Virus record (IMG/VR): IMGVR_UViG_3300030497_000008
Coordinates: 97,392-161,391 of that record
Source of the DNA: a virus
DNA: 64,000 nt
Direction: 5' to 3' (one strand)
Below the pieces are notes generated by a model. The model saw nothing but the letters and a program-made list of their open reading frames with translations, made no database searches and was not told the DNA's origin. Below, in pieces: positions 1 to 64,000 of this stretch; positions within the stretch are counted from its first letter, which is position 1; each line of letters starts with the position of its first letter. The translations under genes were made by a program, and so were the position numbers.

Positions 1-1
1 G

Positions 2-235
2 CTTGACATTGAACAGATTGTAGAGAAGTTAAGAGACGTAGTAGAAGTCGAATTACTTGACACATCTGTAGATGTTGCAGACGTATCGAAAGACAAGTAT
101 GCTCCTAAAAAAGCAAAGCGTAATGTAGATGAAGACTTAGTAGCGATGCAACAGAGTCATGTAGCTGCTAACTACGAAAAACGTAACTCTATTAATAATC
201 TAATCAATAACTTCAACTTGACAGGTGAGCTGTAA
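2..235 (+). CDS. 3' end of upstream gene (partial)
   Basis: Open frame from the window edge to TAA at 233-235. Confidence 0.7.
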   Translation, partial: LDIEQIVEKLRDVVEVELLDTSVDVADVSKDKYAPKKAKRNVDEDLVAMQQSHVAANYEKRNSINNLINNFNLTGEL

Positions 236-246
236 TCTAGTATAAT
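218..246 (+). promoter_or_regulatory. sigma-A promoter
   Basis: TTGACA-N17-TATAAT, perfect consensus, inside the end of the upstream CDS. Confidence 0.85.
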
Positions 247-269
247 TTAACAGAGGAGGAATTTAATAT

Positions 270-1760
270 ATGGTAAAACCTATGGTTAAAGAGATTTTAA
301 GAAAGGCGATTATGCACCCCGCATTTGCTAAGGAGATTTTGCCTATCATACCTAAGTCTGCGCTTGACAACGACAACATGAGTATTGAGCTGGCACAGGT
401 ATTACGGCTATTCTATCAAACTAACTCCGCTTCCATTACAGAGGCGGCGCTTACTACTTTAGTAGAAGCTAAGTTAGATAGACAGAAGGCAGATGCAGAG
501 AAACAACAAGAGTACTTCGATACCATCAGCGAGCTATATGATATTCGAGATAGCAGCGATGACGAGGTAATCGATGAAGCCTTATCCAAACATATTAAGC
601 GCTATATGCGTATTGAATTACTTAAGAAAGCAGCTATGAAGCTGGACGACGAAGTTTTCCAAGATAAACTAGCGGATGAACTTCGATACATATTATCTTT
701 AGACATTACAGGCGGTAACGATAAGATTATCAACGTTATCGACGATAAAGAATACAAGCGACGATTACTGGAAACAGTACAGTCGAATACGATTCCTACT
801 GGATTCAAAGAGCTAGATAGATTGAATGGTGGCGGTTTAGCTAAAGGTGAACTAGGGCTTGTATCAGCATTATCAGGTTCTGGTAAAACTTTATTCTTGA
901 CAAACTTAGCTACTTCATATGTTAAACAAGGTTATAATGTGTTATTCATTGCTTTAGAGGAGCTAGAAAATCGAATGGTACTTCGATTCGAACAAGCTAT
1001 GTTAAGCCAATCTAGAGCAGACATTATTACGAACGGAGTATTGAACGAAGACGCATTTGAACGAAGACAGCGTTTCTATGAGAAGTATAGAGACAACTTC
1101 GGTAACTTGTTCTTTGCTCGCTACTCTCCACGAACAGTTACACCATTTACGATTGAACAACTTATCTCAGATGTTCTATTACGTAAAGGTGTACAGCTAG
1201 ATATCGTAATCATTGACTACCCTGAGTTACTACGAAACCCTAATGCTACAGGTAATGAAGCAGAAGATGGTGGACGATTATTCGAAGAGGTTCGACGTAT
1301 TGCACAAGACTACAATGTTTTAATGTGGACAGCCTCTCAGTTAAACCGTTCAGCGTACAACGCAGTTACGCGTACATCAGAACATATGGAAGGTTCTATT
1401 CGTAAGAAGAACGCGACGGAATTAGTTCTAGTAGTCAACCAAACTCCAGAAGAGTATGAAGCAGGATTCGTGCGGCTATATGCAGATAAGGTTCGTAACC
1501 CGCCTGACGGAGTTTATGATAAGATGCTAGGATTCGTAGTAGACGGTAAGCGGCAATTGATTCGTGATTATGAACCTGACCCGTACGACCCAAATAAAAT
1601 ATCTCCTGAGAAGTTGGAACATCAACGGATTCTAAAAGAAGTAGAAGACCAGAGGAACTCTCTAGGTATCAATAAGGGTGGCGGAGATAAAGGTAATAAA
1701 CCTCCTATGCCAAATTTAAGTGACGAAATAAATAAAGCACTTGCAGGTGGCGCGAAATAG
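270..1760 (+). CDS. DnaB-like (SF4) replicative helicase
   Basis: Walker A ALSGSGKT, FIALEE, IIDY, WTASQLNR motifs; GAGGAGG RBS. Confidence 0.92.
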   Translation: MVKPMVKEILRKAIMHPAFAKEILPIIPKSALDNDNMSIELAQVLRLFYQTNSASITEAALTTLVEAKLDRQKADAEKQQEYFDTISELYDIRDSSDDEVIDEALSKHIKRYMRIELLKKAAMKLDDEVFQDKLADELRYILSLDITGGNDKIINVIDDKEYKRRLLETVQSNTIPTGFKELDRLNGGGLAKGELGLVSALSGSGKTLFLTNLATSYVKQGYNVLFIALEELENRMVLRFEQAMLSQSRADIITNGVLNEDAFERRQRFYEKYRDNFGNLFFARYSPRTVTPFTIEQLISDVLLRKGVQLDIVIIDYPELLRNPNATGNEAEDGGRLFEEVRRIAQDYNVLMWTASQLNRSAYNAVTRTSEHMEGSIRKKNATELVLVVNQTPEEYEAGFVRLYADKVRNPPDGVYDKMLGFVVDGKRQLIRDYEPDPYDPNKISPEKLEHQRILKEVEDQRNSLGINKGGGDKGNKPPMPNLSDEINKALAGGAK

Positions 1761-1778
1761 TGTTATACTTAAAGTAAA
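1741..1778 (+). promoter_or_regulatory. sigma-A promoter with palindrome TATAC-TTAAA-GTAAA at -10
   Basis: TTGCAG-N17-TATACT with extended TG. Confidence 0.6.
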
Positions 1779-1798
1779 TTAAGAGGAGGAGGGATAAC

Positions 1799-2113
1799 AT
1801 GATTCGATTAAGTGAGACGGATACTGTCGATAACATGGGTATAATTAGAGAAGCGGGAACAATTTACGACTTCCGAAACCATTTGAATCTATGCTTTGAG
1901 GTAGATTTATCAGAAGTTCCAGAGGACGAGCAGTTCGAAGAGTCAGGTATTTTAAGTGTAGCTGTCAATGTACAAGGAGCTAGAGAACTAATCGAAGAGT
2001 TGCAAGCCTTTGTAAATCAGATGGAGGAGGAAGAACGTGAAAAAGATATTATTAAGCGCGCTAACTACTGGGCTGCTATTGGCAGGGTGTACGACAAAAA
2101 AGGAAGAGCCTAA
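1799..2113 (+). CDS. hypothetical protein
   Basis: ORF with strong RBS. Confidence 0.7.
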   Translation: MIRLSETDTVDNMGIIREAGTIYDFRNHLNLCFEVDLSEVPEDEQFEESGILSVAVNVQGARELIEELQAFVNQMEEEEREKDIIKRANYWAAIGRVYDKKGRA

Positions 2114-2294
2114 GAAACCTAAAGAGCCTTATCAGCTTGTTATAAAGGTGACTGATGGTTTAGGAGTTAGTACATATACACAACACGAAGTTGAATACTA
2201 CGCTATAAGTAATGGAAAAATCTTAATCCAGTTGAATAATGGTGAAAAAATTCAAACCACTATGTACACACTAAAAGAAAAGGGAGAGAAATAA
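2037..2294 (+). CDS. putative lipoprotein
   Basis: MKK, hydrophobic core, lipobox LLAG-C; GGAGGAGG RBS. Confidence 0.75.
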   Translation: MKKILLSALTTGLLLAGCTTKKEEPKKPKEPYQLVIKVTDGLGVSTYTQHEVEYYAISNGKILIQLNNGEKIQTTMYTLKEKGEK

Positions 2295-2296
2295 CA

Positions 2297-2509
2297 ATGA
2301 CAGTTTTATCTATTAAAGAGGAATTAATTACATTATTGGAAGAGGTTCTTGACGCTGAGGAGCGTATTGAAACGATTGACGATGCAAACGAAGCATACAT
2401 CGTTGGTCAACAATACGCATACGCTAAACTATTATTCTTTATGGTAGATGGCGTTACTAGAGAAGAGTTTGATGGTGATGATGTACAAGAATTACTAGAA
2501 AGAGCTTAA
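2297..2509 (+). CDS. hypothetical protein (paralog of next gene)
   Basis: Shares YxxGQxYA and FDxDD motifs with 2529..2756. Confidence 0.7.
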   Translation: MTVLSIKEELITLLEEVLDAEERIETIDDANEAYIVGQQYAYAKLLFFMVDGVTREEFDGDDVQELLERA

Positions 2510-2528
2510 AAGAAAGGGGGAGATACAA

Positions 2529-2756
2529 ATGATTAGAGACATTAAAAAGATTGAAGAAGAATTCAAGTACACGGTAAGCGTTTTACGGGAAGAGCTCGTA
2601 CCAGATGGTTATGACCCGAAAGATGTAGAGCAAATTCAATATGTATCTGGACAAGTATATGCATTCTTCCAAGTTTTACACCTATTCTATCATGGTGAAA
2701 TGTTATATAGTTTTGATGACGACGATATTAACCGATTACTGGAGGAAATTGAATGA
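2529..2756 (+). CDS. hypothetical protein
   Basis: ORF with RBS; paralog of previous gene. Confidence 0.7.
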   Translation: MIRDIKKIEEEFKYTVSVLREELVPDGYDPKDVEQIQYVSGQVYAFFQVLHLFYHGEMLYSFDDDDINRLLEEIE

Positions 2757-3850
2757 GAAAAAACTTCATCGTATTCGGGGATTTTCACTGGCATAACTTC
2801 ACAAATTTCGCCCGACCGATGATTTTTGATTACAAAGGAAAGCAGATTGAAGTTACTGATAGATTACTAGCACAATGGAACACTATGGAGAAGGTATTCG
2901 AGTTAGCGGACAAGCATAATGCGAATATCATCTTCACTGGTGATTACTTCCATGCACGTAAACGAGTAGAATCAGTAGTGTTCAATATGGGTTTCAATGT
3001 AATTAAAGATAACATGGAGAAACGTGAAGACTTGCATATGTACATGATTGTAGGTAATCATGACCAACAGGATTCTAGTGACTTCCCAGAACATAGTTTA
3101 GAAACATTTAAAGCGATTCCGCGAGTACATATTATGGATGACTTCGAACCAGTACATACAGAGAATGCAGTACTCTACCCGATTTCATATTCTGATAACG
3201 TAGACTTCATCAAGAGCAAGATTGATGAGTTTGCTGCACATGCAGAGACTATTGATAAGGATAAAACACCTATTCTAGTAGCTCACCTCGGAGTAGACGG
3301 TAGTGAAACAGGTCGTCACTCTCACAGACTAGGTGGAGCGTTTAGCTTAGGAGATTTACATCCCCTAGTGTTTGGTTACATAGCTTTAGGACATTATCAC
3401 AAGTGGCAGTTCTTAGAGGATACAGGTACTGCGTTCTATGCAGGTAACACAATCCAAGAGAGCTTCTCAGATGAGGGGCAGGATAAAGGCGTATTCCTTA
3501 TCGATATGGAGAAGTTAGGACATCCTGAGTTTATTCCTATCGAAAATAAGAAGTTTATCACGCTTACAGAGATTGATGAGAATACACAAGAGATTGTGGA
3601 TAATAACTATGTACGAATGATTATTCCACAAGAACTAGCTACAGAGGTAGAGATATTCAAAGAGTCGTCAGATAATCTACGCGTGGAAGTTCAAAAAGAG
3701 TATAAAGCAGACTTACGTATCGATATCAAGGTAGGCTCTGATGAAGCTGATATCGTAAAAGCTTACACAGATATGTTTTTTACAGGTGTACAAGATAAAG
3801 CATTAGCTGTCCTAAAAATGGCGCAGCAACAAAAAGTTGAGGAGGACTAA
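2753..3850 (+). CDS. SbcD/Mre11-like nuclease subunit
   Basis: GDFH, GDYFH, GNHD, AHL, LGHYH metallophosphoesterase motifs; SbcC partner downstream. Confidence 0.92.
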   Translation: MRKNFIVFGDFHWHNFTNFARPMIFDYKGKQIEVTDRLLAQWNTMEKVFELADKHNANIIFTGDYFHARKRVESVVFNMGFNVIKDNMEKREDLHMYMIVGNHDQQDSSDFPEHSLETFKAIPRVHIMDDFEPVHTENAVLYPISYSDNVDFIKSKIDEFAAHAETIDKDKTPILVAHLGVDGSETGRHSHRLGGAFSLGDLHPLVFGYIALGHYHKWQFLEDTGTAFYAGNTIQESFSDEGQDKGVFLIDMEKLGHPEFIPIENKKFITLTEIDENTQEIVDNNYVRMIIPQELATEVEIFKESSDNLRVEVQKEYKADLRIDIKVGSDEADIVKAYTDMFFTGVQDKALAVLKMAQQQKVEED

Positions 3851-3851
3851 C

Positions 3852-4067
3852 GTGGAGTTTAAAATTGGAGATAAATTTGAAGAGTATATATGGGACAACA
3901 AGTCTGGTGACGAAACACCTTATATTTACACCATTTTATTTAGAGCACCTACAGTAGACACTTGGGACGAGCAAGAGTTATTCGTTCGTGTAGACATGGG
4001 GGAAGAGTTCTGGTACACAGCAGTAACAGAAGCGTATTTAGAAGAGAACACGGAGGAGATTAAATAA
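3852..4067 (+). CDS. hypothetical protein
   Basis: GTG start after GAGGAGG RBS. Confidence 0.65.
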   Translation: MEFKIGDKFEEYIWDNKSGDETPYIYTILFRAPTVDTWDEQELFVRVDMGEEFWYTAVTEAYLEENTEEIK

Positions 4068-4651
4068 TGGATAAAAAACGATTAGACGTAATGGTAGATA
4101 TTGAGACTTTAGGGGTAAAAGCAGATTCAACAATCTTTCAAATTAGTGCAGCAGCATTTGATATCGAAACAGGTAATGTAACGTCAGAATGTAATTTTGT
4201 TGCTGATATCGAGGAAGCTGATAACTTAGTTTTAGATGGTAGCACACTTAAGTGGTGGCTTAACACGGATGCAGAGTTATTTAAACGTCTGTTAAACGGC
4301 GGGACACGCTCTCCAGAGATGTTAATCAAAGCATTCCATATGTGGCTAGAACGATTGACATTAAAATACGATGTTCGACTATGGGGTAACGGTATGTTAT
4401 TCGACAACAACATGCTTAAAACGCAAATCGAAGCGGCTGGGTTGAAGTACCCTATCGCGTATAACCGCGACCGTGATGTCCGTACTATCGTAGAGTTAGC
4501 TGCGAAAGTATCGGGAATCTCCGAGAGACAAATTAAAACTATGCATAAAAAGCCTACTGCGATTAAGCATGATGCATACGATGATGTTCATACTCAAATC
4601 AGATACGTTACTTGGTGCTATCAAATTCTAACAAGAACACCAGCACATTAA
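4067..4651 (+). CDS. DEDDh 3'-5' exo(ribo)nuclease
   Basis: DIETLG, WGNG..FD, RDVRT, HDAYDD motifs. Confidence 0.85.
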   Translation: MDKKRLDVMVDIETLGVKADSTIFQISAAAFDIETGNVTSECNFVADIEEADNLVLDGSTLKWWLNTDAELFKRLLNGGTRSPEMLIKAFHMWLERLTLKYDVRLWGNGMLFDNNMLKTQIEAAGLKYPIAYNRDRDVRTIVELAAKVSGISERQIKTMHKKPTAIKHDAYDDVHTQIRYVTWCYQILTRTPAH

Positions 4652-4680
4652 GAGACTATTTTAAATAGTCTCTTTTTTTA
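4650..4680 (+). terminator. intrinsic terminator
   Basis: AAGAGACTATT/AATAGTCTCTT stem followed by T run. Confidence 0.8.
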
Positions 4681-4709
4681 TTGACAAATATATGATACTA
4701 TAGTATAAT
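4681..4709 (+). promoter_or_regulatory. sigma-A promoter
   Basis: TTGACA-N17-TATAAT. Confidence 0.85.
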
Positions 4710-4738
4710 TTAACCATAACGAGAAAAGGAGGAATTTA

Positions 4739-6637
4739 ATGAAGTGGATTAAACTAACCGTACAAAACTTCTTAGCGATTAACGAAGCTACGGTTGATTT
4801 AGATAATCAAGGATTAATCCTTATTGAGGGGGACAACCAGAGCGATGATAAATACGGCAGTAATGGTTCGGGTAAGAGTACATTAATACCTGAGTCAGTT
4901 GCATGGTGTTTATTTAATAAGATTTCTAAAGGGGCTAAAGCAGATGAAGTAGTCAACAATAAGATTGGCAAAGATACTATGGTCTCTTTAGAAGGTGAAC
5001 TAGACGGTGATACATACATAATTACAAGGTACAGAAAACATAGTAAGTTTGGTAATAAAGTAAAGGTGTCTCGTAACGGGACAGACATAACAGCAAAGAC
5101 AGACCCAGATACAAATAAACTTATCGAAAAGCTAGTAGGTGTTTCTCATCTAACATTCTTGAATAGTATTCTATTTGCTCAAGGCGGCGGTCTTGGTGCT
5201 TTTGCATCTTTAACAGACTCTAGCAAGAAAGAAATTCTAGATAGCATTCTAAAACTAGATGTCTACTCGAAGGCGCAAGAGATTGCTAAAGATATAGTAA
5301 AAGAGAGTCAAAAGAAGATTGACGAGAAAAACAAAGAGCTTGAGAAGTTAGACTGGGAGCTGCAACAAGTGGACAGGCTCGAACAGGAAGATATTAATCG
5401 ATATGAGAGTACAAAACAATCACTTGCAGCAGAACGAGTAAATCTAGGAGAAGTCATCAAGCAACAGAATGATTATCCTGCACAGTACTTCGGTTTTGTA
5501 GAGCAGCATCGAGACGAGATAATCAAGTTGAAAGAAAGTTTAGAAGAGATTGCTAACATCGATGTGTCTGTAGAAGAAGAGGCATATTTAGAAGCGTACG
5601 ATAAATTGAACAGTATGTCTAATAAAGAGAAAGAACTTACATATCAGAAGAACCAGCTTGTGAAAAACTACAAGCAATTAGACAGCTCGGATACGTGTCC
5701 GATGTGTGGTAACCCGATTGATACAACACATATCATAACAGAGCAGCAAGGTATTAGAAAGCAGCTTGAGCCAATCGTGTTAGAGTTACGAGAACTCGCT
5801 CAATTAAGAGACCAGTTGATAGCAGACTGTGATACGAAGAAAGCAGCTTATGAAGCTAAGAAAGTAGAGCAAAGTAAAGTTGTTATCAAGCAAAGTAGCA
5901 TACATACAGAAATTCAAAATAAAGAATCATACATACGTACATACGAAAATAATCTACAGAAGCTTAAGCATAATGTAGAGATTGTGAAATCAAATATTGA
6001 AAAGTTAAGCACAGTCACAGAGCCGAAGAAACGTGATGATGAACGTGCAATAATCGAAGAGAAAATTAAAGTAGCTAAAAAAGAACTTGTTGCTCTGGAA
6101 CTCGATAAGAAAGAGAACGAGGACGTTGTTAAAGTATACTCCAATGAGGGAGTTAAGTCTCATGTATTAGACCTGATTACACCAGTATTAAATGAAAAAG
6201 GTAACAAGTACCTAAAACAATTGGCTGGGGAGAACATGGAGCTTGAGTTTAGTACGCGAACACTGAAAAAGGACAAGACATATTCAGATAAGTTCGATGT
6301 TAAACTGATGAACCATGTGGGCGGAGACAATTATAAATTAAATTCAGGCGGCGAACGCAAGCGCGCGGACTTGGCTATCTCTCTAGCATTACAAGATTTA
6401 ATAGCATCACATACAAACTTTATTGTATACGATGAAGTGTTCGATGCGCTAGACGACGTAGGTATCGAATCAGTATTAGAGTTATTAAAAGAACGTGCGA
6501 AGGTTATTGGTACAGTATTTGTTATTACACAAAGCAGCCACTTTAAAGCGTTATTTGAAAAGGTTATTACAATTACGAAGGATAAACACGGAATTTCAAG
6601 AATAAACAAAGGAGATAAAATGGATGAAGGTAATTAA
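4739..6637 (+). CDS. SbcC/Rad50-like ATPase
   Basis: Walker A NGSGKST, coiled coil, zinc hook CPMC, signature SGGE, Walker B VYDEVFD. Confidence 0.93.
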   Translation: MKWIKLTVQNFLAINEATVDLDNQGLILIEGDNQSDDKYGSNGSGKSTLIPESVAWCLFNKISKGAKADEVVNNKIGKDTMVSLEGELDGDTYIITRYRKHSKFGNKVKVSRNGTDITAKTDPDTNKLIEKLVGVSHLTFLNSILFAQGGGLGAFASLTDSSKKEILDSILKLDVYSKAQEIAKDIVKESQKKIDEKNKELEKLDWELQQVDRLEQEDINRYESTKQSLAAERVNLGEVIKQQNDYPAQYFGFVEQHRDEIIKLKESLEEIANIDVSVEEEAYLEAYDKLNSMSNKEKELTYQKNQLVKNYKQLDSSDTCPMCGNPIDTTHIITEQQGIRKQLEPIVLELRELAQLRDQLIADCDTKKAAYEAKKVEQSKVVIKQSSIHTEIQNKESYIRTYENNLQKLKHNVEIVKSNIEKLSTVTEPKKRDDERAIIEEKIKVAKKELVALELDKKENEDVVKVYSNEGVKSHVLDLITPVLNEKGNKYLKQLAGENMELEFSTRTLKKDKTYSDKFDVKLMNHVGGDNYKLNSGGERKRADLAISLALQDLIASHTNFIVYDEVFDALDDVGIESVLELLKERAKVIGTVFVITQSSHFKALFEKVITITKDKHGISRINKGDKMDEGN

Positions 6638-7235
6638 TTATAGTGAAGAGGAGATTCTATTACTACTAGAAAGCACAGCTAAAGTGGATGACGGGGAGGC
6701 TAAAGAAGAGGTTGAAATCATTCTACCTAAAGATAATATCATCTACTGGTATCCACTGAACATGAACTATGAATACAAGTTCTCAGATGCGAAACAAATC
6801 ATGTATCTAACATTAGATTCAATGAGCGAGGACGACAGCTACTCAGTTAAGAAAGCGAAACGAGCAAAACCATTACCAATTAAAGATGGAGTTCCGTACA
6901 AAGACGATGTGTTCTTAAGCAACAGAGCGACATTAAAGTGGGGTAGACGACAAGGATTTATCGATTACGATAAGAACTACAACTTCATTGGAGATAACGT
7001 AGAATCTACGAAATTAGTATTATCTGCTGTAACAGCATTAAGAGAGAAGCTTACCACTCGTTATATCGAGAAGGAAGGTAATAAATCAGGTCTTGATGTG
7101 GAAGATGGTATCGGTTTAAGTCTATTTACAGACGAACAGGTATATCAGCTTGCTAATAAAAAAGAACGAGCAGAAATCAAATTACTAGGAGAAGTTTATA
7201 CATACTTACGTGTCATGTACAGAGCTAACGCATAA
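6624..7235 (+). CDS. gp67-like anti-sigma factor
   Basis: WYPLNMNYEYKFS resembles, from recall, staphylococcal phage G1 gp67 (WYPLSNAYEYKLS); same position between sbcC and primase. Confidence 0.7.
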   Translation: MKVINYSEEEILLLLESTAKVDDGEAKEEVEIILPKDNIIYWYPLNMNYEYKFSDAKQIMYLTLDSMSEDDSYSVKKAKRAKPLPIKDGVPYKDDVFLSNRATLKWGRRQGFIDYDKNYNFIGDNVESTKLVLSAVTALREKLTTRYIEKEGNKSGLDVEDGIGLSLFTDEQVYQLANKKERAEIKLLGEVYTYLRVMYRANA

Positions 7236-7246
7236 GAGGTGAGATA

Positions 7247-8329
7247 ATGTTTATTGATTTACTTGAACAAGAATTAGGAGATAGTAAGCCCGCTTCTGGT
7301 GGCGAGATACGATTCAATTGTCCGTTCTGCGGTAATGAGAAATATAAATTCTATGTAGATGAGAGTCCTAAAGGTGGATGGCAATGTAAAAGATGTGGAG
7401 AGTCTGGATATCCGATTGCATTTGTTATGAAACTATATGGAGTAGACTACAAAGAAGCAAAAGATATCTTAGAAGTTTATGATTATCATGTAGGAGATTA
7501 TAACGGAGAAAACATGTCTCACTCTAAGTACGGAGCACACTTAACCGAAGAAGAGCAAGTACTTCTGTTTATAGCGAATCAAGGAGACGTTATTCATGAG
7601 GAGCAAGACCAGCGTGTAAAGTTAACTTGCCCTCGACCACCTACGAATTGCAAGTCATTATTAGAGAACTTCAATAATCCAGAGGCTTTCCCATTCCTTA
7701 CATACTTACATGGACGTGGAGTTACATTAGAGCAAATTAAACATCACAACATCTGTTACGTGACGGATGGGGTTTCGACATTAACAAATGGGAAAGAACT
7801 TCGATTAATCAATCATTTAGTATTCTTTGCGTTTGACAACAATGGTAAGGCGATATACTGGAATACACGCTCTATAGAACCTAAACCATTCCTTAAGAGT
7901 TTGAACGCCCCAGCGAAGCCTACAGAGTATTCTAAGGCAACAGTGGTTATGAACTTGAATAGAGCTAGGCACAAAGATAAGATTGTGATTGTGGAAGGTT
8001 TCTTTAATATGATTACGATAGGTAACGAAGCGGTCGTAACGTACGGGAAACAAGTATCTAAATCTCAGATTGAGAAGATATTAAAAGATACGAAAACAAA
8101 GCAGCCGCCGATTTACATTTACCTAGATAGAGACGGATGGGAAGAAGCTATTAAAGTAGCAACTAAAATCCATGAAGTGGATTCTAACAGAGCGGTCTAC
8201 TATGTGTACAACGAAGATGATAGAGACCCGAATGAACTAGGTTATACAGAAGCTTGGAATCGTATTAACAATGCCATACCTGCTGATACAGAGGGTGAGA
8301 CGATATGGCGAACACTACATTTACTTTAG
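7247..8329 (+). CDS. DNA primase
   Basis: Zn finger CPFC..CKRC, TOPRIM IVEG and YLDRD, DPNE. Confidence 0.9.
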   Translation: MFIDLLEQELGDSKPASGGEIRFNCPFCGNEKYKFYVDESPKGGWQCKRCGESGYPIAFVMKLYGVDYKEAKDILEVYDYHVGDYNGENMSHSKYGAHLTEEEQVLLFIANQGDVIHEEQDQRVKLTCPRPPTNCKSLLENFNNPEAFPFLTYLHGRGVTLEQIKHHNICYVTDGVSTLTNGKELRLINHLVFFAFDNNGKAIYWNTRSIEPKPFLKSLNAPAKPTEYSKATVVMNLNRARHKDKIVIVEGFFNMITIGNEAVVTYGKQVSKSQIEKILKDTKTKQPPIYIYLDRDGWEEAIKVATKIHEVDSNRAVYYVYNEDDRDPNELGYTEAWNRINNAIPADTEGETIWRTLHLL

Positions 8330-8581
8330 GAGGTTAGTATGAAAGAGGGGTACTTATTTAAAAGAAGTATGGCTTTATCGTGCGAAGAATATCCACAAAA
8401 TGATGTGGTATTCGCAGAGTATAGAGATGGGGATTTAATAATAGAGATTAGAGTGTACGACGATGAAGATAGATACGTAGGCGCTACGGAAGGTACGGTG
8501 CGTATAGACGATTTAGTTGAGTGGCTGTATAAAGGTGGTCATTTCGATAAAATTATAGAAACTTACTAGGAGGTTAGTATG
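8327..8581 (+). repeat. 15-bp direct repeat TAGGAGGTTAGTATG (8327-8341 and 8567-8581)
   Basis: Two identical copies 240 bp apart, flanking one gene. Confidence 0.85.
8339..8569 (+). CDS. hypothetical protein
   Basis: ORF with AGGAGG RBS. Confidence 0.7.
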   Translation: MKEGYLFKRSMALSCEEYPQNDVVFAEYRDGDLIIEIRVYDDEDRYVGATEGTVRIDDLVEWLYKGGHFDKIIETY

Positions 8582-8704
8582 GACAGACGATTATGGTTAG
8601 CAATGGCTGAGAGGTTACGAGAGATAGCGGATAATACTGCTGATGTAGTAACAGGCGAAGAACTAGACGAAATAATTGACAAAATATACGAACAATTTCT
8701 ATAA
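8579..8704 (+). CDS. small hypothetical protein (41 aa, not in track)
   Basis: AGGAGG RBS, MDRRLWLAMAERL... Confidence 0.6.
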   Translation: MDRRLWLAMAERLREIADNTADVVTGEELDEIIDKIYEQFL

Positions 8705-8710
8705 AACTCG

Positions 8711-8739
8711 TTGACAATCTATCAAATAAGTGATATACT
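8711..8739 (+). promoter_or_regulatory. sigma-A promoter
   Basis: TTGACA-N17-TATACT with extended TG. Confidence 0.8.
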
Positions 8740-8774
8740 TATAGATGTAAATAAATAAGAGGAGGAAATACATA

Positions 8775-9677
8775 ATGACTGATGAATTGAAAGTATCAAA
8801 AGAACCACTTACACTTACGGTTGGTAATATCATGCCAAAGGAGTTATCTGAGTTAATCGGAGAGAAATCAGACGAAGGTGAATTAAAACGTTATCCAGAT
8901 AGCGTAAAAGTAGATATCGTTATTGGTGACGGTTACTTACCTGAGAACGCTCATGGTAATGACTTCTGTGATGATATCCGTGCAGCAGAAGGACGCTTAG
9001 TTCCACCTAGTACATTTGGTTCTGTTCTAGTTCCTACGGGATTGAAAACAGCTTTCTCAGATAGATACGGAATGAAAGCAAATACCCGAAGCGGTTCTGC
9101 ATATCATACACCGATTATGTTATCGAATTGCACAGGTATTATTGAAGGTACATATCGAGGATACTTAGGTATTCTATTACGCAACGTCTTTATTGATTCT
9201 ACGTTAGTAGACTTTGTTATGGACTCTAAAGGTAAACGAATCCCATTATCAGAAGTTCCATCAGAGGTTCTTGAGAACGCTCGTGAATTCTATGAAAAAG
9301 ATTCCGAGACATTAGGTTATGACAAACCTAGCACTATGGAAGACTTCAATAAAGAGCTAGAATCTTGGAAGAAACGTAAAGCTGCTGGGGAGTTTGCTAT
9401 CTCTCGACTTACAGAAATTCGTAAGAAACTTGACGCTGGAAAACAATTAACAATGCGCGAGAAGGATGCATTGCTAGACCAAAAAGCTCCACAACCAACA
9501 TCGCAGCAACGCCTATTTGTAGACTTAGTACCTCGTGGGACTATCTACATCGAAAAAGGAGAGCGTATCGCTCAAATTCATTATCAACCAAGAATCCACG
9601 CGATTTACAACGAAGTGGACGAGCTAGATGAGACTAAACGCGGAGACAGCTCATATGGTGGTACAGGTCGCCTATGA
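8775..9677 (+). CDS. dut: trimeric dUTPase-like protein with large insertion
   Basis: Motif II RSG, motif III GIIEGTYRG, motif IV GERIAQ, motif V RGDSSYGGTG. Confidence 0.8.
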   Translation: MTDELKVSKEPLTLTVGNIMPKELSELIGEKSDEGELKRYPDSVKVDIVIGDGYLPENAHGNDFCDDIRAAEGRLVPPSTFGSVLVPTGLKTAFSDRYGMKANTRSGSAYHTPIMLSNCTGIIEGTYRGYLGILLRNVFIDSTLVDFVMDSKGKRIPLSEVPSEVLENAREFYEKDSETLGYDKPSTMEDFNKELESWKKRKAAGEFAISRLTEIRKKLDAGKQLTMREKDALLDQKAPQPTSQQRLFVDLVPRGTIYIEKGERIAQIHYQPRIHAIYNEVDELDETKRGDSSYGGTGRL

Positions 9678-9943
9678 TTACACTATGCGTAATTGGTTAC
9701 GTGCTATTATCTCTAGTTATCTACTACAACTATTGGAAAGAAAACTATGATAGAGACCGCAAGGAGTGGATTATGAAAGAGTCCGCAAAGAAAGGTATAT
9801 GGATTTCTTTCTCTGTAATCCCAATACTATTGTTGGGTATGGGAGTTGTTTGCGGGATTTTAATTTTAGGGTTCTTGCTAGTAGGGCTAGTAGTAGGTTG
9901 GGTTGTAGATTTAGTTATGTGGATTTTAACAACTATGCCATAG
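9674..9943 (+). CDS. membrane protein
   Basis: Hydrophobic segments; ATGA overlap with dut. Confidence 0.65.
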   Translation: MITLCVIGYVLLSLVIYYNYWKENYDRDRKEWIMKESAKKGIWISFSVIPILLLGMGVVCGILILGFLLVGLVVGWVVDLVMWILTTMP

Positions 9944-9955
9944 AGGAGGATACAC

Positions 9956-10243
9956 ATGCAGACTAAAGTTACTGATTACATAGAGGCGATTATCGCAGCG
10001 AAATTAGCTAATGATGGTAAAACTCTCATGCATCTTCGTGAGGGCGCGAAAGGTGAAGTGGTAGACCTGTACGATGTAGCAGAAGCTATCTTTGACGTAA
10101 CAAACGACATCATTATACATATTGATACATCACAAGCTATTAACGAAGCTAGACTTAGATTGATAGTAGATAAACTATCAGAAGATATAAAACTCAACAT
10201 CTACGACGCCTTCGATGAGCGCGGAGATGAACTATTTAAATAA
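9956..10243 (+). CDS. hypothetical protein
   Basis: ORF with RBS. Confidence 0.75.
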   Translation: MQTKVTDYIEAIIAAKLANDGKTLMHLREGAKGEVVDLYDVAEAIFDVTNDIIIHIDTSQAINEARLRLIVDKLSEDIKLNIYDAFDERGDELFK

Positions 10244-10261
10244 AAGGAGACTAATACACAC

Positions 10262-10684
10262 ATGGGTAAAACATTAACAAATTCACAATTAACAAAAGCG
10301 GTAGATACGCTGCAAGAAGAAATCGCGATTATGCAAGGTTCATTATCTCTAGAGGACATGAAAACATATATTGAATACTTACACTCAGGTGTCGTAACAT
10401 CGGAAGAGCATGCAGCAGTTATCCGACGCCTTTCACAAGAACCAGCATCTATTGAGGATGCTACACTAATCGCTCGATTCTCTTTAACTCAAATCTTGGA
10501 CGAGCTAGAAAACAAACTTACAGAAGTTATGAAAACAGTTCAAATCCAAGGTAAAGTACTTAAGAAACTAGGTGCTACAGAAGAAATGATTGACGAAGCA
10601 GCAGCAGAACACGCGCAGCAAGTAGCAGAGATGTTAAAGTTAGTAGATGCTAAAGCAGAAGAACAAAAACCTGAGGAGAACTAA
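10262..10684 (+). CDS. hypothetical protein
   Basis: ORF with RBS. Confidence 0.75.
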   Translation: MGKTLTNSQLTKAVDTLQEEIAIMQGSLSLEDMKTYIEYLHSGVVTSEEHAAVIRRLSQEPASIEDATLIARFSLTQILDELENKLTEVMKTVQIQGKVLKKLGATEEMIDEAAAEHAQQVAEMLKLVDAKAEEQKPEEN

Positions 10685-10710
10685 TCTCCTCTCCTTTAAG
10701 GAGGTTCACC

Positions 10711-10908
10711 ATGCATAGGTATAACAAATTAATACTAGAAGTGTTAGTTATTGGTGATGAATTAGGATTGGTTAAGGGTGAACGATATCCTGTATGCGAG
10801 ATTAGCCCTATATGGGACGGATGGATATCGATTCAAGAAATAGATTATAGAAAACATATGCATATCAGCAATAAAAATATTATAGTATACGGGAAAGGAG
10901 TTCGTTGA
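10711..10908 (+). CDS. hypothetical protein
   Basis: AAGGAGGT RBS. Confidence 0.65.
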   Translation: MHRYNKLILEVLVIGDELGLVKGERYPVCEISPIWDGWISIQEIDYRKHMHISNKNIIVYGKGVR

Positions 10909-11472
10909 TTGGCTAGTCAAGGTCGTGGCGCTAAACAGAAAGGCGCATCAGCAGAATTAAAAATCGCTAAGATTCTTGGTGAATGGAGTGGCGAGAACGT
11001 ACATAGAGTACCTCAGTCAGGTGCAGGAGGTACACGATTCGGAACAGACACACGAATGGTAGGAGACATCACATTCCCTGTAAATAGTCAGAACTGTTTC
11101 GTATATGAATCGAAGAAACAAGAAGGTTGGGAATTAGCTAACTTGTTCAAAGGTACAGGTAAGATTAAGGAATGGTTTAATCAGGTAGTAGACGATGCTA
11201 GACGTATGAAATCGCTAGGCATGTCACCTTGTCTGATGTTCTCTAAAAATAGAGATATAATCTATGTACTTATCCCCTACACAGATGAGTTTTACGAAGT
11301 GTTAGATAAGAGTTTCCCAGTGTCTAGACAGACAGTTTCCTATAAAGACTTCCGTGATGAGGAGCAATCGTTCGATACTCTTCTAACAACAATTGAAGGA
11401 TTCACATCGGTAGACAAATATTGGTTGTTTGACTTATATCGCAACCTAGAGTGGGATATTCGAAATAACTAG
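10909..11472 (+). CDS. Holliday junction resolvase (PD-(D/E)XK)
   Basis: KGASAE, RVPQSGA, GDI, YESKK motifs. Confidence 0.8.
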   Translation: MASQGRGAKQKGASAELKIAKILGEWSGENVHRVPQSGAGGTRFGTDTRMVGDITFPVNSQNCFVYESKKQEGWELANLFKGTGKIKEWFNQVVDDARRMKSLGMSPCLMFSKNRDIIYVLIPYTDEFYEVLDKSFPVSRQTVSYKDFRDEEQSFDTLLTTIEGFTSVDKYWLFDLYRNLEWDIRNN

Positions 11473-11522
11473 TCGAAGTATTATATTATGTATCATGAAA
11501 AAAGAAAGAGGGGATTTATTGA

Positions 11523-13844
11523 ATGACGGTTATTACCAAAAATAGAGAGTCTTATGTCCAAGAGAAAGAATTTGATGCAACACGTTTTGTGGACTTCGTT
11601 GATAGTATTATCGATGAGACAAAAGACAAAGAGAAATTGAATTCAGAAGAGCTGCAAGAAATTACGGATACAGTACTTTCGTTTGTATCTGCTAAAAAAC
11701 AAGTAGACGCATCATCATTATTTACATATCTAATTCGTGAAGCACAAGCACGAGTTACAACAGACAATCTAGAATTACTTAACTTTACAGCAGCAGTATT
11801 TTTACGTTCCATGTACAAGGAAGCTAGTAAACTACGAGGCTTCAACTATAAGGATGGTTATGGAGACTACGCTTCACACGTAGTAGCGATGGTAGAGCGA
11901 GGCAAATACTCTCAAGTTCTATTAGACGCATATACTCGTGAAGAACTAGAAGAAGCTGGCAAGCTTATCAAGATGGAAAAAGATAAGATGTTCAGTCACA
12001 GTGGACTTCAAACACTTAAGAAAACATTCTTAATACATAATGATAAAGGTAAGTTAGTAGAACTTCCTCAAGAGCGTTTCCTAACAGTAGCGCTATACTT
12101 AATGCATAAAGAAGATAAAGAAAAACGTATGGACTTCGTACGCGAAGCTTACTACGTACTATCAGAACACTATGTTGGGTTAGCAACACCGACACTTAAA
12201 AATGCTGGTGCGCCACATGGCTCATTATCATCTTGTCACATTTTAACAATGGACGATACATTAGAAAGTATCTTCGATGTTATTAAACAGATTGCTAAGT
12301 TCTCTCGTGAAGGTTCGGGTATCGGTATCTTCGGAGGATTCTTACGTGCTCGTGGTTCTCGTATCCGTGGAGTGAAAGTTACAAACAATGGTATTTTACA
12401 CCCTGCTCGTCTATTATCAGTACTAGCAGAGTATGTAGACCAGACAGGAACGCGTAAAGCTGGAGTAGCATTATACCTTCCTGTGTGGCATGCAGATATC
12501 ATGGACTTCCTAGAGTTACGATTGAAGACAGGTACGCAAGAGAAACGCGCTCACTCTATTACAACAGGAGTTACATTGCCTGATGAATTTATGAGACGTT
12601 TACGTGATGGCGGAGTATTCACAGTGTTTGACCCTTATGAAGTTAAACAAAAGCTTGGTATCGACTTGAATAAGCAATACGACAAGAAGATTCTTAAGAA
12701 AGGTGAAACACCAAACCCTATCGACCATGCATTTACATACTGGTATCGTGAAGCTGAGAAATTAGATTTAGAGATTAAAACAGTATTGAGTGTAAAAGAT
12801 ATCTACAAGAAAATCTTCATAGCTCGTAGAACTGGTGGAACACCGTACTTATACTTCTCAGATACAAGCGCTCGTTTGAATCCGAACGAACATGAAGGTA
12901 TGCCTTACGGTTCTAACTTATGTACGGAAATCATCATGAACATGTCTTACGATGATGTTATCAATGATGGTGAAGATGAAGAAGGATTCGTAGTATACAA
13001 AGTAAAACACGGTGACCTTGTAACATGTAACTTAAGCTCTACAGCAGCTCATCGTACACACTACTTATCTGACGAAGAATTCCAGCGAGTAGTTAACATT
13101 CAAATGCGTATGCTCGATAATGTTATCACAATGGGGCGTTTAGTAGTTGGTCAAGCAGTTAAGACAAATAACAAATATCGTGCTGTTGGTGCGGGCGTAC
13201 TAGGTATGGCTACATTGCTTACAGACTTAGGTATTAGTTGGGAGTCTAACGAAGCAACAGAGTTCGTAGGGGAGTTCTATAAGCGCTATCTAAAAGCGAA
13301 ATTGATTGCTTCTCACGAGTTAGCAGTAGAGAAAGGTTCATATCCACTGTTTGAGGGCTCTGATTGGCAGACAGGAGCGTTCTTCGATAAACGAGGGTTT
13401 ACGGGCTCTGAATGGGATGAATACCGTGAGATGGCTTCTAAGGGTATCCGTTTCGGGTATCACTCTGCGACAGCTCCTACAGCAACAAACAGTATTGTTG
13501 TAAATGGCTCTCCTTCGATTGACCCACTCTATAATGTAGTGTACAACGAAGCGAAAGCTGGAGTGCAAGTTCTTATTGCTCCACCTAACTACAACAATAA
13601 AACAAAATGGTTCTACAAGTCAGGGTTTGAGATGGACGAGATGTGGTCTATTAATCACGTAGCGGCTGCTCAATTATATACTGACCAAGGAATCTCTCAT
13701 AACATGCACGTGTCTAGTAAAATCAAAGGCTCTGAAATGCTTCGATTAGACTTAGCTGCATGGGAGAAAGGTTTAAAAACAATCTACTATACTCATACAG
13801 AGGATAGAGAGAAACCAGCAGATTGCATTATGTGTGCAGGTTAA
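11523..13844 (+). CDS. class I ribonucleotide reductase alpha subunit
   Basis: ATPTLKNAG, SSC, GSNLCTEI, APTAT, KTIYY, C-terminal CIMC; uninterrupted. Confidence 0.95.
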   Translation: MTVITKNRESYVQEKEFDATRFVDFVDSIIDETKDKEKLNSEELQEITDTVLSFVSAKKQVDASSLFTYLIREAQARVTTDNLELLNFTAAVFLRSMYKEASKLRGFNYKDGYGDYASHVVAMVERGKYSQVLLDAYTREELEEAGKLIKMEKDKMFSHSGLQTLKKTFLIHNDKGKLVELPQERFLTVALYLMHKEDKEKRMDFVREAYYVLSEHYVGLATPTLKNAGAPHGSLSSCHILTMDDTLESIFDVIKQIAKFSREGSGIGIFGGFLRARGSRIRGVKVTNNGILHPARLLSVLAEYVDQTGTRKAGVALYLPVWHADIMDFLELRLKTGTQEKRAHSITTGVTLPDEFMRRLRDGGVFTVFDPYEVKQKLGIDLNKQYDKKILKKGETPNPIDHAFTYWYREAEKLDLEIKTVLSVKDIYKKIFIARRTGGTPYLYFSDTSARLNPNEHEGMPYGSNLCTEIIMNMSYDDVINDGEDEEGFVVYKVKHGDLVTCNLSSTAAHRTHYLSDEEFQRVVNIQMRMLDNVITMGRLVVGQAVKTNNKYRAVGAGVLGMATLLTDLGISWESNEATEFVGEFYKRYLKAKLIASHELAVEKGSYPLFEGSDWQTGAFFDKRGFTGSEWDEYREMASKGIRFGYHSATAPTATNSIVVNGSPSIDPLYNVVYNEAKAGVQVLIAPPNYNNKTKWFYKSGFEMDEMWSINHVAAAQLYTDQGISHNMHVSSKIKGSEMLRLDLAAWEKGLKTIYYTHTEDREKPADCIMCAG

Positions 13845-13845
13845 C

Positions 13846-14037
13846 ATGAGATTTAAGCTAAAGAACCATTCTGATAACATTGGGACAGGGGAACGAAAAG
13901 TAACACAGTTCCTCTGGTTGCCTAAGCTTATCGGTAAGGAGTGGAGATGGTTGGAGACAACCTCTTATATTCAAATCTATCAGTTCGGTGTGTGGGAAAA
14001 TCTTAGCTGGGCGGATGATAAATCTAGTAAAAAGTAA
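13846..14037 (+). CDS. hypothetical protein
   Basis: ORF following RNR alpha. Confidence 0.55.
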   Translation: MRFKLKNHSDNIGTGERKVTQFLWLPKLIGKEWRWLETTSYIQIYQFGVWENLSWADDKSSKK

Positions 14038-14066
14038 TTGACAAAAAAGACAGAATAGTGTAAAAT
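14038..14066 (+). promoter_or_regulatory. sigma-A promoter
   Basis: TTGACA-N17-TAAAAT. Confidence 0.75.
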
Positions 14067-14133
14067 ATTACTTGTAAGAGTGAGTACTTATAGTAATATC
14101 TTACGCTATTTTTATTTATAAGGAGGAGAAGAG

Positions 14134-14406
14134 ATGGAGTACGCTAAAGTTAGTGGAAAGAATGTAGTTATTACGTTACCTATCGATTTACTTCAAGTAG
14201 CTTTCGATAATAATCCTAATAACTATGACGAAGAGCTTAAGGTGAAATTTAAACGTAAGTTTGCACAAGGGTTTGTAGATTTAGTTAACAATGGTTATGA
14301 AGATAGCGAGACGGGGTTAACCGTGTTCCAAGAGTGGATTGATTCTATCTTCAACGAAATGGTTGACAGTGACGCTGGTTATATTAAATATCCTAAGGAG
14401 GACTAA
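14134..14406 (+). CDS. hypothetical protein
   Basis: ORF with RBS. Confidence 0.75.
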   Translation: MEYAKVSGKNVVITLPIDLLQVAFDNNPNNYDEELKVKFKRKFAQGFVDLVNNGYEDSETGLTVFQEWIDSIFNEMVDSDAGYIKYPKED

Positions 14407-14407
14407 A

Positions 14408-14686
14408 ATGAGAGAGATTAGTTTAGAACAAGGCAAGTATACTATTGTAGTAGACTTTGATAACGGTGTGTTTAAAGCTTTACGTTATGGTGAAGAGTGG
14501 CAAAACTTAATGGGGGACAAGCTTACGTTAGCTTTAATTCATGAGTTGGAACACACGAAAGAACGCTTAAGTGAGGCGGAGGATTTATTGGGTGACGCTC
14601 ATAGTTTGATGGGTAATGTGCATTGCTATGATACAGAAGAGGCGCATGCGATTAACGCATTCCTGTATGGTGACTCTAATGAGTGA
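14408..14686 (+). CDS. hypothetical protein
   Basis: Start re-chosen after AGGAGG RBS. Confidence 0.7.
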   Translation: MREISLEQGKYTIVVDFDNGVFKALRYGEEWQNLMGDKLTLALIHELEHTKERLSEAEDLLGDAHSLMGNVHCYDTEEAHAINAFLYGDSNE

Positions 14687-14933
14687 TGCGATTACTTTAT
14701 GGGGAGAATTCGTTGTAAGAAGAATCACAAAACGAACAGGTGCAGCAGCTTTCAAGCATATAAAAGTAAATGATGTTATCAAGTTTGTGTGGGATTTAAA
14801 TGGTTCTTATGCATCAACAGCTCCTAAAGTCAAGGTATTTGTAAATGATAAATACGTAGATGAGAAGAGTGCAACAAATCTTAAGAACATTTTATATAAT
14901 TTCGAACTGGAGGGTATTGATGATGTCATCTAA
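14679..14933 (+). CDS. hypothetical protein
   Basis: Overlapping start. Confidence 0.65.
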   Translation: MSDAITLWGEFVVRRITKRTGAAAFKHIKVNDVIKFVWDLNGSYASTAPKVKVFVNDKYVDEKSATNLKNILYNFELEGIDDVI

Positions 14934-15138
14934 AGAGCTACCTGTATTAGATAAAGAGATTGCTAAAGCTGTTATTGATTTTGATGGAGCTGTAGTGAGA
15001 AGTGTACATAATGTGTGGTCTAACGGAACAGTAGTCCGTAGATATCAAGGGCAAGATAAAATGTGGACAAACAAGGATGCTAGTAAAGGTTATAAAAAAA
15101 TGAGAGTAATCATAGTAGATTGCTTAGAGGAGGAGTAA
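14920..15138 (+). CDS. hypothetical protein
   Basis: GGAGG RBS. Confidence 0.65.
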   Translation: MMSSKELPVLDKEIAKAVIDFDGAVVRSVHNVWSNGTVVRRYQGQDKMWTNKDASKGYKKMRVIIVDCLEEE

Positions 15139-15139
15139 T

Positions 15140-15574
15140 ATGTATTATTGGAACAATGAATCATTCGAGTTCGAAGGATTGGTAGGGAAGACATTAACAA
15201 GGATTGATGATAGCCGCGCAGATGAATTGGTATTTTATGATACCGAAGGGGAAATCTACGTGATGTACCATCAGCAGGATTGCTGCGAGTCGGTTTATAT
15301 CGAAGATATCAATGGCGACCTAGAAGACTTACTACATAGCCCGATTTTAATGGCAGAAGAATCAACGAACCATGACAGTTTAGACGCCAAAGCGGAAAAG
15401 GATGACTGGTACGACGATAGTTCGCATACATGGACATTCTATAAAATTGCTACAATTAAAGGTACAGTAACATTGCGCTGGTTAGGTACATCTAATGGCT
15501 ACTATTCAGAGTCTGTAAGCTTTGTTCACGTAACAGACGCGGAGGATAAGCGTAGTTACCAAGAAAACAATTAA
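15140..15574 (+). CDS. conserved phage protein of unknown function
   Basis: HQQDCCE, WTFY and SNGYYSE motifs recognised from a widespread phage family. Confidence 0.75.
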   Translation: MYYWNNESFEFEGLVGKTLTRIDDSRADELVFYDTEGEIYVMYHQQDCCESVYIEDINGDLEDLLHSPILMAEESTNHDSLDAKAEKDDWYDDSSHTWTFYKIATIKGTVTLRWLGTSNGYYSESVSFVHVTDAEDKRSYQENN

Positions 15575-15592
15575 AAAGGAGACAAGCTATAT

Positions 15593-16717
15593 ATGTTCAA
15601 TAAAACAACACAAGAAAAGCCATTTCGTTTATACAATGAAATGCATCCTAATAGAGCAACACGTTTATTCGGAGGACGAGCTAGTGGTATCCGCAACTGG
15701 GATGACCAATTAGTAGATATCTGGCTCGATTTCCAGAAAGCTTTATTCGCCGAGTATTGGATTCCAGAGGAAGTTAGAATGGGTAAAGACATCGAGCAAT
15801 ACGCATTAGAGATGTCCCGTGAAGAACGCATTACGTATGAGCGTGTTTCTGGGGCGCTGAACTGGCTTGATTCTATGGCTAGTGATGTTGTAACCCTATT
15901 GTTCATGACAACCTCTGACCCCGCTCTACGCTCTGTTTTAACGTTAATAGCCTCATTCGAGACGACACATAACGTATCGTACGAGCATATGACATCATCT
16001 GTAATCGGATTTGAGGAAAAACAAAAACACTTTGCTAAGGTGCGAGAGCTGTCGCTATTAGCAAAACGTAACAAGCATATCCTAGTAGACTTGGAGAATA
16101 TGACAGACGTACTAGTGAAATATCTGAAACGTAAAATCGAGTTAGGTGTGTCTGATTTAGAGATGACACAAGAGGAAATTCAAACCATCTTTAAAGGCTT
16201 AGTAGCTTATCAGATTTTAGAAGGGTTATATTTCTCTGGAGGATTCGTATACTTCCATTCTCTAGCACGTGACAACAAAATGATTGAGTCGAATAGTATG
16301 ATTAATCTTATTAAAGCGGATGAGAATCAACACTCTGAAATCTTTGGTATGATTATCAAAGTACTAGTTACAGAGAATCCATTCTTAAATACCAAAGAGA
16401 ATATGGATTGGGTAATGGGGTACATTCGTGAGGCGGTACAACTAGAAAAAGAGTGGACAGCTTGGTTGTATGAGGATATCGATACATTATCAGTACCAGA
16501 GTATCACGAGTACGTCGAGTATCTAGCAAACTTAATCTGCCGCAACGCAGGTTTCCAAGAGCCGTACCCAGATAACCATGAACTAAAAGCGAAATGGATT
16601 GTTACATACGGAAGTAAATCATCAGGAAACAACGCTATTGGAGTTAAAGCGGACTTCTTACAAACGAACGTAATCAACTACCAACATACGGATGGTAACG
16701 ATGACTTCGACTTATAA
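15593..16717 (+). CDS. class I ribonucleotide reductase beta subunit
   Basis: Di-metal ligands (LDS, ETTH..SY, LEGLYFSGGF, DENQH); acidic C-tail. Confidence 0.93.
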   Translation: MFNKTTQEKPFRLYNEMHPNRATRLFGGRASGIRNWDDQLVDIWLDFQKALFAEYWIPEEVRMGKDIEQYALEMSREERITYERVSGALNWLDSMASDVVTLLFMTTSDPALRSVLTLIASFETTHNVSYEHMTSSVIGFEEKQKHFAKVRELSLLAKRNKHILVDLENMTDVLVKYLKRKIELGVSDLEMTQEEIQTIFKGLVAYQILEGLYFSGGFVYFHSLARDNKMIESNSMINLIKADENQHSEIFGMIIKVLVTENPFLNTKENMDWVMGYIREAVQLEKEWTAWLYEDIDTLSVPEYHEYVEYLANLICRNAGFQEPYPDNHELKAKWIVTYGSKSSGNNAIGVKADFLQTNVINYQHTDGNDDFDL

Positions 16718-17153
16718 GAGTGCAGCGTTGTTTGTATATTCTAGGAAGGGGAATACCGTTGGTATTCTCAATAACCTAGATGAGACGGATGTTACGTACA
16801 TACATAGATGGACAAAAGACTTAACTCCAGAAGAAGTGAAGAAGTCGTTCGATAATAGTGAAGTGATTCTATTAGGGTTACCTACATACTATCCCACTTA
16901 TCAGACAGAACCAGAGTTTCCTAAATATTTAAAAGATTTTGAAGAAACTATCTTGACACTTAAAGGAAAAACTATTATACTATTTGGTAGTGGTAGAAGT
17001 GAATACGCGTTGTTCTGCGGGGTACTCGACTATATGTATGAAAAGTTATCTTATCAAAATACAGTTCATATGTTTAAATTCGAAGGATACCCTAAACAAG
17101 AGCAAATCGACTCATTTGAACTACTAGTAAGAGATGTTTTAGAAGGGAGATAG
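16692..17153 (+). CDS. flavodoxin / NrdI-like protein
   Basis: YSRKGNT, PTY, FGSG..Y..FCG flavodoxin motifs next to RNR beta. Confidence 0.82.
   Translation: MVTMTSTYKSAALFVYSRKGNTVGILNNLDETDVTYIHRWTKDLTPEEVKKSFDNSEVILLGLPTYYPTYQTEPEFPKYLKDFEETILTLKGKTIILFGSGRSEYALFCGVLDYMYEKLSYQNTVHMFKFEGYPKQEQIDSFELLVRDVLEGR
16953..16981 (+). promoter_or_regulatory. internal sigma-A promoter inside flavodoxin gene
   Basis: TTGACA-N17-TATACT. Confidence 0.55.
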
Positions 17154-17157
17154 ATAA

Positions 17158-17622
17158 GTGGACGGGCTATCACTTGTTAGAGATGCTGTGGCGGAAGAAA
17201 TGGCTAAAAGGCTAGACGAGGACATACTTAGACACATGGATGGTATTGACCTAATAACAGAAATGGAGGAAAATAGTTTGGTAGAATTATCAGGAGATGA
17301 AGCGTTACATATTAATGGGATGTTATCAGAAGTTTATGATATTTTATCTAAAGACTATGCTGATATGAATTGGGATGACGCTGTTATCGAAGAAGTACAT
17401 AATCGCATGTTGGTCATGCTGCAAGAATTAGCTAGTAAACGTCGTTCTAAACGAGTTTCTATGAACTTGAAACAAGCCTTAGATATCATTCACGGTAAAG
17501 GTAACTATGAGCTAGAATGTAGACGTGATGGGGACAAGCTTACATACGCATTAGCAGTCAAGAACAAAGTTAGCAAATTTGATGTAACTTTAGACCAAGA
17601 AAAGTTTAAAATCGGAGGATAA
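17158..17622 (+). CDS. hypothetical protein
   Basis: ORF with RBS. Confidence 0.7.
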   Translation: MDGLSLVRDAVAEEMAKRLDEDILRHMDGIDLITEMEENSLVELSGDEALHINGMLSEVYDILSKDYADMNWDDAVIEEVHNRMLVMLQELASKRRSKRVSMNLKQALDIIHGKGNYELECRRDGDKLTYALAVKNKVSKFDVTLDQEKFKIGG

Positions 17623-17627
17623 TACAT

Positions 17628-17897
17628 ATGAAAAAGTTAATTAAAGTAGAACAAACAGGATGCGCTCCGTGTATCGCTGTAGGTAATTATTTAAAGGATG
17701 AACTAGATGTACCGCACACAGTAGTAAACGTAGGAGACCGTCCAGATGTAGCTGCATTCTATGAACTAGCATCAGTGCCTACAACTCTATTAATCGAGGT
17801 AGAAGACCCAGAAGAGTTAAAAGGTAAAGAGCTTGCTCGTTCAATTAAATTCAACCCAGCGGAGCTAGATGAATTAGCTGCGGCATTAGCTGAGTAG
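17628..17897 (+). CDS. thioredoxin/NrdH-like redoxin
   Basis: CAPC and SVPT motifs. Confidence 0.85.
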   Translation: MKKLIKVEQTGCAPCIAVGNYLKDELDVPHTVVNVGDRPDVAAFYELASVPTTLLIEVEDPEELKGKELARSIKFNPAELDELAAALAE

Positions 17898-18097
17898 TGA
17901 AGGCTCTACGTAAAGAAGATTTACTCCGCCTCATTGAACACAACTTTGAGGACGGAGAGCTAATCTTTGAAGATAACTGGAAGTTAGCAGAGCTGTGGAA
18001 GCAGCTCGCCGATGAATGGTTTATCGTGGATGGGGGATGGCAGCTAGTAGAAGAGAATAAACGAATGAAGAAAGCAAGGGAGGCGTGGAGTGAGTGA
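17897..18097 (+). CDS. hypothetical protein
   Basis: Coupled ORF. Confidence 0.6.
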   Translation: MKALRKEDLLRLIEHNFEDGELIFEDNWKLAELWKQLADEWFIVDGGWQLVEENKRMKKAREAWSE

Positions 18098-18525
18098 GTT
18101 CTGAAATTTACGGAGTTCGGATACCTTTAGAAGAACGTGCACCTTGGACAGAATTCGAATTAGAGCCTATGGTAAAATTTACACTACATAACATCACAGA
18201 AGCAGCAAAAAAGGTTTTCGGTACAGGCGATATAGGGATTATCGATAATATGAGCGAAATCAGAATACAGTTACCAGCAGAAGCGTATAACCAACTGTCG
18301 TTTGAGAAGATTAATAGGTTCGAGTATTTGTGCAGACCTGCTGGTTATTTCTTCTCATATACGGAAAAGGTTACTCTAGAACCTATCGAGGTACTAGCGG
18401 AGTTAAAAAGTGTGAAGAGGGGCTTAGAAAGTAATGAAGAATACGATGGGTTCATCCGAGGACAGTTATCAGCATACTCTCACGCAATTGAGCTAGTAAG
18501 ACAATTAGTAAAGGAGACGATGTAA
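18094..18525 (+). CDS. hypothetical protein
   Basis: ORF with RBS. Confidence 0.7.
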   Translation: MSSEIYGVRIPLEERAPWTEFELEPMVKFTLHNITEAAKKVFGTGDIGIIDNMSEIRIQLPAEAYNQLSFEKINRFEYLCRPAGYFFSYTEKVTLEPIEVLAELKSVKRGLESNEEYDGFIRGQLSAYSHAIELVRQLVKETM

Positions 18526-18980
18526 TGGAATGTAATAATACGCATTGTTTATGGAACATGTTCGACCAATGTTGTCACGAGTCGGAAGAAGGTTTTGATA
18601 TGGCGACCCCAAACGCCTTAGATTGCCCATCTTCTCTACGTACTGACTTTCAATATGGAGTCTCTTATACATTTCATTATGTATGCGATAAGTTCGAAGA
18701 GCTAAATACAATTGAGCAGCGTAAAGTTCTTAACTTCGTTCTCGACCAAAGACAAGAGATGGATAACTATACTTGGTATAGATACATAGGAATGACAGCA
18801 GCTATGATTGATGCTTGTTCTCGACGTAAACTACTAGAGCTTTTAGAGATTAGAAAGTTCATTGATGAAGGTGGGTATAAGAACCCTTGGTCTACGGAAC
18901 TTGCTGACCATCCAATTCAAGCACCAGCGCTAGTACTTAATGTGTTAAAGGAGAGAAAAAATGGCGAAGCTAAAGTATGA
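18525..18980 (+). CDS. hypothetical protein with Cys-rich N-terminus
   Basis: CxxxxC...CC...C motif. Confidence 0.7.
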   Translation: MECNNTHCLWNMFDQCCHESEEGFDMATPNALDCPSSLRTDFQYGVSYTFHYVCDKFEELNTIEQRKVLNFVLDQRQEMDNYTWYRYIGMTAAMIDACSRRKLLELLEIRKFIDEGGYKNPWSTELADHPIQAPALVLNVLKERKNGEAKV

Positions 18981-19185
18981 AACACATGTGAATGCTGATA
19001 TCTTTACATTGATTTGTACAGAGTATAACGCAGAAGCAGAAATCTCCTTCGATTTAACGACCGTAGAGGTATGTAGCCTTGAAGTTGGTAAATGTTCAAT
19101 CGGTAACCTAGAAAAGTTAGTTAAACTGGCTAAGAAGGAGTTTACAGGAGTTTTAATTGAACAACGTGTCGGAGGTATGATGTAA
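18961..19185 (+). CDS. hypothetical protein
   Basis: ORF with RBS. Confidence 0.65.
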   Translation: MAKLKYETHVNADIFTLICTEYNAEAEISFDLTTVEVCSLEVGKCSIGNLEKLVKLAKKEFTGVLIEQRVGGMM

Positions 19186-19355
19186 TGTATAGTTATGCTG
19201 TTACTTACTACGATGAAGATTTTAAGGAATTCAACGTAACGTTAGATGCGAAAAACTTAACAATGCTAGAACAGATTGTACATAGAATTCAATACAGTAA
19301 AGCCAAGAAAATTATCATCACTAAAATTAAGTGGCTTGGCTTAAAAGAACACTAA
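19185..19355 (+). CDS. small hypothetical protein (56 aa, not in track)
   Basis: TAATG coupling, GGAGG RBS. Confidence 0.6.
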   Translation: MYSYAVTYYDEDFKEFNVTLDAKNLTMLEQIVHRIQYSKAKKIIITKIKWLGLKEH

Positions 19356-19432
19356 GTAGAGGCTCTTTTCGTCTCTACTTTTTTCTATATGATATAATTA
19401 AAGTAGAGATAAATAAAGAAAAGAGGTATATA

Positions 19433-20203
19433 ATGGTTAAAAAAATGGCACGAAAACGATTATGTAATATTTATAATAGTGATAGAAGCATTAATGCAAA
19501 CTTCACACTTGTGAAAGATGAGAATGCAGCTATTAAAGTAACCCGTCTTAATGAGGGGGAAGTTGAACAGGCGATGGATAAATTATCTGAACAATCAGAA
19601 CTCTTTCCTATTAGAGACGATAAGAGATATATGATTTTCAAACAGAAGTACGGCAATGACACATTGAATAATAAGATATTTAAGCATGGAGGATACGTCC
19701 AGTACTACAGTGAAGGGAAAGCTCCGATACCTGTAATTAATGCTCTCGCTAAAGTCCCTACATCAGAGATTATCTATGCACCTCAGAAAGAATATCCTCG
19801 TGATGTAGTAGAGAATGTTCATCTAGCATCAATGGCTACTAGTGTCGTAGTAGACGTACCTATCGTATTACCTGATATCAACGTGTATGACTATTTATTT
19901 GCCTTATACCCGCTACGATATCATGTCGATAAAGTTCGAGTATCTTTCCCTCCATTAGAACCAGAAGAAATGACAAAGGAACGTAAGAAGTACTACACGA
20001 AACGGAAGGGAAAATACTACATGAAGCCACAGTATAAATATGAGTGCTTCTGTCACCTTCAAGAGCCTCTGTCTACATGGAAAATGAACATCTGGTTAGT
20101 ATGTGATACCGAAAAGGATAAAGAAACCGTGAAAGAGCTTGTAGACACGAATAACAGGAAGTTCAAGTATACGCATCATGTATCTCTTATGGAGGATGAG
20201 TGA
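19433..20203 (+). CDS. conserved herellevirus protein (putative DNA-binding)
   Basis: Start re-chosen after AGAGGT RBS; lies just before the HU-like gene as in Twort-like phages. Confidence 0.65.
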   Translation: MVKKMARKRLCNIYNSDRSINANFTLVKDENAAIKVTRLNEGEVEQAMDKLSEQSELFPIRDDKRYMIFKQKYGNDTLNNKIFKHGGYVQYYSEGKAPIPVINALAKVPTSEIIYAPQKEYPRDVVENVHLASMATSVVVDVPIVLPDINVYDYLFALYPLRYHVDKVRVSFPPLEPEEMTKERKKYYTKRKGKYYMKPQYKYECFCHLQEPLSTWKMNIWLVCDTEKDKETVKELVDTNNRKFKYTHHVSLMEDE

Positions 20204-20204
20204 T

Positions 20205-20549
20205 ATGCTAAGTGAAGTGTTAGTTAATCGTACGGAGATGGCGAGAAGGATTGCTATTAACGGTGGATATACACAGAAGGAGATAGAGAAGATACTTAAG
20301 CTGCAAGAGGATGTTATTGAAGAGGCGATGTATCGCGGAGAGACTGTAAAGCATGGGAAGTTATATAAACTATCTTTACATGAGCTTCCTGAGAAAGAAT
20401 GTTGGGATAACTTTAATGACCGATATGTGACAAGAAAGGCTGTCTACACACCTAAATTCCAGCCGCTTATTCGATTAGAACAAATACGTATACCTGTGAA
20501 GGAGGAAGAGAAGGATGTTCAAGAAGCTACTAGCGAAGATAAAGGATAA
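20205..20549 (+). CDS. HU/IHF-like DNA-binding protein
   Basis: NRTEMARRIA, GETVKHGKL, YTPKF fit the HU fold pattern. Confidence 0.75.
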   Translation: MLSEVLVNRTEMARRIAINGGYTQKEIEKILKLQEDVIEEAMYRGETVKHGKLYKLSLHELPEKECWDNFNDRYVTRKAVYTPKFQPLIRLEQIRIPVKEEEKDVQEATSEDKG

Positions 20550-20754
20550 GTTAAAGCCTAAGACTAAGGTGAAGAAGCGACAGACTTGTGAAGTGTTTTG
20601 TCCGAAATGTGGAATAGGTTTAATAGAATCGATGAGCCACTTTACATATATTGAGGATGATAGATTAGTTAAATACACTTGTGTAGTATGTGGAACGCGG
20701 TCTCACTGGGATTTTGACCCACCTGTACCTATCTTTATTAGAGAGGAGAAATAA
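20515..20754 (+). CDS. zinc-ribbon protein
   Basis: CPKC...CVVC. Confidence 0.65.
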   Translation: MFKKLLAKIKDKLKPKTKVKKRQTCEVFCPKCGIGLIESMSHFTYIEDDRLVKYTCVVCGTRSHWDFDPPVPIFIREEK

Positions 20755-20770
20755 TTCTTCTCTTTTTTTA
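20740..20770 (+). terminator. intrinsic terminator
   Basis: AGAGGAGA/TCTTCTCT stem followed by T run. Confidence 0.65.
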
Positions 20771-20779
20771 TTTTAATAG

Positions 20780-20808
20780 TTGACTTAAAGTAAAACGGAT
20801 GATAAGAT
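20780..20808 (+). promoter_or_regulatory. sigma-A promoter with palindrome at -35
   Basis: TTGACT-N17-TAAGAT; TTGAC-TTAAA-GTAAA. Confidence 0.8.
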
Positions 20809-20838
20809 TAAGACAAGTTAAAGAAAGGGGAGAGAAAA

Positions 20839-21045
20839 ATGGAAATCTATGAGTACAAATCAATACCATCATCTATTAAACTATTTCAAGATGAGTCAGA
20901 GCTAAATAAGTTAGGTGCAGAGGGTTGGGAATTAGTCATGATGGTGGCTGCTAGAGTTATCTTCAAAAGAAAAATTGAAGTGAAAGTAAGCATTAAGATT
21001 GATTTATCTGACGCTGAGGTGAGTAAAGATGAGCTCTTACGCTAG
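20839..21045 (+). CDS. DUF4177-like small protein
   Basis: YEYK...LNKLGAEGWELV...IFKR pattern. Confidence 0.7.
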   Translation: MEIYEYKSIPSSIKLFQDESELNKLGAEGWELVMMVAARVIFKRKIEVKVSIKIDLSDAEVSKDELLR

Positions 21046-21211
21046 AGATATGGTAGAAGGATATGAGGACATTGCTAGGGGTATAGAAGAGTTTCTGGAA
21101 AATGAAGACCTTAGTAAAGCGGATTTAATAAAGAAATTAGAATCTATTAAAAGAGGCTGCTGGTCTAAATATAATGACGGAGCTTATTCATTAGGATGGA
21201 GGGATAACTAA
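21029..21211 (+). CDS. hypothetical protein
   Basis: ORF with RBS. Confidence 0.6.
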   Translation: MSSYARDMVEGYEDIARGIEEFLENEDLSKADLIKKLESIKRGCWSKYNDGAYSLGWRDN

Positions 21212-21486
21212 TGAGAAATGCAGGAAGTAGACTATATGATTATGTAACACTTGAAAAGGTTTGGAAGGAAGAAGAGCAAGAAGGATTCATGATTATCGGA
21301 TGCTCTGGAGATATCGATTATAAAGGTATCAGAAAAGTGATTGGGATGTACATCGGTAAAAACCTAAACATCTATAAAAACAAAGAAAAACTAGATAGAA
21401 ACTATGATAAATCAGTAGAAATCCTAAAAGAGCATTACGAGAACGTTGTGATTGGTAGAGACGGATTTGACTACATTGTAGCTTAG
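21211..21486 (+). CDS. hypothetical protein
   Basis: Coupled ORF. Confidence 0.65.
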   Translation: MRNAGSRLYDYVTLEKVWKEEEQEGFMIIGCSGDIDYKGIRKVIGMYIGKNLNIYKNKEKLDRNYDKSVEILKEHYENVVIGRDGFDYIVA

Positions 21487-21497
21487 GAGATGATTAA

Positions 21498-21695
21498 ATG
21501 TTTACATTGTACACATTTACGTACGGCGCACTTTGCAAGCATGATTTTGATGATGCGAGTTCTGCACTTGCATTTATGATAGCTGGTGTAGACGCTGGGG
21601 ACTTCACACCTGCATCACTATGGGAGAGAACTCCAGAAGGTGCTAAAGTTATGTTTAATAGACAGGAATTAAGAGACATTTATATTGAAAGCTAA
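21498..21695 (+). CDS. hypothetical protein
   Basis: ORF with RBS. Confidence 0.65.
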   Translation: MFTLYTFTYGALCKHDFDDASSALAFMIAGVDAGDFTPASLWERTPEGAKVMFNRQELRDIYIES

Positions 21696-21709
21696 GGAGG
21701 AGAATTAAT

Positions 21710-22153
21710 ATGACATATGAAGAGATGCAAGCAGAGATTAAGTTTCAAGAGCAGCAGTTATTACAAATGAAACAAGCAGCAGAGGTTCAACGATTAAAAG
21801 AAAAAGGTATGAACTTCGAGAGTAAAGGTATATGGAAAGTTACTACAGAAGGTGATGAGGAAGGTAGAAGTACTAGAGATTTAGGCATTCATAAAGGAGA
21901 TATCATTTACATAGCTCAAAAACTAGCGCAACATGAGTTTTACAAATTAACATTTACTCGTGTAAATCCGAAAGAAGAGGATGTTGTGTTACCTCAAAAA
22001 GGTGAAGTACACATAACTGTGTATGGTGACGATAACATTGAAGATGAGCACGATTTATTAGCAGCATTGTCAGGTAAAGCTCTTGACGGAGAGAAAGTAT
22101 CGTTAGGTCAGTACTATAAGTCTGTAAAATTTACATGGGGGTTGGATAAATAA
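21710..22153 (+). CDS. hypothetical protein
   Basis: Strong RBS; WKVTTEGDEEGR motif. Confidence 0.75.
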   Translation: MTYEEMQAEIKFQEQQLLQMKQAAEVQRLKEKGMNFESKGIWKVTTEGDEEGRSTRDLGIHKGDIIYIAQKLAQHEFYKLTFTRVNPKEEDVVLPQKGEVHITVYGDDNIEDEHDLLAALSGKALDGEKVSLGQYYKSVKFTWGLDK

Positions 22154-22154
22154 T

Positions 22155-22514
22155 ATGGCTATTAAAAGAGAATTGTTAGAAGTGGAAGTTACGTTTAACG
22201 AGACGGAGATTTATGCTCAAAGCGCGAAGGATGCAGTAGAGCATCGATTGTACAATGTCGATGGCGTATTAGAATGGGACACGTATATGCTTACATCATT
22301 AGATAACGACGACGACGATACTACAACAGAGCAGTTCTTATTATGTGTAGTATATAATACATACGATTTATCAGGAAGTAGTTTGGAGGATGTAATCGAT
22401 ACAGAGTTATACACAGAGGATGGGGTTATTAGTTACGCTACGCAGCCGTTAAAAGAAAGAACATTAGATGCTACAATTGCACTGGAGGAAATTATCTATG
22501 GTTATAGTAATTAA
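22155..22514 (+). CDS. acidic hypothetical protein
   Basis: ORF with two similar halves (LYNVDGV / LYTEDGV). Confidence 0.7.
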   Translation: MAIKRELLEVEVTFNETEIYAQSAKDAVEHRLYNVDGVLEWDTYMLTSLDNDDDDTTTEQFLLCVVYNTYDLSGSSLEDVIDTELYTEDGVISYATQPLKERTLDATIALEEIIYGYSN

Positions 22515-22683
22515 TTTCGGTGAGTATGAGTTCACGAGATTTAGAGACGCAGTACATACATTAGAGATGGAATATGGGTATGAAGGTGAAGCTTGGGAAA
22601 TGGTAGTAGCAAGTGAAGACCTAGAAATATTGGGAGACTTCTTAGACATGGAAGGTTTCCACGTAGAAATGGAGGCACAATAA
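22498..22683 (+). CDS. hypothetical protein
   Basis: GGAGG RBS. Confidence 0.65.
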   Translation: MVIVINFGEYEFTRFRDAVHTLEMEYGYEGEAWEMVVASEDLEILGDFLDMEGFHVEMEAQ

Positions 22684-22684
22684 A

Positions 22685-23161
22685 ATGATTAAAACATATA
22701 GCGGAGTACACGTACTGGAAGAATTGAACAACCACTGGTTGGTGAAAGAGGATGCTGATGGTGACATCACGTATAATTATAGGATTTTGAATGGCACTCT
22801 ATATAAGGCGTTTTATCGACAGAATAAGTGGCATATAGAAAAGTCTAATGTAAACTTAAACTACTTCCTATCGGGAGAATTTGAAGTATCAGATGACCGT
22901 GTTAAGATTTCTGACAGATTCGTGGAGTACGATGGCAGAACTATTAGACTAAAAGAAGTGCCGCTAACAGAGATGTTGTCTACTTCGGGTTTGGTGTATG
23001 GGGAAGGTGAAAAGATAGATGTTATTAAAAAGCACTATAGTTTTTTACAAAACGGTTTATTCTACTTTGATGACCTATTAAAAGCACTGGGAGAGAATTA
23101 TACATCCGCCGCATGTAAGAAAACGCTGCTAGAAACAAAATGGTTTGTGGAGGTAAACTAA
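22685..23161 (+). CDS. hypothetical protein (paralog of next gene)
   Basis: 158 aa, similar termini to 23163..23639. Confidence 0.7.
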   Translation: MIKTYSGVHVLEELNNHWLVKEDADGDITYNYRILNGTLYKAFYRQNKWHIEKSNVNLNYFLSGEFEVSDDRVKISDRFVEYDGRTIRLKEVPLTEMLSTSGLVYGEGEKIDVIKKHYSFLQNGLFYFDDLLKALGENYTSAACKKTLLETKWFVEVN

Positions 23162-23162
23162 A

Positions 23163-23639
23163 ATGAGTGAATTTAAAGGAAAAGTATTACAAGGTGTAGA
23201 AACAATTAAAGAGATGGCAAATGGTACATGGGTGTATGATATTAACTACCCGAACGCGGTGTTTACGATTTTGGATGACGAATTAACTAGACTATGGATT
23301 CCATCGTTAGATATTCGCGCATATACAGGTGAAAATGGTTCGAGTCTCGTATTCCCTCAATTCCTAGAGAACGAGTACGCTATTTTTGCAGAAGCTGACG
23401 GATTTAGAATCAAAGGTGGTAACTTATATGTACGTACGAACTGGGAAGGGGTTTTAAAATCGGAAGGGCAACTTATGATTTCTCATCCTAAGTTATCTAT
23501 GACTAGTATATATGAGGATAGTTTATACACGTTTGCATCTATCCTTGAAGTGTTAGGTGATGAGCTAGCATCTCCAACAATTAAAGAGATTTTATCAGAA
23601 GCTAAGTGGTATGTACGAAAGAAAGAGGAGGCGAAATAA
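23163..23639 (+). CDS. hypothetical protein
   Basis: 158 aa paralog. Confidence 0.7.
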   Translation: MSEFKGKVLQGVETIKEMANGTWVYDINYPNAVFTILDDELTRLWIPSLDIRAYTGENGSSLVFPQFLENEYAIFAEADGFRIKGGNLYVRTNWEGVLKSEGQLMISHPKLSMTSIYEDSLYTFASILEVLGDELASPTIKEILSEAKWYVRKKEEAK

Positions 23640-23640
23640 T

Positions 23641-23856
23641 ATGAATACTATGAGCATTGTATTTGTATTTAAGGATGGGCGAAACTTCCGAGTAGACAAT
23701 ATTCAAGATGAATTCCAACAATTTTCAAGTAATAACTGTGCTAGTCACTGGGCTGTGTTTAGAGACGTCACGATTAATATGCAGGATGTATCATATTTTT
23801 ATGTAAATAAAGAGAAAGTAACACCATCGCAGGTAGCTGCTAGTTTCGAAAAGTAG
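23641..23856 (+). CDS. hypothetical protein
   Basis: GAGGAGG RBS. Confidence 0.65.
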   Translation: MNTMSIVFVFKDGRNFRVDNIQDEFQQFSSNNCASHWAVFRDVTINMQDVSYFYVNKEKVTPSQVAASFEK

Positions 23857-23882
23857 GAGAGGGGATACCCTCTCTTTTTGTT
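23857..23882 (+). terminator. intrinsic terminator
   Basis: GAGAGGG/CCCTCTC stem followed by T run. Confidence 0.75.
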
Positions 23883-23927
23883 GTAGTTTCTAGTAAAATA
23901 TGATATAATTGAGGAGAAGGAGGAGAT

Positions 23928-26900
23928 ATGTTGAAAATATTGTTCGCGCAAGAATTCATCAGAGAAGACCACATGAAGATACAGAAGGATAAAACGTTAA
24001 AAAACGTCTTTCTATCTACCGATGCAGGTGGTATGCTAAAGTCCTTAATAACAACAGGGCTTGGCTTAAAGAGGGACGAATTTTACATTGACTACGCATT
24101 CCATAAAGTACCTAGAGTAACAAAACGAGGAAGAAACAACAGAGCGACGCAATATGCACAGCCTAAGACAAAAGAGCTGAACCCAGAGTTCGACGAGTTC
24201 CGAGCCAGAATTATTCGGGACAAACCAGACATCGTAGTTCCCTCAGGTAACTTAGGATGTAAAGCCCTTATCAACAAGGCTTCTATCTCTACTGTACGTG
24301 GTGTACCTAGAAAAGAGATTATCACTTCTACTCTTACAGAAGAGACGCATGAGTGTTGGATTCTTCCGATGTACTCGATGGAGTATATGCTAGTAAGTCC
24401 GAAGATTCAAAACTTAGTAGAAGCAGACTTAGGGATTTTAAAGAAATACATAACAGAAGGCGAAGTAGCATTCCTACCAAAAGAGGTAACCTATGAGGAT
24501 GCTACAACAATTGAACGAGTTAGGGAGATATTCCAAAAAGAAGTTAAAAACGCTCCTGTAATCGCATGGGATTTAGAGACTAATACATTACATCCAGAAC
24601 GGATAGGAGCAAAGCCTCTTGTAATCTCCTTATCTTGGAGAGAAGGTCAAGGCGTAACCATACCATTAGAACATAAAGACTTCACATGGCATATGGGGTA
24701 CTTGGCGGAGATTTATAAAATGATTGAAGAGTTTGTTGGCGACCCAAACATTATAAAGGTCGCGCATAACGGTAAGTTCGATATGAGATTCCTACGTCTT
24801 ACTAGAAACATCACCGTATTCAACAATGTACGAGATACGAAAACGATGTACTATTTACTAGTTAACCAAGACGTAAAAGGTTCATTAAAATTATCGGATT
24901 TAACATATGAATTTACCGATATGGGTGGGTATGATAGAGCTCTAGAGGACTTCAAGAAGAAGTACCTTGAAGATGCTAAGAAACAAGATGATATCCGTAT
25001 CAAGAAGTTAAAAGAAGAGTGGAAAGCTCAATGTGATAGAGACCGTGCGGAGGCTAATGCGAAGATAAAAGAATATAAAGCAGAGCTTCGAGAGCTTAAC
25101 AAGCAGATAAAAAGCGATGAAAGGGTTAATCAATCCTCAACGAAAGAGCGTTACATGCGCCGACAAGACCTTACAACGCTCATTGCAACTACGAAGTATG
25201 TGAAACCTAAGATGCCTGACTTCGGTACAGCTAAAGCTCCTAGAAATGAGATTGACGGGGAAGACTTCAATTACGAATGGATTCCATTATTCGAAATGCT
25301 TTCTCCGTACGCTAGTGGCGACGTAGACGTGTGTTTACGTATTTATAATTCGTTAGCTGCTCGATGTACAAACAAAGGTCTAGCGAAGATTGAAGCCCTT
25401 TATACGGGGCATTATCCTGAGCTTGTTAATGTGCTTGCTAAAATTGAAGCAACAGGAATCAAACTAGATATTCCGTACGTTAAGCATCTAGCTAAAGTAT
25501 ATACGGAAGAAGAGAACAGATTACTAGGTCTGATTCGTGAATTTGACTTGATTAAGCAAGTAGAGGAAGAGAAGGACGCTTTATACGCTCTAGCTGTAGA
25601 GGAGATGTTAAAAGCTCCGAAAGACCGTGATAAAGAAATCCTTAAGCTTCGTAATAAGCTTAAAAACGAAGAAGACAGATTCTTTAATCCTAACTCATCG
25701 GAAGATAAGCAAAAAGCGATGTACAAGCTAGGTGGCATTGTCCTACCGTTTAACCGTGAGTATCTAGTAGACTCTGCGGTAGAGAATAACCTAGAAGAAC
25801 ATGAGATTGAATGGTATCATTATAAGGCAGATAAACACGCGTTCGAATACATATCAGCGAATTACCCAGAACATAAAGAACTAGCAGATTTATTCTTAGA
25901 GTTCTCATTAGTTAAAACGCGTAAACAAAGTTTTACATACAAGTTCCTTACAATGGTAGACCATCATGATATCCTGCATGGTTCATTCAACTCAGAGGGT
26001 ACAGAAACAAGTCGTCTATCATCAGCAGCTCCTAACTTACAGAACTTACCTCGTAAGACAGGGGACGTGTTCCGATTCGATTATCAGCATCCTATTAAAC
26101 GCGCATTCGTTACTAGATTCGAAGGCGGAGCGTTAATCCAGCTCGATTATAGCTCCCTAGAGTCCCGTGTAATGGCATTAGACGCATACGATGTCGATAT
26201 GATTCGAGCATTCTTTAACGGCGAGGACGTACATAAGCAAACTGCATCATTCGTATTCCGTAAACCGCAAGAAGAAGTAACAGATGATGAGCGTTCAGCA
26301 GCTAAGTCTACTTCGTTCGGTCTTGCATACGGTGAAACACCACAGTCTTACTACAGTAAGCATGGTATGACATTAGAGCAAGCTACAAAACTATTCGATG
26401 ACTTCTTCGCAGGGAAACCACGACTTAAAGAGTATATCGATGAGAACAAAGAACTTGCATTACAACAAGGTAATATTTCTTGTATGCAAGGGTTCACTCG
26501 TAACTTACGAGATGTGTACTCAAAAGATAAACAGAAACGCAATGCTGCACTTCGTCAGGCTACAAATACTCGTATTCAAGGTTCTGGTGCATTCTTAACG
26601 AATAACTCATTAATCTACATCAACAACATGATTGAGAAACTGAACCTACGCTCTCGTATCGTATTAACAGTACACGATAGTATCGTAATCGACTGTCCAC
26701 CAGATGAGATTGAATTAATGGCTCATATTGGTAAGAGAGTCATGGAGAACTTACCTATCGATTGGTTGTGGATTGACTGGGAAGGTGAGAGACGTCGTTT
26801 CCCTATCACAGCAGACGTAGAGATTGGTATAACTTACAACGATATGGTAGATTACAAGCCAGAAGACTTAAAAACATTCAAATCTGTAAAAGGTTACTGT

Positions 26901-27026
26901 GAATTCTACGGTAAGAAAAAGCATATCAAGAACTGTAAGGGTTCTAAGGTTATTACAGAAGAGAAAATGGAAGAGTTATTCGAAGTGTTAGAAAAGAGCA
27001 AAGACTTATACCGACAAATCGCATAG
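23928..27026 (+). CDS. family A DNA polymerase with N-terminal UDG-like domain and 3'-5' exonuclease
   Basis: WDLET, HNGKFD, YASGD exonuclease motifs; DYSSLESR, RSAAKSTSFGLAYG, VHDSI polymerase motifs; no intron or intein. Confidence 0.96.
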   Translation: MLKILFAQEFIREDHMKIQKDKTLKNVFLSTDAGGMLKSLITTGLGLKRDEFYIDYAFHKVPRVTKRGRNNRATQYAQPKTKELNPEFDEFRARIIRDKPDIVVPSGNLGCKALINKASISTVRGVPRKEIITSTLTEETHECWILPMYSMEYMLVSPKIQNLVEADLGILKKYITEGEVAFLPKEVTYEDATTIERVREIFQKEVKNAPVIAWDLETNTLHPERIGAKPLVISLSWREGQGVTIPLEHKDFTWHMGYLAEIYKMIEEFVGDPNIIKVAHNGKFDMRFLRLTRNITVFNNVRDTKTMYYLLVNQDVKGSLKLSDLTYEFTDMGGYDRALEDFKKKYLEDAKKQDDIRIKKLKEEWKAQCDRDRAEANAKIKEYKAELRELNKQIKSDERVNQSSTKERYMRRQDLTTLIATTKYVKPKMPDFGTAKAPRNEIDGEDFNYEWIPLFEMLSPYASGDVDVCLRIYNSLAARCTNKGLAKIEALYTGHYPELVNVLAKIEATGIKLDIPYVKHLAKVYTEEENRLLGLIREFDLIKQVEEEKDALYALAVEEMLKAPKDRDKEILKLRNKLKNEEDRFFNPNSSEDKQKAMYKLGGIVLPFNREYLVDSAVENNLEEHEIEWYHYKADKHAFEYISANYPEHKELADLFLEFSLVKTRKQSFTYKFLTMVDHHDILHGSFNSEGTETSRLSSAAPNLQNLPRKTGDVFRFDYQHPIKRAFVTRFEGGALIQLDYSSLESRVMALDAYDVDMIRAFFNGEDVHKQTASFVFRKPQEEVTDDERSAAKSTSFGLAYGETPQSYYSKHGMTLEQATKLFDDFFAGKPRLKEYIDENKELALQQGNISCMQGFTRNLRDVYSKDKQKRNAALRQATNTRIQGSGAFLTNNSLIYINNMIEKLNLRSRIVLTVHDSIVIDCPPDEIELMAHIGKRVMENLPIDWLWIDWEGERRRFPITADVEIGITYNDMVDYKPEDLKTFKSVKGYCEFYGKKKHIKNCKGSKVITEEKMEELFEVLEKSKDLYRQIA

Positions 27027-27035
27027 GAGGTACAC

Positions 27036-27233
27036 ATGGGTTTACTAAAACAATTATTCTGTATGCACACGAAGGTTTCTGATTCCTTCGGTGTTTACAG
27101 TAAAAAAGAAGGTAACGACAATCTGGTTATCCAATGGGAAGGTAAAAGGTGCGTAGACTGCTACAAATATTGGCATAAAGAGCGAGTTGAAAAAATTGAA
27201 AGAAATTATTACGACCTGCTTGACTTTAAGTAA
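27036..27233 (+). CDS. small Cys/His protein
   Basis: LFCMH...CVDC. Confidence 0.6.
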   Translation: MGLLKQLFCMHTKVSDSFGVYSKKEGNDNLVIQWEGKRCVDCYKYWHKERVEKIERNYYDLLDFK

Positions 27234-27257
27234 AACTAGTATTATACTAAAAGTAAC
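27220..27257 (+). promoter_or_regulatory. sigma-A promoter with two palindromes
   Basis: TTGACT-N17-TATACT; palindromes at 27220 and 27243. Confidence 0.8.
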
Positions 27258-27278
27258 AAATGAAAGGGAGAGATTAAT

Positions 27279-27542
27279 ATGAATGGTATGGCAGACTTAA
27301 GTAAATTAAAAGGATACGATGAACTTCACCAATCGGTGACTGTTGCGACATTTAGAGATACATCAGAGCCTGTTAGGATGGAAGTGGCACTATTCGAGGT
27401 TGTCGATGGTGAAGCACTCGTAGAGTTATTCAGTAAAGACGAAAAGGATGGGGATGTCGTATCTATCGTTCTAGATGAGGAAAAAGTGGATGAACTAATC
27501 GAAGCACTCCAAAAAGCTAAGAAACTTAAGGAGGAGCTATAG
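27279..27542 (+). CDS. hypothetical protein
   Basis: ORF with RBS. Confidence 0.7.
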   Translation: MNGMADLSKLKGYDELHQSVTVATFRDTSEPVRMEVALFEVVDGEALVELFSKDEKDGDVVSIVLDEEKVDELIEALQKAKKLKEEL

Positions 27543-27543
27543 T

Positions 27544-27813
27544 ATGTTCGTTGAAAGTGTAGGTACTAGAATACTCCGAGATGTAGATAATACTAAAGAA
27601 ATGATGAGTATGTCGGGTTACATCGCACACGGTAAGGACGTTAGAGTAGACTTCACAACGTTCAAAGAAACAGGAGAAACAATAACTATCTCGGCTGATG
27701 AGGCTACAGTAGAACTAGCAATCAAAAATCTACAAATGTTATTAGCAAGAGCTCGCGCAAAAGTAGAGTTAAGAGAGGATGGAGACCATTGGCAGGAAAT
27801 CGACAAAGTTTAA
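27544..27813 (+). CDS. hypothetical protein
   Basis: ORF with RBS. Confidence 0.7.
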   Translation: MFVESVGTRILRDVDNTKEMMSMSGYIAHGKDVRVDFTTFKETGETITISADEATVELAIKNLQMLLARARAKVELREDGDHWQEIDKV

Positions 27814-28064
27814 CAATATACTTCAACACAGAGGACGAAGGTACAGAATTCGAATACACGAATTGGTTTATCGAGGACGAGCTAGGACATCAAATTGATA
27901 GCGGCAGCGGCAAGAAGTATTTCTATGTCGGAGAAGTTTATACATATGATGAAGTTGAATATATCGTGCAGAACGTGTACGACATAGGAGGTTACACGGC
28001 AGTTGATGTCTCCACTCTAAAATTCGCAGATAATAAAGGCGGGTTGCTAGATGGACTTAGATAG
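27789..28064 (+). CDS. hypothetical protein
   Basis: TTG start with RBS. Confidence 0.6.
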   Translation: MAGNRQSLTIYFNTEDEGTEFEYTNWFIEDELGHQIDSGSGKKYFYVGEVYTYDEVEYIVQNVYDIGGYTAVDVSTLKFADNKGGLLDGLR

Positions 28065-28395
28065 CTGGAAAGTAGAATTAATAGAAGATACCTTATTAAC
28101 AGATGAACAAATGGGCTTCGAGCCTTGGCAAACAAGAATGATTATGGAAATGGAGTGTAATGAAGAGATGGAACTTAAAAAATATACAGGTGGTACATAT
28201 TTTTGCAAGTCAGGTTTAGGGGATTCACTACGAATTGACCACGAGATTGATGAAAGTAATTTAATGGATAGTACTGTCGCTCTAACTATTCGCGATAACG
28301 ACGAGAATGATGCTTTCGATGTTATCTTAGATGTAGAAGATGTGATTCGAGTTCGAGATGAACTGGATGAATTTTTAGAAAAGGTGGTAAAATAA
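28051..28395 (+). CDS. acidic hypothetical protein
   Basis: ORF. Confidence 0.65.
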   Translation: MDLDSWKVELIEDTLLTDEQMGFEPWQTRMIMEMECNEEMELKKYTGGTYFCKSGLGDSLRIDHEIDESNLMDSTVALTIRDNDENDAFDVILDVEDVIRVRDELDEFLEKVVK

Positions 28396-28398
28396 CAT

Positions 28399-28656
28399 AT
28401 GTTAGAGTCGAAACATAAATGGTCTTTTATTGGCGATAATGATAGTGAATTTACAAAAGGACATACATATCATACAGTAGAACGACATCATACAAAATGG
28501 GCTAATATGTCAGAAGAGGAGTTCCGAAAGGAAATGAATGACGCATATCCTAATTACGATGCGTTAGAGGATGGTTACTTAATTTTTATTGGTGATTCTG
28601 GAGATGAAGTTTTAGTAGACCGCAGCTACTGGTTAGTAAACTTCTATAAACTTTAA
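28399..28656 (+). CDS. hypothetical protein
   Basis: ORF with RBS. Confidence 0.65.
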   Translation: MLESKHKWSFIGDNDSEFTKGHTYHTVERHHTKWANMSEEEFRKEMNDAYPNYDALEDGYLIFIGDSGDEVLVDRSYWLVNFYKL

Positions 28657-28666
28657 TAGAAAGGGG

Positions 28667-28710
28667 TTGACGCCCCTTCTACTTTTGTGATAGACTTTAC
28701 TTAAAGTAAA
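28667..28710 (+). promoter_or_regulatory. promoter overlapping terminator hairpin, with palindrome near +1
   Basis: TTGACG-N18-TAGACT; TTTAC-TTAAA-GTAAA at 28696-28710. Confidence 0.65.
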
Positions 28711-28728
28711 ATAAGAGGAGGAGTTATA

Positions 28729-29091
28729 ATGACTTGGGATATTTATACCAAAGAAGGTAAGTGGCTAGGGCACTGTGATAACTTGGAGACGAAAGAACAT
28801 ATGGAAATGTTTCGAGATTGTGAGTGCCGTGAACGTACTGTGGAAGACGAGATTGTAAACATGATGTCACCGTGGGACATGTCTGGTAATGAAGGAGCTA
28901 TATCTTGGTCAGTTGTCTACGTAGGAGACTTTAAAGAAGATTGGAAGTTTACTATCACAGCAACGAATGAGAACGGGAATAAAAAAGAAGGTAACTATGA
29001 GCTGCAACGAAAACCTGTATTCGGGTTAGCCATGAGAGACACTTACGAGATTAATAAAATTTTGGACAAGCTAATTGAGGAGGTCAAATAA
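28729..29091 (+). CDS. hypothetical protein
   Basis: Strong RBS. Confidence 0.7.
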   Translation: MTWDIYTKEGKWLGHCDNLETKEHMEMFRDCECRERTVEDEIVNMMSPWDMSGNEGAISWSVVYVGDFKEDWKFTITATNENGNKKEGNYELQRKPVFGLAMRDTYEINKILDKLIEEVK

Positions 29092-29363
29092 TGTTACATG
29101 TTGTAAGGTTCTATAGTGACTTAGATGAGTGCTACCGTTTTAGGGTGTTTAGTTCAGATGACATGGTTGAGATTACGGGTAAAGGGTTCGCTGATTTTCA
29201 TAAAGATGTTGTGTACAATTTTTACGGTAAGAGTTACATATTAGAAAAAGAAGTGAACTGGTACTCGCATCATGAGTTTATTTTCACAGAAGTGGGTTCA
29301 ACACCGACTAGTTTACTAGGTGATTGGGTAGTTACTACAGATAAAGAGGAGGCGCTAGTATGA
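29091..29363 (+). CDS. hypothetical protein
   Basis: Coupled ORF. Confidence 0.65.
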   Translation: MLHVVRFYSDLDECYRFRVFSSDDMVEITGKGFADFHKDVVYNFYGKSYILEKEVNWYSHHEFIFTEVGSTPTSLLGDWVVTTDKEEALV

Positions 29364-29671
29364 CGGGAACAGAAGCTTTAAGAGATAATATCACTTTTTA
29401 TCTAAATGCAGAGAGACAGGCTACACAGCAGCTTGTACGATACATGAACATGCTAGATGATAAATACGATATTGAAATGCCTTTAAAAAATATATCATTT
29501 ATAGACGACGGTAACGAAACACCAGTACCAGTCGAAGTTGCGTATATAGATTACGACAATTACCTAATGGAGGTATCGTATACTCATCCGTACTCTGGTA
29601 TTAAAACTATGACATGGGTAACGCTAGAGACTATTGCTAAATTCGCAACACTTACGGAGGTGCAAAAGTAA
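29360..29671 (+). CDS. hypothetical protein
   Basis: Coupled ORF. Confidence 0.65.
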   Translation: MTGTEALRDNITFYLNAERQATQQLVRYMNMLDDKYDIEMPLKNISFIDDGNETPVPVEVAYIDYDNYLMEVSYTHPYSGIKTMTWVTLETIAKFATLTEVQK

Positions 29672-29835
29672 TGGAATCTGGAATTGAGTACGAGGTTAAT
29701 GGGTTTAAGTATATGTTTGCTTTGCTTTGTTATATGTACTCTCCTGTAGGAGAAGAAAACTGGTCATTTGTACCTACGGATTCATACCACATGGAAGTTA
29801 TCAAAGAATTGGAGGGAATGAACATTGAGAATTGA
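29671..29835 (+). CDS. small hypothetical protein (54 aa, not in track)
   Basis: GGAGGTG RBS, TAATG coupling. Confidence 0.55.
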   Translation: MESGIEYEVNGFKYMFALLCYMYSPVGEENWSFVPTDSYHMEVIKELEGMNIEN

Positions 29836-30112
29836 TGTTAGTAAGGTTGTAAATAAACAAAAAACGTACGAAATAGGAGATATTATCTGTATCGACAATT
29901 ACATATACACCATTGTACATATACCTTTATCAGATTTAGGCTCTAAACAATACATGTTACTTGGAGCTGACAGCTACACTTTAGCCAATGGTCAATGGGA
30001 GTCTATCGATGAGATGATTCGTAGTTTAGAGAAGAGACTTAACACTTCTTTGCAGCACTTTCCTAAGAACGAATATAAACTTGTTTTACAAAAAGTAGTT
30101 GACAGACTATAA
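29825..30112 (+). CDS. hypothetical protein
   Basis: TTG start with GGAGG RBS. Confidence 0.65.
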   Translation: MRIDVSKVVNKQKTYEIGDIICIDNYIYTIVHIPLSDLGSKQYMLLGADSYTLANGQWESIDEMIRSLEKRLNTSLQHFPKNEYKLVLQKVVDRL

Positions 30113-30127
30113 CAAATATAGTAGAAT
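30099..30127 (+). promoter_or_regulatory. sigma-A promoter
   Basis: TTGACA-N17-TAGAAT. Confidence 0.7.
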
Positions 30128-30172
30128 TATAGGGAAGAGAAATCTTCTCTATTTCTATTAAGGAGGGAAAAC

Positions 30173-30394
30173 ATGAATTTACGAGAGTTTGAAGAATTTA
30201 TTGCGAATATACGTGCGGCAGGTGCTACAGATGAGACGAGAATCATTTCGTACTCGTCAACTCCCTACGAGGAGATTGCAGACGTCGTGATGTTCGATAG
30301 AGACGATGATAGCATTATCATCCAAGATACATATCCTACAGCAGAAGAATTTAATATACGTGAGGTGTTTATTTCGGGGGAGGCTTACCTATGA
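30173..30394 (+). CDS. hypothetical protein (paralog of next gene)
   Basis: Shared R..GATD...I pattern. Confidence 0.7.
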   Translation: MNLREFEEFIANIRAAGATDETRIISYSSTPYEEIADVVMFDRDDDSIIIQDTYPTAEEFNIREVFISGEAYL

Positions 30395-30609
30395 GACTTG
30401 ATGACTTAGAAGTTTTATTGAAAGAAGCTAGGAAACGCGGGGCTACAGATAGCTCAGAAATACATTTAGGTACAGACCATCCTTGGAATTTAACTGTCGA
30501 AACTGTATTTATCGATGGGGATAATGACGTCGTATTAGGTGACGCTGATGCTTTTTGGAATTTCCTTGCGTATGATTTAGAAGAGGTAACAGAGCCAGAG
30601 GTAGAATAG
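30391..30609 (+). CDS. hypothetical protein
   Basis: Paralog of previous gene. Confidence 0.7.
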   Translation: MRLDDLEVLLKEARKRGATDSSEIHLGTDHPWNLTVETVFIDGDNDVVLGDADAFWNFLAYDLEEVTEPEVE

Positions 30610-30619
30610 GAGGTAGCAG

Positions 30620-31147
30620 ATGGATATTAAGGTAGACAACTTGGATTTTGATACGTTACGACTTATCGATGAGAACGGTCAGTATCAGCAGTATAACTTA
30701 AAACAAGAATTAAAGATTAATGAGAGCATTCTCCAGCAGGAAATGCTAGAGCAGCCATCGAAATACATATATTGGTCATCTCTATTAGAGAAGCTACGAT
30801 ACTATCAAGAACTAGAGGATTTAAAACTAGAGAAGATTGTAGCTGGACTAGACGGAGATGCAAGAGCACATATCAAAAAGAACGATGGTAAGCCAACGAA
30901 AGACCAAGTAGATGCATACATAAAACAGCAAGACGAATATATCACACAAAGGCAACGATGCATTCATTATGACCACATCATAGGTCGTGTACAACGTATC
31001 GTAAAAGCCTTTGAGCAACGGAAAGACATGATTCAATCATATGGTAAACAAGTAGCTAATGACTGGTCATACGGTCACGGAGCGGGCTCTAAGAGTGAAA
31101 TCGGTGATTACTCTCATAAAGTGCAGCCGCAAGTAGGAGGCTACTAA
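30620..31147 (+). CDS. UvsY-like recombination mediator
   Basis: Helical protein with AFEQRKDMIQ motif upstream of SSB and RecA. Confidence 0.6.
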   Translation: MDIKVDNLDFDTLRLIDENGQYQQYNLKQELKINESILQQEMLEQPSKYIYWSSLLEKLRYYQELEDLKLEKIVAGLDGDARAHIKKNDGKPTKDQVDAYIKQQDEYITQRQRCIHYDHIIGRVQRIVKAFEQRKDMIQSYGKQVANDWSYGHGAGSKSEIGDYSHKVQPQVGGY

Positions 31148-31351
31148 ATGATTTCATATATAAAAGATTTGTATAATAGCCCCGCATATGCGGAATTGCG
31201 TGATTCTTTAGAAGTTTTAGAACCTGTACACTTTAAAGATAAATACTACTCTTTCTGGTTTATTGAAGGTAACGTAGAAGGAGTATTAGTGGCTATGAGT
31301 CCAGAAGGTAGATACATCTTTACACTGGAAGGAGAGATTGAGTTAGTATGA
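31148..31351 (+). CDS. hypothetical protein
   Basis: ORF with RBS. Confidence 0.65.
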   Translation: MISYIKDLYNSPAYAELRDSLEVLEPVHFKDKYYSFWFIEGNVEGVLVAMSPEGRYIFTLEGEIELV

Positions 31352-31524
31352 GCCAGAAGTTATTTAACTTTCTAGTTATTGTCGGAATCCTTGTGCTAGT
31401 AGGTGGTGTCATTACGGGTATAGTTGCTTTAGAGCGTTACCGTTATCACACGTTCTTAGAAGTAACACACTCTGATATCGGGTACTTCCAATGGAAACTG
31501 ACTTTTGATAGTGGTAAAAAATAA
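31348..31524 (+). CDS. small membrane protein (not in track)
   Basis: ATGA overlap; one hydrophobic helix. Confidence 0.6.
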   Translation: MSQKLFNFLVIVGILVLVGGVITGIVALERYRYHTFLEVTHSDIGYFQWKLTFDSGKK

Positions 31525-31536
31525 AGGAGGGTATAT

Positions 31537-31830
31537 ATGTTTGGTTTAGACTTAGAATGGCTATCTGAACGATTCATTAAAGGTAATGCAGCTAATACAG
31601 AAGTAGGCGACAAAGTATACATAAAAGGTTTAGACGGATTTGATGAGGTTATGTTCCCTCACATTGTACATGCAGTTGTAGCGCGAGACATCTCTTCTGG
31701 AGGTCAAGACGCTATCTATACAATGGAGGATAACAAACAAGAGTATATTCCTCCGTCGGAACGCGGTATGTGTAAGATAACATCGTGGTATAAGAAGAAG
31801 CCATTCAATAATACCGTTCCTATGGAATAA
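31537..31830 (+). CDS. hypothetical protein
   Basis: Strong RBS. Confidence 0.7.
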   Translation: MFGLDLEWLSERFIKGNAANTEVGDKVYIKGLDGFDEVMFPHIVHAVVARDISSGGQDAIYTMEDNKQEYIPPSERGMCKITSWYKKKPFNNTVPME

Positions 31831-31860
31831 AAAAGTTTTTAAAATATTTTAAAAATTCCG

Positions 31861-31889
31861 TTGACTTTCTATTAGAATAATGGTATACT
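31861..31889 (+). promoter_or_regulatory. sigma-A promoter for ssb-recA
   Basis: TTGACT-N17-TATACT, extended TG, AT-rich UP element. Confidence 0.8.
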
Positions 31890-31921
31890 AATAGAGTACT
31901 AAACAAGAGGAGGAGAGAACG

Positions 31922-32110
31922 ATGACTAAAGGAAACCATGCAATGCCTAACGAAGGCGAGAAAGGAATGAAACGTAATCAACTCACAAACAGCAAGTTAA
32001 CTGGACAAGCCGCTAATGCGACGATACAAGGAGCTAATAGCTCGTTAATATTACTACATAATAAAAACAAACAAAAATTAGGAGGCAATATAATATATGA
32101 ATTTTGCTGA
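31922..32110 (+). CDS. leader ORF overlapping the ssb start
   Basis: GAGGAGG RBS; coding status uncertain. Confidence 0.4.
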   Translation: MTKGNHAMPNEGEKGMKRNQLTNSKLTGQAANATIQGANSSLILLHNKNKQKLGGNIIYEFC

Positions 32111-33398
32111 AATTATCGAACAACAACGTAAGGAATTAGAATCACAAGGAGGTAGTGATAATCCTAGAGTTGTTTATCCAGCGTCTAAGCACAAACGCCT
32201 ATTCTTCAACAAAGATGTAAAAGAAGTATTCGTTCAAATTTTACCATCCGCTGATTTAGTAAGTGGATTCGCAGTACATAACCGTAAAATCTTCTTATCT
32301 GCAACAACATCTAAAGGTAAGAAAATTAACTCTAACTTCACGTTAGATGGGCATCCGAACGAAGGTTCTCTATTAGAGAATAAAATCGCTGAGTGGTCTG
32401 AAAAAGGTATGATTCCTACAGGTTTCGGGGGACAACAAAAACCAAAACAATACTACACAGCTAACGTTGTACAAGTATTCGAAGACCAACAAGGTAACTT
32501 CTTCCATGAACGAGACCAACAAGGCAACTTAATTGTACGATTATTCGATATCCCACACTCTGCTTACAAAACAATCATCAACGCGTTTGGTGATAAACGT
32601 TTAGCACGACAACGTGAGTTATCATTCATTGACCCGAACCAAGGCTCTCCAGTATTAATCAAGAAGCCAGCTAAAGGTCAAATGGAATACCCTGTAACAA
32701 TCTATCAAGATTTCTTACCACCATTAGGACAAGGTTGGGAAACTCAGTTAGAAGACTTACATGCACATTGCGTACCAACTGAACGACTTGAGAATGGGTA
32801 CTTATGGGTTGAAACATTCGTAAATATCTTAGAAGGTAAAACGAGTAACGGAAATGCAGCTCCAGCAGCACCGCAAACTCAAGCGGTAGGAAATCCTTAC
32901 GCAGCTCAAGGACAGTTACAAGTACCAAACCAAGGTAATCCATTCGTGCAGCAACAACCGCAAACACAACAACCTGTGTACAGCCAAAACTTACATAACG
33001 TTCCACCGTATCAACAACAGCAACAACAGCAGCCTGTAATTAACATGCCGACAGGTATGACGCAGCAACAACCGCAATACCAACAGCCAGTGAATCAACA
33101 ACAGGTAGCACCACTGACTACAGGAGCTTATGTAGCGCCTATGACAACTGGACAAGCACCAGAACAACCTACATATCAAGCACCACAACAACCTGTGAAC
33201 CAAGTTCCAGCGCAACAGTCAGTACCCGTAAATCAAACGCCACAGTTTGAGCCAGACCCTCTTGATTTCAATATCGAGACTAATTTAGAGGTTAACGGAG
33301 GAGTTAATACAACTGAACCTGATTTATCATCATTACCTACAAACAGCAATGGTTTAGCTGACATTAACTCTCTTATCGACCAAGAGTTAGGAATCTAA
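32097..33398 (+). CDS. single-stranded DNA-binding protein (gp32-like)
   Basis: Position before recA; folded N-domain, Q/P-rich linker, acidic tail. Confidence 0.7.
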   Translation: MNFAEIIEQQRKELESQGGSDNPRVVYPASKHKRLFFNKDVKEVFVQILPSADLVSGFAVHNRKIFLSATTSKGKKINSNFTLDGHPNEGSLLENKIAEWSEKGMIPTGFGGQQKPKQYYTANVVQVFEDQQGNFFHERDQQGNLIVRLFDIPHSAYKTIINAFGDKRLARQRELSFIDPNQGSPVLIKKPAKGQMEYPVTIYQDFLPPLGQGWETQLEDLHAHCVPTERLENGYLWVETFVNILEGKTSNGNAAPAAPQTQAVGNPYAAQGQLQVPNQGNPFVQQQPQTQQPVYSQNLHNVPPYQQQQQQQPVINMPTGMTQQQPQYQQPVNQQQVAPLTTGAYVAPMTTGQAPEQPTYQAPQQPVNQVPAQQSVPVNQTPQFEPDPLDFNIETNLEVNGGVNTTEPDLSSLPTNSNGLADINSLIDQELGI

Positions 33399-33467
33399 TA
33401 GAGACTAGTAACCTAGTCTCTCCCCTTAAGGGGTTCGATATGAAAACATTAGGAGGAATACATACAT

Positions 33468-34667
33468 ATGGTAAAAGCAGTTAAAACAAACGATGTGGAT
33501 TTTGATTTATCGGTATTGACAGATATTGATTCTGGTTTAGTCTTATTACAAGACTCTGACTATGCAGAAATCAAAGATAGACTGCCAATGTTTATCCCGC
33601 GATTAGATAGAATCTTAGGTGGAGGATTACCGTTCGGTCGTATGATTGAGGTAGCAGGTGTGCCATCAGGTGGTAAATCCACATTATCTCATCATATCAT
33701 GCGCGTAGCAACTCACTTAGGGTGTATCTGTGTTCTGATTGACGTAGAGGGTACAAGTGATAAGTATCGACTAGCACAGTTAGGAATCGATACAAGAAAA
33801 GTAATCGTTAAGCAGCCTGACATTACAAAAGGTACAGCGTTAACAGTAGAAGAAGTAGGCGAGACGATTGAGAAGACATTAGAGCTATTTAAAGCTAAGT
33901 TCCCTGACAAACCTGTTGTCTACGTATGGGACTCTGTTGGACAAACCCCTTCTATGGTAGAGTTAGCGAAAGACTTCGGTGAACAGAATGTAGGAGCTCG
34001 TGCAAAGGCTATTACACAGTTCGTTACAAAGGTCGCACCATTAATTTCACAAACTAAATCTCTATTCGTAGGGATTAACCAAGTACGTGACGATATCGGT
34101 GGTAACCCAATGTTCGCTCAAGTAAAAGTGCCAGGGGGTAAAGCTTGGGAGCATGCTGCATCTATTCGTCTATTAATCAAGAAAAGTTCTGCAATCACAA
34201 AGACTATCAAAGGTCAGAAAGAACACTTAGGGCATCACATGAAAGTGAAAACAAATAAGAATAAGACTTGCCGACCAATGCAAGAGGTCACAACTTACTT
34301 ATTAGCGGACACTGGTGTGGACTACGAGTACAACTTAATCAACATGGCTATTGATGAGAAGATTGCAAGCAAGTCAGGTCAAAGCTATGTGTACAAAGAC
34401 CTAGCTGGTATCGAGCATAAGAAGGTAGAGCAAAATTTCCTTGATTGGATGCGCGATGATGAGGAAGGTAATAGGGTTCGTCAAGAGCTATTAAACCGCT
34501 TAATCGAGATTGAATACGATGGAGCTATTTACCCAGCGTTACGAAATGAAACATTACCACTAGATGGATGGCTCGACCAAGTATTTGACCCTGCTGAGGT
34601 AGCAGAAGACGATACGTCAATTGTAAATATCCAGAAAGCGGAGTCGTTAGACGAGTTACTAGATTAG
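33468..34667 (+). CDS. recA: RecA/UvsX-like recombinase
   Basis: GGLPFGR, GVPSGGKST, VWDSV, INQVR, PGGKA. Confidence 0.93.
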   Translation: MVKAVKTNDVDFDLSVLTDIDSGLVLLQDSDYAEIKDRLPMFIPRLDRILGGGLPFGRMIEVAGVPSGGKSTLSHHIMRVATHLGCICVLIDVEGTSDKYRLAQLGIDTRKVIVKQPDITKGTALTVEEVGETIEKTLELFKAKFPDKPVVYVWDSVGQTPSMVELAKDFGEQNVGARAKAITQFVTKVAPLISQTKSLFVGINQVRDDIGGNPMFAQVKVPGGKAWEHAASIRLLIKKSSAITKTIKGQKEHLGHHMKVKTNKNKTCRPMQEVTTYLLADTGVDYEYNLINMAIDEKIASKSGQSYVYKDLAGIEHKKVEQNFLDWMRDDEEGNRVRQELLNRLIEIEYDGAIYPALRNETLPLDGWLDQVFDPAEVAEDDTSIVNIQKAESLDELLD

Positions 34668-34710
34668 GAGGGAGAGGTTAATTCCTCTTCCTTTATTACA
34701 TATAGGGGGA

Positions 34711-35070
34711 TTGTTGATGCAGCAAAAGCAGACAAGAGCGGATGTCATCAGTGAAGCGTTAGACTGTTACAGAGTACGCACAGTAGTGGAGGAGGATACA
34801 GCTCCGTTATCTTACAATGTCGTGAAAGAGCGTATCGATAAGATTATTAAGGATGGTAAGCCTATCATTCTAGAAATTAAAGATGCGTACAGTGTTCAAA
34901 CGTCTATGGTTATCTTAGAGGAATCATACGACCGATGGGCTAAGGGGTATTCTACTTGTTACTACGACGGTGAAGAGGTGAAAGTACCTTATACAATCCA
35001 TTACTCTGACATCCTTTGTAAAAGGGTAGGCGTGAAGACGATAGTGAAGGGTATGAATCCGATTGGGTAG
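34711..35070 (+). CDS. conserved hypothetical protein
   Basis: Lies between recA and sigma as in Twort-like phages. Confidence 0.7.
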   Translation: MLMQQKQTRADVISEALDCYRVRTVVEEDTAPLSYNVVKERIDKIIKDGKPIILEIKDAYSVQTSMVILEESYDRWAKGYSTCYYDGEEVKVPYTIHYSDILCKRVGVKTIVKGMNPIG

Positions 35071-35707
35071 AAAATTAGAACAAGAAGAACAACGTACATT
35101 AAATGGGAATAGGTTTTTAAAGAACGTAGAAGCCACTACAGGCGTCCTATCGCGTGATACAGACCAATTGTTTCACCAATACAAAAACCTTCGTGTAGCC
35201 GTGTATAACGAGTTTAAAGGATACATCTCCGATGAAGCTACTCGAAAGGAATTATGGAGTTACATATCAGAGCATTTCGTACGATTGGTAAAAGAATATC
35301 ATATCAATGGTGAGGTTGATTTCCCTTACTACATTAAGAATAAACTCAAGCTACGAGTAAAGAACAGCTTTATCAAGAACAACTACCGAGATAAGAACCG
35401 CGTATTTGTTACAAGAAAAGATGTGGATGTAGCGAACTTAATCGAGGAAGAAGAAGCACACGATATTGAACTAGACTACTATGAAGTCCTTGAGTATGTA
35501 CTATACGGTGTACATCTGGACGAGATAGATAGGGATATCCTGTACCTGCTTATCAGTGAGCAAAAAGATAACTACATAGAAAAGATTCTGTACAGTAGAT
35601 ATGCAAAAGAAGGTGTGGCGGCTCTAACAATCCAAGAGAAGATTGCGGATTTAAAAGAGTTACTACGTACTAGATTGCATGAATCTCTGGAAAGGAGAAA
35701 TCGATGA
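35063..35707 (+). CDS. phage RNA polymerase sigma factor (late type)
   Basis: Region-2-like FVRLVKEY...DFPYYIK; conserved position after recA. Confidence 0.75.
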   Translation: MGRKLEQEEQRTLNGNRFLKNVEATTGVLSRDTDQLFHQYKNLRVAVYNEFKGYISDEATRKELWSYISEHFVRLVKEYHINGEVDFPYYIKNKLKLRVKNSFIKNNYRDKNRVFVTRKDVDVANLIEEEEAHDIELDYYEVLEYVLYGVHLDEIDRDILYLLISEQKDNYIEKILYSRYAKEGVAALTIQEKIADLKELLRTRLHESLERRNR

Positions 35708-35874
35708 AGGTAATAGTAGAAATGGATATCGAATTTGATAATCTCCCTGATGATTTTTATTTAAACAAATCAACTAAAGAGGAGCTGGTAGAGGATTGGT
35801 TACTAGACGTAGCCGATGAGTATACCAATACCAGCCTCTCAGTAAATAGAGTGGAGGTTCTCGATGAACGCTAA
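35704..35874 (+). CDS. small acidic protein (not in track)
   Basis: AAAGGAG RBS, ATGA overlap. Confidence 0.55.
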   Translation: MKVIVEMDIEFDNLPDDFYLNKSTKEELVEDWLLDVADEYTNTSLSVNRVEVLDER

Positions 35875-36010
35875 AGTAGTTTTGGATGTGTGGTTTGATG
35901 TAGATAGTATGAACGAAAATGATGTGAAGAATGTCATAGAGGATGCGATAGATTCGTATCATGGCTGCGCTCATATATACTCTGTGGAGTTAACACCAGA
36001 CGAAGATTAA
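35864..36010 (+). CDS. small acidic protein (not in track)
   Basis: GGAGGT RBS. Confidence 0.55.
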   Translation: MNAKVVLDVWFDVDSMNENDVKNVIEDAIDSYHGCAHIYSVELTPDED

Positions 36011-36027
36011 GAAATACCTCTACGAAC

Positions 36028-36040
36028 TGCTATATTATAT
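36028..36040 (+). promoter_or_regulatory. putative late promoter TGCTATATTATAT
   Basis: Resembles the Twort/A511-type late motif; sits before the holin with no -35. Confidence 0.55.
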
Positions 36041-36057
36041 ACAGAAAACTATGAGAG

Positions 36058-36369
36058 GTGGATAATATGGATAATCAAAACCATAAAGAACAAACGGTAT
36101 TCGTACCAGAGGAAGCACCTGCAATTACCGCAGGTACATTAGTGCGCTTTGTTGTGTTCCTAGTAGCGATTGTGAATGCTATCTCAGCTATGTTAGGTCA
36201 TGCATTGAACTGGGATGTAGACCAAAACATGCTGTATGAAGTATTCTCAGCAATCCTGTTACTTGTATCAGCAGGTCACATGGCTTGGAAGAACAACAAC
36301 GTCACAAAGCAAGCCCGTATTAAGGCTCATGTAGCAGAGCAAATTACAAACGATAAGGAGACTAAATAA
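36058..36369 (+). CDS. holin (SPP1-type)
   Basis: TAGTLVR..vN, two TM helices, WKNNNVT motif. Confidence 0.8.
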   Translation: MDNMDNQNHKEQTVFVPEEAPAITAGTLVRFVVFLVAIVNAISAMLGHALNWDVDQNMLYEVFSAILLLVSAGHMAWKNNNVTKQARIKAHVAEQITNDKETK

Positions 36370-36851
36370 TGGCTAAATTATTATCAGAAGTTTTGAAACA
36401 AGCAACGATTACACTAAATGAGGGTGACTACTTAGCAACTTATGTTCACTCAGAAGGGTACTTACCATCACGTGAAGATACTGTAAATCTAGCACAAGGT
36501 AAAGTATTATTCAAGGTTATTGCTGCTGATGGCGGTAAGCATGTCGTTCCTGTAGAGGTCGGTGAAGGTGGTAAAGGTCTAGTAGAAGTGAAAGACCGAC
36601 CTATCATCCGTGCTAAAGGTACAGAGATTGTATACACAGTCGGACGCAATCACCCTACATACCGTGATGGTTACCAAGGTCGAGGTTTCGATACAGTTAC
36701 AGGTATCAAAGCAGAAGCGTTAGACCGAGAAATCTTAATCGCATTCTTACAATTCGCAAATACAGAGTATTCTCTAGGAGTAAACGACTTCCGCTTAGGT
36801 GGAGAAGAGTTACTGGACTTAGGTACTCCAACACCTCCAGTAGGAGGCTAA
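36369..36851 (+). CDS. hypothetical protein, possibly virion-associated
   Basis: Coupled to the holin in the late unit. Confidence 0.55.
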   Translation: MAKLLSEVLKQATITLNEGDYLATYVHSEGYLPSREDTVNLAQGKVLFKVIAADGGKHVVPVEVGEGGKGLVEVKDRPIIRAKGTEIVYTVGRNHPTYRDGYQGRGFDTVTGIKAEALDREILIAFLQFANTEYSLGVNDFRLGGEELLDLGTPTPPVGG

Positions 36852-36863
36852 TAAACTACTAAG

Positions 36864-36894
36864 ATAGAAGGTCTAAAAGCCTTCTATTTTTTTA
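36864..36894 (+). terminator. intrinsic terminator
   Basis: ATAGAAGG/CCTTCTAT stem followed by T run. Confidence 0.8.
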
Positions 36895-36905
36895 TGTAAA
36901 ATTGG

Positions 36906-36934
36906 TTGACTTTACTAGTTTTATATGTTATTAT
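36906..36934 (+). promoter_or_regulatory. sigma-A promoter
   Basis: TTGACT-N17-TATTAT with extended TG. Confidence 0.6.
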
Positions 36935-36965
36935 TTTTATATACTTAATAAAAGGAGGAGAATGC

Positions 36966-37445
36966 ATGGGAAACTACACAGGTCTTCGTATGAAAGTCTA
37001 TGTAAAACCAGAGTACAGAGACCTAATTAAGAAGGTTCATGAATATGGCATGGAAGATTGGGAGGATTTCGTTCCAGAGTATCCGTTCTTAGCAGCGTTT
37101 GCTCACAAGGATAGAAACACATTTATACCGCATGGTTCGATATGCTATATGCCTGAGTCTTGGGCTTCGTGGGACGATGACACACACGTAAAAACAATAC
37201 ATAATGGGTTTGAACATAGTTTTAATGAGAAGACAGGTTACTGGACATTTGCATGCAGCTTAAAGAACTATGCAGGTGAGATTGGTATCTTCTTAGAGAG
37301 CGTAGCATCGCAAATTGTACAGCCTTTAATGCCACAATACATAGAAGTTCTTTACGAAGAATGGACAAGCGGTAAGTTATACGAGGTCGATACGAATGGG
37401 GAACTTGGGATTGTAGGTTACAAAGAATATGAGGAGGATTTTTGA
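36966..37445 (+). CDS. conserved phage protein
   Basis: Start re-chosen after AAAGGAGG; MGxYT and CSLKNY motifs. Confidence 0.7.
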   Translation: MGNYTGLRMKVYVKPEYRDLIKKVHEYGMEDWEDFVPEYPFLAAFAHKDRNTFIPHGSICYMPESWASWDDDTHVKTIHNGFEHSFNEKTGYWTFACSLKNYAGEIGIFLESVASQIVQPLMPQYIEVLYEEWTSGKLYEVDTNGELGIVGYKEYEEDF

Positions 37446-38425
37446 TGGAAAAAGAGATAGTAAAAGTGTTTACTACAGGTTCTTTTGAGAACGTTGTAGG
37501 CGTTGCTATGTTAGAAGAGATTCTATGTACACCTAAAGATGATGGTGCAGAGCCTTTTCTAGGGATTACAGGTTTCGATGTAGAAGTCGAATACGTTAAG
37601 TATTTAGATTTCCGTAATGTCGAACAGTTTAAAGGTTATAAGAACATTATCATCATGGGATGCGCTTATATGGGCGGTAATCTACCAGCAGAACTAGCTA
37701 TTGAGTTGGACAACCCTTTTACGAATGTATTACATGTTGCAACATTTGGTGAACCACTACCTTATGAGCATGTTGTATCGTTAGTAGAAGAAGATAAAGC
37801 ATCAGCAGCTACAGTACTTCAAGTATTACAGACAGCGAATGTGTTAACAGCTATCGCGAATAACGGTAACTACTCCAAGAAGGCAGAAGCGTTAGCAGAG
37901 GCTGCAAATGATTATCATAACTGGACGTGGTACGATAATAAAATTACGAAGATTTTGAAATCTTTACATAACGCTCATGGTAAGTACTTACCGCATCTAT
38001 TAAAAGGGAAAACTGTAAATTCTGTAGTGAAAGAGCAGCAGCATGCTATTGCAGGGCAGCTTATGATGATGGAAGAATACATAGAAGACAAATTGAAACA
38101 AGCCATTACATTCCGTAGTCGTATTGGCGGAGTAGAGTGTATGGTTCGTACTACATATGCAGAGCAGCACGTAAACGAAGTAGCAAATAGATTACTAGAA
38201 ATGAATTCATACGGAATCCCTGTAGTCGCTTGTGTGGGTAGAACAACAAACGGAAACGACATGTTCTCTATTCGTACTAAAGGTGTACGTGCTGATGACT
38301 TTATTCAGAGTATCACAGGAGAGCGTACAGGTAAAGAGAAAGTTGGTAACCTATTTGTTCCAATTAAATACAACGACTTAATGAGTAAGAGTATGATGGA
38401 AGCTTTAAATCACGCAAATGGTTAA
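37442..38425 (+). CDS. DHH/DHHA1-like protein, apparently degenerate
   Basis: NDYHNWTW and FSIRT resemble DHH-family segments; no DHH motif. Confidence 0.4.
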   Translation: MMEKEIVKVFTTGSFENVVGVAMLEEILCTPKDDGAEPFLGITGFDVEVEYVKYLDFRNVEQFKGYKNIIIMGCAYMGGNLPAELAIELDNPFTNVLHVATFGEPLPYEHVVSLVEEDKASAATVLQVLQTANVLTAIANNGNYSKKAEALAEAANDYHNWTWYDNKITKILKSLHNAHGKYLPHLLKGKTVNSVVKEQQHAIAGQLMMMEEYIEDKLKQAITFRSRIGGVECMVRTTYAEQHVNEVANRLLEMNSYGIPVVACVGRTTNGNDMFSIRTKGVRADDFIQSITGERTGKEKVGNLFVPIKYNDLMSKSMMEALNHANG

Positions 38426-38454
38426 AACACTACTAGAGAGAGGAAGACGTTAAT

Positions 38455-39741
38455 TTGGCAAATGAATTAAAGATTGAGGGCTACGCAGGTACGGCAGCAG
38501 TAGTCATGGGTTATTTGAAACGAGAGAACCAGAAGATTTCTAAAGCAGACTTTAATAAGTTAATCAAAGGCTACGGTTATGACTCTGTTACGATGGATGA
38601 GATTAAGAGCCTAGCAGAAGAGATTAATAGTGATACATTACTATCAACAGCATACCACATGGCACTAGAGGGGAAACTAACATTAGATGATGTACAGCCT
38701 ATCACACCTGAGACTGCTGTGAAAGAGGCTGATGTATTCTCAATGGTAACACCTTATATCATGGAGAAACAAGGCTCTATGGAGTTCTTACGCGAGTTTA
38801 GAAAGCTGCAAAGAGATGGTACGGCTCTTAAGATATTAATGGAGGACTTGAAAGAGTCATTAGCAGAAGAGCTAAAAGATTTACCAACACCTAAGTATCT
38901 TAAAGTGGGGCAGAAGATTCAAGGAGTTCGCAACGGTAAAGCTTTAATCATTGCCTTCTCGGATTGGCACGTAGGACTAGAGACCTTCGGTTCTCGAACA
39001 GGTAACTATAATTTCGAGAGATTAGCTACATCCGTAAACTCTATTGTGGATTGGGCTCTAGAGCAGATGGACGAGCGTACGTTCGAAGAAGTCCATGTCG
39101 TGTTCTTAGGAGATTTAATTGAGAACCAAGTTATGCGTAATACACAATCATTCGATTTAGAGTTCCATATGGCAGCGCAGATTTCTAAATCTTTAAAACT
39201 GATTACGGAAATGCTCCTTAAGCTATCAGAGAAACAACATGTTCACTTTAGTATGATTACGGGGAATCACTCGCGATTCTTCCAGAATAAAAACGACAAC
39301 TTACATAATAATAACGTAGAGTATATCGTACTAGATAACTTGTTCATGCTACAAGAGACCTTAGGGCAACTTCCAAACGTTACATTACACGACAACCGCG
39401 AAGATATGGATAGATTCGATATTGATGTAGTAGGTCATCGTATTGTAGGTGTTCACGGAGATAAGATGCCTAAAGGTAAAGAGAAGATTCCAGTGTACAT
39501 GAAGGATGGTATTGAAATTTCAATCCTATTATCTGGTCACTTACACTCGACAGAGATTGTACAAGAGTCTTACTCTCGATTACATACGCAAGTAGGTTCA
39601 ACTGTAGGAGAGAATGATTATAGCCGCAGCTTGAATTGTCCGATTACAAGTCCTGCTCAGATGGCTATCGTGCTTACGAGAGGACGACATACGAAAGAAT
39701 TAACACCATTAATCTTAGGAGAAAACGGAGAGATTGCATAG
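38455..39741 (+). CDS. calcineurin-like metallophosphoesterase
   Basis: SDWH, GDLIE, GNH, HGD, GHLH. Confidence 0.85.
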   Translation: MANELKIEGYAGTAAVVMGYLKRENQKISKADFNKLIKGYGYDSVTMDEIKSLAEEINSDTLLSTAYHMALEGKLTLDDVQPITPETAVKEADVFSMVTPYIMEKQGSMEFLREFRKLQRDGTALKILMEDLKESLAEELKDLPTPKYLKVGQKIQGVRNGKALIIAFSDWHVGLETFGSRTGNYNFERLATSVNSIVDWALEQMDERTFEEVHVVFLGDLIENQVMRNTQSFDLEFHMAAQISKSLKLITEMLLKLSEKQHVHFSMITGNHSRFFQNKNDNLHNNNVEYIVLDNLFMLQETLGQLPNVTLHDNREDMDRFDIDVVGHRIVGVHGDKMPKGKEKIPVYMKDGIEISILLSGHLHSTEIVQESYSRLHTQVGSTVGENDYSRSLNCPITSPAQMAIVLTRGRHTKELTPLILGENGEIA

Positions 39742-39765
39742 TCTCTCCTAAAGGAGGAAATTATA

Positions 39766-40173
39766 ATGGCGCAACATCCGAATTATCAACCCGCACCTAT
39801 GGGATTACCTTCACTATATACTGATAATGAGAACTACCCTTATAGACTAGCTGTAGACCCACCAACTGAAAAAGACGATTTTATTGACCTTACTGGGAAA
39901 GATGATTTTATTGACATCTCGTTACATGCAGAGACAGCAGGTAAAGCAGATGAGAGTCTTGACGCTATAGCAGTAACTGAGGACTATTGCAAAGTTATCA
40001 ATTTCAATGCATGGTTAAAGCCTCACGATTCTAAGGTCGATGATGCTGATATCCATCTTAAGTTGGTGCGAGAACTGGCTACAGAAACTATCGAAGACTT
40101 AATGGAGTCTGCTGAGTTATCTGAGGTAGAGATAACAAGAGTAACTATCGATACAACGAGATATAAAAATTAA
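39766..40173 (+). CDS. hypothetical protein
   Basis: Strong RBS; KDDFID repeated twice. Confidence 0.7.
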   Translation: MAQHPNYQPAPMGLPSLYTDNENYPYRLAVDPPTEKDDFIDLTGKDDFIDISLHAETAGKADESLDAIAVTEDYCKVINFNAWLKPHDSKVDDADIHLKLVRELATETIEDLMESAELSEVEITRVTIDTTRYKN

Positions 40174-40185
40174 AGGAGGACATTC

Positions 40186-40572
40186 ATGAGTTTATCACAT
40201 GATTACCTATTACTATTTTACTTTGTATTAGCGCAGCTATTAGTAATCTACTTCTGGAATATTAAAGGGCTAATCGATAATGTTAAAGAGATTGAAGAGA
40301 AGGGTGAAACACCACTAACAACGCGTAGTGCGATAGGAGTAGTGCTTTCGTTTATTGTTGAAGCACTTACCTCATTCTTAGTTATCGCAGCACTAGATAC
40401 TGTTGTAGACTTATCGCTAAATGTGTTCGTCACAATCGGTGCGGTAATCTTAGTGACTATTTTAAGAAACATTGTAGCATACCTAGTAATGTACGGTTAC
40501 TGGGGCAGTATTGTTAAAGCCACAGAGAAAAAAGTGAAACAAGAATTGCTGCAAGAAATCGGAGAAGAGTAA
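40186..40572 (+). CDS. membrane protein
   Basis: About 3 TM helices. Confidence 0.75.
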   Translation: MSLSHDYLLLFYFVLAQLLVIYFWNIKGLIDNVKEIEEKGETPLTTRSAIGVVLSFIVEALTSFLVIAALDTVVDLSLNVFVTIGAVILVTILRNIVAYLVMYGYWGSIVKATEKKVKQELLQEIGEE

Positions 40573-40588
40573 AATCTTCTCTTTTTTG

Positions 40589-40626
40589 TTGACTTTTTAT
40601 AAATGCTATATTATACTTAAAGTATA
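40589..40626 (+). promoter_or_regulatory. sigma-A promoter with palindrome at -10 and late-type motif
   Basis: TTGACT-N17-TATACT; TATAC-TTAAA-GTATA; TGCTATATTA overlaps. Confidence 0.75.
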
Positions 40627-40646
40627 ATTTGAAAGGGGAGATAGGT

Positions 40647-40886
40647 ATGGAAACTGATATTAAAGAAGCTATAGTAGAAGACCGAGAGATTAAGTCGAAA
40701 TATAAAATTAAATTTGGAGATAGCCCGTCGCAAGCAGAAATGGGTGAGGATTTCATAGAGCTTATGCGAAAACCTACAGCAGAAGAAGTGCAAACAATCC
40801 TTGACTTACACGGAGCTTCTATGTGTATAGTGGAGGAGATAACATCAGATTCGTGTCTGTATAGATACAATGACGGATGGATGTAG
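40647..40886 (+). CDS. hypothetical protein
   Basis: ORF with RBS. Confidence 0.65.
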   Translation: METDIKEAIVEDREIKSKYKIKFGDSPSQAEMGEDFIELMRKPTAEEVQTILDLHGASMCIVEEITSDSCLYRYNDGWM

Positions 40887-40895
40887 GAGGTAACT

Positions 40896-41522
40896 ATGGA
40901 AATTAAAGAAAGTACAAATGATATTTTTAATCTATCAAACAAAAATATTACATACTATAAGCGTGGGTGCTTATCTGCCGATGGTGAGCCCCATTACATT
41001 GTCGAATTGGTTAAAGAACCTAATAATGTGATTTACGCGGTCGTATATGACGTTCACACGCCTCATCCTAAGGGGCAGGGGTTACAACCTAAAAAGAAAG
41101 CAAAGCGCGTGAAAGAGCATCTAAATAGGTTTAGCACGACAACTCTGCTAGGTCGTATCGCAAATAAAATGGTACGAGCTAAGTATAACGAGAAATGGGT
41201 TGAAGAACCGCCGTTATTTGTAGCTCCTGTTGTTCTAGGCAACTCTACATTAAGTGGGAGACGTGGAGCAGGATTCTATGAACGAGAGAAAGATGAGCTA
41301 AAACCCAAAGCTGGCGAGCTTGTTATGGTTCGAGGAGAGAATACAGGGGTGTTTGTAGCTCTTGATGACATCCACTGGTTCGGAGATTTTTCAGTACCAG
41401 TAGAATCAATTATCAAAGCTATCATTAAAGAGCAAGAACAGAAGAGTGACTTCTACGATTTAACAGGGGATAACGATGACACAAACAATCCTTTATCAAG
41501 ATACTATAAAAATTTGGAGTGA
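40896..41522 (+). CDS. conserved hypothetical protein
   Basis: AGGAGGT RBS. Confidence 0.75.
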   Translation: MEIKESTNDIFNLSNKNITYYKRGCLSADGEPHYIVELVKEPNNVIYAVVYDVHTPHPKGQGLQPKKKAKRVKEHLNRFSTTTLLGRIANKMVRAKYNEKWVEEPPLFVAPVVLGNSTLSGRRGAGFYEREKDELKPKAGELVMVRGENTGVFVALDDIHWFGDFSVPVESIIKAIIKEQEQKSDFYDLTGDNDDTNNPLSRYYKNLE

Positions 41523-41527
41523 TTACG

Positions 41528-41653
41528 ATGAGTCTGAGATGTTTATTAGGTATTCATAAATGGAAGTTAATAGATTCGTATAAAAGTACAACTGTAATCC
41601 TAACTAAAGAAAAGTGTACAAGATGTTCTAAAATAAATATAATTTCTTGGTAG
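41528..41653 (+). CDS. small Cys/His protein (not in track)
   Basis: CLLGIHKW...CTRC. Confidence 0.6.
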   Translation: MSLRCLLGIHKWKLIDSYKSTTVILTKEKCTRCSKINIISW

Positions 41654-41659
41654 AACCAT

Positions 41660-41688
41660 TTGACATAAAGTAAAATAGATGATAGTAT
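41660..41688 (+). promoter_or_regulatory. sigma-A promoter with palindrome at -35
   Basis: TTGACA-N17-TAGTAT; TTGAC-ATAAA-GTAAA. Confidence 0.75.
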
Positions 41689-41709
41689 ACTAATAGGAGG
41701 TGATAATAC

Positions 41710-41883
41710 ATGAATGCTATCTTGAAAGCACAGTTAAGAAACGGTATTGCTTATCTAGAAAGAACTGGTGAACAGCCTAGTTTTGACTGGATGATAGAAG
41801 TAGCAGAACGACATAACTTATCACTAGTAGCTATAAAAACTATTTTCAAAGAATTAGAGGAGGACATGATATGCAATTCTTAA
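41710..41883 (+). CDS. small hypothetical protein (not in track)
   Basis: AGGAGGTGA RBS. Confidence 0.65.
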   Translation: MNAILKAQLRNGIAYLERTGEQPSFDWMIEVAERHNLSLVAIKTIFKELEEDMICNS

Positions 41884-42251
41884 AGGACTTATTCAATTTT
41901 AAAAAGAAACGAAAGGTGTACAACCACCATCCATTCAGAGGGTTTATCTTTCTGGATGAAGGTAAGTACTACGCAGATATCTTTCAAGTAGAGGTAAAGG
42001 AGCGACAGACATTATTCGGTAAAGAAGAGTCGTACATGGAGTATGATATCTACCCAGATGTTCCAATTCCTATTGCTCATAAGAGTGATAAAGGTAATTA
42101 CGGATTACTGTTCCATGCAACTGTACGAGCTGGTGGTTATAAAGATGCTCTACGTAAATTAGCTAACAAAATCGACTGGGATAGAAAGGTTGATAGTGAC
42201 TTCGACTTCGCGGAAGGGTTGCACTACGGTACGGAAGAAGGGGTAAAATGA
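41871..42251 (+). CDS. hypothetical protein
   Basis: ORF with RBS. Confidence 0.7.
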   Translation: MQFLKDLFNFKKKRKVYNHHPFRGFIFLDEGKYYADIFQVEVKERQTLFGKEESYMEYDIYPDVPIPIAHKSDKGNYGLLFHATVRAGGYKDALRKLANKIDWDRKVDSDFDFAEGLHYGTEEGVK

Positions 42252-42979
42252 CAATTAAGTTTTACGAAGAGGATATTAAGCAGCTCATCCTTGAGAAGAA
42301 ACATGTATTCATCAAGGATAAAAATACACAATCCGCAGTACTATTTGAAAAAGGTTTAGATGTAAATAGTGTAATCGCAGACTGTTTAATCTTTACTAGT
42401 GATGGTAATATCATAGGCGTAGAAATTAAGACCGAGCGAGATAGTACAAAGCGATTGAACAAGCAGCTTAAGTCTTATAGCAAAGTATGTGATTATGTGT
42501 ATGTTCTTTGTGAGGACAGGCATGTGGACAAGGTAGAAGATATTTTACATAACTATAATCATGCAGGAGTAGGTATCATTGCCTATACAGAGTTTAAAGG
42601 AGAGCCTATTCTAGGTGTCTATCAAGTAGCTACAAAGTCTCCTACTAAAAGCGTAGTAACAGCCTATATGAGTTTATTCTGGAGAGAAGAACTATTAAAT
42701 ATTGCAGGTTCATTTAAAAGACAAGTTAGTACGTTAGAAGAGAAAGGGCTTAGTGTAGCAAAGGCAGATAGTCGAGGTGCTGTAGGCATGAATGGTTTAC
42801 TTGTTCAGTCATCTGTAAGTAAACGGATGAAGAAGCCTCAGATAGCTAAGACAATCGTTGATAGGTTAGGAGAACATAAAGCAAACCATCTATTGTGCAA
42901 CATTTACATAAATAAGAAGCTTCACCCTGAGAAGAGCCTTCAATATCACCACTTTAAAGGAGATGAGCAGTATAGGTAA
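42248..42979 (+). CDS. PD-(D/E)XK nuclease-like protein (sce7726-like)
   Basis: IADC...GVEIKTERDSTKRLNKQ...Y motif. Confidence 0.7.
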   Translation: MTIKFYEEDIKQLILEKKHVFIKDKNTQSAVLFEKGLDVNSVIADCLIFTSDGNIIGVEIKTERDSTKRLNKQLKSYSKVCDYVYVLCEDRHVDKVEDILHNYNHAGVGIIAYTEFKGEPILGVYQVATKSPTKSVVTAYMSLFWREELLNIAGSFKRQVSTLEEKGLSVAKADSRGAVGMNGLLVQSSVSKRMKKPQIAKTIVDRLGEHKANHLLCNIYINKKLHPEKSLQYHHFKGDEQYR

Positions 42980-43712
42980 GATTATAAACCCCGCTGATAG
43001 GGTGGGACAAGTAGGTACTAATAACTATGGCTCTAAGATGACTGTAATCGAATATAAAGACTATCAGAACGTGACGGTTAGATTTGAGGATGGTTACGTA
43101 GCTACGGGTACATGGCAGCAGTTCCAAAGAGGTGCGATTAAAAGTGTGTATGATAGAAGTGTATCAGGTGTAGGTTATATAGGAGAAGGGGATAACATAA
43201 ACCCAGAAGTGTACAAACATTGGAGAGGTATGCTCACGAGATGCTATGATGACGGTACTAAAGAACGTCAAAAGTCTTATACTAGTTGTGTAGTTGACTC
43301 TGAGTGGCATAACTACCAAAACTTCGCTAATTGGTATAAAACTAATGTGTATTTTGTGGGAAATGATAGATTAGAGCTAGATAAAGACTTATTAGGTAAG
43401 GGTAGTAAAGTATACTCTAAAGATACCTGTCTACTTTTACCTTCTAGGATAAATAAACTATTAATAACGAATGAAAGTAGACGAGGAGATTTACCCGTAG
43501 GTGTTGTCCGTCATCACGGTAAATTTATAGCACAGGTCAGGGTTAATGGTACGAAAAAGTGGTTAGGTACTTTCGATACTCCAGAAGAAGCGAGCAAGGC
43601 ATACGTTTTAGGTAAGGAAGAAGAAGTGAAACGCTTTGCTCATGAGTATAGAGATGTTATACCTACGAAAGTATTTGAAGCGTTAATGAATTATAAACTA
43701 TTATCATTTTAA
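42963..43712 (+). mobile_element. free-standing HNH-AP2 homing endonuclease gene
   Basis: WRGMLTRCY, LDKD..C..N nuclease core, GV..WLGTFDTPEEA AP2 domain. Confidence 0.8.
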
Positions 43713-43726
43713 AGGAGAGGAATAAT

Positions 43727-44296
43727 ATGGCTAGTGAATTTGTTGAATCAATAGCGAAGATTATGGCAAATGTAGATTTACCAGATAAAGGGGATAAAGT
43801 TCGTGTTACTGGTACAGGTAACGATGATTACTTAATGGTAGAGGTTTTTGGAACACAATACGGAGATTTAGATAACTACGAGTACAACTTCATTAAAGTA
43901 GAGAAGTTAAAGAAACAGTTAGAAACTTTAGGATTCCATATTGAAGAACGTTATCTTAAACTACCAGTTAACGTGTATAAAGTTAACGATTGTGATTGGG
44001 TAGCTGCTCGTTGCGAAGGTTCTGCTAAAAAATACTACATGGAAGAGATTCTAGGAGTATATGAAGGTGACACAGCAGGTGTTGAAGACTTTAATGAATA
44101 CTATGAAGGTGAAGTACCACTAACGGATACAATGTGCTTAGGTATCGACGAAGTACCTTTACGTGATATCCAGATGTATAATTTCGAACTAGCAGAAGTA
44201 TATTCAGATAAAGTAGTTAGAGTGCCGTTCTGGTATGTATTACGTGACCACATCTTTGAAGAGCCATTCGTAATCGCATCATCGGAGGCTTGGTAA
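43727..44296 (+). CDS. hypothetical protein
   Basis: Strong RBS. Confidence 0.75.
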   Translation: MASEFVESIAKIMANVDLPDKGDKVRVTGTGNDDYLMVEVFGTQYGDLDNYEYNFIKVEKLKKQLETLGFHIEERYLKLPVNVYKVNDCDWVAARCEGSAKKYYMEEILGVYEGDTAGVEDFNEYYEGEVPLTDTMCLGIDEVPLRDIQMYNFELAEVYSDKVVRVPFWYVLRDHIFEEPFVIASSEAW

Positions 44297-44297
44297 T

Positions 44298-44414
44298 ATG
44301 ACTGCTGAGGAGATAAGACGAAAAATAGAGGTTTACTTTGATGAAATCGATGAGATTCATGTGGAGATTAATAGACTTTCCGAGAAGTTAGACGAAATGG
44401 GAGAAGAGTACTAA
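44298..44414 (+). CDS. small coiled-coil protein (not in track)
   Basis: GGAGG RBS, coupled to next gene. Confidence 0.5.
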   Translation: MTAEEIRRKIEVYFDEIDEIHVEINRLSEKLDEMGEEY

Positions 44415-44629
44415 TGAAGTTAATCCAAAACCAAAAACTATGTAGATACCATGCTAACCAGATGTGGGAAGAATACCCTGACATGACACTTATTATACAG
44501 AATGTAGACAACCCTATTGAGTGTGACGAGTGTGCTAGACAATGGGGAGATTTGTTAGTGGCATTACGTAGACATCCTGAGATAACAATAAAAGATGTAA
44601 ATAGGATGGAGTTTATTAATGAAAGATAG
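44414..44629 (+). CDS. hypothetical protein with CxxH/CxxC
   Basis: Coupled ORF. Confidence 0.65.
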   Translation: MKLIQNQKLCRYHANQMWEEYPDMTLIIQNVDNPIECDECARQWGDLLVALRRHPEITIKDVNRMEFINER

Positions 44630-45125
44630 TACAACAAAGCGCTCAGTATCACGAGGACATGGAGCAAGGGGAACGTCAGGGCTTAATAATAACGGTGCTG
44701 ACGCCCATGCTAATGCCCTTAAGAAGACAACAGGTAAGTTTAGACCATCTTTCGTAGAGATGTATGATAACGTCACTGAGAAGGATATAGAGCTAAAAGA
44801 AACATACGCATTAGACCTATTATCAAAACATATGAACACTCCCAGAGAGATGATTCAATTAGAAGGTAAAAGGAATGGAGAAGTTGTAACTTTAACTTGC
44901 CTTGATGAAGTGTTCTATGTTAAAATAGGTACAAGCGTGGTAGGTAAGATGAGTATTCGTGTTCAGCGCAGCTACAAGTCTCGTAGTTTACTATACATAT
45001 TTCAAGAGAGAGTCCTAAAAGATAAGAAAAAGACTGAACACTATAAGAAGAATACGACATTTAAACAGAAATCAAAAGGAGAGATTGCACATGACAACAG
45101 AAAAATCTACAGAAATAGTAAATAG
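44619..45125 (+). CDS. basic conserved hypothetical protein
   Basis: ORF with RBS. Confidence 0.7.
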   Translation: MKDSTTKRSVSRGHGARGTSGLNNNGADAHANALKKTTGKFRPSFVEMYDNVTEKDIELKETYALDLLSKHMNTPREMIQLEGKRNGEVVTLTCLDEVFYVKIGTSVVGKMSIRVQRSYKSRSLLYIFQERVLKDKKKTEHYKKNTTFKQKSKGEIAHDNRKIYRNSK

Positions 45126-45960
45126 TGGGTTAGCGCAGTTAGATAGTTTGATTCAAAGCGAGGAAAGAAAGATTATCGGTGTTACTTATACGAATGATTT
45201 CTTCTCTAGTAACCCACTAGCACGTGCTCATGTAATGAGTGATAGATTACAAGTAACAGAAGACTCCTTAGAAATTGGATTCTTTATGCGACTAGAGTAT
45301 AACACCCTCCCAGAACTTGAAAATACACTAGAAGTATTAGCTCTTAACGATGCTGGAGACGTAATGGGATACATTGCTGATGGAGAAGTATGGGATAAAC
45401 CTAATTTAGAGGAACGAATCTCGGAGAACTATAGCTTGTTTACAGCCGATGTATTCTTAAAAATGAAAGAACCTAGTGTTACTTTTGAGGAGATTGAGAT
45501 TCTAAATAAAGTCTACACACTTGCAGCAGTAACACATAAGATTGTATTAGACGAAGATGCATTCTTTGAACAAACGATTAAACTATTATTCGGATATGAA
45601 GGTCAGCTAACAATTTTGTCAGATTTTGCGAATAAAGAAGAATCAAATATGTTAGGTGGAGAGATGTTAAAGGTTATTCGATTACTAGAGAACGATAACG
45701 TATTAGGTAAAGCCATTACAGGGGCGGTATATCATCATGCGTACGGGCATAGCGTAGTCTCTACAAATAACGAAATGATTAAAATCTTTAGTACTCCATC
45801 AGGAATCTATCTAGCAGGTGACGAATCAGAGATTTTTGTGGCAAATAGGTTCTTTGATTGCGCTAGTGCGACAGTAGATTTACAAGATACTGATAATACT
45901 CGTAGAATCGCTTTCAACGGTGCTTCTGATGATGAATTAGAAATCTTTATCGAAATTTAA
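45091..45960 (+). CDS. conserved hypothetical protein
   Basis: AAAGGAG RBS. Confidence 0.75.
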   Translation: MTTEKSTEIVNSGLAQLDSLIQSEERKIIGVTYTNDFFSSNPLARAHVMSDRLQVTEDSLEIGFFMRLEYNTLPELENTLEVLALNDAGDVMGYIADGEVWDKPNLEERISENYSLFTADVFLKMKEPSVTFEEIEILNKVYTLAAVTHKIVLDEDAFFEQTIKLLFGYEGQLTILSDFANKEESNMLGGEMLKVIRLLENDNVLGKAITGAVYHHAYGHSVVSTNNEMIKIFSTPSGIYLAGDESEIFVANRFFDCASATVDLQDTDNTRRIAFNGASDDELEIFIEI

Positions 45961-45994
45961 TGATTTTAGGTATTTTAAATACTTTTTTAATTAC

Positions 45995-46030
45995 AAAAAG
46001 CTCTACTATCTTGTGGGGTTTTTTGTTTTG
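45995..46030 (+). terminator. intrinsic terminator
   Basis: AGCTCTAC/GTGGGGTT stem (G-U pairs) followed by T run. Confidence 0.55.
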
Positions 46031-46281
46031 GTTAAAACGCTTTTGTTTACGATTATCTTAAACGGTTTGTTTTTGTACAAGAAATATAGAATAACCTCGA
46101 TTCTAAAAAGTACACAACCTAGAGAATAAATGGACATTTTTCATGAAAATTCGGAAAAGTAGGTTGCATTTACTATATTATACATAGAAGGTAAAAAGCC
46201 CATTAAATCAATGTTTTTAATGAGAAATCCCCTATGCAAGATATACGTAAAACTAAAACTATTAGAAAAGAGGACGAACAA

Positions 46282-46977
46282 ATGAGTAAAGATAAAAAAC
46301 AATTAGTAGCAGGAAGCGTGTTAGTACAGCTTTATAAGAATAAGAAGTTATGTACAAAGGTAGATAACATGCTTGACGAAGGTAAAACATATGAATATAT
46401 TATCGAATTCTGTAAGGAGCAAGACTTCTCAATCTCTAAATCTTCTTTAACAAACTATAAGAAGAAACGTGAGGAAGCGATTGAGCTAGGCGTTCCATTA
46501 ATTACTTTACTAGATAAACGTGCAAAAGATAACGTTACATACATATCTGAGAAACGTGTAGAACTATTTAATGAACAACAAACAGCAGCAGCTAATCCTA
46601 TCGGAGCAGTTGATACAGTAAATAAAGTATTCAATGATATCGAGTTCTTAGATGAAGTTATCCAAAAAGGTTTCAGAGGTCTAGAAGAGTTTGACATTGT
46701 AGATATCCCATTAGCAATGAAAGCAATGGAGATTAAAGCGAAGATTACGAATAATGCTCTAGGCGGTTTAAGTGTATCAGCGCTTAAAGAGATGGCTATT
46801 AAGGTAAGAGCGAAGGAATCCGCGCTTACAGAAGTGGTTATGAAATATGTATCAGAAGACAAACATGACCAGCTATTCGCAGACCTACAGGCAGCAGAGC
46901 AAGAATTCTATGCGAACTTAGACTTAACAGAAGAAGATAAGAAAATCAAAGAAGCTATGCAAGCATTCGGAATTTAA
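46282..46977 (+). CDS. DUF3486/Mu gp27-like protein (candidate terminase small subunit)
   Basis: N-terminal HTH LDEGKTYEYII...ISKSSLTNY followed by helices; late-type motif upstream. Confidence 0.45.
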   Translation: MSKDKKQLVAGSVLVQLYKNKKLCTKVDNMLDEGKTYEYIIEFCKEQDFSISKSSLTNYKKKREEAIELGVPLITLLDKRAKDNVTYISEKRVELFNEQQTAAANPIGAVDTVNKVFNDIEFLDEVIQKGFRGLEEFDIVDIPLAMKAMEIKAKITNNALGGLSVSALKEMAIKVRAKESALTEVVMKYVSEDKHDQLFADLQAAEQEFYANLDLTEEDKKIKEAMQAFGI

Positions 46978-46988
46978 GGAGAGATAAA

Positions 46989-47492
46989 ATGAGTATACCA
47001 ATTACAGATACTTCCTATGAGAAGTTAGCCTACGAGAGACTGAGTACCCTTGATGAGAGGGTACAAGCTCTTCTAGATGGAAAGACTATCATTATACGAG
47101 AGTTTGAGAAGTTTGAAGGAGCAGATGTTGTCGTTAGACTTAATCGTGATGAAGTAAGAGGATACGCACTTACACAGATTAGTTACGATATTGCTAGAGA
47201 TAAAGATGAGAAACGATTCTGGAGAACATTTAATGTAGGGTTACTAGACTTAGCGGTACTAGACGTATACGTAGTAACTGATAATACCGTGTTCCTAGAG
47301 ACAAATAAATACAAGATAGGAGATATCGTAGAGTATGTATCAGAGGAGGGTGGTAAGGACGTAGCTCTCATTATAGGAATCTACCGAAGTAAAGACCCTA
47401 ATACACCGAACACATACGCATATCAACTATCACGTGAACCTAACTTCCTATATAAAGAGGATGTGGTCACACCATCTAAAGGACGAATTTAA
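46989..47492 (+). CDS. conserved hypothetical protein (SH3/KOW-like C-terminus)
   Basis: YKIGDIVEY motif. Confidence 0.7.
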   Translation: MSIPITDTSYEKLAYERLSTLDERVQALLDGKTIIIREFEKFEGADVVVRLNRDEVRGYALTQISYDIARDKDEKRFWRTFNVGLLDLAVLDVYVVTDNTVFLETNKYKIGDIVEYVSEEGGKDVALIIGIYRSKDPNTPNTYAYQLSREPNFLYKEDVVTPSKGRI

Positions 47493-47508
47493 TTTCGTTC
47501 TTTTTTTT
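47479..47508 (+). terminator. intrinsic terminator
   Basis: AGGACGAA/TTCGTTCT stem followed by T run. Confidence 0.75.
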
Positions 47509-47518
47509 ATTTTATGTG

Positions 47519-47547
47519 TTGACTTTAAGTAAAACGCATGATAAGAT
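47519..47547 (+). promoter_or_regulatory. sigma-A promoter with palindrome at -35
   Basis: TTGACT-N17-TAAGAT; near-copy of the 20780 promoter. Confidence 0.8.
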
Positions 47548-47577
47548 TAAGACAAGTTAAAGAGAGGAGGAGTTATA

Positions 47578-47808
47578 ATGACAGTAGTATTTAATAAAGC
47601 AGCACGTGAAATAAACATAACGGGTACAGACTATAGCGATATCGACATCAGTTATAATGGTAAACTTGCTGGAGATGACTTTTTAATTGAGTTACAGAAT
47701 TATCACGATATGAACTATGTTAACGCACCGATTGCTAGAGAGGATATTCCTAAAATCATAGAATATCTTTGCTACCTGTATAACTATCAAGGAGAACCTG
47801 ATAACTAA
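47578..47808 (+). CDS. hypothetical protein
   Basis: Strong RBS. Confidence 0.7.
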   Translation: MTVVFNKAAREINITGTDYSDIDISYNGKLAGDDFLIELQNYHDMNYVNAPIAREDIPKIIEYLCYLYNYQGEPDN

Positions 47809-47822
47809 AAGGAGGAAACTAA

Positions 47823-48401
47823 ATGGGACAAGTTATTAACCTATTAACGGATTTTGAGGAAGAAAAGGTGGTTGTGACCGATAAGATTGTGAAGCCGCCT
47901 AAAGGCTCTAGAGTACCTTTAACACCAGAACAAGAACAAGGCGTAGTTAAGATGTACAAGAATGGTGCTAAGGTAGAGGACATTAAAGAAAAGTTTAAAA
48001 TTGCTACTGGAAGGGTTTATCGTATTCTACGACGTAACAATGTAGAACGTCGATTACCGCAGTACAGCAGCGAAGGCGTATCACGAATGCTCACGTTAAC
48101 AGATTGGGAGAAAAAGAATATCGTAGATGACTACATTCGTAAAGTTCCTATTCTAGAAATCATGGGCAAATACGGTATCAATAAACCAACGCTGTACTAT
48201 GTATTAGATGAGCGACAAATTACTCGTCAAACAGAGAAGGACGATGAAGAAGAGGTTCAGGTATCTCCAACTAAAGCATTCACGAGTGGACAAGCTGCTA
48301 TTAACGAAATAGATTCATACATACAGGATAGAACGCTATACATACGAGTACATAAAAGTAAGAAAGAAATTGATAAAGTGCAAATCGAATACTTAAAATA
48401 A
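47823..48401 (+). CDS. tandem helix-turn-helix DNA-binding protein
   Basis: Two Hin-like HTH repeats (IATGRVYRIL / INKPTLYYVL). Confidence 0.75.
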   Translation: MGQVINLLTDFEEEKVVVTDKIVKPPKGSRVPLTPEQEQGVVKMYKNGAKVEDIKEKFKIATGRVYRILRRNNVERRLPQYSSEGVSRMLTLTDWEKKNIVDDYIRKVPILEIMGKYGINKPTLYYVLDERQITRQTEKDDEEEVQVSPTKAFTSGQAAINEIDSYIQDRTLYIRVHKSKKEIDKVQIEYLK

Positions 48402-48404
48402 TGT

Positions 48405-48433
48405 TTGACAAAAAGTAAAATAGGTGATACTAT
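48405..48433 (+). promoter_or_regulatory. sigma-A promoter with palindrome at -35
   Basis: TTGACA-N17-TACTAT; TTGAC-AAAAA-GTAAA. Confidence 0.75.
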
Positions 48434-48464
48434 AAAGGTAAGATAAAACAAGGGGGAGAAACAA

Positions 48465-48695
48465 ATGGATTATGTAAGACAAGTAATCGATGAGTTGGAT
48501 ACAAAGTATGGTGATTACGGAGATTGGAGTAAAACTTCTGTATTAGGAGAGTTGTTATCTATCTTAGACTACGAACACATCGAATTTGATGAGTATAGAA
48601 CTATCGACGAGATTGATTTCCTTATAGATAAATACGAGAAATACGGCGACTGGTCTAAGGTAGCGGTATTAGGTGAAGTAAGAGGCGCGCTATAG
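48465..48695 (+). CDS. hypothetical protein with internal duplication
   Basis: KYxxYGDWSKxxVLGE occurs twice. Confidence 0.7.
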   Translation: MDYVRQVIDELDTKYGDYGDWSKTSVLGELLSILDYEHIEFDEYRTIDEIDFLIDKYEKYGDWSKVAVLGEVRGAL

Positions 48696-48877
48696 TGACT
48701 ATATTCATGAAGGATTTGCCTAAGACACAGAAGGCGAACAGGAAATACAACAAGATAGTCATCAGAAAACGACACACTCAAGATTTACTTGTCAGTCATC
48801 AAGAACTTCAATGGTTTGTCGATAAAATAAAAGAACTCGAAACAGAGTTAGTGAAGACAAAGAGAGGGGAATTATAA
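48695..48877 (+). CDS. hypothetical protein
   Basis: Coupled ORF. Confidence 0.55.
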   Translation: MTIFMKDLPKTQKANRKYNKIVIRKRHTQDLLVSHQELQWFVDKIKELETELVKTKRGEL

Positions 48878-49158
48878 TGGCAGTACAACGTACAGGTTGG
48901 GAACATCATGATTTTCATGAAAGTATTAGAGGATTTAGCATCTCGCAGCTTCTAGATAAGTATGTAGAACTTGATAAAGAATTAAATTCGCAAGCAGGTA
49001 TATTTTTGAAGGTACTAAATGCGAACCCAAATATGTCGGAAGACGATAAAGAAGCTCTAACGTTTGAATGTACCTTATTAACAGAAAGAAAGCTTATTGC
49101 GGCAGAGGGAATTGTTAAAATTATGTTAGGTGAATCTAAGAGGGGGAATGTAAAATGA
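48877..49158 (+). CDS. hypothetical protein
   Basis: Coupled ORF. Confidence 0.65.
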   Translation: MAVQRTGWEHHDFHESIRGFSISQLLDKYVELDKELNSQAGIFLKVLNANPNMSEDDKEALTFECTLLTERKLIAAEGIVKIMLGESKRGNVK

Positions 49159-49487
49159 ATAAAGAGGCAAATTTAATTAAAGTACCAGTAACAATTACGG
49201 AGGAGTATGTAAAAGTAACAGAGGCGATGGCAGAGTTGCAAGCTAAAGCTCATGAGCTAGGAGAGTCTTTAGATGAGATTTATGGAGTAGAAGAAGGAAG
49301 AAAACGAACAGATTTTGGAGGAACAATCCCTTACTTGTTATGTGTACGTTTGACAGGGAAGCCTTTAAGTCAAATCGAAAAAGAAATTGACGAATCGATT
49401 GAAATGAACAAATCTTTAGGTTATGGATTTGATGAGAAGTTTTACTTTACAAACAAATGGGTTGAGGAACAAGGGTTATTTATCTAA
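49155..49487 (+). CDS. hypothetical protein
   Basis: Coupled ORF. Confidence 0.65.
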   Translation: MNKEANLIKVPVTITEEYVKVTEAMAELQAKAHELGESLDEIYGVEEGRKRTDFGGTIPYLLCVRLTGKPLSQIEKEIDESIEMNKSLGYGFDEKFYFTNKWVEEQGLFI

Positions 49488-49514
49488 TAATAAAATAAAA
49501 GGAGAGAATAAAAA

Positions 49515-50228
49515 ATGACAACAACAAAATTACAAAAGGCAATGTTAAAGAATGCAGTATCTGGTGAGGTAGTATTTGTTGAAGTGAATCGAGACAATCG
49601 AATTGTATTAACGGACTCAGAAGGAACTTCATCTACATATAGTAAGCGACATACATTTAATGGAGTAGTTAAGACGTTTGTTGGAGAAGGATGGCTTGAT
49701 GTAACGGAGCAGCATAAGGTATTCAAGAATGCAGAGCCAGTCATTGAAGAACTTAAAATCACGCCTCTTGAGGAAATTAAACCTGTTGAGCTAACGGTAA
49801 TTAAAAATGAAGATAACGAAGAAGATAAAATCCGTAAAATGGTTGATGAGTTTGTAGATGCAAATAAAGCAGCATCGGAAGCTAAAAAAGTAGCGGACAA
49901 GATTAAAAAGGAAATCCGTGCTTATATGGATAAGAAAGGTATCAAGAAGTTGGCAGGGCTTAAGGATATGGAAGTATATCTACAAACTGCAAAAGCTTCT
50001 AACTCGACTTCTGATTACACAGATTACGATACAGCGATGCTGCAACAAGTATTACCACGTGAACTGTTTGAGAAGATTTCAGAGGTTCGTGTATCCGCTA
50101 AGTTAGTTAAGAACTTAATGGAAGAGACTACATTCTCCGAATCAGAGGTACAAGCAATCAAGAAGGCAGAAGTTTACAATCTTGGTTCACCAAAATTCAC
50201 AACTCGTAAGATTAAGGATGAGGCGTAA
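49515..50228 (+). CDS. hypothetical protein
   Basis: Strong RBS; coiled-coil middle. Confidence 0.75.
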   Translation: MTTTKLQKAMLKNAVSGEVVFVEVNRDNRIVLTDSEGTSSTYSKRHTFNGVVKTFVGEGWLDVTEQHKVFKNAEPVIEELKITPLEEIKPVELTVIKNEDNEEDKIRKMVDEFVDANKAASEAKKVADKIKKEIRAYMDKKGIKKLAGLKDMEVYLQTAKASNSTSDYTDYDTAMLQQVLPRELFEKISEVRVSAKLVKNLMEETTFSESEVQAIKKAEVYNLGSPKFTTRKIKDEA

Positions 50229-50255
50229 GCTTCTCCTTTTTTCTTTATTTTATGC

Positions 50256-50284
50256 TTTACTTTTAGTAAAAGTCATGTTAATAT
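50256..50284 (+). promoter_or_regulatory. sigma-A promoter with perfect palindrome
   Basis: TTTACT-N17-TAATAT; TTTAC-TTTTA-GTAAA. Confidence 0.7.
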
Positions 50285-50317
50285 ATTAATAGAGATACTT
50301 ACTAGGAGGAGAAACAA

Positions 50318-51235
50318 ATGGAACAAGTTAAAGAAAAAATCAAACATTACGATTCAATCGTACAAGCTCAGGAAGGTTCAGAGGAAGCCTCCGATTATTT
50401 ATTCGCACAATACAAAGACATGATATGGAACATCATACACCAAGTTTCACCAATCGACAAAGAAGGCGTAAACGAGGACTTATTTCAGATAGGCTCTCTA
50501 GCGTTTGTACAAGCTATCCAAACATTTAATGTAGAGTTAGGTTACGAATTCAGTACATATCTGTATCAATCCATTAAGGGACGTGTTTTAAAAGGGCTAC
50601 GACACAAACAGGATTTGAAAGTCCCTAACGATATTTATAACATATCCATTAGGATACGGAAGAACTATCTCATGGACGAGTCTATAGAGACCATAACGAG
50701 TGTATTAGATATTTCAGAAGAAGATGCTACAAAAGCGATGGACTACTTAAGAGCATCCGCAGCGTTGAGCATGGATACGACAATCGCATCTGATAAAAGT
50801 AACAGCGGTAACGCTGCTATGGTAAGCGAGGCGATTAGTGGAGATTTAAATGGACATAGCTGGGAAGATAGAATCAACCTAAGAGAGTTGGTGGACAAGC
50901 TCCCTGCTAATGAAAAGCATATTATCGCTCGTAAATACTTTGAAGATGCAAAGCGTAGTGATTTATGCGATGAATTAGGGATACATGAGAACACTGTGTA
51001 TAAGATAGAACAGAGAGCTTTAAATAAATTACGAGCATTTATGACGGGTAAAGATACACTCGTGACCAAGAAAGATACACCACGACATACAAGTACAAAA
51101 GCTGCTCGTGAAGAGGCTAAGAAGCTATTAAAAGAAGGTAAGTTATCATATGTACATATTTCTCGTCAAACAGGTGTATCAGAGAATACAATAGCTACGT
51201 GGGCGAGTAAGCTTAGAAAAGGAATTGAAATTTAG
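50318..51235 (+). CDS. SigF/SigG/SigB-like sigma factor with extra C-terminal HTH
   Basis: EDLFQIG, FSTY region 2; region 3 SMD; region 4 LGIHENTVYKIEQRALNKLR. Confidence 0.88.
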   Translation: MEQVKEKIKHYDSIVQAQEGSEEASDYLFAQYKDMIWNIIHQVSPIDKEGVNEDLFQIGSLAFVQAIQTFNVELGYEFSTYLYQSIKGRVLKGLRHKQDLKVPNDIYNISIRIRKNYLMDESIETITSVLDISEEDATKAMDYLRASAALSMDTTIASDKSNSGNAAMVSEAISGDLNGHSWEDRINLRELVDKLPANEKHIIARKYFEDAKRSDLCDELGIHENTVYKIEQRALNKLRAFMTGKDTLVTKKDTPRHTSTKAAREEAKKLLKEGKLSYVHISRQTGVSENTIATWASKLRKGIEI

Positions 51236-51254
51236 AAAATATTCAAAATAACCC

Positions 51255-51283
51255 TTTACATAATGTAAAATACATGATAAGAT
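51255..51283 (+). promoter_or_regulatory. sigma-A promoter with perfect palindrome
   Basis: TTTACA-N17-TAAGAT; TTTAC-ATAAT-GTAAA. Confidence 0.7.
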
Positions 51284-51317
51284 GAAGTTAACTTAATAAG
51301 ACAAGGAGGTTTTACAG

Positions 51318-51506
51318 ATGAAGGTTAAAGAGGTTGTTGTAACGTTGCTTGCTATCATAGGCGCGTTATCAATTTGTAACTACATTGTTGTTACAGCTCC
51401 TCAATTAGTTAACTTCATGTTCTGGGTTATGATTTTTCTTATCAGTGCAGCTTCATACAACCACTTTGCAAATAAGAAACGAAATAAAGACAAAGGGGAT
51501 GAATAA
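51318..51506 (+). CDS. small membrane protein
   Basis: 2 TM helices. Confidence 0.65.
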   Translation: MKVKEVVVTLLAIIGALSICNYIVVTAPQLVNFMFWVMIFLISAASYNHFANKKRNKDKGDE

Positions 51507-51509
51507 CAG

Positions 51510-51944
51510 ATGTCACCAGAATTTTTAAGACGTATGGTACAACGAGCGAAAGAAAGAAAGATTGAAGAGATGGAACAGAAGTTAGGAGAGCCGTTTATGG
51601 CTCTTGTCCGTAAAGTGGACGACCTTATGTTTGACGCAGCTTCGGAAACTTGGTCAACGATTGTAATAGACACATACCACTTCTTCCCAGAGGTTAGGGA
51701 TATGAATTACGAGGATAAGATGGCGGAAATCCGTAAACCGTACTTTGCTAATTCTGATTTCAATACTCATATCAATAAGTTGGTTAGGTACTATAACTTG
51801 AGAGGCTTTAAAGCTTGCGATATCGATATTGACTCAGTGTCAGATTACCCATATGTTCATAGATTGGATATCAGTTGGTCACTTGAAGGAGGTGAACACA
51901 ATTGTATTCAGATTCTAACCTTGTATTTGAGATTACAAAACTAA
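51510..51944 (+). CDS. hypothetical protein
   Basis: ORF with RBS. Confidence 0.65.
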   Translation: MSPEFLRRMVQRAKERKIEEMEQKLGEPFMALVRKVDDLMFDAASETWSTIVIDTYHFFPEVRDMNYEDKMAEIRKPYFANSDFNTHINKLVRYYNLRGFKACDIDIDSVSDYPYVHRLDISWSLEGGEHNCIQILTLYLRLQN

Positions 51945-51975
51945 TCAGCGATAGTAAGGAAGGTAAGTAAGTTTT

Positions 51976-52152
51976 ATGGAATTAATGCAAGAAAAGATAA
52001 GACAAGCTATCATAGCTTTAGAGAGTGCTAGTGAGGCGTTAGATGAAGATAACATTCAATTAGGTCTAGGACAACTAGATGTCGCAGAAGACGCGGTAGC
52101 GGGTTGTAAATGGCTTTTAAGAAGTGAATTACAATTTAGGGAGGAAAATTAA
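51976..52152 (+). CDS. small hypothetical protein (not in track)
   Basis: 58-aa helical ORF filling the gap. Confidence 0.55.
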   Translation: MELMQEKIRQAIIALESASEALDEDNIQLGLGQLDVAEDAVAGCKWLLRSELQFREEN

Positions 52153-52512
52153 ATGTCATTACTTTTACAAGGTTTAGTGGAGTTTGGTAATAAGTGTTAT
52201 GCAGTACATAACTTTAAAGGTAAAGAAGTGAGCTATAAGTTACTATCTCAGTTTTGGGAAGATAGTAAAATCAAACAATACGATGATAACGGGGAGACTG
52301 AACATAACTTAATCGATTACGACGGGTTACTGCTGTTCCATGCGTATAAAGCTTATGAGTCAGGAGACGTCCATGAGTATTTCGTAGTAGTTGAAGATGA
52401 GGCGCAAGCAGACGCTTTATACGAGAATCATAAGTTTGGAGAATACGAAGGATTTGAATGGTTCTTGTTCGATGGAGATACAGATTTCCATAGCTTGGAG
52501 TTCCCAGCGTGA
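52153..52512 (+). CDS. hypothetical protein
   Basis: GGAGG RBS. Confidence 0.7.
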   Translation: MSLLLQGLVEFGNKCYAVHNFKGKEVSYKLLSQFWEDSKIKQYDDNGETEHNLIDYDGLLLFHAYKAYESGDVHEYFVVVEDEAQADALYENHKFGEYEGFEWFLFDGDTDFHSLEFPA

Positions 52513-52619
52513 ATATCTCATTTTACATACCAGAGTGGTTGTTAGGGATATTGTGTTTTATAGCAGCAGTACCTGTGTTAGCTATGTTGTGGGCGTATAT
52601 TACATTTAAAAGGGGTTAG
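52509..52619 (+). CDS. small membrane peptide (not in track)
   Basis: GTGA overlap; single TM helix. Confidence 0.45.
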   Translation: MNISFYIPEWLLGILCFIAAVPVLAMLWAYITFKRG

Positions 52620-52622
52620 AGT

Positions 52623-52943
52623 ATGAGTTATATAGAGGCACGACTAAACGGTAAAGAAGAACCAGTAATTGGAGTAGGTATTACAGATTTTCTACTTGCA
52701 GAAGGATTTAAAGTAGGAAGTGGAGCGCAAGGTGAAGGTCACATGTGTTATGTCGCTTCTACTGGAGGGCTATATGATGCTTGGCTTGCAGTTGGTGAAG
52801 ATTTCATTAGTGTGTATGTAGAGTACAACTGTGGAGGTCATATCGATGATGAGAAGTTCGGGTATCGTTCATTCAATTTAGAAAGCTTCAAGAATGCCTA
52901 TGTAGCGGCTGTAGAGTTCGCTAATGATTATGTAAATAGGTAG
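52623..52943 (+). CDS. hypothetical protein
   Basis: ORF with RBS. Confidence 0.65.
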   Translation: MSYIEARLNGKEEPVIGVGITDFLLAEGFKVGSGAQGEGHMCYVASTGGLYDAWLAVGEDFISVYVEYNCGGHIDDEKFGYRSFNLESFKNAYVAAVEFANDYVNR

Positions 52944-53010
52944 AGAGAAAACATGGACAAGCATGAGTGTTACATCATTACAATACCACCTAAATAAAGG
53001 AGTAATGATT

Positions 53011-53736
53011 ATGAGCATGTTGAGTTTTATTGGAAGAGGTAGCGCATTTAATACAGAAGAAGGAAACAACAGTGCATATTTTGTACATGAAGGGGAGCTA
53101 ATCCTTATTGATTGCGGCAGTAACATTTTTGATAGGCTAAAAGCTTCTAGGATGTTAGATGTATTCAAAAGAGTGCGAGTGATTATCACACATACACATC
53201 CAGACCATATCGGTTCATTAGGTGATTTAATTTTCTATAACTACTTTAAGATGGGTACGATGGGCGAAAAAGACATCCATGTGTATGCACCTTATACACT
53301 TAAATTAGGTAAGATTCTTCAATTAATGGGAGTCACAACCGACTACTACCATCTACATCAATTCGATAATAATGAGACGATGAGCTTCACTCACAGTAAT
53401 ATCCGATTAACGGCTGTCCCTACTCGACATGTGGACGAGCTAGTAACCTATGGATACTTGATTGATAGACTAGGTACAACCATCTATTATAGTGGAGATG
53501 CAAACAGAATCCCTCATTATATTATGGAAATGTTGGACAATGATGTCATTGATGAGTTTTACCAAGATACGTGTGCAGCTCACTATGAAGGCAATGTACA
53601 CTTCTCTTTGCATAACTTATCCTTAGCGATTACATCACCAGAAATCAGAAAGAAAGTATACTGCATGCACTTAGATGAAGGATTCCCTATCGAGAAGGTA
53701 CAACTTATGGGTTATAATGTTGTAGAAGTAAGTTAG
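53011..53736 (+). CDS. metallo-beta-lactamase-fold hydrolase (Apyc1-like)
   Basis: GSAF..NNSA, LIDCG, THTHPDHIG, YSGD, VH, MH motifs. Confidence 0.8.
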   Translation: MSMLSFIGRGSAFNTEEGNNSAYFVHEGELILIDCGSNIFDRLKASRMLDVFKRVRVIITHTHPDHIGSLGDLIFYNYFKMGTMGEKDIHVYAPYTLKLGKILQLMGVTTDYYHLHQFDNNETMSFTHSNIRLTAVPTRHVDELVTYGYLIDRLGTTIYYSGDANRIPHYIMEMLDNDVIDEFYQDTCAAHYEGNVHFSLHNLSLAITSPEIRKKVYCMHLDEGFPIEKVQLMGYNVVEVS

Positions 53737-53748
53737 GAGATACATAGA

Positions 53749-53928
53749 ATGAACAACTTAGAGGAGTTCCGATATGCGGTTGTGTATCGGAGCAATCCCA
53801 ACATCAGGTTATCTAAAACCTTCACGAGGAAGGGAGATGCAAAGGCTTATAGACGCAAAAGATTTAAAGATGATACGAAGCGCTATAAGATTGCAACATA
53901 TAAATTGATTTTAATGGAGGAGAGTTAA
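53749..53928 (+). CDS. small basic protein (not in track)
   Basis: AGGAG RBS. Confidence 0.55.
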   Translation: MNNLEEFRYAVVYRSNPNIRLSKTFTRKGDAKAYRRKRFKDDTKRYKIATYKLILMEES

Positions 53929-53929
53929 T

Positions 53930-54310
53930 ATGGAAGCACCACCGTATCAGTATAGCAATGAAGATGCAACAACTACTGTGCAGGTTTTTGACAGCATTAA
54001 ATTTATGGTAAGTAATCCTGTTATCATTATGGAACAAGTAGCAGATTGGGAAGGTATGAAATGGCATACTAGTCACGGTATTGTACAAGAATACCTTGGT
54101 GCTAGATTAAAAATCCTAACAATCCCTTATTCTAACGGTAAATCAGAAGTTGTCGAGGTTCGTACAAGTGATTTAGAAGACCGTTTCAGAGTTATCCCTA
54201 CAATAGCTTATATCGATGATATGAAAACCTATATGGGAGCTCTTGAAGAGGGTATGGCGTTTCTGAGCGATAAGAACAAAGAACTGGAGGCGGCAGCTAA
54301 TGAAAACTAA
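53930..54310 (+). CDS. hypothetical protein
   Basis: Strong RBS. Confidence 0.7.
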   Translation: MEAPPYQYSNEDATTTVQVFDSIKFMVSNPVIIMEQVADWEGMKWHTSHGIVQEYLGARLKILTIPYSNGKSEVVEVRTSDLEDRFRVIPTIAYIDDMKTYMGALEEGMAFLSDKNKELEAAANEN

Positions 54311-55454
54311 AATGCTATTACCTGATAAAATTAAAGTAGGCTTTCAATACCGTAGCGATACATACTCTGGTAAACTCGCATATGTCACGTACTTTGACCA
54401 TAAAGGGGAGTTGAAGAAGGAGAGGAGCTGGGAAGGATGGCGTGATACGGATATCGAGCCTGTAGAGATGGACAACCTACCTACAGAAGGCTTCGTATTC
54501 AACCGTAGCGGCGGAGGTAACCCATCTTGGAGTGACCGTAAAGCATTCTGTCGTGTATGGCATCCTGACGGATGGGAATTTGAAATCTCAATCGACAATA
54601 TGATGTACATTATGGCTTGCTGCGATATCATGAAAGGTAAAGGTGTTATCGGAGAACTCATCTTCGCATGGGATGGGCAAACTCTAGTACTCTTACCTGT
54701 AGACTCTCCAGCTTATACAGACATTGTAGAATATACAAAATTCATCACACAAAACGAACCATTAAAAGCAAAGGACTTAAAGGTTGGCTATACATACTTA
54801 GATAAAGATGAACGAGAGTACGTTTACTTAGGGAAGTTCTTTGAATACGGCAGCAAACCGCTAGAACGTTCTAAAGCTAGAAAACATTTCTTTGCTGCTA
54901 AGTCTTATTATGATAATTCGGATTTCCCGTATTATGTCACTACGGTAGGTTCGTTAGGTAAACGATTCTTAATGGAACATCCTAGAGGTGTTGTAGAGGA
55001 TTTCACACCTTACCAAGAGCTATTAGATAGTAGCTTCTACTATTCACCTATCAAGTTTAGTGCTCCAGAGCTCGTACCTATTACACATGAGCAGATATTC
55101 GAACGTATGAATCACTTGATTGAGATGGATGACTGGAATCCTAAAGTAACGTTCCATGTACCGAGATGGGGAGATAATTATGTTTTCGCATTGAAACGTA
55201 GAAAGGTGTATGGAGGAGATAAAGCTCCGTACCTTCGCACAGCAGCAGATGTTATCGGGTATGAGTTTTACGTTACAAAAGCAGCAGAGGATTACTACTG
55301 GAACGATAGTGAAATCTGGAGCGGAACTTTAGATGAGTTCGAAGAGGAGTTCAAAGGGGATATGCACCCACACTATGCTAAAACGTATTTAGAATCAGGA
55401 AAAGTATACAAAGTAAGTGGATATAATCCAGAAACAAACAAGGAGGATAACTAA
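54300..55454 (+). CDS. conserved phage protein of unknown function
   Basis: KVGFQ.R.DTY.GKLAY...SW.GWRD N-domain. Confidence 0.8.
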   Translation: MKTKMLLPDKIKVGFQYRSDTYSGKLAYVTYFDHKGELKKERSWEGWRDTDIEPVEMDNLPTEGFVFNRSGGGNPSWSDRKAFCRVWHPDGWEFEISIDNMMYIMACCDIMKGKGVIGELIFAWDGQTLVLLPVDSPAYTDIVEYTKFITQNEPLKAKDLKVGYTYLDKDEREYVYLGKFFEYGSKPLERSKARKHFFAAKSYYDNSDFPYYVTTVGSLGKRFLMEHPRGVVEDFTPYQELLDSSFYYSPIKFSAPELVPITHEQIFERMNHLIEMDDWNPKVTFHVPRWGDNYVFALKRRKVYGGDKAPYLRTAADVIGYEFYVTKAAEDYYWNDSEIWSGTLDEFEEEFKGDMHPHYAKTYLESGKVYKVSGYNPETNKEDN

Positions 55455-55455
55455 T

Positions 55456-55875
55456 ATGGCAACGAATGATGAAATTATCTTAAAATTACAAAAGAAGATT
55501 GAGGATAAGGAACATAACCTTAGCATCCTTAAAGCAGGTCGCGTACCTACAAAAACAAATTGTATGTTCCCTTGGGATGGTACGACATATAACTTCAATG
55601 CACTTTCTGTAGGAGACTTAAAGTTCTTAAAATTACGATTACATAGTCTAGTGTTAGCATCAGAGGATTTAGATATGCAGGACTTCTTTGATATTGAGAT
55701 TGGGGGCTTCCCGATTTCTAGATGGATTTGTGACCTAGATATCAAAATCGATGAGAAGCAAGTTCTTGTTGAGCAGAAGAAATTAAATGAGATGAAGGCT
55801 CAATTAGATAAGATGTTATCCGAGGACAAGAAAACGGAATTAAAATTAAAAGAAATGGCAGCATGGCTGGAGTAA
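55456..55875 (+). CDS. conserved coiled-coil phage protein (partner of upstream gene)
   Basis: Start re-chosen after AGGAGG; TNC and LSEDKK motifs. Confidence 0.75.
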   Translation: MATNDEIILKLQKKIEDKEHNLSILKAGRVPTKTNCMFPWDGTTYNFNALSVGDLKFLKLRLHSLVLASEDLDMQDFFDIEIGGFPISRWICDLDIKIDEKQVLVEQKKLNEMKAQLDKMLSEDKKTELKLKEMAAWLE

Positions 55876-55881
55876 GTACAA

Positions 55882-55914
55882 CAGGCACGGGATATAGTCT
55901 CGTGTCTTTCTTTA
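55882..55914 (+). terminator. intrinsic terminator
   Basis: AGGCACGGGA/TCTCGTGTCT stem followed by T-rich tail. Confidence 0.7.
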
Positions 55915-56016
55915 TGTTCATTTGTCATACTTTTTAAACTTTTTTAATCATAGACAGACATCAAATGTGGGAAAGAGTAATACAATGTATTAAATCAACA
56001 GCAAGGAGGAGTTAAA

Positions 56017-57090
56017 ATGAAAAACAATATCGGGTTATCTGTAGGTGCAGTAGATGATGGGTTTGGAGATGTAAAGGCAGACAATAACGGGAATCCATTC
56101 TTAGTCCCTTCATTCGTAACGAGCTTTAAGAAGAAACCTGAGAACGACTTCGCTACAGATAATCATGGTCAATACATCGCGTGTGAGATTGATGGTAAAC
56201 GCCATACAGTAGGCTGGTACGCATCTAAGCTAGACCCAGACATTGAATGGACTGGAGGAGAGAACAAACATAATGATAAGAATTTTTCGATTATTATGAA
56301 AACAGTGTTAGCTCTTCTAAGTAAAGGAAGTCATGAGACTATCTATACATTGATGATGAACTTACCAATCAAGAACGATACACCAGAGCGTAGAAAGCAA
56401 TTAACAGATATTGTTCGCGGAGTACACGAAGTGAAATTATCTTACGATGGTATTAATTTTATCGATAGAACAATCATGGTTGAAGATGTATGTATAAAAA
56501 AGCAGCCTTTTGGAAGCCTATGTGATGTAATGCTTGATAATAATGGAGAGATTGTTGACCACGATATCGCGAAAGGATTTAACGTGTTAGCAGATATCGG
56601 AGCGAGAACACTTAATGTCCTTACATTAGACTCTCTAGAGGAGCAGCCAGAGCTTACAACACATACAAACGCAGGGATGTATAGTAGCTACCTACAAATT
56701 GGTAAGTACCTTGAGCAGCATCTAGGAGCAGTTATTCCGAACGGCAAACTTCCATTAATCATCCAGAGCCAAGAAATTAAAGGTATGTGCATCAAAGAAG
56801 TTATCAATCAAGCTTATGAGAATCATGCGAATACTATCATGAACACACTTGACAGAATTCTGATTAACTCTTGGTCATTCGTAGATACAGTTATCTTTAC
56901 AGGTGGAGGTTCTGAGTTATTGAAACAGTACTTAGAGGCTCGTTACCGTAATATGGGAGTTAAAGTGCTCTTCTTAGATAGATATTCGAATGTACGAGGA
57001 TTACGTAAATACGGTATTAGACAAAGCGCAAGAGCTCAGAAGGATACCGTAATGATTAAAGTGGGTAGCAATAGCTACAGAAAGGGGTAA
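56017..57090 (+). CDS. ParM/StbA-family actin-like ATPase
   Basis: Phosphate-1 DDGFGDVK, QP connect, phosphate-2 DIGARTLN, adenosine TGGGS. Confidence 0.9.
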   Translation: MKNNIGLSVGAVDDGFGDVKADNNGNPFLVPSFVTSFKKKPENDFATDNHGQYIACEIDGKRHTVGWYASKLDPDIEWTGGENKHNDKNFSIIMKTVLALLSKGSHETIYTLMMNLPIKNDTPERRKQLTDIVRGVHEVKLSYDGINFIDRTIMVEDVCIKKQPFGSLCDVMLDNNGEIVDHDIAKGFNVLADIGARTLNVLTLDSLEEQPELTTHTNAGMYSSYLQIGKYLEQHLGAVIPNGKLPLIIQSQEIKGMCIKEVINQAYENHANTIMNTLDRILINSWSFVDTVIFTGGGSELLKQYLEARYRNMGVKVLFLDRYSNVRGLRKYGIRQSARAQKDTVMIKVGSNSYRKG

Positions 57091-57095
57091 TAGTC

Positions 57096-57374
57096 ATGAG
57101 GAAGTCTGTCTATCTGAGAGAAAAGTTAGATGATGACATCTTGAAAGTGATAGAACCTCTTTTGAAGCATCATAGCTTTGCTCATATCATGCGGGAACTA
57201 GCTAGAGACGGTATCAAATATAGAAGCGGTGCAGGAGTTGTAGCGGTATCACACAAAGTCATACAAAGTACGATACCAGAACAACCGCTACCAACTGCTC
57301 CACTAAAAGAAATCAAATTAACCAAGAAAGAAGCATCTAATGAAGACATAGCAGACAGACTAGATAACTTCTAA
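57096..57374 (+). CDS. ParR-like ribbon-helix-helix adaptor
   Basis: N-terminal strand-helix-helix (RKSVYL...FAHIMRELARDG), flexible linker, C-terminal helix; follows parM. Confidence 0.65.
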   Translation: MRKSVYLREKLDDDILKVIEPLLKHHSFAHIMRELARDGIKYRSGAGVVAVSHKVIQSTIPEQPLPTAPLKEIKLTKKEASNEDIADRLDNF

Positions 57375-57482
57375 ATTCTCGCTAAATTCCGACAAGGGGA
57401 TTAAGGAAAAACAAAACGTTGATTTAACGCTATTTTCCCTAACTGAGTCGGGAAAAACGCTAAATTCCCTGCTATTTTCCCT
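57370..57482. repeat. centromere-like array of GCTAWWTTCCCT repeats
   Basis: Exact copies at 57429, 57459, 57471; degenerate copies at 57370, 57381. Confidence 0.75.
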
Positions 57483-57642
57483 AGTTTACGATACCGTAAT
57501 CGTGGAGAACTTCGAGGATTTTATTTAGCTCCTCCATGTCAATATCGACATCTTTCTTCTCGTTTATTTCATGCAACACCAGATGGTTAACCTTTTGCAT
57601 CTGTCTTTCATACTGAGCTAAAGAATCTGTGAACCAAGACAT
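57481..57642 (-). CDS. antisense small protein, 53 aa (not in track)
   Basis: GAGAGGA RBS; MSWFTDSLAQYERQMQKVNHL...LHDYGIVN; fills the intergenic gap. Confidence 0.6.
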   Translation of the reverse strand: MSWFTDSLAQYERQMQKVNHLVLHEINEKKDVDIDMEELNKILEVLHDYGIVN

Positions 57643-57673
57643 ATAATCATCGTCCTCTCGTGTTTGATAGTTC

Positions 57674-57702
57674 TATCATTACCAAAATAAAATGATTTAT
57701 AC
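57674..57702 (-). promoter_or_regulatory. putative SigF/SigG-type promoter
   Basis: Minus strand GTATA-N14-GGTAATGATA; overlaps palindrome TGATAG-TT-CTATCA (57665-57678). Confidence 0.4.
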
Positions 57703-57719
57703 AAAGGAGCGATAAAATT

Positions 57720-57914
57720 ATGGGTATTGCGGCTGTTAGTGCAGGAATCGCATTAGTTTGTACGACTGGATTGGCTTTGTCAACGGTATTTAAGTTCCTC
57801 CACTCATTCGAAATGGATGTAGGTAATAAGAAGGAAAAGGAACGACGTAATCGTAGAGATGTGAATGAGGAACGTTTCGAGAGTATGGCTAACCGTTCAA
57901 GATTAAACAAATAA
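57720..57914 (+). CDS. small membrane protein
   Basis: AAAGGAG RBS; N-terminal TM and charged tail. Confidence 0.7.
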   Translation: MGIAAVSAGIALVCTTGLALSTVFKFLHSFEMDVGNKKEKERRNRRDVNEERFESMANRSRLNK

Positions 57915-57927
57915 GGGAGCGATTACG

Positions 57928-58458
57928 ATGATTATCAATTACAACGCAAAACACAAAGATGCTTGGGTAGAGTACACACCTTTTAAAAAGGTTCAGATGC
58001 AGGAGGATGCTACGGTTTTTATGTATCAAAATATAAAGGAGGAGATAATGAATGCAACAGGCATGCAGAAGTTAAAAAAGATAAAGCAAGCAAAGAAGAT
58101 AATCAGGATGTCACTGTCAATATTAGGAGCAAGCGCAGGTCTTTCGACGAGAGCCTTTGCAAGTGGAGTGACAGGGAACACACCTCTACTAAGTCCGTTC
58201 AGTCCTTCCGTAATGGTGGAGTACGGACTACAAGTAGCGTTCCTAGCGGTAGGGATAGCAGTCGCACTGAGCATTGTACTATTAGTAATAGCAGGAACAT
58301 TGAGAATGTTCAGAAAAAGCAACGAAGCCAACATGTGGACACAGGATATTATAAAGGGGATAACGCAAGTACTGATAAGCGTTCCGAGTATCTACATCAT
58401 ATACCGAGTAGCAAGTTACTTATTCAGAAATTTAAACTTCTTAAGTCTAGGCTTCTAA
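57928..58458 (+). CDS. pilin/VirB2-like membrane protein
   Basis: Basic N-region, AFA cleavage site, 2 TM helices; second strong RBS start at 58048. Confidence 0.55.
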   Translation: MIINYNAKHKDAWVEYTPFKKVQMQEDATVFMYQNIKEEIMNATGMQKLKKIKQAKKIIRMSLSILGASAGLSTRAFASGVTGNTPLLSPFSPSVMVEYGLQVAFLAVGIAVALSIVLLVIAGTLRMFRKSNEANMWTQDIIKGITQVLISVPSIYIIYRVASYLFRNLNFLSLGF

Positions 58459-59558
58459 AGATTGGAACAATACCAGCAGCAGTTATCTCAACGTTCTTCT
58501 TCACTTCTATAGGAGACAGAGCATACGCGGAAACGATTAGTAATGACTCATTCTTTGACAAAGGTAAGAGCATGTTCTCTGGGTTCATTAAAGATTCGTT
58601 CATGCCCTCTACACCAAACCCAATAAAAGAAGTTATGGATTGGTTCGGGGAGTTTGTGAATCTGATTAAGGATTTACCACACAATATTGTAAAGATGTCC
58701 GCAGAACTATTATCTTGGATATATGACTTATGTGCTGGGCTTATTCTTAAAACACCCTTGTTCTTATTCGATAATGAATGGTTCACAACGATGAGCTTAG
58801 GGTTCAGTGGCGTATCTGTAGGGATTGTAGTTGTACTTACTATTATAGAATGTATCAAGCGTATGTTATCTGGAGCAAATAAGAAGTTAAGACCGATGGA
58901 GTTTACAACAATCATGAAGCGTTGGTCTTTAGTAGCTGGTGTTACTTCCATTACACCTTTCTTATTCAAATCTGCTTTTAAGGTTTTGAATTTCATATCT
59001 GGTAAACTCACAAGCATGGGTAGCGAAATTATGACAGCTAGTGCCTTGACTACTACATTTAGTACGATTGATGTCATCACCTTGTTAGTATTCGATGCGA
59101 TACTGATTTCTACGGTAATCCCGATGCTATGGACAAATGGAAGAAGATTCTTTGACTTACTGGTACTAGGCGTAGTAGCTCCTGTCGCATTATCTTGTTG
59201 GGTATTTGATTCACATAGACATTTCTTCAATCAATGGTGGAGTAACGTAAAGCATTTATCTCTCGTGCAAGTCTACCATTCTCTGTTTCTATTAATAATC
59301 GGATTATTCATTTTTGGTATCCCATTCCCAGCAGACTTCACAGGCACAGTGGTTAAGTTGCTCGTTGTAATCGGAGGATTTGCTCGTATGCAGAACCCAC
59401 CTAAAATTATTGCAAATAAATTAGATAACGGAAAGGGATTAGACGAAGTGATGAAGAGTAATGTGAAAGAGACATCTAAAAAGTTAATTAAGAACTTTGC
59501 GATGTCAAAAGCTACAATTTTAAGTCCGCTAACGTTATTTAAGAAAATTAAAAAATAA
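58335..59558 (+). CDS. polytopic membrane protein, VirB6/TrbL-like (start uncertain)
   Basis: 6-7 TM helices; RFFDL...APVALSCW...FFNQWW resembles the VirB6 core. Confidence 0.6.
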   Translation: MDTGYYKGDNASTDKRSEYLHHIPSSKLLIQKFKLLKSRLLKIGTIPAAVISTFFFTSIGDRAYAETISNDSFFDKGKSMFSGFIKDSFMPSTPNPIKEVMDWFGEFVNLIKDLPHNIVKMSAELLSWIYDLCAGLILKTPLFLFDNEWFTTMSLGFSGVSVGIVVVLTIIECIKRMLSGANKKLRPMEFTTIMKRWSLVAGVTSITPFLFKSAFKVLNFISGKLTSMGSEIMTASALTTTFSTIDVITLLVFDAILISTVIPMLWTNGRRFFDLLVLGVVAPVALSCWVFDSHRHFFNQWWSNVKHLSLVQVYHSLFLLIIGLFIFGIPFPADFTGTVVKLLVVIGGFARMQNPPKIIANKLDNGKGLDEVMKSNVKETSKKLIKNFAMSKATILSPLTLFKKIKK

Positions 59559-59570
59559 GGAGAGGTTCTT

Positions 59571-59684
59571 ATGGGTATCACAACACTGATTTTACTGAAT
59601 ACAACGATGTTATTGGCAACTGCTGCTGTGAATGCTGTGCAATGTGTAATCATTATGAAGGAGTTGAAGCATCGTGAAGAATAG
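59571..59684 (+). CDS. 37-aa membrane peptide (not in track)
   Basis: AAGGAGAGG RBS; MGITTLILLN...; overlaps the FtsK start. Confidence 0.6.
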   Translation: MGITTLILLNTTMLLATAAVNAVQCVIIMKELKHREE

Positions 59685-61932
59685 AGGATATAGAAACATA
59701 TCGAATTACTTCTCTCAAGTAGAGGATGTACCAAAGGCACTCAACCATATCCTACAGACAGATACAGATGGTGTGTTCGGTTTAGAGGTAGAACTATTTA
59801 AAGGTGGGCGTAATATTACAGTTGTTACGCCTCCCCAGATTCGTTTTGATGAGACAAATGTTTTACCGTATCGTTTAACACTCCTGTCTAGGCGTACAGA
59901 CGACGTGTATGCTTATGAAGGTTATTTATCTAGACCGAGTTTCTTACCGTTGTATGGAGGTATGAAGGGCTTATTCTTAAAAGAATTGCTGGAGATACAA
60001 GTGAGGGATGATGAAGTTATAGAAATACAGTGGTTGTTCAAGAAATATGTGGATGATTGGTTGATGACATCTATTGATAGATATCGCAGTTACTTGGCTG
60101 GTAATGATTATCCTGCTGGAACGAAAATAGGGAGAAGGTTTCAAGATAAGATACTCCATACGATTAATAAATTGTCATCCTTTGATATGGCTCGAACATA
60201 TAGTGAGAAAGTGGAACAGAAGATTATCGGTAATGTGTTCAAATTTAAACTAGGAGTTACGATTCGTTCTAAAGAGCCTTCAACGCTCGTACAGCAGCTA
60301 GAAACGATATTCCGTAAATATGACTCACATAATTCATTAAGCCTCTACAAACGCAAGATAAAGGGCTTAAAAGATGAATATGAGGAAAGGCTTGTAATGA
60401 ATGGAGACAATGTACTAAGTGATGTGGAAATCGTATCCTTACTAGGAGGGAACGTAGTAGCTCCTCACAAAGAGTTGACTGTTGTTCCTGATAACACTGA
60501 ACAGGTTGTAGCAAAGAAAGGCACACCTAGTAAGAATATCGGAGGACTTGTTGAGGTGCTGCCTACATATCCACGAGAAGAAGTGAAAGTTGATGAGAAT
60601 ATTGTACCCGCTATAGCAGAAGCTATGAAGCGTGTAGGACTTATTAAACGAGCGCAGCTAACAAGTAGTTATATCACTTCGGGTGTGCGGTTAACTGTTG
60701 TTCAATGTGATATCCCTAAGAATAAGAATTTAAGTCATTTGCGCTCCAAGGCGACCGATATTCAAGCGGCTCTAGGTGTACCTTCCCTTAGTATAGAACA
60801 AGGAGACGAACCTGATACTGTTAAATTTACCCTTCCGAACGAAGAACCTTCTATTATAAGCTTACGGGAGTTATTAGAAGATGAACGATTTCAAGAATAT
60901 GCACTGGATAATGACCTCCCATTCGTTGTAGGTGTGAATGAAATTGATGAACCGATATACTTATCCCTTAGTAAGCTCGTGCATCTCATGATTGCGGGTA
61001 CAACTGGTTCTGGTAAATCAGTGTTCTTGAATGCTTTGATTGTTAGTTTAATGGCTTCTACGCCTCCAGAACTATTACAATTCTTTATGATTGACCCTAA
61101 GATGGTGGAGTTAGCTCACTATGAGGGTATGGCGCATGTGGCAAAAGTAATTACAAATATGGAGAAGGCAGGAGAAACCTTAAGCCGTTTAACAATAGAA
61201 ATGGATAACCGATACAAAGTATTCAAGGAGCAGGGAGTTAAGAATATCAAACTGTACAATGAAGTTGCAGAAGAGAAGATGCCATATCTCGTATGTGTGA
61301 TTGATGAGTATGCGGACTTATTCGATGTAAACTCAGCAGTAGAGACGTATGTGACTCGCTTAGGGCAGAAAGCTCGTGCAGCAGGAATTCATTTAGTTAT
61401 CGCTACCCAGAGACCAGACTCGAAGGTTATCAGTGGACGTATTAAAACAAATGTACAGAATGCCATCAGTTTCAATTTAAATAGTAATACGAACTATCGT
61501 ACGGTATTCGGGAAAGGGATTGACTACACGCTTATGGGGCGTGGGGATGGTGTCATGAAAATAGAAGGATACCCAAAGGAATTCCAAAGGTTTCAAAGTG
61601 CTATTGTATCTCCTAATGAATCTAAAGAAGGAGAAGTATTCCATACGATTAAAGAATACTTTGGTGAAGTAGCAGACCACGAAGAGCCAGATAATGACGA
61701 TGAGGCTACAGAGGATGAGCCATTAGTTAAATTGAAGAAGATTATCGCTCGTACAAGAGAAACAAAGGTTGGTAGATTGCGAGAGCTTATGGAGATTAAG
61801 GCAGAGGTATTGACTGAGCTGATGGGGCAGTTAGTGGAGGAAGGTTGGCTTATCAAGCATGCATCTAAGGCGAAAGGCTATGAGCTTATTATTCCAGATG
61901 AGATGTTAGATAAATATAAAGGAGATTGGTAA
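59674..61932 (+). CDS. FtsK/SpoIIIE-family DNA translocase
   Basis: HLMIAGTTGSGKS, IDPKMVEL, VIDEYADL, ARAAGIHLVIATQRP; C-terminal winged helix. Confidence 0.93.
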   Translation: MKNRGYRNISNYFSQVEDVPKALNHILQTDTDGVFGLEVELFKGGRNITVVTPPQIRFDETNVLPYRLTLLSRRTDDVYAYEGYLSRPSFLPLYGGMKGLFLKELLEIQVRDDEVIEIQWLFKKYVDDWLMTSIDRYRSYLAGNDYPAGTKIGRRFQDKILHTINKLSSFDMARTYSEKVEQKIIGNVFKFKLGVTIRSKEPSTLVQQLETIFRKYDSHNSLSLYKRKIKGLKDEYEERLVMNGDNVLSDVEIVSLLGGNVVAPHKELTVVPDNTEQVVAKKGTPSKNIGGLVEVLPTYPREEVKVDENIVPAIAEAMKRVGLIKRAQLTSSYITSGVRLTVVQCDIPKNKNLSHLRSKATDIQAALGVPSLSIEQGDEPDTVKFTLPNEEPSIISLRELLEDERFQEYALDNDLPFVVGVNEIDEPIYLSLSKLVHLMIAGTTGSGKSVFLNALIVSLMASTPPELLQFFMIDPKMVELAHYEGMAHVAKVITNMEKAGETLSRLTIEMDNRYKVFKEQGVKNIKLYNEVAEEKMPYLVCVIDEYADLFDVNSAVETYVTRLGQKARAAGIHLVIATQRPDSKVISGRIKTNVQNAISFNLNSNTNYRTVFGKGIDYTLMGRGDGVMKIEGYPKEFQRFQSAIVSPNESKEGEVFHTIKEYFGEVADHEEPDNDDEATEDEPLVKLKKIIARTRETKVGRLRELMEIKAEVLTELMGQLVEEGWLIKHASKAKGYELIIPDEMLDKYKGDW

Positions 61933-61948
61933 AAAAATAAAAAAGTGT

Positions 61949-61979
61949 TTTACTTTTAGTAAAAGTGTGATAGTATAAT
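61949..61979 (+). promoter_or_regulatory. sigma-A promoter with perfect palindrome
   Basis: TTTAC-TTTTA-GTAAA followed by TG-A-TAGTAT/TATAAT. Confidence 0.6.
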
Positions 61980-61992
61980 AGTAAGAAAACGA

Positions 61993-62018
61993 GGGAGGCT
62001 CTTCGGGGTTTCCTTTTT
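61993..62018 (+). terminator. UUCG-loop terminator-like hairpin
   Basis: GGAGGCTC-TTCG-GGGTTTCC followed by T run. Confidence 0.6.
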
Positions 62019-62034
62019 ATAAAATAAATAGGAG

Positions 62035-62517
62035 ATGATTGGAATGAAACTTCTAGAGAAACTGAAATGGAAAGGGAAAGTTGATACGACAAGGGTACTA
62101 ATCGCTGTTGGGGTTGCGTCTTCACTGTTCGTAGGGTATAAGTACTTAGTGCCACCGTCACCAGTAGATAATCCTACAATACATCAATCTGTGTCTAAAT
62201 TGGATTTAAACCAGATTACGGATTTTGAGAAGTTGTTGAATGACGCTACATCACAAGATAGTATGGAGTATCTTAATGCGCGATGGACTGTAATGGACGA
62301 TAAGACGCTTGTAGTGTACTTAGATATTAAGTCAATTCAGAACTACAATAGGTTTAGCGAGAAACAGGCTTATACGTTCGCTCAGGGCTTTGGAGATAAT
62401 CTGCAAGCATTCCTTCAAGAGTTTAATAATACCTTCTACAACGGACGTGCAGCTAAGGGAGAACTCGTGTTAATCGTTAAAGATTACGAAGGAAAAGAAA
62501 TTACAAGAATTTATTAA
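62035..62517 (+). CDS. membrane-anchored hypothetical protein
   Basis: Single N-terminal TM helix. Confidence 0.7.
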   Translation: MIGMKLLEKLKWKGKVDTTRVLIAVGVASSLFVGYKYLVPPSPVDNPTIHQSVSKLDLNQITDFEKLLNDATSQDSMEYLNARWTVMDDKTLVVYLDIKSIQNYNRFSEKQAYTFAQGFGDNLQAFLQEFNNTFYNGRAAKGELVLIVKDYEGKEITRIY

Positions 62518-62524
62518 AAAGTAC

Positions 62525-62553
62525 TTTACAGAAAGTAAAATAGATGATAAGAT
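62525..62553 (+). promoter_or_regulatory. sigma-A promoter with perfect palindrome
   Basis: TTTACA-N17-TAAGAT; TTTAC-AGAAA-GTAAA. Confidence 0.7.
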
Positions 62554-62593
62554 AAAGACAAGTTAAAGGAAGTTAAATCTTAACAAGAGGTGA

Positions 62594-62914
62594 TTGAATA
62601 TGGGAAACAAATCGTATTTAGTAGTAGGTAAACGTGGTTCTCACGCAAATGAGCATCGTGAAACTTTATATGTAGGTAATGATAGCGAAAAGGCTAAATC
62701 ATTTACTGTCGATGAGACCTTGCACGTATTAGAAATGGAAGTGTGGGGAGAAGGAATTAAACTCCAAAAGTACGTAAAGAAAGACATCCATACATGGGAA
62801 TTAGTACTTGACAGGCTAGGTAATTTACAAAGAGAACTAACAGAAAAGAAGGAAGAATTGAATAAGCTAGAAGAAGAAATCACTAAGATACAATCAATAG
62901 TTGAAGAGGAGTGA
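62594..62914 (+). CDS. hypothetical protein with C-terminal coiled coil
   Basis: GAGGTGA RBS. Confidence 0.7.
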   Translation: MNMGNKSYLVVGKRGSHANEHRETLYVGNDSEKAKSFTVDETLHVLEMEVWGEGIKLQKYVKKDIHTWELVLDRLGNLQRELTEKKEELNKLEEEITKIQSIVEEE

Positions 62915-62920
62915 AGGGGT

Positions 62921-63322
62921 ATGGCGTACGATTATGAAAGTAATGATGGTCTTTGTAAAAGTAACAATAAAACATTTGTTGATAACTGGAACAGTATTGG
63001 CGTTAAGATGGAAGAGGATAAAAGGAAATGGGTAGCTGCATTACGTGAGCAGGGAGTTAAGGCTGCACATCCTGACGATGGGTGGGTAAATCGTGAAAAG
63101 AATAATGTCTTCTTCTGTTACCCGCAGTTCAATGATTATCCCAAAGTTGGAGATACAATCGCGCTAGGATGGGCTGATAAATGGAGGCTAGTTAAGGTAA
63201 CTGAGATAATCCCATGTCACTTTGGAACAGATGTACGATATGCGTTTGAGCTAATTGTTGAACCAGAAGAGAAGAAGTTAAGATGGTGGGAAAGACTATT
63301 ACGATTCGGTAACGATAAATAG
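62921..63322 (+). CDS. conserved phage protein
   Basis: GVKAAHPDDGWV motif. Confidence 0.7.
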   Translation: MAYDYESNDGLCKSNNKTFVDNWNSIGVKMEEDKRKWVAALREQGVKAAHPDDGWVNREKNNVFFCYPQFNDYPKVGDTIALGWADKWRLVKVTEIIPCHFGTDVRYAFELIVEPEEKKLRWWERLLRFGNDK

Positions 63323-63336
63323 GGAGGTAAACTTGT

Positions 63337-63768
63337 ATGAGTTCGAAAGTAATATTTGTTGAGTACATAGGGGATATATATCAGTTGCAGCGTAAAGTAG
63401 TTATGGATGGTTCTTTTTACTTTGTAAGCTTAAACGGGGAGCTTAGATGTACAAGAGACATAAGCAAACCATTCCCTGTATCAAAGTTACCTAGAGGTGC
63501 TAAAAAGCTTGAGTCAGAGGATGTTGAAGTAGGAGCTACTGTGTTAAGTAAATTAATCAAAACACAGAATGAGCTACAAGACAAGATAGCGAGTCTAGAA
63601 AACGCGTCTCGTGAAATAGGAAAAGATATATTCGAAATGTTCAAGAATCTCCCAGAAGAAGAAATCCATACTTACTATCGTATGATGAACAAAGAGAACG
63701 AGAGCTATATACGATTCGAGATTTTCAAAGAATTCGTACTACACAATAAATCTAATGGAGGCAACTAA
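63337..63768 (+). CDS. hypothetical protein
   Basis: GGAGGT RBS. Confidence 0.7.
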   Translation: MSSKVIFVEYIGDIYQLQRKVVMDGSFYFVSLNGELRCTRDISKPFPVSKLPRGAKKLESEDVEVGATVLSKLIKTQNELQDKIASLENASREIGKDIFEMFKNLPEEEIHTYYRMMNKENESYIRFEIFKEFVLHNKSNGGN

Positions 63769-63769
63769 A

Positions 63770-64000
63770 ATGAGTAAGACATTCGAAGTATATGATGACT
63801 TAGTAGCGATTGATGTGAGGGAAGTCATACGAACGTGTATTGGTACTGAAAGGAATATTGCGAATTACAGGTACGCAAAGGTTATTGAGAAATCCACATC
63901 AGAGACGACACCACATAGAACCCGATACGGTATAACTTTCAATTGTGGTACGAATGTGTGGAATGTTCCAGAGGAGGAGATGCAAGACCTATTCAATGTA
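63770..64000 (+). CDS. hypothetical protein (partial)
   Basis: GGAGG RBS; open to the window end. Confidence 0.55.
   Translation, partial: MSKTFEVYDDLVAIDVREVIRTCIGTERNIANYRYAKVIEKSTSETTPHRTRYGITFNCGTNVWNVPEEEMQDLFNV

Follow-up and report, generated by a model that had tools for sequence, protein, structure and literature searches.

A conserved filament, membrane-protein and FtsK-motor gene block in Bacillus phages: a candidate machine for moving phage DNA across a membrane

Introduction

Virospores are formed by lytic Bacillus phages (PMC12991052), and the ParM and FtsK genes of large lytic Bacillus phages have been called unexplained (PMC3853049). Both kinds of gene occur together in one block (56017-61932) of the window that we analysed, a 64,000-nucleotide stretch of DNA from a Bastille-like myophage. 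What does this block do? An earlier note on this DNA had read it as a machine that positions the phage genome and pumps it across a membrane. The conserved genes and a VirB6 fold speak for this idea, but it has a published precedent in a homologous operon (PMC3357382): Pathria et al. (2012) described a 'DNA translocation operon' comprising orf200-207 of Bacillus phage 0305phi8-36 and gp27.3-27.9 of SPO1. In 0305phi8-36, which is a lytic phage, the function of the operon is a prediction only, and its deletion had neither a laboratory phenotype nor an effect on growth; a pilin, an RHH protein and a VirB4 domain were not identified in that paper (PMC3357382). In the literature we found no description of the FtsK-type block as a system. 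The homologous operon was already known, and what is new is the FtsK-type variant with its repeats, predicted frameshift signal and forespore-type promoter. For the question of how spores are entered by large lytic Bacillus phages, the block offers a site, a promoter, a predicted frameshift and a set of named genes.

Limits and conservation of the block

The block had been described as bounded by terminators, and hairpins were indeed found on both sides. A terminator-like hairpin with an 11-bp stem and a T tail (-14.4 kcal/mol) closes the upstream unit (55883-55907, plus strand) and a second one lies 3′ of the motor gene (61991-62016, plus strand). It is, however, not one block in the sense of the earlier note, because it contains a conserved gene on the reverse strand (57481-57642), which has a separate ribosome site and a forespore-type promoter. 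The block thus has at least two transcription directions and is not a single operon.

The membrane and motor genes were found in 146 phage records, nearly all of them Bacillus. As expected, the genes of the block occur together, in the same order in 30 of 32 IMG/VR loci and likewise in prophages and plasmids. Carriers are a whole subfamily of virulent Bacillus phages, some prophages and some plasmids. The earlier note had proposed a survey of synteny in Bacillus phages against phages of non-sporulating hosts; among the sequenced phages of the collection searched, the module was restricted to Bacillus-type records, and no phage of a non-sporulating Firmicute was found to carry it. This host range is also a matter of descent.

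The filament genes and the repeat array

The product of the first gene (56017-57090, plus strand; phrog_691) is, by profile and structure matches, an actin-fold ATPase of the ParM group, as had been proposed. It matched Pfam ALP_N (E 5e-15) and MreB-like_C (E 1e-21), and its nearest solved structure is 3js6, a ParM (E 7e-10); the match to NF010498 (ParM; E 1e-21) lies below the cut-off. The next gene (57096-57374, plus strand; phrog_3536) encodes a putative ribbon-helix-helix, ParR-like adaptor of 92 amino acids, homologous to orf206 of 0305phi8-36 (E 7e-8). In the alignment, a strand-helix-helix pattern is followed by a linker and a conserved acidic C-terminal helix. This pattern fits the adaptor of the earlier note, but neither Pfam nor the PDB gave a match.

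The filament slot varies among loci. It contains TubZ in L043, L067, L068, L117, L121, L134, L138-L140 and L144, and other actins in L036, L039, L045, L120, L125 and L141, and it is empty, though the membrane module is present, in several plasmid and phage loci (L003-L006, L042 and L111). It is very improbable that the block consists of two unrelated modules, a membrane/FtsK relic and a partition system, that merely travel together. The slot has recruited TubZ and at least three actin lineages, each separately, and every gene of the block is intact and constrained, as is a double reading frame of 150 codons. What such a chance association would account for are the empty slots, and also the reverse gene and the HNH or M23 insertions that split the filament half from the membrane half in some loci.

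Adjoining parR lies a repeat array (57381-57481) of four direct GCTAWWTTCC(C) and inverted GGGA(A/T) copies. All four genome-wide copies of GCTAWWTTCC lie in this array, with about one expected across the genome. The earlier note had listed the array next to ParM and ParR, and in the window it does adjoin parR; among relatives, however, the repeats are inherited with the motor and not with ParR. Because they stay with the motor when the filament slot changes, the array looks more like the clt-type loading site of TraB, and it is a candidate motor-loading site, with parC as the alternative. Members of the repeat family occur with either adaptor class, and an array that stays constant despite such a change may not be a centromere. 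A second motif 5′ of parM, AAGTAWTACA, is another candidate centromere. A rule connecting N/D in helix 3 with TACC repeats was true of four lineages and also of the new loci L134, L138 and L139, but it failed in L121, L140 and L028 and was rejected; for this covariation of repeat and helix there are too few independent pairs (p 0.25).

Membrane proteins and a predicted frameshift

Two tiny membrane peptides had been noticed before, and both are present. The first is DUF7394 (57720-57914, plus strand; Pfam E 9e-13), with one membrane helix and a basic tail according to alignment and hydropathy. The second, a 37-aa hydrophobic peptide (59571-59684, plus strand; phrog_4802), overlaps the motor start and is missing from some distant loci. 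Either of them could be a stand-in for VirB3.

Behind DUF7394 lies the gene of a pilin-like protein of 176 aa (57928-58458, plus strand), in whose alignment an N-terminal extension, a signal-peptide-like segment ending in A-x-A and a hydrophobic hairpin can be seen. The T4SS_pilin profile gave E 0.53 with the window protein, 0.008 with 3 of 30 relatives and 0.001 with orf204 of 0305phi8-36, and the TrbC profile gave E 0.003 with a Niallia homolog. Comparison with clostridial pilins (hhalign, hmmsearch) gave no support, and a reversed control scored better. We regard the pilin identity of this product as weak.

The polytopic membrane protein (57987-59558, plus strand) has a frame that is open from 57987 and a conserved part from 58455; we discarded the GTG annotated as its start (58335), which arises only because the pilin frame has a conserved Trp codon there. 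The top seven Foldseek matches of its structure model were all R388 VirB6, and VIA gave Z 10.4 (rmsd 4.8, 236 aligned). The Atlas match was TrbL, and 18 of 113 homologs matched the TrbL_4 profile. By modelled fold and by profile, the protein is thus VirB6-like. Of the VirB2 and VirB6 similarities considered earlier, the latter is borne out whereas the former is weak. The nearest distant VirB6 homologs belong to complete clostridial T4SS loci, where they also lie directly behind a pilin.

Where the conserved part of VirB6 begins there is no start codon (58455 is CTA). Upstream we found a predicted -1 frameshift signal (58016-58042, plus strand), in which a T-TTT run (58016-58020) is followed 7 codons downstream by an SD-like AAGGAGG (58036-58042). 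T-TTY located 6-8 codons before an SD-like site was present in 60 of 64 loci, compared to 22% in the control. VirB6 seems to be made by a conserved -1 frameshift out of the pilin-like gene, with a predicted product of 543 aa.

The motor

The last gene (59674-61932, plus strand) encodes an FtsK-family motor, as the earlier note had claimed. It matched FtsK with E 4e-49 in one search and 2e-53 in another and has intact Walker A and B motifs, and its scores with TraD/VirD4 models were far below those with FtsK. In the structure model (pLDDT 86), the best VIA match of the N-terminal domain (1-260) was TrwK/VirB4 37-397 (Z 12.0, rmsd 3.3, 208 aligned) and the second an ESX-3 subunit (Z 7.9); Foldseek gave VirB4 (prob 0.89). 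This alpha/beta domain is followed by the FtsK ATPase (about 290-660) and by a C-terminal part matching wHTH families, and the motor has no membrane helix (hydropathy maximum 1.46). From model and sequence, we interpret it as a chimera of a VirB4-like N-domain, an FtsK ATPase and a winged helix. The system had been called free of VirB4 and of a relaxase. A search of the genome with AAA_10 found only the motor itself and no separate VirB4 ATPase, but the motor bears the VirB4-like domain. Replic_Relax, the one relaxase family covered and that of the sister operon in 0305phi8-36, was not found in the genome. A KOPS-like polarised guide motif with a 22:1 skew in the window's genome was not repeated in four relatives and was discarded.

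In 0305phi8-36 and in locus L044, a VirD4-like motor part and a Replic_Relax relaxase follow the same N-domain. As one scaffold occurs both in a relaxase version and in an FtsK-plus-repeats version, we favour a machine for DNA transfer, and three inner-membrane parts in one unit (VirB6, VirB4 N-domain and pilin-like protein) lead us to read the block as T4SS-derived. That the block secretes proteins or remodels host membranes in a type VII- or effector-like manner, with the FtsK domain as protein translocase, is hardly likely. Type VII secretion is driven by FtsK-fold ATPases and the ESX-3 match would suit it; the motor, however, has a single ATPase domain that is nearest to DNA-pumping FtsK, with an alpha domain and, as a conserved feature, a winged helix; partition genes and DNA repeats are linked to it, and no substrate genes were seen.

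It is also rather improbable that no membrane between cells or compartments is crossed and that the membrane proteins anchor an FtsK motor which, with ParM, positions or clears genomes at the vegetative septum (carrier state, chain segregation, replication site). Such an anchor needs no VirB6 fold, no pilin-like subunit with conserved stoichiometry control and no relaxase as in the sister operon, whose deletion left growth unaffected (PMC3357382). An anchor would agree with the tight linkage of filament systems, with a motor closest to cellular FtsK and with the known role of prophage actins (AlpC) in helping phage DNA to replicate at the membrane.

The reverse-strand gene and promoters

The reverse-strand gene, which had been missed in the earlier note, encodes a soluble protein of 53 aa (phrog_5065, E 2e-33) with homologs in most loci and no match in the Atlas. 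Upstream of it lies a forespore-type (sigma F/G) promoter, GTATA-14-GGTAATGATA (57674-57702, minus strand), which matches 11 of 12 positions (shuffle p 0.007) of the sigma F/G consensus, with the sigma F variant added after the data had been seen. With the same consensus, such a site was found on the reverse gene in 17 of 24 loci (lytic, temperate and plasmid) at p<0.05. A perfect GTATA-17/18-CATACTA (12/12) is present in eight related loci, whereas a single match of this kind occurs in all of genome G000. This promoter drives the reverse gene and not the machine genes.

As claimed before, no sigma-A promoter above chance precedes the block (best 9/12); 42 sigma-A sites were found versus 50.6 expected. 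Instead, parM has a candidate non-sigma-A promoter (55954-55986, plus strand), ACAGRCA-N18-CATA with a sigma E/K-like -10, which is conserved in many Bastillevirinae but is weak here, with 8.9 bits versus 19-29 in the training sites. Its assignment to sigma E was dropped, as textbook sigma-E scoring was not above shuffles. When a matrix from relatives was scanned over the genome, no intergenic family of such sites was found, and the parM-type promoter is therefore not a general phage class. The sporulation-type sigma factor of the earlier note is present as a SigB/F/G-family gene (50318-51235). This gene is weak evidence, however, because tblastn found no match within 10 kb in several relatives and divergent phage sigmas hardly affect sporulation genes (PMC9429907). 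The sigma F/G-type site might also be recognised by a phage-encoded sigma, which counts against the forespore reading.

Discussion

The block most likely serves to bring the phage genome through a membrane with no virus particle involved, probably into the developing spore. The reading we prefer, although we give it somewhat less than an even chance, is a pared-down machine of conjugative origin that, mainly at host sporulation, transports intact double-stranded phage DNA through a membrane and into the forespore. ParM and the adaptor would carry or hold genomes near the pole or septum, as in ParMRC. Many pilin-like and few VirB6 subunits, in a ratio set by the -1 frameshift, would build the membrane part, on which the motor may dock via its VirB4-like domain, by analogy with the R388 system. 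Like TraB at clt, the motor would be loaded at the array of short repeats through its winged helix, and its FtsK ring would pump dsDNA with no need for a relaxase. After arrival in the forespore, sigma F/G would switch on the reverse gene, whose RNA would run antisense to the repeats and parMR; its product may, as a guess, switch off either the pump or the lytic programme.

Phages such as phi29 are already entrapped by the host's own SpoIIIE, and a phage may therefore not need a pump of its own. Alternatively, the same machine could work like Streptomyces TraB/clt and pass phage DNA on to a sibling or neighbour cell, in a conjugation-like way that needs no virions. For 0305phi8-36, virion-free conjugation-like spread has been proposed in biofilms (PMC3357382). 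The membrane parts all appear to derive from conjugation systems, and complete clostridial T4SS loci contain the nearest distant VirB6 homologs; the block is also found on plasmids of the non-mobilizable type, and minimal FtsK-based transfer exists (PMC13492992, PMC4447253). The relaxase of the sister operon (PMC3357382) likewise fits neighbour-cell transfer and counts against the forespore, as does an M23 peptidase inside the block of many relatives. In our genome, however, no M23 hydrolase was found, and a thin septum thus suits the machine better than two vegetative walls. Neither VirB8 nor a wall hydrolase is among the recognised block genes, a conserved forespore-type promoter lies inside the block, and the module was not found in the non-sporulating Firmicutes phages of the collection searched. 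We therefore consider transfer to neighbours fairly unlikely.

In its most detailed form, the forespore reading is a sporulation-timed phage pump: a VirB4-domain/FtsK chimera on a pilin-VirB6 channel, with a new type of -1 frameshift (T-TTT plus a downstream SD-like stimulator), private repeats, SpoIIIE-independent genome placement in the spore and a forespore-expressed arrival switch. This full version is possible but doubtful. If DNA is indeed pumped into spores or neighbours, lytic phages own a virion-free transmission route, which would change the view of their persistence in soil and food and of phage biocontrol of spore-formers. It would also link T4SS to FtsK/TraB dsDNA transfer in evolution, with one scaffold in relaxase and relaxase-free versions.

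Comparison with known systems

The closest system is the 0305phi8-36 operon, a true homolog in the same order (E 8e-38 for the actin, 7e-8 for the RHH-like protein, 3e-25 for the pilin-like protein, 9e-70 for VirB6 and 1e-24 for the motor N-domain), which also shares the position of the reverse gene and a small peptide. Its motor has a VirD4/TraG-like C-terminal part and then a Replic_Relax relaxase, whereas that of the window has the FtsK ATPase and winged helix. The window block further differs in that a relaxase was not found and in its repeat array, its pilin-VirB6 frameshift signal and its forespore-type promoter; in 0305phi8-36, no forespore-type site was seen before the actin gene.

Streptomyces TraB/clt, which transfers dsDNA (PMC4447253), and pELF2, a minimal FtsK system (PMC13492992), similarly combine an FtsK-type motor carrying a C-terminal DNA-recognition domain with nearby short direct repeats and accessory membrane proteins; they use no relaxase, and no Replic_Relax relaxase was found in the window's genome either. 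TraB has its own membrane helices, in contrast to the window motor with its VirB4-like domain, and the window block differs from both systems in having a real VirB6 homolog as membrane partner, in its linked filament system and in being phage-borne. With the T4SS inner-membrane core (R388 TrwI/VirB6 and TrwK/VirB4) it shares the VirB6 and VirB4 N-terminal folds, and with clostridial ICEs (pilin-VirB6-VirB3-VirB4) a pilin-like gene directly before VirB6. Unlike in the T4SS core, none of VirB4 ATPase, VirD4, VirB8 and relaxase was recognised among its genes, and a dsDNA motor takes their place. Cellular FtsK/SpoIIIE have the same alpha-beta motor, Walker motifs and C-terminal winged helix; in contrast to them, the phage motor lacks a membrane domain, and relatives have no genome-wide polarised KOPS/SRS-type motif. 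Finally, as in ParMRC (type II) and TubZRC (type III), a filament NTPase lies beside a small, here putative, DNA-binding adaptor and repeats, but in the phage block the repeats are constant across adaptor classes and the system is tied to a translocase.

Source and anatomy of the block

The window covers the final 64 kb of its virus record, which is 161 kb long. Its motor N-domain is 97% identical to that of phage Bastille, which puts the window very near Bastille, and on sequence similarity the source virus is assigned to the subfamily Bastillevirinae. The first bases of the record repeat the window from ~62334, so the record ends overlap by ~1.6 kb.

All elements named in the earlier note were found, namely the ParM-type actin (56017-57090), the 92-aa adaptor, the repeat array (57381-57481), DUF7394, the 176-aa pilin-like protein, the polytopic membrane protein, the 37-aa peptide and the FtsK motor (59674-61932). 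The claimed terminator-type boundaries correspond to hairpins on both flanks, and no sigma-A site exceeds chance at the block, as had been stated. The description as one block was not confirmed: it overlooked a 53-aa minus-strand gene (reverse gene, 57481-57642) between the array and DUF7394, which is as conserved as the other block genes. This gene rules out a simple operon. A metallo-beta-lactamase-fold hydrolase gene (THxHxDH motif, 52963-53736) is kept upstream in close relatives only.

Distribution and gene order

The block genes co-occur across genomes: 30 of 32 IMG/VR loci preserve the order ParM, adaptor, (insertions), reverse gene, DUF7394, pilin-like protein, membrane protein and motor. 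The membrane protein and the full-length motor were each found in 146 phage records (144 named Bacillus phages); the recorded hosts of phages Xoo-sp15 and f2b1 are non-Bacillus. Furthermore, the membrane half is present in prophage-like chromosome regions (3/401 genomes of the order), other large phage contigs and Bacillus megaplasmids typed as non-mobilizable.

Among the compared loci (L numbers), HNH endonuclease genes are repeatedly inserted between block genes, leaving these unbroken (L001 8113-8838, L002 4034-4597, L013, L037, L140, L141). An M23 peptidase gene lies between array and reverse gene, its end overlapping the latter, in L021 (8548-9126), L031 (8373-8993), L041 (8507-9058) and L138 (7834-8433); in phage Atlee it follows the motor. 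In the temperate or plasmid loci L134, L138-L141, L067, L003 and L005, an extra ~30-aa ORF precedes the reverse gene, and DUF7394 is preceded by a divergent HTH gene of 140 aa; Bastillevirinae have neither. Small acid-soluble spore protein genes lie near the module on two plasmid-like elements, L006 (12447-12647, annotated) and L111 (4487-4696, by eye). L006 (CP053689) is labelled an Arthrobacter citreus plasmid, perhaps incorrectly, since it has a Bacillus-type module and encodes a spore protein. A Niallia plasmid carries an SdpABC sporulation-delay locus near the module (L004 2989-5111).

Membrane proteins and motor

The polytopic protein was modelled at pLDDT 70, and its best seven Foldseek matches were all R388 VirB6 (E 0.002). 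R388 VirB6 also ranked first in VIA among 48,161 chains (Z 10.4, followed by DotA at 7.5), a single helical-bundle Z score being weak evidence if alone. Its Atlas neighbours are TrbL clusters, 18 of 113 homologs match TrbL_4, and its profile also picks up VirB6 in clostridial loci that encode a complete T4SS. These four lines agree in pointing to a VirB6-like protein, as proposed earlier. The pilin (VirB2) proposal fared less well: a signal-like segment and a hydrophobic hairpin can be recognised in the pilin-like protein, but profile support is weak. Among canonical T4SSs, the phage VirB6 has its closest relatives in clostridial ICE-like loci (L070-L074) with genes for ParM-like and relaxase-like proteins, VirD4, an 80-aa pilin, VirB6, VirB3, VirB4 and a lytic enzyme.

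The motor has no membrane helix. Its N-terminal 260 residues (pLDDT 86) match best the VirB4 N-terminal domain (Z 12.0, rmsd 3.3, 208 residues; next 7.9), and are followed by a canonical FtsK ATPase and a conserved C-terminal winged helix. Searches of the genome yielded neither Replic_Relax nor M23 nor a separate VirB4. As regards the Replic_Relax family, the system thus appears relaxase-free, as had been claimed, but "VirB4-free" applies only to a separate protein, the motor N-domain being VirB4-like. By analogy with the T4SS structure, this domain would dock on the membrane part.

Filament slot and repeat array

The upstream slot is occupied by other actins with other adaptors in L036, L039, L045, L120, L125 and L141, and by TubZ with a winged-helix adaptor in L043, L067, L068, L117, L121, L134, L138-L140 and L144; L003-L006, L042 and L111 have no filament system there. 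Since different filament systems were recruited repeatedly, the comparison argues for functional coupling of filament and membrane/motor module. Such coupling is not obligatory, because some loci have an empty slot.

The repeat GCTAWWTTCC has four genome copies, all in 57381-57481. Relatives share the design, direct copies followed by inverted ones, with lineage-specific cores (TTCCC, TTACCC, TTACTC, TCTCCC). An array beside parR could be its centromere, parC. However, the array is retained in loci without this adaptor, TubZ loci among them, and remains adjacent to the reverse gene when HNH genes are inserted after parR. Moreover, arrays differ where the adaptor strand is identical (L014 vs L018; L025 vs L028), and actin and TubZ loci with similar motor helices have the array in common (L140, L141). 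These observations favour a candidate clt-type loading site (PMC4447253) over parC. No residue-level rule linking motor helix to repeat core was established among the compared loci, and no genome-wide polarity of a guide motif was supported. A second motif, A(A/G)AGTA(A/T)TACA (55974-55984 and 57265-57276), is repeated before parM in relatives and recurs inside the adaptor gene as conserved QSNT codons; it is a candidate adaptor operator or true parC.

Expression signals

GTATA-17/18-CATACTA, which we take to be the sigma G consensus, is perfect at the reverse gene in eight loci. Another 24 loci (lytic, temperate and plasmid) were scored with this consensus and with a sigma F variant added after the data were seen; 17 of them, including the window (11/12, p 0.007), have a sigma F/G-type site before the reverse gene. 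The parM promoter carries a conserved non-sigma-A motif, and attempts to match it to a sigma factor gave no assignment. The sole SigB/F/G-family gene in the genome (50318-51235) encodes a divergent protein with an extra C-terminal HTH (residues ~255-303) that could read the sigma F/G-type sites. The sporulation-type sigma noted upstream is present, but host sporulation genes were found to respond little to divergent phage sigmas (PMC9429907).

VirB6 lies in the −1 frame relative to the pilin-like gene in 65 of 66 loci, and its frame is open 394-712 nt upstream in all but the relaxase-type locus L044. Synonymous resampling gave a comparable open frame in <4% of draws for 45 of 46 loci. No conserved start codon was found at the beginning of the VirB6 conserved region in the compared loci. 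At the overlap start, T-TTY stands 6-8 codons ahead of an SD-like site in 60/64 loci (control Phe codons, 22%). VirB6 may thus be made by a predicted ribosomal frameshift, perhaps aided by a ribosome paused at the downstream SD-like site; a −1 shift at 58016-58020 would yield a 543-aa product.

Comparison with known systems

With corrections, the earlier observation stands. The best reading, and a probable one, is that DNA is transported across a membrane; the forespore as destination is tentative, at somewhat under even chances, and transport into another cell is rather unlikely. New here are the homology map to phage 0305phi8-36, the ParM/TubZ exchange, the linking of repeats to the motor, and the figures on frameshift and promoter.

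ParM and FtsK of these phages appear in genome notes as unexplained (PMC3853049). For lytic phage 0305phi8-36 and for SPO1, Pathria et al. (2012) reported a DNA translocation operon comprising relaxase, VirD4-like ATPase, VirB6 and actin; its deletion gave no laboratory phenotype, and translocation-based spread in biofilms was proposed (PMC3357382). This operon and the block are homologous gene by gene, motor N-domain included, but the former ends in a VirD4-like domain and Replic_Relax (as does the relaxase-type L044), whereas the block motor is FtsK. Judged by these sequences, the block is thus an apparently relaxase-free, FtsK-driven sister of the predicted 0305phi8-36 system. It is predicted to act like TraB/clt, but on a T4SS-derived scaffold, and it falls outside both the TraB/clt and the T4SS families because defining parts of each are absent.

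Follow-up and report, generated by a model that had tools for sequence, protein, structure and literature searches.

The VirB6-like membrane protein of a large Bacillus myophage is probably produced by a programmed -1 frameshift at a T_TTT tetranucleotide (58017-58020) inside the preceding pilin-like gene, and not from a start codon of its own. The DNA analysed, called the window here, is a 64-kb stretch from a Bastillevirinae phage. Our reading is drawn from sequence comparison: the VirB6-like open reading frame has no conserved start of its own, is read in the -1 frame relative to the pilin-like gene, and has a cleavable-looking signal peptide as its first hydrophobic segment, so that a frameshift coupling the two genes is the best reading. 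A preliminary description of this DNA had proposed such a coupling, setting the ratio of the two proteins, at a pair of slippery heptamers near the 3' end of the pilin-like gene (58428-58437). The coupling stands as the best reading, but entry into the -1 frame appears to lie about 410 bases upstream of that place. The features of the locus are as follows.

57928 to 58458, + strand: pilin-like gene (0 frame), 176 aa (alignments; PHROG 3528)
57984 to 57986, + strand: last -1-frame stop, TAA; the -1 frame is open from 57987 to its stop at 59556-59558
58015 to 58020, + strand: GTT TTT with the proposed -1 shift site T_TTT at 58017-58020 (aligned NNT TTT)
58020 to 58458, + strand: overlap read in the -1 frame, a putative linker of about 149 aa (shuffles, stop positions, composition)
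58036 to 58044, + strand: internal SD-like element AAGGAGGAG (comparison with relatives)
58074 to 58080, + strand: A_AAA_AAG, a classical -1 heptamer of bacteria, in phase where the gene is Lys-rich; candidate second place of entry into that open frame
58335 to 58337, + strand: GTG, first canonical start codon of the -1 frame after 57987
58428 to 58437, + strand: overlapping heptamers A_AAT_TTA (58428-58434) and T_TTA_AAC (58431-58437)
58434 to 58529, + strand: signal-peptide-like segment of the -1-frame protein, KLLKSRLLK, then IGTIPAAVISTFFFTSIG, then DRAYA
58530 to 59558, + strand: predicted mature VirB6-like polytopic membrane core, including the stop codon (PHROG 3750, AF2, Foldseek)
59674 to 61932, + strand: FtsK/SpoIIIE-type ATPase, downstream cassette partner (Pfam PF01580, 3.6e-49)

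The pilin-like and VirB6-like proteins

The upstream gene has a Shine-Dalgarno (SD) sequence, AAGGGAG, 8 nt ahead of its ATG at 57928. Its product opens with a conserved segment of 30-45 aa and a Lys-rich stretch, followed by a hydrophobic leader ending in AFA at about residue 78, two transmembrane helices (hydrophobic segments 94-130 and 141-166) and the motif W-x-x-D-I-I-K-G. Propilins of the VirB2/TrbC type have a long leader with an AxA site and two transmembrane helices joined by a short cytoplasmic loop. Alignments and hydropathy recover the long leader, the AxA site and both helices here, which suggests a propilin-like (VirB2/TrbC-like) architecture. A match to PHROG 3528 spans the whole protein, and Pfam and NCBIfam gave none. 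The AF2 model (pLDDT 60) is poor outside a helical hairpin at residues 93-165; no pilin appeared among the PDB profile or Foldseek matches, which with a model of this low confidence is a weak negative.

The core of the VirB6-like protein was modelled better (pLDDT 80), and its best five Foldseek matches in the PDB are without exception TrwI/VirB6 chains from plasmid R388 (E 8e-3 to 6e-2, probability 0.99-1.0, TM 0.29-0.47). TrwI is also the sole match of a profile search against PDB sequences (E 0.26). No match was found in Pfam or NCBIfam at E <= 0.1 to 1, Pfam TrbL/VirB6 included, and the searches of Pfam, NCBIfam and PHROG placed neither of the two proteins in a family of assigned function. 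VirB6/TrwI (PDB 7o3v, 8rtd) is the best and only consistent structural match, though with low TM-scores, and both proteins are polytopic with an exported N-terminus. The surroundings differ from those of VirB6/TrwI systems: the partner ATPase is FtsK-like, VirB8 and VirB10 genes are absent from the vicinity of the VirB6-like gene, and no VirB4 was found among the window ORFs scanned, which cover part of the neighbours, or in the annotations of related loci. The neighbouring genes encode an actin-like ATPase, small membrane proteins and the FtsK/SpoIIIE ATPase, and synteny with the latter is kept in all loci examined.

The comparison comprised 50 distinct genes, forming 28 clusters at 70% identity. 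The first set was 19 Bastillevirinae phages; it was extended by IMG/VR loci (28-41% identity), by loci from metagenomes and genomes, and by phage 0305phi8-36 together with three Bacillus megaplasmids. At the protein level the VirB6-like protein matches 146 phage records and a dozen megaplasmids, with 126 clusters of relatives; a nucleotide-level search of plasmids with the locus DNA gave no match, while the protein-level search did yield relatives.

The first hydrophobic segment of the VirB6-like frame appears to be a conserved, cleavable signal peptide. The preliminary description had noticed this stretch (LKSRLLKIGTIPAAVISTFFFTSIGDRAYA), and the AxA site is conserved in all relatives; n-, h- and c-regions are kept in every genus, with indels in multiples of three. 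The segment straddles the stop codon of the pilin-like gene (58456-58458), and AYA ends at 58529, residue 201 of the trans-frame product, so that cleavage behind it would leave a mature N-terminus of ETISND…. Ahead of the signal peptide no start codon is conserved across relatives, which agrees with the absence of a start codon in homologues that had been suggested as a check. Annotations reflect this: in about 20 records inspected at least four different starts had been chosen and in some the gene was left out altogether, and gene callers produced forms of 500-611 aa with junk-like N-termini from other relatives. Long annotated forms (015DV004 gene 76, 507 aa; P0013-P0090) were considered as pilin-VirB6 fusions and rejected, since each represents that open -1 frame, begun at an upstream codon picked arbitrarily.

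Entry into the -1 frame

In all 50 relatives (28 clusters) no stop interrupts the pilin-like gene's -1 frame over a run of about 135-165 codons, and in 19/19 of the first-examined Bastillevirinae the run is 145-164 codons. In the window the run is 156 codons, against a longest run of 68 in the 57 other ORFs, where -1 stops occur at 0.11 per codon. When synonymous codons were shuffled, the probability of finding no -1 stop was 0.0002-0.03 per phage (0.095 in one phage), and the +1 frame of the same genes holds 18-27 stops. The part upstream of the 58335-equivalent codon taken by itself still gives 0.004-0.09 per lineage. That the -1 frame is open already from 57987, and not merely from 58335, had been missed in the preliminary description.

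The 5' boundary of this run is sharp. Over its first 30-60 codons the gene has many -1-frame stops, and the last of them falls 3-29 nt before an aligned NNT TTT; in pBFI_1 it adjoins the TTT directly. For the 20 codons past T_TTT the shuffled probability of having no -1 stop is 0.1-0.85 per lineage, and multiplication by hand over about 13 lineages, taken as independent, gives roughly 5e-7. The entry point is bounded by the data to T_TTT plus about 20 codons, and not to one codon.

The aligned NNT TTT is present in 26/28 clusters and the other two have TCT TTC and CCT TTA; T_TTT/C/A thus stands at the aligned place in 28/28, and all forms permit re-pairing with UUU. For comparison, TTT makes up only 44% of the Phe codons, and T-ending codons 19%, in the same genes. 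In the window tRNA-Phe on TTT 58018-58020 can re-pair with TTT 58017-58019, and the next -1 codon is TAT 58020-58022. The window's G_GTT_TTT departs from the canonical X_XXY_YYZ heptamer: as a tetranucleotide site it would let a single tRNA, that for Phe, re-pair. Some relatives have canonical heptamers at the same place (T_TTT_TTA, T_TTC_CCC, A_AAT_TTT).

Most relatives also carry an SD-like element, GGAGGTGA[TA], 16-19 nt past the TTT codon; Moonbeam, L058, L060 and L063 have it only in weak form or not at all. Over 58003-58063 the identity at synonymous sites between genera is 0.6-0.73, against a baseline of 0.40 +/- 0.05. The Phe and the E-V residues encoded by the SD-like codons are also conserved in the 0-frame protein, and part of the nucleotide conservation could therefore be at the protein level. 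The element was considered as a ribosome binding site and rejected: in the window an in-frame ATG (58048) follows it, but many lineages have no start codon after it in a useful frame or spacing. Known stimulators of -1 shifts are a hairpin or pseudoknot 5-9 nt downstream or an SD sequence 10-14 nt upstream. Past T_TTT, RNAalifold finds no consensus pairs and single-sequence folds are not significant, mostly pairing the U run with the purine-rich SD-like element; at 10-14 nt upstream of T_TTT there is no conserved SD-like element. Transcriptional slippage was rejected because the T run, of only 3-6 nt (CTTTC in L057, CCTTTA in L058), is too short.

With 31 K+R against 18 D+E, the linker that the -1 frame encodes is basic; it is also rich in S/T/N/R and devoid of hydrophobic segments. 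Its amino acid sequence is not conserved while stops are excluded, and synonymous sites over 58100-58300 are at baseline, which gives no support for a functional -1-frame peptide. The absence of constraint fits a spacer that is translated but free in sequence. Since the linker is basic and has no hydrophobic segment, the segment that follows is predicted to be N-in/C-out, and AYA, or the lipobox of 0305phi8-36, would face outward.

Other routes to the VirB6-like protein

Two other routes are, in our estimation, improbable, and to the same degree. The first is independent initiation at GTG 58335; the precursor, of 407 aa, would then carry a cytoplasmic N-region of 41 aa ahead of its signal peptide. 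An [A/G/T]TG stands at the aligned position in 30/30 sequences scored (ATG in 22, GTG in 6, TTG in 2), the long leader of the upstream protein indicates that long N-regions are tolerated in the system, and some annotators have picked this start. The preliminary description had found no ribosome binding site there, and indeed the codon has no SD sequence, though the phage's other genes have strong ones. It is explained as a by-product of a conserved 0-frame Trp codon (xxN TGG) and A-rich third positions; the 41 residues of the N-region are poorly conserved, and the 100 or more stop-free codons further upstream would be left unexplained, given the shuffled probabilities for that part. The conserved [A/G]TG could nevertheless add some independent initiation.

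The second is a -1 shift within the Lys-rich stretch, at A_AAA_AAG (58074-58080) or another A_AAG, with the SD-like element stimulating from upstream as in dnaX or Bacillus subtilis cdd. The heptamer is in phase in the window and present in 10/19 phages (alignment column 84 or 90), an NNA AAG occurs somewhere along the stretch in every lineage, and the site follows the SD-like element and lies inside the interval of about 20 codons that the stop statistics permit. Against this, the heptamer is conserved neither in position nor in presence, and the spacing to the SD-like element is anything between 5 and 101 nt where 10-14 nt is needed, for which reason the element was rejected in the role of an upstream stimulator for A_AAG. 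Selection against -1 stops would by itself favour A-ending codons ahead of Lys, and the NNT TTT motif, with the stop boundary just before it, would go unexplained. A further in-phase heptamer, A_AAG_GGN at the DIIKG motif (58351-58357), occurs in about half of the phages and was set aside, since the conserved K-G residues account for it.

The site originally proposed, at which the whole pilin-like protein would be fused to the VirB6-like protein ten codons before the pilin-like stop, we regard as very unlikely. The codons there are AGA (58426), AAT (58429), TTA (58432), AAC (58435), TTC, TTA, AGT, CTA, GGC, TTC and TAA (58456-58458). Both heptamers are, as described, in-phase X_XXY_YYZ sequences within 58426-58437 (ORF 57928..58458, frame 1 mod 3), a slip there does enter the frame of ORF 58335..59558 (GTG start, frame 0 mod 3), and slippage on T_TTA_AAC has been proven for other systems. 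The heptamers lie in a 30-nt block (58423-58452) that is invariant among Bequatrovirus relatives, and towards the gene's 3' end the identity at synonymous sites climbs to 0.5-0.6. However, such invariance is expected, because two frames are coding there, the C-terminus of the pilin-like protein over the n-region of the signal peptide. Conservation of the heptamers, which had been suggested as a check, extends only to Bequatrovirus-like phages: three other genera have partial look-alikes, and in several, as in Mater, Grass and TsarBomba, the final 100 or more codons contain none that is in phase. The 57 other ORFs of the window have 50 in-phase heptamers in 15,154 codons (0.0033 per codon), and a single one in the 41-codon overlap is unremarkable since about 0.14 are expected by chance; we estimate that overlapping double heptamers arise by chance about three times per window, and the significance of the site taken alone is at most weak. 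Stimulatory structure is lacking, in line with the earlier remark that no strong hairpin is evident (58438-58520 folds worse than its own shuffles, z +1.7), and the upstream open frame of about 150 codons is not accounted for. In addition, a fusion behind the second transmembrane helix would turn the next hydrophobic segment out-to-in, and as judged from hydropathy AYA would then face the cytoplasm, on the wrong side of the membrane for the signal peptidase cut that had been envisaged.

Ordinary initiation at ATG 58572, with the upstream open frame and the signal peptide untranslated, we dismiss as the least probable route of all: its SD, called weak in the preliminary description, is moderate (AAAGG at 7 nt) and makes this the strongest SD/ATG pair that the frame offers, the annotations of Spock and Chotacabras use this start and PHROG 3750 begins nearby, but the preceding segment is conserved as protein in all genera (n-h-c regions, AxA, indels in threes), the ATG is not conserved beyond close relatives and the VirB6-like protein would have no export signal.

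Proposed mechanism and comparison with known systems

We propose for the frameshift at T_TTT the following course. Ribosomes would initiate at ATG 57928, and at codon 31 a fraction of them would slip one base back as peptidyl- or aminoacyl-tRNA-Phe re-pairs with the overlapping TTT. The slipped ribosomes would read the -1 frame through the remainder of the pilin-like gene to 59555, while the unshifted majority would make the pilin-like protein. The resulting product would consist of 31 shared N-terminal residues, the basic linker of about 150 aa, the signal or anchor segment and the VirB6-like core, with the junction peptide VQMQEDATVFYVSK. The fusion of 543 aa predicted earlier keeps its length wherever the shift occurs, but would share only the first 31 upstream residues and not the pilin body. 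The sequence of the linker would not matter as long as it is free of stops, and the N-in/C-out signal or anchor segment ending in AYA would probably be cut by signal peptidase. Sharing a single RBS would fix the ratio of pilin-like to VirB6-like protein. What the sequences show is the layout of the locus, how far it is conserved and the statistics; the slippage as an event, its exact codon, its efficiency and the cleavage are what we infer. A speculative stimulus is a ribosome paused on the SD-like element, which would place the next, collided ribosome about 30 nt upstream, on T_TTT. More broadly, it is conceivable, though we hold it doubtful, that this is an ancient family-wide device, in which a minimal U_UUU -1 shift 30-70 codons into the gene leads through a disposable 'delivery leader' of about 150 codons, removed by signal or lipoprotein peptidase, with unconventional stimulation by the downstream SD-like element, on which a ribosome would pause or stand by, or by the nascent peptide with its 30 conserved residues.

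The nearest known parallel in sequence is phage T7 gene 10A/10B, where Condron et al. are said to have found in 1991 a -1 frameshift at G_GUU_UUC with essentially only tRNA-Phe re-pairing. The window's G_GTT_TTT is nearly the same sequence, and in T7, as proposed here, the major and the minority product have their N-terminus in common. The T7 shift, however, comes close to the gene's 3' end and appends a short tail, whereas in the window it would occur at codon 31 and open a -1 frame of 512 codons, about 146 of which overlap a functional gene. In dnaX, the IS3-family orfAB and cdd, -1 shifts set the ratio of two products from one RBS with the involvement of SD-like sequences, at sites of the type A_AAA_AAG or CGA_AAG with an SD 10-14 nt upstream and/or a downstream hairpin; the -1 frameshift of Bacillus subtilis cdd was reportedly described by Mejlhede et al. 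in 1999. The window differs from these in that its SD-like element follows the candidate site, at a distance of 16-19 nt, and that structure is not conserved. A short shared N-terminus followed by a long reading in another frame over a functional gene recalls two genes of RNA viruses, potyvirus P3N-PIPO and influenza PA-X, which arise in eukaryotic viruses by polymerase slippage or +1 shifts, and we know of no long trans-frame overlap of this type in a membrane module of a dsDNA phage.

The same cassette as in the window is found in phage 0305phi8-36, in which a 'DNA translocation operon' (orf200-207) with an actin-like protein, small membrane proteins, the VirB6-like orf203, the FtsK-like translocase orf201 and a relaxase has been described (Pathria et al. 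2012, PMC3357382). There orf203 was annotated as a separate gene of 286 aa and a frameshift was not mentioned (PMC3357382); our literature searches found neither a frameshift described in this cassette nor proteomic, ribosome-profiling or reporter data on it. In our analysis orf204/orf203 show the same overlap of a pilin-like gene with a -1 frame, with the motif A_AAT_TTT. The 0305phi8-36 cassette differs in its additional relaxase and in its VirB6-like signal, which is of the lipoprotein type, with LSG|C at the place of AYA in the window.

If this reading is correct, annotations of the channel protein in the 'DNA translocation' cassette are probably wrong in well over 100 sequenced Bacillus phages and a dozen megaplasmids, and the real VirB6-like product arises by a recoding event that lies outside the model of any gene caller. 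The event would be a deeply conserved -1 frameshift of a structure unusual for bacteria and phages, in that the site engages one tRNA, no stimulator of a classical kind accompanies it and the overlap extends over 150 codons, and it would show how the cassette sets the ratio of pilin-like to VirB6-like protein from a single RBS. Changes silent in the 0 frame would then abolish the channel protein alone, which would provide a genetic handle on the function of the cassette.

Gene content and occurrence of the cassette

Over 2 kb, the locus in the window shares 80-86% DNA identity with the Bacillus cereus-group myophages SWEP1, Spock, B4, Troll and BigBertha (Herelleviridae, Bastillevirinae, Bequatrovirus). 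At the nucleotide level the locus matched 110 phage records and no plasmid. The cassette is the "DNA translocation operon" of phage 0305phi8-36, which was described informatically by Pathria et al. 2012 (PMC3357382), where recoding is not mentioned. It comprises the following genes.

Cassette neighbour: actin-like (Alp/ParM) ATPase
Cassette gene: DUF7394, small membrane protein of 64 aa
57928-58458: pilin-like gene, 176 aa
58335-59558 as listed: VirB6-like ORF
Cassette neighbour: FtsK/SpoIIIE ATPase

The upstream protein matches PHROG 3528 and has the architecture of a propilin (long leader, AFA, two TM helices); no pilin match was found by sequence or fold. The downstream protein matches PHROG 3750 (function unknown) and nothing in Pfam or NCBIfam. 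Its sole sequence-profile match in the PDB is TrwI (E 0.26), and the top five PDB matches of its AF2 model (pLDDT 80) are all TrwI/VirB6 of R388, with weak scores; "VirB6-like" is a reasonable label for this putative member. Near the cassette, the one sequence that matches a sigma-A-like promoter well (TTGATA-18-TAAAAT, 57664-57693) lies just 5' of the DUF7394 gene, and no promoter-like or terminator-like site was found between the pilin-like and VirB6-like genes.

Some relatives vary in content. In a subset of Bequatroviruses, the VirB6-like gene is separated from the small ORF preceding the FtsK-like gene by an inserted HNH homing endonuclease gene that runs on the opposite strand (Atlee, locus L004, 2362-3087; also BillyBob, Taffo16, Riley, AvesoBmore and Phrodo). 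Three distant relatives (L063, L065, L067) have a tubulin-family (PF00091) gene in place of the actin-like one, and retain the pilin-like/VirB6-like/FtsK-like part. Bastillevirinae encode an M23 or metallo-endopeptidase as a gene of its own, two genes upstream; in a metagenomic relative (L066:293-2320) an M23 peptidase domain lies in the same frame, preceded by the -1-frame linker and followed by the VirB6-like core, within 676 open codons. A copy in a large bacterial contig (L060, GCA_004799045.1, 214 kb), near a small acid-soluble spore protein gene, may be a prophage, plasmid or integrated element; the pilin-like gene of this copy has a greater length, with 275 open codons. "Xanthomonas phage Xoo-sp15" (157 kb) has a Bacillus-phage-like copy (57% identity) and "Arthrobacter citreus" NEB 577 a Bacillus-type cassette on a 250-kb plasmid; these host or taxon labels may be wrong.

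The open -1 frame and the candidate shift site

We compared 18 annotated relatives from about 12 genera. Without exception, the open frame is the -1 frame of the pilin-like gene; in 19/19 phages no stop interrupts it over the 145-164 codons that lead up to the stop of that gene. When synonymous codons were shuffled within each pilin-like gene, 2-6.5 stops were expected in the -1 frame, with a probability of none of 0.0002-0.03 (0.095 in one case); the +1 frame holds 18-27 stops. The other ORFs of the window have 0.11 stops per codon in their -1 frame, which nowhere stays open for more than 68 codons; in the pilin-like gene it is open for 156. Within its first 30-60 codons the pilin-like gene has frequent -1 stops, which cease abruptly at alignment columns 56-62 in 18/19 phages; for the window the column is 46. 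Sampling was widened by a profile scan of IMG/VR, which reached relatives down to 28% identity, and an all-against-library search gave 126 clusters, in which many gene calls are of 500-611 aa with S/R/N-rich N-termini, these being the -1 read of a hydrophobic gene. The same anatomy was found in contigs of six distant clusters, in phage 0305phi8-36 and in three megaplasmids, for a total of 50 distinct upstream genes (28 clusters at 70% identity).

58015-58020: GTT TTT, candidate shift motif (T_TTT, 58017-58020)
58036-58050: strong internal SD-like element inside the pilin-like gene, AAGGAGGAG (in most relatives GGAGGTGAT)

The motif NNT TTT follows the last -1 stop by 3-29 nt in all sequences but two, which read TCT TTC and CCT TTA; in pBFI_1 the stop abuts TTT. 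All lineages have a -1 stop within 3-29 nt upstream of the motif, nearer to it than background stop density would suggest. All of the sequences have TTT in the -1 frame, with which the tRNA of the 0 frame (Phe or Leu-UUA) can re-pair by moving back one base. Among the Phe codons of pilin-like genes TTT is in the minority (44%), and only 19% of all their codons have T as the last base, which argues that it is the nucleotide sequence of the motif that is conserved. No lineage has a -1 stop in the 20 codons that follow it (shuffle probabilities 0.1-0.85 per lineage; hand product roughly 5e-7, about 13 lineages being treated as independent), and this points to -1 entry at the motif or no more than about 20 codons beyond it. 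Synonymous-site identity is raised to 0.6-0.73 over 58003-58063, and no conserved RNA structure was found at the site. An SD-like GGAGGTGA[TA], weak in four lineages, lies 16-19 nt 3' of TTT in nearly all, is conserved at synonymous sites and precedes the first in-phase A_AAR by 5-101 nt. It is seldom followed by a usable start codon, and many genera have no start codon there at all; the window phage has an in-frame ATG (58048) 5 nt after the element, which could yield a shorter pilin-like precursor starting MNATGMQKLKK…. A second T_TTT (CCT TTT AAA AAG, 57979-57990) lies 36 nt upstream of the candidate site, where a -1 slip would meet the -1-frame TAA 57984-57986 at once.

Taken on these comparative and statistical grounds, from which we infer the exact codon, efficiency, stimulator and cleavage alike, it is quite likely that ribosomes shift to the -1 frame early in the pilin-like gene, on T_TTT or in the next 20 codons or so, and the shift site is probably T_TTT itself. 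Phage T7 gene 10 (G_GUU_UUC) and B. subtilis cdd offer parallels. The stop statistics would also allow a shift at Lys sites such as A_AAA_AAG (58074-58080), but these sites are not conserved.

Alternative starts and the proposed 3' shift site

The downstream frame encodes a signal peptide (n-region K[RST]xLLK, h-region IPxAVxST…, c-region AYA, ALA or AFA) that is conserved in all genera, with indels in multiples of three; in the window it is the stretch KSRLLKIGTIPAAVISTFFFTSIGDRAYA recognised in the preliminary description. The VirB6-like ORF appears to lack a conserved start of its own: in the annotated relatives we found no ATG, GTG or TTG that is both conserved and equipped with an SD ahead of the signal peptide, and annotators therefore disagree on the start.

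Spock and Chotacabras: equivalent of ATG 58572
Troll: later than the equivalent of ATG 58572
Atlee and TsarBomba: equivalent of 58335
015DV004: 285 nt further upstream
Grass: VirB6-like gene not annotated at all

In phage 0305phi8-36 (L069, reverse strand; ORF204/ORF203) the protein opens with a lipoprotein-type signal, KKRAVLIAPMFLSG|C, not AxA; its lipobox LSG|C occupies the AYA position, which strengthens the view that the segment would be a processed export signal, and annotated ORF203 (286 aa) begins well within the conserved protein. In Bacillus phage BCP12 (L018) the VirB6-like frame is shortened to 395 open codons, the remainder being annotated as separate small ORFs, the cause being a frameshift mutation or an error in the sequencing of that record.

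Initiation at GTG 58335, a position that is ATG in most relatives, gives no account of the open frame upstream; the GTG arises incidentally from a conserved Trp codon and, as previously noted, has no SD. A start at ATG 58572 would leave out the conserved signal peptide.

The preliminary description had placed the shift near the end of the pilin-like gene, where the 0-frame codons AGA AAT TTA AAC (58426-58437) do contain in-phase A_AAT_TTA and T_TTA_AAC, and a -1 slip does enter the frame of the downstream ORF. On its own this site is weak evidence, because the window's other ORFs hold 50 in-phase heptamers in 15,154 codons and the sequence after it, where no strong hairpin had been seen, has less structure than shuffled versions of itself. 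Only the Bequatrovirus cluster retains the heptamers, and in it the surrounding 30 nt are invariant; other genera read, e.g., TTC AAA AAC TTG CCA or CAA GGC TTA CCA, and Mater, Grass and TsarBomba lack any in-phase heptamer over at least their final 100 codons. Synonymous-site identity rises modestly towards the 3' end (0.5-0.6 vs 0.40), as predicted where one sequence encodes both the C-terminus of the pilin and the n-region of the signal peptide. The full pilin-like fusion cut at AYA would also sit badly with the topology, as a shift after TM2 of the pilin-like protein, whose C-terminus is outside, would invert the signal segment, and this site is very improbable as the main route to the VirB6-like protein.

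The predicted trans-frame product

A shift at T_TTT would join 57928-58020 to 58020-59555, giving 543 aa with no stop, in which the last residue of AYA is number 201 (58529). The linker, 149 aa long, has a basic composition (31 K+R, 18 D+E) and is S/T/N/Q-rich with no hydrophobic stretch, and synonymous sites across 58100-58300 are at baseline. The linker sequence appears to be free, with only its openness selected, which fits a ribosome path rather than a functional domain. By the positive-inside rule, a basic cytoplasmic linker would orient the next hydrophobic segment N-in/C-out, so that AYA would face outward. The N-terminus of VirB6 is exported, and an outward AYA would suit cleavage and an exported N-terminus of the same kind.
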